Source: Candidatus Syntropharchaeum caldarium (GTDB taxonomy: Archaea; Halobacteriota; Syntropharchaeia; Syntropharchaeales; Syntropharchaeaceae). From it: DNA of 8,109 bases. Numbering within the stretch: the stretch's first letter is position 1; every line of letters starts with the position of its first letter. A program made the translations under genes and the position numbers. The notes beneath the pieces are model-generated. The model searched no databases. It saw nothing but the letters and a program-made list of their open reading frames with translations, and was not told where the DNA came from. The stretch spans positions 46,945 through 55,053 of the forward strand of contig LYOS01000003.1 in assembly GCA_001766815.1 (NCBI GenBank). Reading direction: 5' to 3'. This document shows, piece after piece, positions 1-8,109 of this stretch.

Positions 1-1847
1 ATAACGGTTCCACTCTCAACCATACGCTCAAGCTCATCCGGTGCCCATGTACCGACGTTTCTTCCCTGATGGAGCATGAGATCGAGAAGCTCCTTCTCAT
101 CAGGCACCTCTCCTTCCACATCATACCCCTCTGCCTTCATCGCATCAAGGAGGTCTGTGAGGCTCGGGACGATATCGAGGTAGCTTGCACCGAGGTTATC
201 CTTTCCTCCACCGTGGTTGTAGTAGATTATCGCAACTTTCTTATCCGAGTTCTCCTTTCTGTGAAGCTCTGCCCATGACATTGCCCGTTCGGTTATCCAC
301 TCAAGCTGGTGATCGAACGGCCTGTAGTAGAGCTCACCACTCACCGGATCCTTCTCCTTGCCTGAAAAGAGTATGAACTCGGTCTCACCATCCAGTTCCG
401 GAAGAGCGATCTGCCATGCAACCTCTGATGGTGATAACCCGTTGCTCTCATTCCATTTACTCTCATTCATGTAGACGCTCATGATTCCCTTGATCGGGGT
501 GACGTTCAGCTGCTGGAGGTAACCGATCCCCTCGTCTTCATGATGGTGCCACAGCCTGAATGAGTTGATGACGATAAGTGAGTCAACCAGTGGCTTGCCA
601 TCTCTGAAGAAATGTTCCGTGGTATCCGGGTCCTTGTAGCTGAAACTTCCAAATATCACATTCGCGCCCTTATCCTCTATCTTTCTTATGAGTGGATCGA
701 GTGTCTCGTATGAACCGTACTTCCCTGAGACATAGTAATAGTGGATGCCTATCGTGGGTGCACTCTCGTTATATCTCCCTGTGCTCTCATACCATGTGAG
801 ATAATCATCTATCGAGGAGAAAATTCCGAGTCCCTGGATTCCCTCAGCCTCTGCCTTTGCATCCGGGTGATATATTCCGAACTGCGGTATCACAACAGGT
901 GATGGGATTTCATCAACCCCAAAATCGCTTACCGGGATATCGCAGAGTTTCACACCCAAAAATACGAGTAATCCCCTCATGTTATCATTCCCACCGTTTG
1001 CCCAGTATGTGGCAATATCGGCAAATTCAGGGGATGAAAGGTTTACAGAAGACATACCATAGACGTCAGTGAAGCTGGTCGTAATCACATCAGCACCCTT
1101 AGCCTTTGCCTCAAGCACCGTATCCTTGAGTGCATCCTGTACCGGGTAACCGATCATCCAGAGGAAGATGACATCCTGATCGCTCAGGTTCAGACCCTGA
1201 TAGCTCTCTGGATCATCGTGCGTGTATGTACAGAGAGATACGTTGAGATTTCGCGTGATGTAAACATCATCCAAAGTATTCTCAAGCCATGCAGCGTATG
1301 ATGAGACCTCAGATACAACAAAAGCCACCTTTGCTCTTCCTGCAGGCGGCTCAGGTGGATCCATCGCTGTGCTGTTGCCATAGAACCTGTTATCCATGTA
1401 GGTAATGAGATTCCTTATGTTCTCATCACCGCCCCAGACCCAGTACTTCGTGATGTTCACATCATCCACATTTCCGATGCTTACGTTGGAGCTTAAGTTG
1501 TATGCAAAAACATACGCACTCTGGCTTAGTGTTTGATTTATGCTTGTAACGGTTTCATTATCGAGAGAAGCCAGAAACAGAACGCTTTCATTGCTGAAAT
1601 TCGCTGCTTTTGCCTCTGTTGCATTATATATGCTGATATTTACCGTAGCATTCACCGCTGCGTTCACAAGCGAGGCTAAATTCTCATCTGTTCCAAGAAC
1701 AAAGACGATTCTATTATCCTGTTCATCCGTCTGTACCTGTGCAAATGTCACCAACGGCACAAACAACTGTACCATCAACAAGAGCAATACCAGTGGTGCG
1801 ATCGAACGCACCCTTTTTATACGATTTCTTCCAATTCCATCATGCAT
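1..1847 (-). CDS. cobN: CobN/Mg-chelatase-family large-subunit homologue, N-terminal 615 codons (the rest lies beyond the window start). A predicted Sec signal peptide or N-terminal anchor suggests it is extracytoplasmic.
   Basis: It is absent from the ORF track because it runs off the window. I translated the reverse complement codon by codon from ATG 1847..1845, and the frame stays open for 615 codons down to position 3. An SD-like GAGGTGATC (1860..1852) lies 4 nt upstream of the ATG. The N-terminus MHDGIGRNRIKRVRSIAPLVLLLLMVQLFVPLVTFAQVQ has a basic n-region, a hydrophobic core and a TFA/Q cleavage-like site. Later blocks resemble the N-terminal half of CobN/ChlH proteins by eye: PTIGIHYYYVSGKYGSYETLDPLIRKIEDKGANVIF, KVAIIYYNHGGGKDNLGASYLDIVPSLTDLLDAMKAEGYDV and HQGRNVGTWAPDELERMV. 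Confidence 0.85.
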   Translation of the reverse strand, partial: MHDGIGRNRIKRVRSIAPLVLLLLMVQLFVPLVTFAQVQTDEQDNRIVFVLGTDENLASLVNAAVNATVNISIYNATEAKAANFSNESVLFLASLDNETVTSINQTLSQSAYVFAYNLSSNVSIGNVDDVNITKYWVWGGDENIRNLITYMDNRFYGNSTAMDPPEPPAGRAKVAFVVSEVSSYAAWLENTLDDVYITRNLNVSLCTYTHDDPESYQGLNLSDQDVIFLWMIGYPVQDALKDTVLEAKAKGADVITTSFTDVYGMSSVNLSSPEFADIATYWANGGNDNMRGLLVFLGVKLCDIPVSDFGVDEIPSPVVIPQFGIYHPDAKAEAEGIQGLGIFSSIDDYLTWYESTGRYNESAPTIGIHYYYVSGKYGSYETLDPLIRKIEDKGANVIFGSFSYKDPDTTEHFFRDGKPLVDSLIVINSFRLWHHHEDEGIGYLQQLNVTPIKGIMSVYMNESKWNESNGLSPSEVAWQIALPELDGETEFILFSGKEKDPVSGELYYRPFDHQLEWITERAMSWAELHRKENSDKKVAIIYYNHGGGKDNLGASYLDIVPSLTDLLDAMKAEGYDVEGEVPDEKELLDLMLHQGRNVGTWAPDELERMVESGTV

Positions 1848-1868
1848 ATCTGATCACCTCGGGTATGT

Positions 1869-1924
1869 TCAACCGTGATGCCCCCTCTGCCTGCAAGCGA
1901 AGTTGGGGCATCACAGACGGTTGA
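1869..1924 (-). promoter_or_regulatory. Intercistronic RNA stem-loop between the ExbD-like gene and the CobN-like gene (16 bp stem, 4-nt bulge, 20-nt loop)
   Basis: The minus-strand RNA reads UCAACC-GUCU-GUGAUGCCCC-[AACUUCGCUUGCAGGCAGAG]-GGGGCAUCAC-GGUUGA. The 10-bp inner stem (1875..1884 with 1905..1914) and the 6-bp outer stem (1869..1874 with 1919..1924) are perfect Watson-Crick complements. It starts immediately after the upstream stop codon (1925..1927) and ends 8 nt before the SD of the CobN-like gene. No oligo-U tract follows it. Confidence 0.6.
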
Positions 1925-2320
1925 TCAACCTTTTGATGTACCATTTTCTGGGATGTATATCACCTCTCCAGTATCAAGTCTATAAGCAGTTCCAAGCTTT
2001 CTGCCCTGTCCGCCCGCGATTTTCTCTGTTGCGTTCAGGACCTTTATCACGTCATGATCCTTGATTATCACCTGCATATCAGGCTCACCTGGGTTCTTGA
2101 CGATCGTGACAGATGCATCAGGATCAAGAAGCTCAGGTATGTTGTATGAGAGTACGAGTGCAACTAAAAGCGCTACAGCAAAGACCATCGCAACATCAAA
2201 GAGGTTTGCAACACTTGCCAGTGGATCATCTTCATCTTCAAAAATTGACTCCAGCCTCCTTTGTCTCACTTCAATACCTCCACAACATACTCCATATCGC
2301 TTAAATCCTGTGTGTACCAT
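1925..2320 (-). CDS. ExbD/TolR-like single-pass membrane protein (DUF2149-type). The true start is probably GTG at 2269, giving 114 aa.
   Basis: This is an ORF-track entry (131 aa from ATG 2320), but that start overlaps the MotA-like gene by 55 nt. An in-frame GTG at 2269..2267 overlaps the MotA-like TGA as GTGA and follows GGAGGT. That start gives M-RQRRLESIFEDEDDPLASVANLFDVAMVFAVALLVALVL. The layout is a short charged N-terminus, one TM helix with an Asp at its cytoplasmic edge (LFDVAMVF, compare E. coli ExbD FIDVMLVLL), then a small beta-rich C-terminal domain of about 70 aa. It sits directly downstream of a MotA/ExbB-type gene, as exbD, tolR and motB do. Confidence 0.8.
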   Translation of the reverse strand: MVHTGFKRYGVCCGGIEVRQRRLESIFEDEDDPLASVANLFDVAMVFAVALLVALVLSYNIPELLDPDASVTIVKNPGEPDMQVIIKDHDVIKVLNATEKIAGGQGRKLGTAYRLDTGEVIYIPENGTSKG

Positions 2321-2883
2321 CGCTTCTTGACAATAAGAACTGCGTAAGCGATTCCTCCTGTTAAAATACCGAGAACCGTGGTTGCAAATGCGATCGCAAG
2401 GTTTGATGCCAGCGCCTCGATATTGCCAGAGGATAAGCCCATGAGGGCAGGCCCCATCGGTATCAGTGTTCCCATGAGTCCAAGCATCGGTGCAATCCTT
2501 GAGATGAGTCTTGGTATCTCAAGTTCACGGGCAATCCTTAGCTCATAGTCCTGTAAAAGCTTCTCCGCCTCGATCGAAAAGTTCGCAGCATCGATAGAGC
2601 GTGTAAGATCTGTTATGAAGCTCTCAAGGAGGAAGTTTGAGCCTGAACTCCTGAGTACGCTTGAAGCTTCTTTGAAGTTTTTAAGCTCGATATTCTCCTT
2701 TGCAAGCTTCACTCCAGACTTGAGCCTGCTGAAATCCCTGTTTCTTGATGCATACTCAGATATGAACTGCCCAACGATCACGAATGAGAATGCGACGAGT
2801 ATGAGAAGCGCGATGACTACAGGATAGAGAAGTGAATTTGATATTACAAACATCAATCCCATTATTCCAGATGATATATCCAT
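2266..2883 (-). CDS. MotA/TolQ/ExbB-family proton-channel protein (205 aa)
   Basis: This is an ORF-track entry. It has an N-terminal TM helix, a cytoplasmic helical region of about 90 aa, and then two C-terminal TM helices with the family signatures IAPMLGLMGTLIPMGPAL (compare ExbB/TolQ APLLGLLGTV) and LAIAFATTVLGILTGGIAYAV (compare ExbB ALIATAIGL). Its ATG (2883..2881) overlaps the upstream TAA by 1 nt (TAATG). Confidence 0.9.
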   Translation of the reverse strand: MDISSGIMGLMFVISNSLLYPVVIALLILVAFSFVIVGQFISEYASRNRDFSRLKSGVKLAKENIELKNFKEASSVLRSSGSNFLLESFITDLTRSIDAANFSIEAEKLLQDYELRIARELEIPRLISRIAPMLGLMGTLIPMGPALMGLSSGNIEALASNLAIAFATTVLGILTGGIAYAVLIVKKRWYTQDLSDMEYVVEVLK

Positions 2884-3599
2884 TATTGACCCCCTTTTAC
2901 CGTTGAACGATTAAATCTATGGCTGAAGAAGCCGGATAGTATAAGAAAAGCAATTATGAAGAAAGAGGTTGCGGTCTCCTTCAAATTAAACGGAATTTCA
3001 ACCGATGGGAATGATTGTGCCTGAATATACGCAGGGATGATAATCGGTGAGATCAGATAGAAAAGACCAAATATGATCATCGCTGTTCCGAGTGCAGAGG
3101 GGCTTTTAACTCCAAACCTGGTTGCAAGTGTGGATATCGAGAAGGATGAGAGTGTGACACCGATGAAGAAGATCGTACCCAGACCTAAACCGATCCTGAA
3201 GTTACTCACATCGAGTGAGTTTGAAAGAATCACACATGAGAGAAAGGTCGCGGTCACACAGACCGGGCATGGTAATGAGAGTATTAAAAATGTCTTTCTC
3301 GAATGATCAGATCCACAGGATAACCACTCCTTCTTTGTATGGATACCAAAGAGTATGAGACCGATGGCAATAATAAGGTGCATCGTAACACCAGCGGCAA
3401 GTATCCCTTCTGTTAGATCTGAAGGAATGATCCCGACGAGGAGTGCCATCACGATTGATAGAAGAAAATAGCTTGAAGCAAGATATAGCACCTCACGTCG
3501 ATTGAGGCTTGCAAATCCACACCCTATACCGGTCTTAAGCGCCAGTATCGCGATGCCGATCAGAACACCTGTCGCTATAAGACCCGTTATTTCTGTCAA
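2883..3599 (-). CDS. Polytopic membrane protein, DUF2162-like predicted transporter, with an intramembrane CPVC motif (238 aa)
   Basis: This is an ORF-track entry. The start is TTG 3599..3597, preceded by GGAGTGAT (3613..3606) with 6-nt spacing, and an in-frame TAA lies 8 codons upstream. I count about seven hydrophobic segments. A Cys/His cluster reads SCGSDHS...LPCPVCV...LSCV (residues 95-122). The DUF2162 name comes from my memory of archaeal clusters of DUF2162, MotA-like, DUF2149 and CobN genes. It needs HMM confirmation. Confidence 0.7.
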   Translation of the reverse strand: MTEITGLIATGVLIGIAILALKTGIGCGFASLNRREVLYLASSYFLLSIVMALLVGIIPSDLTEGILAAGVTMHLIIAIGLILFGIHTKKEWLSCGSDHSRKTFLILSLPCPVCVTATFLSCVILSNSLDVSNFRIGLGLGTIFFIGVTLSSFSISTLATRFGVKSPSALGTAMIIFGLFYLISPIIIPAYIQAQSFPSVEIPFNLKETATSFFIIAFLILSGFFSHRFNRSTVKGGQ

Positions 3600-3677
3600 T
3601 ATGCCATCACTCCATACCTCTTAACTTTAGTAGAATCAAAAAATCTTACCTGTTAATAAATGTTTCGATATTTTAAG
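3600..3677 (-). promoter_or_regulatory. AT-rich inter-unit spacer with candidate archaeal TATA elements and a T6 tract (possible terminator and/or internal promoter)
   Basis: The minus-strand sequence is CTTAAAATATCGAAACATTTATTAACAGGTAAGATTTTTTGATTCTACTAAAGTTAAGAGGTATGGAGTGATGGCATA. TATA-like TTAAAATA lies at 3676..3669 and TTTATTAA at 3660..3653. T6 lies at 3643..3638. This and the 77-nt hairpin spacer at 1848..1924 are the only real intergenic gaps in an otherwise overlapping gene chain. The signals are short and degenerate. Confidence 0.3.
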
Positions 3678-4418
3678 TTAAAACAAGTTTACTTTATTAC
3701 ATCTGATACTCTGGTTGTTACGATCACTATTTGTATTAACGAATCGATGAGATCGCCCCCGTTGATGCAGTTCATCCATAATCCTCCTTTTAAGCTCGAA
3801 TATGAGGATGAACAAACCTGTCAGGAATATCACAACTCCTGCAATGATATTTGCTCTTCTCTCATTCTGGGGTGGGATCTTTCTTCCAGGAAGGTTTGTG
3901 AGATAGACGAGGACCCCCATCGTAAGAATCGTAAGCACCGCAAAGGTTATCATCGTAATCGCACCGAGCATTGCCCCTTTGAGTGATGCGATCACAAAGA
4001 TCGGGATTGCAGGAATACAGGGCATCATCCCGAGGATGAGTGCAAGCGAATAGAGTGTCTCATCATGGTGGGGGTCATGATCATCATGGTGATGAGGATA
4101 ATGCCTGTGAGAGTGGTGACCATGCAGAGCCATAACTGCGTAGAGTACTCCAAACCCACACAGAAGGTATCCTGCGAGGTTTTCTACAAAGGATGCTATG
4201 TACGCTGAGAATTCAAGCCCAACCACAAGTGCAATAAGCCCGATCAGTATTGACCCTGATACATGGGCAGATCCAACCAGTAGAACCGCCTTTACAATCT
4301 TCTTCTGGTCCCAGCGCTTTGCAAGAGCGAGCATCGAGATTGGAAGGTAGTGATCCGGAACGATTGTGTGAAGGATTGCGATTGTAGCTATCGCAACTAC
4401 GAATGTCAGAGCTTCCAT
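3678..4418 (-). CDS. Nickel/cobalt permease of the NicO/RcnA-like family with a His-rich loop (246 aa). Transport direction is unknown.
   Basis: This is an ORF-track entry with six hydrophobic segments. TM1 carries LHTIVPDH, which fits the H-x4-D-H Ni/Co-transporter signature (RcnA has HGLEPGH at the same place). The loop between TM3 and TM4 is HGHHSHRHYPHHHDDHDPHHDE, with 13 His in 22 residues. TM4 has GMMPCIPAIP (RcnA has GGLIPCPAAI). Its ATG 4418 follows the cbiO TAG with no spacer, and a GAGGTTGAT SD lies inside the end of cbiO. Confidence 0.8.
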   Translation of the reverse strand: MEALTFVVAIATIAILHTIVPDHYLPISMLALAKRWDQKKIVKAVLLVGSAHVSGSILIGLIALVVGLEFSAYIASFVENLAGYLLCGFGVLYAVMALHGHHSHRHYPHHHDDHDPHHDETLYSLALILGMMPCIPAIPIFVIASLKGAMLGAITMITFAVLTILTMGVLVYLTNLPGRKIPPQNERRANIIAGVVIFLTGLFILIFELKRRIMDELHQRGRSHRFVNTNSDRNNQSIRCNKVNLF

Positions 4419-5576
4419 CTATATCAACCTCTCCCACCTTATAGTTTTCCCACTCTTTCTGTTGTACTCCTCCACCCGTCTTGAAACAAGATCACTCATC
4501 CCACCTGAGGCAAACACAAGGACATTTCCTCCCCTAATCGCCTCAGATATCGCAGAATCTATCACATCGCTCTCAAAGTCAGACTCAATCCCGAGCATTT
4601 TCGCACATGCCTTTGCAGTTGTACCCATCGCACCTGTCTTATCAGGATCAAGATCCAGAACCTTCTTGAGTTCATCAAGATTTACAGCATCAGCCCCGCC
4701 CTCTTTCATCCCGGGGATTCTTACAACCCATATCTTCCCACTCTCTCTCTTCTCTGATCCGTTCAGATTTTCAACAAGGTCGATAATTGATAGCGGAATT
4801 CTATCCACTTTTTCGTATATTCCATGTGCCTCAAACTCTTTGTGTACCTTTACAACCACCGGAAACCTGAGATCAGTCGCTCTGACAACATCTTCATTGG
4901 AAAATATCTCAGAAGGATGTCCACGGGCATACACCATCCCCCTCTGAAGCAGATAAATCTCATCAGCCCACGCTGACGCGAAATCCACATCATGGGTCGA
5001 GACCACAATAGTTTTACCTTCTGCATTCAACTCATCAAGCAACTCAATCAGTTCTGTCTGACCCCGGGGGTCAAGCCCTGAGAGAGGTTCGTCAAATACG
5101 AGGATCTCAGGATCCATCGCGAGAATTCCTGCAATCGCAACACGTTTCTTCTGCCCGGTACTCAGATGGTGAGGGGGAACTCTCTCAAACCCGGTCATTC
5201 CTACGATCTCCAGGGACTCTCCGACCCTTTTTTCTACCTCCTCCCCGGGAAGCCTGAGGTTTGACGGGCCGAAGGAGACATCATCTTTCACGGTGGGTGC
5301 AAATAGCTGATCATCAGGGTTCTGAAATACGAGTCCAACGGTTGATCTGATCCAGTCGAGGTTCTTCTTTGTGATCTCCCTCCCTTTCACGATGACCCTA
5401 CCAGTCTGTGGTAGAAAGATGCCGTTGAGGTGATAGAAGAGTGTTGATTTGCCTGATCCGTTTGGTCCAAGGATTGCAGTCTTCTTGCCATCTTCCACAC
5501 TCAGGTTCACCTCTTTAAGAGCCTGTGTCCCATCAGGATACGAGTATGAAAGATTGCAAACCTCAATCGCGTGCAC
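4419..5576 (-). CDS. cbiO: ECF/CbiO-type ABC ATPase of the Co/Ni importer, with a non-canonical C-terminal extension of about 110 aa (385 aa)
   Basis: This is an ORF-track entry. The start is GTG 5576, 1 nt after the cbiQ stop, preceded by GGAGGGAT. Motifs present are Walker A GPNGSGKST, Q-loop FQNPDDQ, signature LSTGQKKRVAIAG, Walker B ILVFDEPLSGLD and H-switch STHDVD. The canonical CbiO/EcfA body ends at about residue 270, and residues from about 275 to 385 are extra. Confidence 0.93.
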   Translation of the reverse strand: MHAIEVCNLSYSYPDGTQALKEVNLSVEDGKKTAILGPNGSGKSTLFYHLNGIFLPQTGRVIVKGREITKKNLDWIRSTVGLVFQNPDDQLFAPTVKDDVSFGPSNLRLPGEEVEKRVGESLEIVGMTGFERVPPHHLSTGQKKRVAIAGILAMDPEILVFDEPLSGLDPRGQTELIELLDELNAEGKTIVVSTHDVDFASAWADEIYLLQRGMVYARGHPSEIFSNEDVVRATDLRFPVVVKVHKEFEAHGIYEKVDRIPLSIIDLVENLNGSEKRESGKIWVVRIPGMKEGGADAVNLDELKKVLDLDPDKTGAMGTTAKACAKMLGIESDFESDVIDSAISEAIRGGNVLVFASGGMSDLVSRRVEEYNRKSGKTIRWERLI

Positions 5577-5577
5577 G

Positions 5578-6381
5578 CTATATCCCTCCCATCATCCGAT
5601 CAAGAATAACCAGAAGAAACGATGAGAGGATGATGAACGATCCCAAGAGAGTTTCTTTCAGGGAGATTGGGCGAAATCCACTGACAATTCTTGAGTCTGC
5701 CCGATACCCCCTTGAGAGCATCGCAAGATAGACGCGTTCACCCCTTGAGAATGCTCGAAGCAGAAGTGCGCCACCGAGCATCCCGAGGTTATGCATCTTG
5801 GTAACGTATGAGAGTCGGTTTGAGAACCCGGATCTTGTCTGCTGTGCCCGGTACATTCTCACGCCCTCCCTTGAGAGCAGATGGACGTACCGTATCATCA
5901 TTCCGGTAAGATCCACGAAGATGGCGGGCACTCTGAACCATCTGAGTGCTGCAAGTGCATCCTGGATTCTCGTTGTTGCGATCAGTAAGTTGAGGACGGA
6001 TACCGATGCAATTATCCTTGCAAAGATCAGGATAGCGAGGTCAAGCCCGTTTTTGTATATTTGAACCCCCATAAATTCTGCCACAACCTCCTCACCTCCG
6101 TACGTGAGGAGGACAACGATAAAGACGACAATTGCTATTGTAAGCGGTGCTATAAGCCTTTTAAGCGTTGTATTCAGTGGTATTCCGATTGCAACAGAGA
6201 CTATAAGTGTTAGAAAAAAAATTAAGAGTGGGGTCCCGGGGTGAACCATCGAGACGACTGCAAATATAAGTCCAACGGCTCCAAGAAGCTTTATCCTTGG
6301 ATCCAGTCGGTGTAGCGCGGTCTCATCTACAACCAGCCTCTCAAAGTCGAGGTCCTCTATCAGTTCCGAAAAATCCCTCAT
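5578..6381 (-). CDS. cbiQ: ECF transporter transmembrane (T) component CbiQ (267 aa)
   Basis: This is an ORF-track entry. It has the N-terminal LHRLDPRIKLL motif typical of CbiQ/EcfT, several TM helices, and C-terminal coupling-helix Arg-Gly motifs (LRAFSRGERVYLAMLSRGY). It lies between cbiN and cbiO. Confidence 0.9.
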   Translation of the reverse strand: MRDFSELIEDLDFERLVVDETALHRLDPRIKLLGAVGLIFAVVSMVHPGTPLLIFFLTLIVSVAIGIPLNTTLKRLIAPLTIAIVVFIVVLLTYGGEEVVAEFMGVQIYKNGLDLAILIFARIIASVSVLNLLIATTRIQDALAALRWFRVPAIFVDLTGMMIRYVHLLSREGVRMYRAQQTRSGFSNRLSYVTKMHNLGMLGGALLLRAFSRGERVYLAMLSRGYRADSRIVSGFRPISLKETLLGSFIILSSFLLVILDRMMGGI

Positions 6382-6485
6382 CTCTTCCTTAGCTTCCTTA
6401 TCTCATACCCTATTATCGCAAAAAGGAAGAAGCCAACCGTTGTTCCGATTCCACTCAGGGGATCGCCTGAGAGCCATTCAAGCAC
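6378..6485 (-). CDS. Candidate small single-TM protein missing from the ORF track (35 aa from GTG 6485; up to 39 aa from GTG 6497). It resembles a stand-alone CbiN C-terminal helix.
   Basis: Manual translation gives VLEWLSGDPLSGIGTTVGFFLFAIIGYEIRKLRKR*. Its TGA (6380..6378) overlaps the cbiQ ATG (6381..6379) as ATGA. Candidate GTG starts at 6497, 6494 and 6485 lie just after AGGAGG (6503..6498), inside the end of cbiN. One hydrophobic helix is followed by a basic tail, consistent with the positive-inside rule. The ORF fills the otherwise unexplained 96-nt cbiN-cbiQ gap. It was probably too short for the ORF track. Confidence 0.45.
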   Translation of the reverse strand: MLEWLSGDPLSGIGTTVGFFLFAIIGYEIRKLRKR

Positions 6486-6771
6486 GCTGACCACCACCCT
6501 CCTTTATATCGATCCAGAAGTAACCGAAGATAAACCCTGCGATGATCCCTGCAAGTGTGAACCCGACGTACTCGCCCATATCGCCAAACGCTCCCACATT
6601 TGGAACAATATCTACGGCTTCAAGCCCTCCTGTGCTTGCTGCATGCTCCTCAACAATGCCATCGGTCCCCTCCATCCCGGCACCTGACGCGTATCCCGCA
6701 TAGGCGGCAACACACATCACAGCGGTGCAGACCACAAGAAGTATCAGGGAATTTCTGACAAAATTATCCAT
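6478..6771 (-). CDS. cbiN: Small two-TM component CbiN of the Co/Ni ECF importer (97 aa)
   Basis: This is an ORF-track entry. It has an N-terminal TM helix, an extracytoplasmic loop (GTDGIVEEH...) and a C-terminal TM helix GDMGEYVGFTLAGIIAGFIFGY. That helix fits the G-D/E ... G-Y layout of CbiN (Salmonella SGEIESLLFTLQGSLGAAVIFYILGY). Its ATG overlaps the end of cbiM by 8 nt (ATGGATAA), in the canonical position between cbiM and cbiQ. Confidence 0.8.
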   Translation of the reverse strand: MDNFVRNSLILLVVCTAVMCVAAYAGYASGAGMEGTDGIVEEHAASTGGLEAVDIVPNVGAFGDMGEYVGFTLAGIIAGFIFGYFWIDIKEGGGQRA

Positions 6772-7423
6772 CTATAGCACCTCCAAGCTTTGCAATAATA
6801 TCAGGTCTTGTATCTGCGATGTACTTCACGATCGCTGCGGTGAATATGAACTCAGCGACTGCAAGCGGCAGCTGTGTCGGGACAAATCCAAGCGAGTATA
6901 GCCCCCAGTGATAGAGAACCGAACCTGGATTTATCGAGAGTGCAAGCTCCATCGCGGTTGTGAGATAGCAAAGGATATCCCCTACAAACCCTGCCATACC
7001 TGCTGCAATCCAGACCGAGAGATTGGCTCTTCTCAGAAGAACGTATGTTCCATAACCTGTGAACGTTCCCACAATCCCCATCGATACCGTGTTCGCTCCA
7101 AGGGTCGTGATCCCCCCGTGTGCAAGAAACGCATGGAAGATGAGCGCAATCGCACTCAGAACAACGGTTGCAAACGGGCCAACGACAATCGCTGACATCG
7201 GTGTCCCGATTGGATGAGAGCACGAACCTGTAACGGGAACCGGGATATGCCAGACCGCAATCACAAAGATCGCAGCGCCCATAAGCGCAAGAAGCGGCAT
7301 GTATGACGGGGTTTCCTCTGTTCTTCGTTTAATCTCGCGGATGCCAAGGGCTATAAAGACGAGGGCAACCGCGTACCACACGATACACCACTGGGTACTC
7401 AGTATTCCATCTGAGATGTGCAT
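6764..7423 (-). CDS. cbiM: Substrate-capture (S) component CbiM/NikM of the Co/Ni ECF importer (219 aa)
   Basis: This is an ORF-track entry. The N-terminus MHISDGIL matches the CbiM/NikM MH-x-x-(D/E)-G motif, in which the N-terminal amine and His2 bind the metal. It also has the conserved GSCSHPIGTP His-containing loop and a polytopic topology. It is the first gene of the cbiMNQO order. Confidence 0.93.
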   Translation of the reverse strand: MHISDGILSTQWCIVWYAVALVFIALGIREIKRRTEETPSYMPLLALMGAAIFVIAVWHIPVPVTGSCSHPIGTPMSAIVVGPFATVVLSAIALIFHAFLAHGGITTLGANTVSMGIVGTFTGYGTYVLLRRANLSVWIAAGMAGFVGDILCYLTTAMELALSINPGSVLYHWGLYSLGFVPTQLPLAVAEFIFTAAIVKYIADTRPDIIAKLGGAIDG

Positions 7424-7560
7424 CCTATCAACTCCAATTTACTTGATATAAACTCAACGATTTGTCTTTAAGTCATTTGATATATATAAGTTTTGGTTTA
7501 GTAGCATGGATCATACGAACGGCAAAAGGGTTATGAATATCAACATAGACCTATCTTGAG
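7424..7560. promoter_or_regulatory. Divergent AT-rich promoter region shared by the cbiM operon (minus strand) and cbiD (plus strand)
   Basis: A palindromic TATATATA core (7481..7488) reads CTTATATATA toward cbiM and ATATATATAA toward cbiD. A second TATA-like TTTATATC on the minus strand (7452..7445) lies 21 nt from the cbiM ATG, which would allow a near-leaderless transcript. TTGATATA is repeated directly at 7443..7450 and 7477..7484. No transcription start can be determined from sequence alone. Confidence 0.4.
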
Positions 7561-8109
7561 ATGTTTGATCCAATCAATGGCCGAGAAATCCCTGAAGAAT
7601 GGATTAAAAGGTCTTCAATCCCCAGAAATGAGCTTAAAGAAGGTATTGAAAGTGGAAGGTTAATCCTTCTCCCGGATGGGAAAGTTTTAAGGCGGGGTTT
7701 TTCCACAGGAACGACAGCATCTGCTGCTTCAAAAGCCGCGGTCTTATCAATAAGCAAAAGAGTTGATAGAGTATCTGTGATGACCCCTATAGGAATCAGG
7801 GTTGAGCTGCTGGTCGAATCGGCAAATGGAGTTGGAAGAGCGGTTAAATACGCCGGAGATCACGAGTTTGACGTGACAGATGGGATTGAGATCATGGCAA
7901 CTGCGAGGCTCTCTGATGAGGGTATTGCCATAAAGGCCGGAAGGGGCATCGGCAGGTTTGAGGATGGAAGGCCTGCGATAAACCCTATACCGATGGAGTT
8001 TATCAGAAGAGCTGTACGTGAAGCGCTTGATGCAATCGGTGAGCAGGGTGTTGAAGTTGAGATTGAGGTTGTGAATGGTGAGGAGGTTGCAAAAGAGACA
8101 CTTAACCCT
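7561..8109 (+). CDS. cbiD: Cobalt-precorrin-5B (C1)-methyltransferase CbiD, N-terminal 183 codons (continues past the window end)
   Basis: It is absent from the ORF track because it runs off the window. The frame from ATG 7561 is open to 8109. CbiD hallmarks are LRRGFSTGTTASAASKAAVL (the G-x-T-T-G ... A-A-K-A-A motif), YAGDHEFDVTDGIEI, GRGIGRFEDGRPAINPIPMEFI and the terminal KETLNP (start of the NPRLGI block). Confidence 0.9.
   Translation, partial: MFDPINGREIPEEWIKRSSIPRNELKEGIESGRLILLPDGKVLRRGFSTGTTASAASKAAVLSISKRVDRVSVMTPIGIRVELLVESANGVGRAVKYAGDHEFDVTDGIEIMATARLSDEGIAIKAGRGIGRFEDGRPAINPIPMEFIRRAVREALDAIGEQGVEVEIEVVNGEEVAKETLNP

Follow-up and report, generated by a model that had tools for sequence, protein, structure and literature searches.

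In the hmu locus of Bacteroidota, HmuU belongs to the MotA/ExbB family and HmuV to DUF2149 (PMC11681262). HmuS is periplasmic and membrane-anchored, and its activity was found in the membrane fraction; the recombinant protein without the helix performed only 1–2 turnovers, neither ATP nor partner proteins were required for single turnovers in vitro, and HmuS-containing membrane fractions of lysed cells were active when given NADH (PMC12583661). The roles of HmuT, HmuU, and HmuV are still unknown (PMC13227078).

CobN-CobS-CobT and ChlH-ChlI-ChlD are class I chelatases of the cytoplasm that insert metal with energy from AAA+ subunits. Among MotA-like motors, GldLM/PorLM serves the CTD-bearing cargo of type IX secretion, and Salmonella SiiAB serves the giant adhesin SiiE.

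Organization of the locus

The window is the whole stretch of DNA that was analyzed (8,109 nucleotides), and its host is a butane-oxidizing archaeon. An earlier note had described co-directional genes for DUF2162, MotA/ExbB-family, DUF2149, and signal-peptide CobN-like proteins at positions 1–3599; all four were confirmed there, on the minus strand, each with a Pfam match. The features of the window were as follows:

3..1847, minus strand: CobN-like protein, N-terminal 615 aa, running off the window (PF02514, E 5e-75)
1848..1924, minus strand: 77-nt spacer with a GC-rich hairpin (folding)
1925..2269, minus strand: DUF2149 protein, 114 aa, GTG start (PF09919, E 2.9e-32)
2266..2883, minus strand: MotA/TolQ/ExbB-family protein, 205 aa (PF01618, E 1.4e-11, 44.7 bits, cut-off 22.9)
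2883..3599, minus strand: DUF2162 polytopic membrane protein, 238 aa, TTG start (PF09930, E 1.2e-57)
3678..4418, minus strand: His-rich six-helix membrane protein, 246 aa (PF13386 DsbD_2, E 2.2e-8)
4419..7423, minus strand: cbiM-cbiN-cbiQ-cbiO, ECF-type cobalt/nickel importer (Pfam and NCBIfam matches for CbiM, CbiQ, and CbiO)
7561..8109, plus strand: cbiD (cobalt-precorrin-5B methyltransferase), cut by the window end (PF01888, E 2.6e-32; NF000855, E 3.7e-59)

The overlaps and the hairpin spacer described earlier were read directly in the sequence. At the DUF2162/MotA-like junction (TAATG), one base is common to TAA and ATG, and at the MotA-like/DUF2149 junction (GTGA), the GTG start of DUF2149 lies within the TGA stop. 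The hairpin (GUGAUGCCCC...GGGGGCAUCAC) is followed by the ribosome-binding site of the CobN-like gene (GAGGUGAUC). Its folding energy was −34.4 kcal/mol (z −2.6), and 0 of 200 shuffles were equally stable. The stem was kept and the loop was variable in two related genomes (ex4572_44 and S. butanivorans), and no Rfam family matched the hairpin.

Conservation of the gene neighborhood

A DUF2149-based scan, restricted to one genome for each species, yielded at least 510 confirmed loci, and 80 of these were fetched. The MotA-like gene lay directly upstream of the DUF2149 gene in all 80, and the pair usually adjoined a gene for a CobN-like protein with an N-terminal signal and a C-terminal anchor. 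Only pairs flanked on each side by at least 6 kb were scored for adjacency. Of these, 18 of 25 from archaea and 13 of 13 from bacteria had a CobN-like gene next to them on the same strand; such a gene was lacking in 6 of the 25 archaeal pairs. The genes are syntenic in many archaeal genomes.

Of 54 archaeal pairs, 46 have the DUF2162 gene ahead of the MotA-like gene; it is missing from the Planctomycetota and Myxococcota loci. For this reason, the conserved core consists of three genes, and the four-gene set of the earlier note does not stand as a general unit. DUF2162 is a third membrane partner of the motor pair that is specific to certain lineages.

No genes for TonB, TolA, CobS/T, or ChlI/D were found in the window, as noted before, nor within 10 kb in its closest relatives. 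Mg-chelatase-type AAA+, VWA, and CobT families were absent from the 25 commonest Pfam families among 136 neighboring ORFs of 31 archaeal loci, and none was present within 10 kb in locus L001. No TonB-dependent receptor family was found in the archaeal loci; archaea have no outer membrane. Since the pair and the CobN-like gene are kept in these receptor-less loci, the conserved partner of the motor pair is the CobN-like protein and not a receptor.

Comparison with the Hmu system

The MotA-like protein was 35% identical to Bacteroides HmuU over its full length (E 1e-43), and the DUF2149 protein was 50% identical to HmuV (E 1e-33), bearing out the parallel with hmu drawn in the earlier note. Because of this homology, and because HmuS is the best solved relative of the CobN-like protein, positions 1–3599 correspond, as judged from sequence, to the HmuS/U/V core, in an archaeal version that lacks the outer-membrane parts. 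This layer of homology and architecture is regarded as almost certain.

As in Bacteroidota Hmu (HmuS, PDB 9d26, with HmuT/U/V; B. fragilis BtuS1/BtuS2), the locus encodes a class I chelatase homologue that is exported and has an anchor at each end, together with MotA/ExbB-family and DUF2149 proteins; this homologue carries the same C-terminal module and has no AAA+ partner. In contrast, the archaeal locus has neither an HmuY hemophore nor a TonB-dependent receptor, its gene order is T-like, U, V, S rather than S, T, U, V, and its context is cobalt and B12 rather than iron and heme. The third membrane protein also differs: DUF2162 was rejected as a counterpart of HmuT, since there is no homology between the two.

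Membrane proteins

The MotA-like protein was 100% identical to a protein of Ca. Syntrophoarchaeum caldarius. Its matches to MotA, PomA, and ExbB were weak and far under the NCBIfam cut-offs; against the PDB, MotA (8gqy) was matched with E 5.5e-4. Nearly invariant among 78 homologues were P-x-LGLMGTLI-x-MGPA and the TT of the final helix. The motifs LMGTL and FATTVLG of this protein and LFDVAMVF of DUF2149, all pointed out earlier, were present and coincided with the best-conserved parts of the two families (78 and 89 homologues). The protein is a candidate ion-conducting stator subunit.

The DUF2149 protein has a basic N-terminus, one transmembrane helix with D25, and a beta-rich outer domain of about 65 aa. 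D25, within LFDVAMVF, was conserved in at least 98% of 89 homologues, and the motifs NLFD, KNPG, and Y-x-P were invariant. Started from an in-frame ATG at 2320, the protein would have 131 aa; the public record has the 114-aa form. The earlier assignment as ExbD/TolR-like was not upheld: Pfam, profile comparison with the PDB, HHalign, and fold search gave no supported homology to ExbD, TolR, or MotB beyond the helix, and the resemblance to ExbD was confined to this single helix with its invariant Asp. The structure model was also poor (pLDDT 59.5). For both reasons, a 5:2 motor of MotA-like and DUF2149 subunits is assumed by analogy, with DUF2149 as the candidate plug/axle subunit.

As in the ion-driven 5:2 motors ExbB-ExbD-TonB, TolQ-TolR-TolA, and MotA-MotB, there is translational coupling between a MotA/ExbB-family subunit and a small single-pass protein with an invariant membrane Asp, and the presumed client has a one-helix anchor and acts outside the membrane. 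However, the outer domain of DUF2149 was unrelated to ExbD and MotB by every test run, the client anchor is at the C-terminus rather than at the N-terminus as in TonB and TolA, and the present system is found in archaea, where an outer membrane is lacking.

DUF2162 has eight predicted helices and a family-wide PCPxC motif (P110-C111-P112-V113-C114). Near-invariant positions among 64 diverse homologues were G11, K22, G24, Y44, G85, P110, C111, P112, C114, and G223. An AlphaFold2 model (pLDDT 91.8, pTM 0.78) was obtained, and a Foldseek search gave no solved structural relative (best E 0.14, TM ≤ 0.37).

The CobN-like protein and its C-terminal module

At the N-terminus of the CobN-like protein, a basic n-region is followed by a hydrophobic core and a TFA/Q site, and the 615-aa fragment contains 18 N-glycosylation sequons (N-X-S/T) against 4.7 expected (about fourfold enrichment). 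Full-length relatives have 1520–1534 aa, and essentially all full-length CobN-like proteins linked to the pair combine an N-terminal signal/anchor with a C-terminal helix and basic tail. These features support the extracytoplasmic location claimed earlier; by its sequence, the protein is an exported, membrane-anchored homologue of the class I chelatases (CobN/ChlH/HmuS).

The best PDB match of the 1520-aa orthologue from L001 was HmuS (9d26, 532 bits), followed by CobN (483) and ChlH (473). This orthologue has the C-terminal helix and basic tail, as well as the HFGTHG and DNDD site residues. Homology to the large subunits CobN and ChlH extends across the whole body with HFGTHG kept, and DxDD matches solved CobN. 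Unlike them, the archaeal protein is extracytoplasmic, has no recurrent AAA+ neighbors, and, in the full-length orthologues L001 and L052, scores under every NCBIfam CobN/BchH equivalog cut-off. The position aligned with HmuS His-1209 is Asp in the archaeal enzyme and in solved CobN, and His in HmuS and ChlH (DNDD vs. SLDH in HmuS), an argument that concerns one position only.

The Met-rich insertion of HmuS was absent from the archaeal protein, the residues aligned with the HmuS heme ligands Met-79 and His-254 were not kept, and an alternative tetrapyrrole site was not found in it. On these differences and the DNDD site, its identification as HmuS in the strict sense was rejected.

In the C-terminal module, a linker of about 20 residues joins a G-x-V/E-M-x-K/E-E motif to a transmembrane helix, which is followed by a basic tail. 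The module is kept in CobN-like proteins across archaea, Bacteroidota, Planctomycetota, and Myxococcota. The same module was found on unrelated NosD-like beta-helix proteins flanking CobN-less DUF2162-MotA-DUF2149 sets (L004, L056, L062, L066, L067, and L068). This sharing is a new observation, and the module is a candidate docking element.

NosD-like proteins are alternative neighbors of the motor set, linked to it by gene neighborhood only. The assembly of nitrous oxide reductase (NosD-NosF-NosY with NosL) offers a precedent, in which a periplasmic beta-helix protein that handles metal is driven by a membrane complex energized from the cytoplasm; the ABC ATPase of NosDFY would be replaced here by a MotA-type protein. 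GldLM/PorLM and SiiAB are also MotA-like motors serving extracytoplasmic proteins, with clients recognized via a shared C-terminal element or a giant adhesin, a likeness set by description and not by sequence; they act in secretion or adhesin control, not metal chemistry.

Cobalt and nickel context

Pfam and NCBIfam matches agreed with the earlier placement of CbiMNQO and cbiD beside the module. The importer genes are co-directional and directly upstream of the module, an arrangement also seen in L001, and cbiD is transcribed divergently from both. In L001 and L011, cbiT/L/F/G/H/A/C-type genes lie directly downstream of the CobN-like orthologue, and L037 has three downstream gene families in common with this set. 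Cbi/Nik-type ECF genes adjoin the module in the ANME-1 loci L014, L028, and L031. The cobalt/nickel-uptake context therefore recurs in Syntrophoarchaeum relatives and ANME-1. Overall, a cbi or ECF-importer context was found in only about 5–7 of about 31 archaeal CobN-like loci, and the neighbors in Methanosarcina loci were unrelated.

The protein at 3678..4418 sits between cbiO and DUF2162 and has H-x4-D-H at residues 17–23 and the loop HGHHSHRHYPHHHDDHDPHHDE. It is probably a secondary Ni/Co permease, and it was not present in the closest relatives' loci L001 and L011.

Proposed mechanism and alternatives

The CobN-like protein is exported and sits on the outside of the cytoplasmic membrane, tethered by its C-terminal module. 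The MotA/ExbB-family and Asp-bearing DUF2149 proteins would most likely form an ion-driven stator-type complex, which would engage the anchored protein and drive a conformational cycle (substrate loading or product release), the job of AAA+ subunits for the cytoplasmic class I chelatases. DUF2162, with its PCPxC motif, may pass metal or reducing equivalents across the membrane. The likeliest task of the Syntrophoarchaeum enzyme would be to remove cobalt, or possibly nickel, from corrinoids or other metallo-tetrapyrroles outside the cell so that the metal can be re-imported, because the module lies between CbiMNQO and cbi biosynthesis genes and the enzyme carries a cobaltochelatase-type DNDD site.

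A functional partnership between the motor and the anchored protein is considered probable, and we infer physical coupling and energy transfer between them. That the motor powers catalysis or turnover is conceivable but uncertain; it would not be strictly needed for the chemistry, since HmuS acts without ATP or partners and membrane fractions are active with NADH. Co/Ni de-chelation as the reaction is put forward more tentatively still. As a whole, an archaeal HmuS-U-V-like core with DUF2162, performing motor-driven external Co/Ni de-chelation, is the best explanation and is given slightly less than an even chance.

It is unlikely that the MotA-like, DUF2149, and DUF2162 proteins (HmuTUV in bacteria) instead carry a tetrapyrrole or metal across the cytoplasmic membrane, with the CobN-like protein serving only outer binding or processing. 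This is the working assumption of the Porphyromonas literature; DUF2162 and HmuT are both polytopic, PCPxC suits soft-metal binding, and the Pfam label of DUF2162 is predicted transporter. To our knowledge, however, all characterized MotA/TolQ/ExbB-family proteins are ion-driven motors and none is a solute carrier. Moreover, the polytopic third protein is not conserved (DUF2162, the unrelated HmuT, or none), dedicated importers (CbiMNQO, Ni/Co permease, Feo) already adjoin the module, and the same motor set is also found with NosD-like proteins.

A role of the motor in biogenesis, helping to insert, retain, position, or release large surface proteins bearing the C-terminal module, much as GldLM/PorLM and SiiAB serve their clients, appears improbable. 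One module on unrelated cargo families would fit it, as would the very large secreted C-terminally anchored proteins encoded directly upstream of MotA-DUF2149 in L055 (2514 aa) and L047 (871 aa) and the lack of any match of the module to known archaeosortase-type signals. Yet the cargoes have N-terminal signal peptides of the ordinary kind and a simple helix at the C-terminus, for which Sec/YidC should suffice, and both the class I chelatase and the NosD homologue are metal-handling with ATPase-driven known relatives, which favors action on the already folded protein; neither argument settles the matter.

Little probability is likewise given to a heme (iron) de-chelatase like HmuS/BtuS, acting in iron acquisition or heme turnover, with the cobalt context incidental. 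Besides HmuS being the best solved relative, 'BtuS' proteins in the Methanosarcina barkeri proteome rise on a change of Fe/S source and were linked to iron/sulfur supply, not cobalt (PMC10846266). An Altiarchaeota motor set also lies within a Feo/DtxR iron cluster, but the cargo there is a beta-helix rather than a CobN-like protein. The missing Met-rich insertion and Met-79/His-254 equivalents and the Asp at the His-1209 position, as in cobaltochelatases, speak against iron, as do the placement of the module within or directly upstream of the cbi cluster in three related genomes and beside Cbi/Nik importers in ANME-1.

An ordinary biosynthetic chelatase inserting cobalt (B12) or nickel (F430) in the cytoplasm beside unrelated membrane neighbors, as the public annotation (cobaltochelatase subunit CobN), the position among cbi genes, and the CobN-type DNDD site would have it, is very improbable given the signal peptide, anchor with basic tail, and enriched sequons that put its bulk outside, the lack of a recurrent AAA+ partner, the sub-cut-off scores, and a MotA-DUF2149 linkage conserved across two domains of life.

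The genome comparison suggests that the motor serves the enzyme. If so, this would explain three Bacteroidota heme-uptake proteins of unknown role.

Gene Organization of the Region

The genes of the window were all located on the minus strand, with the exception of cbiD at its right end. The DUF2149 protein was 100% identical to SCAL_001014 of Candidatus Syntrophoarchaeum caldarius, a butane-oxidising archaeon, and the MotA-like protein was likewise 100% identical to a protein of S. caldarius; the window was accordingly assigned to this species. Each of the four genes proposed in an earlier note made from the sequence alone (DUF2162, MotA/ExbB-like, DUF2149 and CobN-like) was recovered with a Pfam match.

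Minus-strand features of the window
7423-6764 (-), cbiM
6771-6478 (-), cbiN-like gene
6381-5578 (-), cbiQ
5576-4419 (-), cbiO
4418-3678 (-), gene for a His-rich membrane protein
3599-2883 (-), DUF2162 gene (PF09930, E 1.2e-57)
2883-2266 (-), MotA/ExbB-family gene (PF01618, E 1.4e-11)
2269-1925 (-), DUF2149 gene (PF09919, E 2.9e-32)
77-nt spacer (-), between the DUF2149 and CobN-like genes
1847 to the window edge (-), CobN-like gene (PF02514, E 5e-75 for the window fragment)

The start/stop overlaps described earlier were read in the sequence as TAATG and GTGA. The claimed hairpin of the 77-nt spacer reached -34.4 kcal/mol, a value equalled by 0 of 200 shuffles, and its stem was conserved in two related genomes. 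No Rfam match and no meaningful repeats were found in the window. The spacer upstream of DUF2162 (3600-3677) contained a T-run, GATTTTTTGA, and a TATA-like element, TTTATTAA, about 50 nt ahead of the TTG start; given these two elements, the four-gene module may have a promoter of its own, separate from that of cbiMNQO.

Several features of the flanking cobalt/nickel genes were also recorded. The ATG of the His-rich membrane protein gene (3678-4418) abuts the cbiO stop codon. Its product of 246 aa has six helices, an H-x4-D-H motif in the first of them (HTIVPDH, residues 17-23), a PCIP motif and a His-rich loop, HGHHSHRHYPHHHDDHDPHHDE. DsbD_2 was its sole Pfam match above cut-off; from its motifs we take it to resemble a UreH/NiCoT-type Ni/Co permease. 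The orthologous loci L001 and L011 lack this gene; they are 85-88% identical and stand in here for the region downstream of the S. caldarius CobN-like gene. CbiO is extended at its C-terminus by about 110 aa, with a DUF7839 match at residues 278-362, and the same fusion was present in loci L001-L003. The gene at the CbiN position overlaps cbiM by 8 nt and encodes 97 aa, for which no Pfam or NCBIfam model was matched; in L001 it is followed by an extra 35-aa ORF.

In genome ex4572_44, the module was placed between cbiMNQO and cbiT/L/F/G/H/A/C-type genes, and in S. butanivorans it lay directly upstream of the same cbi biosynthesis genes. Cbi/Nik-type ECF importers adjoined the module in three ANME-1 loci. 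In most Methanosarcina and Methanomicrobiales loci, its neighbours were unrelated housekeeping genes. Metal acquisition is the theme common to the module contexts, and cobalt or nickel as the specific metal is best supported only for the Syntrophoarchaeum lineage and ANME-1.

Conservation of the Gene Set

A scan with a DUF2149 alignment, using one genome per species, confirmed at least 510 loci, of which 80 were fetched. The archaeal loci covered Methanosarcinales, Methanotrichaceae, Methanomicrobiales, ANME-1/2/3, Syntrophoarchaeum, Archaeoglobaceae and Altiarchaeota, and the bacterial loci Bacteroidales, Planctomycetota, Myxococcota, Verrucomicrobia and Deltaproteobacteria. Genes were called on six-frame ORFs by HMMs built here.

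DUF2149 was found directly downstream of the MotA-like gene in every locus with enough sequence. For pairs flanked by 6 kb or more on each side, a neighbouring CobN-like gene of the same orientation was present in 18 of the 25 archaeal pairs and in all 13 bacterial ones. The gene preceding the MotA-like gene varied: it was DUF2162 in 46 of 54 archaeal pairs and HmuT in Bacteroidota and one Verrucomicrobia locus, and it was missing in Planctomycetota and Myxococcota. The conserved core therefore consists of three genes (MotA-like, DUF2149 and CobN-like), and DUF2162, the "CPVC" protein of the earlier note, is an archaeal accessory. The synteny proposed for four genes thus held for this core, and DUF2162 was not a universal part of it.

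In line with the earlier note, CobS/CobT-type genes were not seen next to the module: no AAA+ partner (CobS/CobT or ChlI/ChlD) was present within 10 kb of the L001 orthologue, and Mg-chelatase-type AAA+, VWA and CobT families were absent from the 25 commonest Pfam families among 136 neighbouring ORFs of 31 archaeal loci.

Some loci were unusual in their assignment or content. Three loci labelled Nitrosotalea, Desulfuromonadales and Proteobacteria (L031, L034 and L038) carried archaeal-type sets with DUF2149 65-70% identical to that of the window, and are probably mis-binned archaeal contigs. In a deltaproteobacterial locus (L073, 6384-16917), two TonB-dependent receptors occur together with a DUF2162 of archaeal type and a CobN-like gene of the DNDD class; this locus forms a bridge between the archaeal system and its diderm form.

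The Membrane Proteins

The MotA-like protein scored 44.7 bits against PF01618 (cut-off 22.9) and matched MotA in the PDB (8gqy) at E 5.5e-4. Its LGLMGTLI and F-x-TT-x-G motifs, with the GT/TT positions of the last two helices, were nearly invariant across 78 homologues, and the motifs quoted earlier for both small proteins fell within their most conserved stretches. By these profile and motif matches, the protein is classed as a bona fide member of the MotA/ExbB family. Assignment as an orthologue of ExbB, TolQ, MotA or PomA was rejected, with NCBIfam scores of 15-22 bits against cut-offs of 135-394, and sequence comparison places it in a separate, HmuU-type branch.

DUF2149 shares its architecture with ExbD, TolR and MotB: a basic N-terminus and one N-terminal helix that bears, close to its cytoplasmic end, a conserved Asp, which in DUF2149 is the invariant D25. 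The best local HHalign match placed this residue on ExbD Asp25, over 21 columns only and at an E value of 0.0086 and a probability of 4.7%; the E. coli ExbD query differs from 6tyi at one residue. The global HHalign probability against ExbD/TolR was 0.4%. No ExbD Pfam match was obtained for the window protein at E up to 0.01, nor among the matches of HmuV-type DUF2149 proteins at E up to 10. The DUF2149 profile had no match in the PDB, and Foldseek found none there for a low-confidence model (AlphaFold2, 41 sequences, pLDDT 59.5), so that nothing solved resembles the outer domain by either search. Neither ExbD nor TolR genes occurred in any fetched locus.

The identity of the small partner as ExbD/TolR (PF02472), as the earlier note had it, was consequently rejected; only the Asp-bearing helix aligns, and DUF2149 is therefore not filed under ExbD. 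Because this helix architecture is combined with an unrelated outer domain, DUF2149 is described only by likeness, as a candidate for the role that the Asp-bearing subunit plays in a stator unit, and family membership is not claimed.

DUF2162 was characterized by a nearly invariant PCPxC motif at a helix break, which is its hallmark. A confident model with eight helices was obtained, for which Foldseek returned no significant solved relative and no DsbD/CcdA-type match. A function as a metal conduit or an electron conduit is a guess. Equivalence to HmuT was tried and rejected (BLASTP E 0.64, HHalign probability 0.6%, and no Pfam match for HmuT). In locus L004, DUF2162 carries a 185-aa N-terminal extension.

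The CobN-like Enzyme

The N-terminus of the window CobN-like protein comprises a basic stretch, a hydrophobic core and a TFA/Q site. A signal-like N-terminus, together with a C-terminal helix followed by Arg/Lys, was present in nearly all linked full-length homologues, archaeal or bacterial; by the positive-inside rule, this places the bulk of the protein outside. In 615 window residues, 18 N-X-S/T sequons were counted versus 4.7 expected from composition, and 0-4 were found in the other window proteins; this enrichment fits an archaeal surface glycoprotein. These features agree with the export claimed earlier, and HmuS and BtuS are likewise reported or predicted to be periplasmic and anchored in the inner membrane. 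The linked CobN-likes share with the HmuS family (Nath et al. 2025) a helix at each terminus and the linkage to hmuU/hmuV.

The HFGTHG motif lies beyond the window end and was present in full-length orthologues. For a 1520-aa orthologue, the best solved relative was HmuS (532 bits), followed by mycobacterial CobN (483) and ChlH (473). A Met-rich insertion of the HmuS type was not evident in the archaeal proteins, which contained at most 6-10 Met per 120-aa stretch, versus 13-15 in two Segatella/Prevotella HmuS proteins and 8 in a third Bacteroidales HmuS. The HmuS haem ligands Met-79 and His-254 aligned with Ile and Ser; because a Met occurs one residue earlier and HHH 4-6 residues later in the window genome, the archaeal protein may have a shifted haem-ligand site.

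The His-538 position (within HFGTHG) was conserved, and the second cation ligand of HmuS, His-1209, aligned with an Asp within DNDD. The corresponding site reads DSDD in solved CobN structures (9uk9 and 7c6o), SLDH in HmuS and DVSH in ChlH. The archaeal proteins with DNDD share the acidic DxDD site with CobN of CobNST. Across the loci, DNDD was found in the main archaeal clade, SLDH in Bacteroidota and Verrucomicrobia, and SNK[F/Y] in Planctomycetota and Myxococcota. A few archaeal paralogues had a His at the second site or had lost HFGTHG. This variation points to several classes differing in substrate or metal, or to the presence of inactive members.

Among individual proteins, some CobN-likes of loci L022, L039, L044 (1447 aa) and L028 (2045 aa) had FSIFS instead of HFGTHG and EHPM or DHPM at the second site, and one ANME-1 CobN-like had GIDH there, with His as in HmuS and ChlH.

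Full-length proteins of locus L001 and of the Methanosarcina locus L052 were rejected as curated CobN/BchH equivalogs, the best model (NF004645) giving 1354 bits versus a cut-off of 1619. Since they stayed below every NCBIfam CobN/BchH cut-off, they are classed on sequence grounds as a distinct exported chelatase subfamily, cobalt-type at the one diagnostic site. An ordinary biosynthetic chelatase is unlikely because of the topology.

A Shared C-terminal Module

A feature beyond the earlier note was a C-terminal module common to different proteins. The last approximately 60 residues of linked CobN-likes aligned across archaea, Bacteroidota, Planctomycetota and Myxococcota, and consisted of a G-x-[V/E/K]-[M/L]-x-[K/E]-[E/K] motif, a linker of 15-25 residues, a helix and a basic tail. 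An HMM of the module also matched NosD/beta-helix proteins in loci L004-L006, L056, L062, L066, L067 and L068. As a known sorting signal it was rejected, with PGF-CTERM, Loki-CTERM, Heimdall-CTERM and LPXTG models all below cut-off.

The loci with NosD-like proteins (L004-L006, 1-3830; L056; L062; L066; L067; L068, 6577-10321) carry DUF2162-MotA-DUF2149 sets without CobN. Where loci were inspected in detail (L004-L006 and L068), the NosD-like protein was directly upstream of the set. In the Altiarchaeota locus (L068, 5143-15455), the beta-helix protein and the motor set stand amid what we take, from the sequences, to be FeoA, FeoB and DtxR-type repressor genes. MotA-DUF2149 pairs lacking DUF2162 followed a 2514-aa secreted protein in the second S. 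butanivorans locus (L055, 1876-10339; tail ...VYGYPMGEE...helix) and an 871-aa secreted protein in Methanolobus (L047, 6495-10321). Both proteins have C-terminal anchors, and GYPMGEE in L055 is a variant of the motif.

That two unrelated cargo families share the tail and the motor genes was taken as the strongest indication so far that cargo would be docked to the motor complex by this tail. The shared module and the alternative NosD-like clients point to a wider family.

Relation to the Hmu System

The parallel with Bacteroidota hmu loci, drawn in the earlier note, proved correct. In Porphyromonas, Prevotella and Bacteroides, hmuYRSTUV encodes, in order, a hemophore, a TonB-dependent receptor, CobN-like HmuS, the hypothetical membrane protein HmuT, the MotA/TolQ/ExbB-family HmuU and the DUF2149 protein HmuV (PMC11681262, PMC10434189). 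When window proteins were compared with fetched Bacteroidota loci, the MotA-like protein was 35% identical to HmuU over its full length (E 1e-43) and DUF2149 was 50% identical to HmuV of locus L007 (E 1e-33). In contrast, the third membrane protein of the hmu system, HmuT, is unrelated to archaeal DUF2162. The archaeal loci yielded neither an HmuY-family match nor one to a TonB-dependent receptor family, and accordingly no complete hmuYRSTUV operon. The archaeal system is of the Hmu/BtuS type.

A 2025 study showed that HmuS de-chelates haem and is anchored in the membrane, and described the use of such homologues in archaea as unclear (PMC12583661). Literature searches gave no description of the archaeal arrangement; the nearest reports were a Methanosarcina barkeri proteome study listing two "BtuS" proteins (PMC10846266) and a 2003 proposal, cited by Rocha et al., of metalloporphyrin salvage by BtuS-type proteins. 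HmuT, HmuU and HmuV were still called uncharacterised in a 2026 paper (PMC13227078), and papers up to 2025-2026 give them no established role in haem-iron utilisation by Bacteroides and Porphyromonas. The retention of the pair with the enzyme in organisms lacking an outer membrane argues that HmuU and HmuV serve HmuS and not the TonB-dependent receptor.

Discussion

The overall interpretation put forward earlier was partly supported and was sharpened by the comparative data, apart from the ExbD identity and the universality of four genes, which were given up. A joint reading is offered tentatively: MotA-like and DUF2149 proteins may be cross-domain ion-driven motors whose clients are extracytoplasmic metal-cofactor enzymes docked through the C-terminal module, with the cytoplasmic ATPases of the clients' relatives replaced and cobalt or nickel recovered.

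MotA-like protein and DUF2149 would form an ion-driven membrane complex, to which the exported enzyme would be docked by its C-terminal module. Ion flow would then drive conformational cycling of the enzyme in place of AAA+ subunits, and the enzyme would strip cobalt or nickel from external metallo-tetrapyrroles, the metal being taken up by the adjacent importers. DUF2162 may supply reducing equivalents or carry the ion. With class I chelatases, the motor would take over from the AAA+ subunits ChlI/D or CobS/T; with NosD, from the ABC pair NosFY. In methanogens, ANME and alkane-oxidising archaea, cobalt or nickel would be recovered from environmental corrinoids, F430 or metalloporphyrins.

Results for HmuS bear on this proposal in both directions. 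ATP was unnecessary for HmuS and membrane fractions of lysed cells were active with NADH (PMC12583661), which sets a limit on an energizing motor. On the other hand, isolated HmuS without its helices stalled after 1-2 turnovers, for which the authors invoked missing factors (PMC12583661), and this stalling fits a motor.

Among the alternatives, a transport role of the membrane proteins is less probable. Action of the motor in biogenesis or retention has a slimmer chance, and an iron/haem function for the enzyme, whose best solved relative is HmuS, an equally slim one. The proposed mechanism, in which a motor would drive a docked enzyme, appears well motivated by comparison.

Class I chelatases are thought to require AAA+ ATPases. 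If the proposal is true, membrane potential would power an extracytoplasmic member of the group, a new means of energising class I chelatase chemistry, and archaea would gain a TonB-like delivery of membrane energy to the cell surface. HmuU and HmuV of Bacteroidota from the gut and the mouth would likewise be given a function. Methanogens, ANME and alkane-oxidising archaea have a high need for nickel (F430) and cobalt (corrinoids) and live in sulfidic settings in which free metal is scarce; for them, a surface machine recycling nickel or cobalt from tetrapyrroles would, if confirmed, represent a new route for trace-metal acquisition.

Follow-up and report, generated by a model that had tools for sequence, protein, structure and literature searches.

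In the hmu operon of Bacteroidota, HmuS (also BtuS; B. thetaiotaomicron PDB 9D26/9P4S, P. gingivalis PG1553) has been described as a membrane-anchored, periplasm-facing, ATP-independent dechelatase, with an N-terminal signal or anchor, a C-terminal transmembrane (TM) helix and the bulk of the protein outside the cytoplasmic membrane (PMC12583661, PMC13227078). In vitro, HmuS requires NADH-derived electrons (PMC12583661). CobN (M. tuberculosis 7C6O; 9UK9) is by contrast soluble and cytoplasmic, without signal peptide, TM anchor or sequon excess, and requires a CobS/CobT AAA+/VWA motor, the genes for which usually lie close by. The role of many archaeal homologues of HmuS, CobN and ChlH was called unclear in the 2025 HmuS paper (PMC12583661), and Methanosarcina members carry the SEED/RAST label 'CobN-like chelatase BtuS' (PMC10846266).

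Here, we analyze one such homologue and its neighboring genes in an 8,109-nt stretch of Candidatus Syntropharchaeum caldarium (contig LYOS01000003.1), hereafter the window, and compare it with an archaeal family of 188 relatives from Methanosarcinales, ANME-1/2, Methanomicrobiales and Archaeoglobaceae, for which 75 loci were read for gene context and 92 members were scored for motifs. NCBI and JGI annotate the protein as 'cobaltochelatase subunit CobN'. We found no published description of the archaeal module, although subscription journals were thinly covered and an earlier description is possible.

Gene model, export signal and sequons of the CobN-like protein

The CobN-like gene begins with an ATG at positions 1847–1845, and its open frame of 615 codons exits the window at the left end; the gene extends past the window, and the orthologue is 1532 aa long. 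Start codon and ribosome-binding site are also kept in two related genomes, that of Ca. S. butanivorans (L010) and a second one (L001), which encode orthologues 85–92% identical to the window protein. Coordinates are collected in Table 1.

Table 1. Features of the window by position; residue numbers are those of the CobN-like protein
Feature	Position	Strand	Basis or remark
Predicted CobN/HmuS-like surface protein, N-terminal 615 codons	1..1847	-	Translation, PF02514, orthologues, HmuS match
Head, neck and start of body (residues ~170–604)	36..1340	-	Homologous to HmuS, CobN, ChlH
Extra N-terminal alpha/beta domain (~residues 45–160)	1368..1715	-	Carries 11 of the 18 sequons
Predicted Sec-type signal peptide (residues 1–36)	1740..1847	-	Rule-based; predicted cleavage between TFA and QV
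Ribosome-binding site GAGGTGA (GAGGUGA)	1854..1860	-	6 nt 5' of the CobN-like ATG
Stem-loop between DUF2149 and CobN-like genes	1875..1914	-	10-bp perfect stem GUGAUGCCCC/GGGGCAUCAC
DUF2149 protein, 114 aa, HmuV orthologue	1925..2269	-	PF09919, E 3e-32
MotA/TolQ/ExbB-family proton-channel protein, 205 aa, HmuU orthologue	2266..2883	-	PF01618, E 1e-11
DUF2162 polytopic membrane protein, 238 aa, 'predicted transporter'	2883..3599	-	PF09930, E 1e-57
BRE/TATA promoter-like element CGAAACATTTATTAACAGG	3649..3667	-	5' of DUF2162; sequence resemblance
His-rich (HGHHSHRHYPHHHDDHDPHH) DsbD_2-like membrane protein	3678..4418	-	~35 last codons beyond the 3781 breakpoint
CbiM, CbiN-like, CbiQ, CbiO(+DUF7839)	4419..7423	-	Pfam and NCBIfam matches
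cbiD, 5' part, anaerobic B12 pathway	7561..8109	+	Divergent from cbiM; frame translation

The earlier note had proposed a Sec-type signal peptide, and the N-terminus bears this out by rule: the n-region MHDGIGRNRIKRVRS has a net charge of +4, the h-region IAPLVLLLLMVQLFVPLVTF spans 20 residues with a mean Kyte-Doolittle value of 2.49, and T-F-A/Q-V satisfies the -3/-1 rule. We detected no twin-arginine motif in the N-terminus and no second segment of comparable hydrophobicity within the 615 residues. The rule-based call is backed by the family, as a hydrophobic core is found at the N-terminus of nearly every N-complete homologue, and export through the predicted signal peptide is strongly supported.

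A recount of N-x-S/T sequons (x not P) reproduced the earlier numbers exactly: 18 in 615 residues (66, 70, 75, 83, 86, 97, 104, 117, 121, 131, 158, 202, 220, 269, 360, 448, 461 and 466), ten of them packed into residues 66–131. The excess over chance that the note had claimed also held, since shuffling the residues gives 4.7 ± 2.0 sequons and none of 10,000 shuffles reached 18, while the Poisson estimate for at least ten within 66 residues is ~2e-10. Against background proteins, in the spirit of the proteome comparison that the note had suggested, the window fragment has 29.3 sequons per 1000 aa compared with 4.3 in 246 TM-free neighboring ORFs of related loci. Cytoplasmic-type CobN/ChlH homologues have 1.2–3.6 (four proteins, P0023–P0026) or 8.6 (a fifth, P0027). 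Across the family the density is 19.9 per 1000 aa, the observed/expected ratio is 2.39 (1.05 for the neighbors), and many sequon columns are conserved.

The note had described a CobN homologue with dense sequons; the cluster is real, but because the Pfam CobN domain (PF02514, residues 280–604, E 5e-75) starts only at residue 280, it lies outside the CobN core, in an extra N-terminal domain. That the sequon density is the one expected of an archaeal N-glycoprotein is strongly supported by these counts, and the protein is probably heavily N-glycosylated. A CobN match in the Haloferax glycoproteome was set aside as irrelevant, since it concerns cytoplasmic O-glycosylation of another CobN, one linked to ChlID.

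Superfamily kinship, architecture and conserved sites

The best PDB match by sequence is HmuS (9d26, 543 bits), ahead of CobN (493) and ChlH (480), and the C-terminal 433 aa alone give the same order (200, 134 and 97 bits). All three can be aligned with the full-length orthologue over ~1200 residues. Foldseek with the AF2 model likewise ranked HmuS first (E 2.8e-17, TMq 0.46), with CobN (TMq 0.38) and ChlH behind, and the top 10 matches were HmuS, CobN or ChlH without exception. Sequence and model together place the window protein in the class-I (CobN/ChlH/HmuS) chelatase superfamily. With HmuS its family has in common the class-I fold, the catalytic GTHG His and NVGEG Glu, the lack of a nearby AAA+ partner gene (as seen in the window and L010) and a predicted architecture of N-terminal signal or anchor, C-terminal TM helix and extracytoplasmic bulk. 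With CobN the family has in common the PF02514 architecture (domains I–VI), the His/Glu and acidic D-x-D-D residues, and the association with B12/cobalt genes.

The extra N-terminal domain resembles residues ~170–300 in a pairwise comparison (E 4e-6), and the AF2 model contains two 4-strand alpha/beta units in tandem (pLDDT ~80–95); the region alignable with HmuS begins C-terminal to the extra domain, at about residue 215. By sequence and model, the domain is a second copy of the chelatase head domain that has diverged.

The window ends before the C-terminal region, whose architecture was read from the 85–92% identical orthologues. In L010, the full-length protein (1532 aa, 85% identical) closes with a stalk rich in Thr, followed by a TM helix and RRR; nearly all C-complete family ORFs likewise end in a TM helix and a basic tail, L008 being the exception. 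No NCBIfam model for an archaeosortase signal (PGF-CTERM type) matched the C-terminus, and the anchor therefore looks like a plain TM helix. These orthologues strongly support a predicted topology in which the helix holds the window protein on the outer side of the cytoplasmic membrane, behind the Thr-rich stalk. Complete family members measure ~1320–2290 aa, and ~100 members of the family combine a predicted signal peptide and anchor with a high density of sequons.

The HFG(T/A)HG motif carries the catalytic His (His-538 in HmuS) and NVGEG the Glu (Glu-577 in HmuS, Glu-660 in ChlH). Both motifs fall outside the window and are present in the 85–86% identical orthologues L010 and P0001. Among the 92 scored members, 80 have the GTHG His (the remaining 12 have Phe instead), 86 the NVGEG Glu and 70–77 the central DxDD motif, and all three Cys of a C-terminal C-C-H-H-T-C motif are found in every one. 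Motif conservation thus strongly supports retention of the superfamily's catalytic His and Glu, and the predicted central site, His/Glu plus DxDD, is CobN-like, corresponding to the H554/E593/D1100 Co-binding site of CobN (bioRxiv 10.64898/2026.07.21.739949). CobN stops before the CCHHTC/stalk/anchor region, while HmuS has SCSGFVCDN at the place of CCHHTC; relative to HmuS, the archaeal proteins add duplicated head domain(s), dense sequons, the Thr-rich stalk and the invariant CCHHTC.

Partner genes and the cobalt/B12 surroundings

Upstream of the CobN-like gene, the genes for DUF2162, the MotA-like protein and DUF2149 run into one another, with overlaps of 1 and 4 nt; the GTG start of DUF2149 overlaps the MotA stop codon. 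This triplet adjoins CobN-like gene(s) in 46 of the 75 loci (7 more are truncated by contig ends), and in eight loci the order is S-(membrane protein)-U-V, as in hmu. The DUF2149 protein, 100% identical to SCAL_001014 of Ca. Syntrophoarchaeum caldarius, is 49% identical to B. theta HmuV (L079; E 2e-33), and the MotA-like protein is 36% identical to HmuU over 199 aa (E 2e-45); both are co-operonic and equal in length to their bacterial equivalents. Sequence comparison strongly supports the view that the archaeal module corresponds to HmuS, HmuU and HmuV, the core of the hmu operon in Bacteroidota.

The third partner differs. We initially assumed that HmuT was a DUF2162 protein, and rejected this: B. 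theta HmuT has no similarity to DUF2162 (BLASTP E 4.6, hhalign probability 0.4%) and no DUF2162 Pfam match. DUF2162, with an invariant P-C-P-x-C and further conserved Cys, His and Asp, takes the HmuT position without detectable homology to it. The HmuY hemophore, the HmuR TonB-dependent receptor and the outer membrane are likewise absent on the archaeal side, where genomic links are to Co transport/B12 genes and not to heme uptake. As to the electrons used by HmuS, no source for HmuS-like chemistry is evident at the archaeal locus.

DUF2149 has one N-terminal TM helix bearing an invariant Asp (ANLFDxAMVFA) and, in the domain predicted to lie outside, an N-x-T sequon that is likewise invariant. 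ExbD, TolR and MotB share this arrangement, in which the gene for a small partner follows and overlaps that of the channel protein and the partner has a lone TM helix, at its N-terminus, with an Asp. The archaeal pair has the MotA/ExbB Pfam domain and the single-TM Asp partner in common with ExbB-ExbD, TolQ-TolR and MotA-MotB, but a client such as TonB, Pal or the flagellum is missing. No similarity between DUF2149 and ExbD/TolR emerged when PDB sequences were searched with a profile, a Pfam scan at E≤10 matched DUF2149 alone, and the AF2 model (pLDDT 56) was too poor for a fold search, so the stator analogy draws on the Pfam match, the gene overlap and the TM Asp.

The promoter-like element upstream of DUF2162 is kept in L010, and its core CGAAACATTTA also in L001, which suggests that the four genes of the module are transcribed from this element, separately from the genes upstream. 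Between the DUF2149 and CobN-like genes, the stem-loop has a predicted fold of -34.4 kcal/mol (z -3.2), and its stem is kept, with a variable loop, in L010 and L001. An inverted-repeat search found no operator-like palindrome (e.g. NikR type) between cbiD and cbiM (7400–7600) or upstream of DUF2162.

Further upstream, the His-rich DsbD_2-like protein is probably a Ni/Co transporter, and CbiM, the CbiN-like protein, CbiQ and CbiO are an ECF-type cobalt (or nickel) importer; the 97-aa CbiN-like protein had no family match in Pfam or NCBIfam. Frame translation, together with a PF01888 match on a 99.98%-identical gene in L076, confirmed the earlier assignment of cbiD. The CbiD/CbiMNQO half meets the CobN half at a breakpoint near position 3781. 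Chimeric assembly or recent recombination may lie behind it, and the adjacency of the two halves in the window is not to be over-read. The note's observation of a CobN homologue beside an anaerobic-B12 marker holds for the window, where it spans the breakpoint; L001 carries the same adjacency of the two halves natively. In L010, anaerobic-pathway cbi biosynthesis genes lie directly downstream of the module, and the Syntrophoarchaeum locus has early-insertion genes (CbiD, CbiG and others) of a pathway that looks complete nearby. CbiMNQO also comes before the module in several other lineages, and the module's cobalt/B12 link is probably functional, and not in contradiction with a role other than B12 chelatase. 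Two published observations also speak for a link to metals: in Methanothermobacter, a CobN homologue, not necessarily of the same family, is made only under Ni limitation (PMC12350162), and CobN-like 'BtuS' proteins of M. barkeri respond to the Fe/S source (PMC10846266).

Candidate roles of the module

We favor, with moderate confidence, a reading in which the CobN-like protein is an extracytoplasmic class-I chelatase-superfamily subunit that works with the DUF2162, MotA/ExbB-like and DUF2149 proteins in metal (de)chelation or capture; the module context suits the scavenging of metals or tetrapyrroles on the cell's exterior. The surface action proposed in the note is supported, as a prediction, by the signal peptide, the orthologue anchor, sequon conservation, HmuS kinship and the co-operonic HmuU/HmuV orthologues.

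Another role would be that of a surface Co/Ni-binding accessory, feeding CbiMNQO or DUF2162 with free or weakly complexed ions and performing no tetrapyrrole chemistry. ECF CbiMNQO transporters have no solute-binding protein, cbiMNQO comes just before the module in the window, L001, L002, L006 and L023, and the invariant CCHHTC, the retained His/Glu/Asp site and the PCPxC of DUF2162 would suit such a protein. Most loci, however, have no adjacent CbiMNQO (CbiM or CbiQ matches in 7 of 75), the chelatase body is kept whole, all 1300 residues and the cavity motifs included, at a high cost for mere binding, and the energizing MotA/ExbB-DUF2149 pair suggests work on a tightly bound substrate. We consider this role unlikely.

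It is likewise unlikely that the protein is a true functional orthologue of HmuS, an iron-acquiring dechelatase that releases Fe(II) and protoporphyrin IX from heme. HmuS is the closest characterized relative, HmuU and HmuV orthologues are co-operonic, the equivalent of HmuS His-538 is kept, and the abundance of the M. barkeri CobN-like protein 'BtuS' varies with Fe/S source (PMC10846266). The heme-binding features argue otherwise. The HmuS motif LSLDHxxEFMGG, whose His-1209 and Glu-1212 are strictly conserved among HmuS proteins (PMC12583661), is replaced by LDNDDxxxYLGG (LDNDDQFSYLGG in the orthologue), and of the 92 members, 70 have Asp in its His-1209 column and 3 have His. The head/neck heme ligand His-254 (HGR motif) aligns to the Ser of 'NSFRL' in the window protein, with no conserved His at or beside this column in the family; a conserved Met (68 of 92) stands one residue before the column aligned with HmuS Met-79. 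Finally, the Met-rich insertion of ~120 residues in domain IV is absent (HmuS 698–927 compared with ~70 residues, 886–957, in the orthologue). With these ligands and the insertion missing, HmuS chemistry is not simply transferable. The unrelated DUF2162 stands in place of HmuT, and the examined loci link to Co transport/B12 genes, not to feoB.

Less probable still is a receptor or processing enzyme for corrinoid or tetrapyrrole import, whose ectodomain would bind cobamides or other tetrapyrroles outside the cell, and for which DUF2162 and the MotA/ExbB-DUF2149 pair would move the macrocycle rather than the metal across the membrane. HmuTUV have been proposed as an inner-membrane heme transporter in bacteria (PMC13227078, PMC12094164), the head/neck domains resemble periplasmic binding proteins (PMC12583661) and give weak Foldseek matches to sugar-binding proteins, and cbi genes flank the module in Syntrophoarchaeum. 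Against this, DUF2162 is small, carries a PCPxC of soft-metal type and lacks large-substrate permease features; B12 can seemingly be made by the complete-looking pathway nearby; and no cobalamin riboswitch or other credible element came up when the entire window was scanned against Rfam at E≤1, the one match being a chance RsmV match of 16 bits.

An ordinary cytoplasmic CobN of B12 synthesis, its signal peptide and sequons owed to chance or a mis-called start, would agree with the annotation, the B12 genes close by and the CobN-like DxDD motif, but is effectively refuted by the conserved start codon and ribosome-binding site, the signal peptide, C-terminal TM anchor and 4–5-fold sequon excess across the family, the anaerobic early-insertion pathway of the locus, scores under the curated cut-off of all nine NCBIfam CobN/BchH models (best NF004645, 1346.6 bits against 1619; TIGR02257, 626 against 822), and the lack of ChlI/ChlD or CobS/CobT-type AAA+/VWA partner genes, both in the window and, in L010, over 10 kb to each side. 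The scores and the lack of partner genes nearby agree with the note's own view that the 'CobN' of this archaeon is not the B12 cobalt chelatase of the cytoplasm, a role that is very improbable.

Returning to the favored surface chelatase, its host has a single membrane, so the client of the MotA/ExbB-like protein must be a cytoplasmic-membrane or surface protein, and the pair cannot serve a TonB-dependent receptor. As ATP and AAA+ motors are also absent outside the cell, the pair most likely energizes the chelatase itself, to which it would couple proton-motive force in place of ATP. The chelatase would strip or capture metal, with cobalt or nickel likelier than heme iron, from an extracellular tetrapyrrole or ligand complex; the CCHHTC motif might then hand the metal on to the Cys-rich permease DUF2162, to CbiMNQO or to both, and the metal would supply the B12- and F430-dependent metabolism of methanogens and alkane oxidizers. 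The most specific version, with a stator-like MotA/ExbB-DUF2149 unit replacing the AAA+ motor and mechanically driving glycosylated, surface-tethered 'pliers' that strip Co/Ni from metallotetrapyrroles or tight complexes in the environment for relay from CCHHTC to DUF2162, is offered tentatively.

A MotA/ExbB-DUF2149 pair without a TonB receptor in archaea bears on the reading of the bacterial hmu operon: if the proton-driven reading is true, HmuU/HmuV in Bacteroidota would energize HmuS, and not the TonB-dependent HmuR as currently drawn. The question of the archaeal homologues also becomes concrete, as one large clade is predicted to be extracytoplasmic, membrane-anchored and sequon-rich, accompanying HmuU/HmuV orthologues but with a different, Cys-rich membrane partner and a CobN-type metal site. 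Its hosts are methanogens, ANME and alkane oxidizers, all strongly dependent on Ni (F430) and Co (corrinoids), and a surface machine devoted to salvaging metals would be relevant to how trace metals limit methane cycling. Methanosarcina relatives are genetically tractable, making the module idea directly testable.

Predicted export signal and sequons of the CobN-like protein

The CobN-like gene starts at an ATG at 1847 with a GAGGUGA ribosome-binding site 6 nt 5' of it, and both are kept in two related genomes. Residues 1-36 comprise an n-region of net charge +4, a hydrophobic core of 20 residues (mean KD 2.49) and a TFA|QV cleavage site, and contain no twin arginine. By such sequence rules (charge, hydrophobicity, cleavage site), this segment is predicted to be a textbook Sec signal, all of its features fitting the Sec-type signal with a TFA/QV site proposed in the earlier note.

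The 615 window residues hold 18 N-x-S/T sequons, 10 of them in residues 66-131, a recount that reproduces the earlier figures. That they exceed chance is borne out by shuffling of the same residues, which gave 4.7 ± 2.0 sequons and reached 18 in 0 of 10,000 shuffles; the Poisson probability of the local cluster is ~2e-10. Set against a background, a comparison the earlier note had proposed, sequon density is 29 per 1000 aa in the window protein versus 4.3 per 1000 in 246 TM-free ORFs of related loci. Four cytoplasmic-type CobN/ChlH homologues carry 1.2-3.6 per 1000 aa and a fifth (P0027) 8.6. The sequon-packed stretch (residues 45-160) is an extra domain, which sequence comparison (E 4e-6) marks as a divergent copy of the chelatase head domain, and the AF2 model contains two successive four-strand α/β units at pLDDT 80-95. 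Head-domain copies are more numerous in longer paralogues.

Scanning one genome per species yielded 188 relatives, from which we retrieved 75 loci and extracted 106 CobN-like ORFs. The hosts span Syntrophoarchaeum, ANME-1, ANME-2, Methanosarcinaceae, Methanotrichaceae, Methanomicrobiales and Archaeoglobaceae. Complete ORFs are ~1320-2290 aa long, and almost all have an N-terminal hydrophobic signal and nearly all a C-terminal TM helix with a basic tail (for example ...PISGAPLMGIIAVIVILVLIGIGLGLKRR). In the 1532-aa orthologue of Ca. S. butanivorans (locus L010:10001-14596, 85% identical), a Thr-rich stalk, ESTTTTTTSQETTTH..., lies ahead of the anchor. Pooled sequon density across the family is 19.9 per 1000 aa, and the ratio of observed sequons to those expected from composition is 2.39, versus 1.05 for neighbouring proteins. 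Many sequon columns are common to one-third to four-fifths of members, and sequons are almost absent at residues ~700-800 and 1200-1400, which form the active-site face and domain VI. Tandem paralogues, two or three per locus, occur in 27 loci; in L037, L042, L044, L049 and others, such a group of two or three, with members that reach 2287 aa and carry additional head-domain repeats, shares a single DUF2162-MotA-DUF2149 set.

Kinship with HmuS and the membrane partners

Among PDB sequences, the L010 orthologue matched HmuS, a Bacteroides heme dechelatase, best (543 bits), followed by M. tuberculosis CobN (493) and ChlH (480); for the C-terminal 433 residues the scores were 200, 134 and 97 bits, respectively. 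Foldseek, queried with an AF2 model of the part encoded in the window, likewise placed HmuS on top (E 2.8e-17, TMq 0.46), with CobN at 0.38 and ChlH at 0.29. HmuS is encoded within hmuYRSTUV, is held by N- and C-terminal helix anchors, faces the periplasm and is ATP-independent (PMC12583661, PMC13227078, PMC6460266). In assemblies such as a B. thetaiotaomicron-like metagenome contig (L079:5087-9491), hmuS is called as two ORFs of 970 and 496 aa, in agreement with the frameshift or annotation error noted for the reference genome (PMC12583661).

The kinship extends to two of the membrane partners. In a comparison with the hmu locus of L079, B. thetaiotaomicron HmuU is 36% identical to the window MotA-like protein (E 2e-45, 205 aa each), and HmuV is 49% identical to the window DUF2149 protein (E 2e-33). 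DUF2162, in contrast, occupies the operon slot of HmuT and is not detectably homologous to it: BLASTP, Pfam and hhalign revealed no similarity between the two. This polytopic 238-aa protein has an invariant P-C-P-x-C and conserved Cys27, His74, Asp98 and Cys122; we take the P-C-P-x-C to resemble the CPx motifs of soft-metal transporters, as a likeness only. Across 20 archaeal homologues of DUF2149, an invariant Asp opens the single TM helix (ANLFDxAMVFA) and the C-terminal domain bears an invariant N-x-T sequon that is missing in HmuV. The DUF2162-MotA-DUF2149 triplet flanks CobN-like genes in 46 of the 75 loci, with seven further loci cut by contig ends, and most of the others begin within an array of tandem CobN genes or where a contig stops.

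These data strongly support a class-I chelatase superfamily protein that is exported, anchored at its C-terminus and rich in sequons, with a HmuS-HmuU-HmuV core common to these archaea and Bacteroidota, in keeping with the cell-surface role that the earlier note thought probable. Together the archaeal genes represent a new variation on the extracytoplasmic chelatase module of the HmuS type.

Metal site and cobalt neighbourhood

The archaeal protein is neither the B12 cobaltochelatase nor a bona fide HmuS. That it was unlikely to be the former had been argued in the earlier note, and the export features found family-wide support this, as do scores below the curated cut-offs of all NCBIfam CobN/BchH equivalogs and the absence of ChlI/ChlD or CobS/CobT genes from the window and from within 10 kb of the L010 orthologue. 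With HmuS it shares the superfamily's HFGTHG His (80 of 92 members) and the NVGEG Glu (86 of 92). The His is replaced by Phe in 12 of the 92, and such members are therefore probably non-catalytic, judging from the substitution. Elsewhere the two diverge: LSLDHxxEFMGG (His-1209, Glu-1212), strictly kept in HmuS, is LDNDDxxxYLGG in the archaeal family (Asp in 70 of 92, His in 3), a CobN-type acidic motif that in CobN belongs to the H554/E593/D1100 Co site (bioRxiv 10.64898/2026.07.21.739949). The head/neck heme ligand His-254, kept in HmuS, aligns with Ser, and the Met-rich insertion of domain IV (~120 residues in HmuS) is missing. The pre-stalk motif SCSGFVCDN of HmuS is replaced by T-C-C-H-H-T-C-G-N, which in the orthologue lies just ahead of the Thr-rich stalk and outside the window (L010:14198-14224, residues 1399-1407); all three Cys are present in 92 of 92 full-length members. 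CobN and ChlH both end before this position. The motif is a candidate metal hand-off site.

In the window, as in the related archaeal loci L001, L002, L006 and L023, CbiMNQO lies directly 5' of the module. Immediately after the module of Ca. S. butanivorans come three tetrapyrrole methylases along with cbiG, cbiA and cbiC. An Rfam scan of the whole window found no riboswitch. A Methanothermobacter CobN homologue, possibly outside the present family, is made solely when nickel is limiting (PMC12350162), the CobN-like 'BtuS' proteins of M. barkeri respond to the Fe/S source (PMC10846266), and the role of the archaeal homologues has been called unclear (PMC12583661).

A metal site of CobN type, the CCHHTC motif, a membrane partner with PCPxC and nearby Co and B12 genes together point to probable extraction or capture of Co or Ni rather than heme-iron harvest. 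ATP-driven motors cannot work outside the cell, and the host archaea lack an outer membrane that an ExbB-like unit could energise; the most plausible role of MotA/ExbB and DUF2149, with its invariant TM Asp, is therefore to drive the chelatase itself.

Gene arrangement and the junction at 3781

Features of the window
Feature	Position	Strand	Basis
cbiD, divergent from the other genes	7561-8109	plus	frame translation; near-identical gene in L076 (Ca. S. butanivorans contig)
cbiM	7423-6764	minus	Pfam/NCBIfam matches
cbiN-like gene, 97 aa	6771-6478	minus	position in cbiMNQO order
cbiQ	6381-5578	minus	Pfam/NCBIfam matches
cbiO with additional DUF7839 domain	5576-4419	minus	Pfam/NCBIfam matches
His-rich DsbD_2-like membrane protein gene	4418-3678	minus	directly 3' of cbiO
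BRE/TATA promoter-like element	3649-3667		upstream of DUF2162
DUF2162	3599-2883	minus	Pfam
MotA/TolQ/ExbB-family gene	2883-2266	minus	Pfam
DUF2149	2269-1925	minus	Pfam
Stem-loop	1875-1914	minus	perfect 10-bp stem
CobN-like gene	1847-1	minus	Pfam; runs past window edge

The cbiN-like gene encodes a protein with two hydrophobic segments that matches no Pfam or NCBIfam model, CbiN included. DUF7839 forms an extra C-terminal domain (residues 278-362) of the ECF ATPase CbiO. The DsbD_2-like protein, with a His-rich loop of 20 residues (HGHHSHRHYPHHHDDHDPHH), probably acts in Ni/Co transport or metal buffering; its gene is kept in L076 and L078 and missing from the syntenic L001.

Within the module, DUF2162 and motA overlap by 1 nt and motA and DUF2149 by 4 nt. 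The promoter-like element is shared with Ca. S. butanivorans L010, and its core also occurs in L001. In the spacer that separates DUF2149 from the CobN-like gene, the stem-loop GUGAUGCCCC...GGGGCAUCAC has a fold z-score of -3.2; L010 and L001 keep the stem with a variable loop, and the element may serve in mRNA processing or stability or in tuning translation.

The two parts of the window differ in their affinities. Positions 3781-8109, which cover cbiD, cbiMNQO and the bulk of the His-rich gene, are 99.98% identical to Ca. S. butanivorans LYOR01000010.1 (L076), a contig on which cbiMNQO with the His-rich gene precedes unrelated genes. Positions 1-3565 show no more than 81% identity to L010, that species' own module, and match Ca. 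S. caldarius; the DUF2149 protein has 100% identity to SCAL_001014 from Candidatus Syntrophoarchaeum caldarius, an archaeal thermophile that oxidises butane. The break sits at the 3' end of the His-rich gene, inside its final ~35 codons, which are unlike those of L076 and L078. The junction reflects either a chimeric assembly from a co-culture metagenome or recent inter-species recombination. In L001, the adjacency of cbiMNQO and the module is native.
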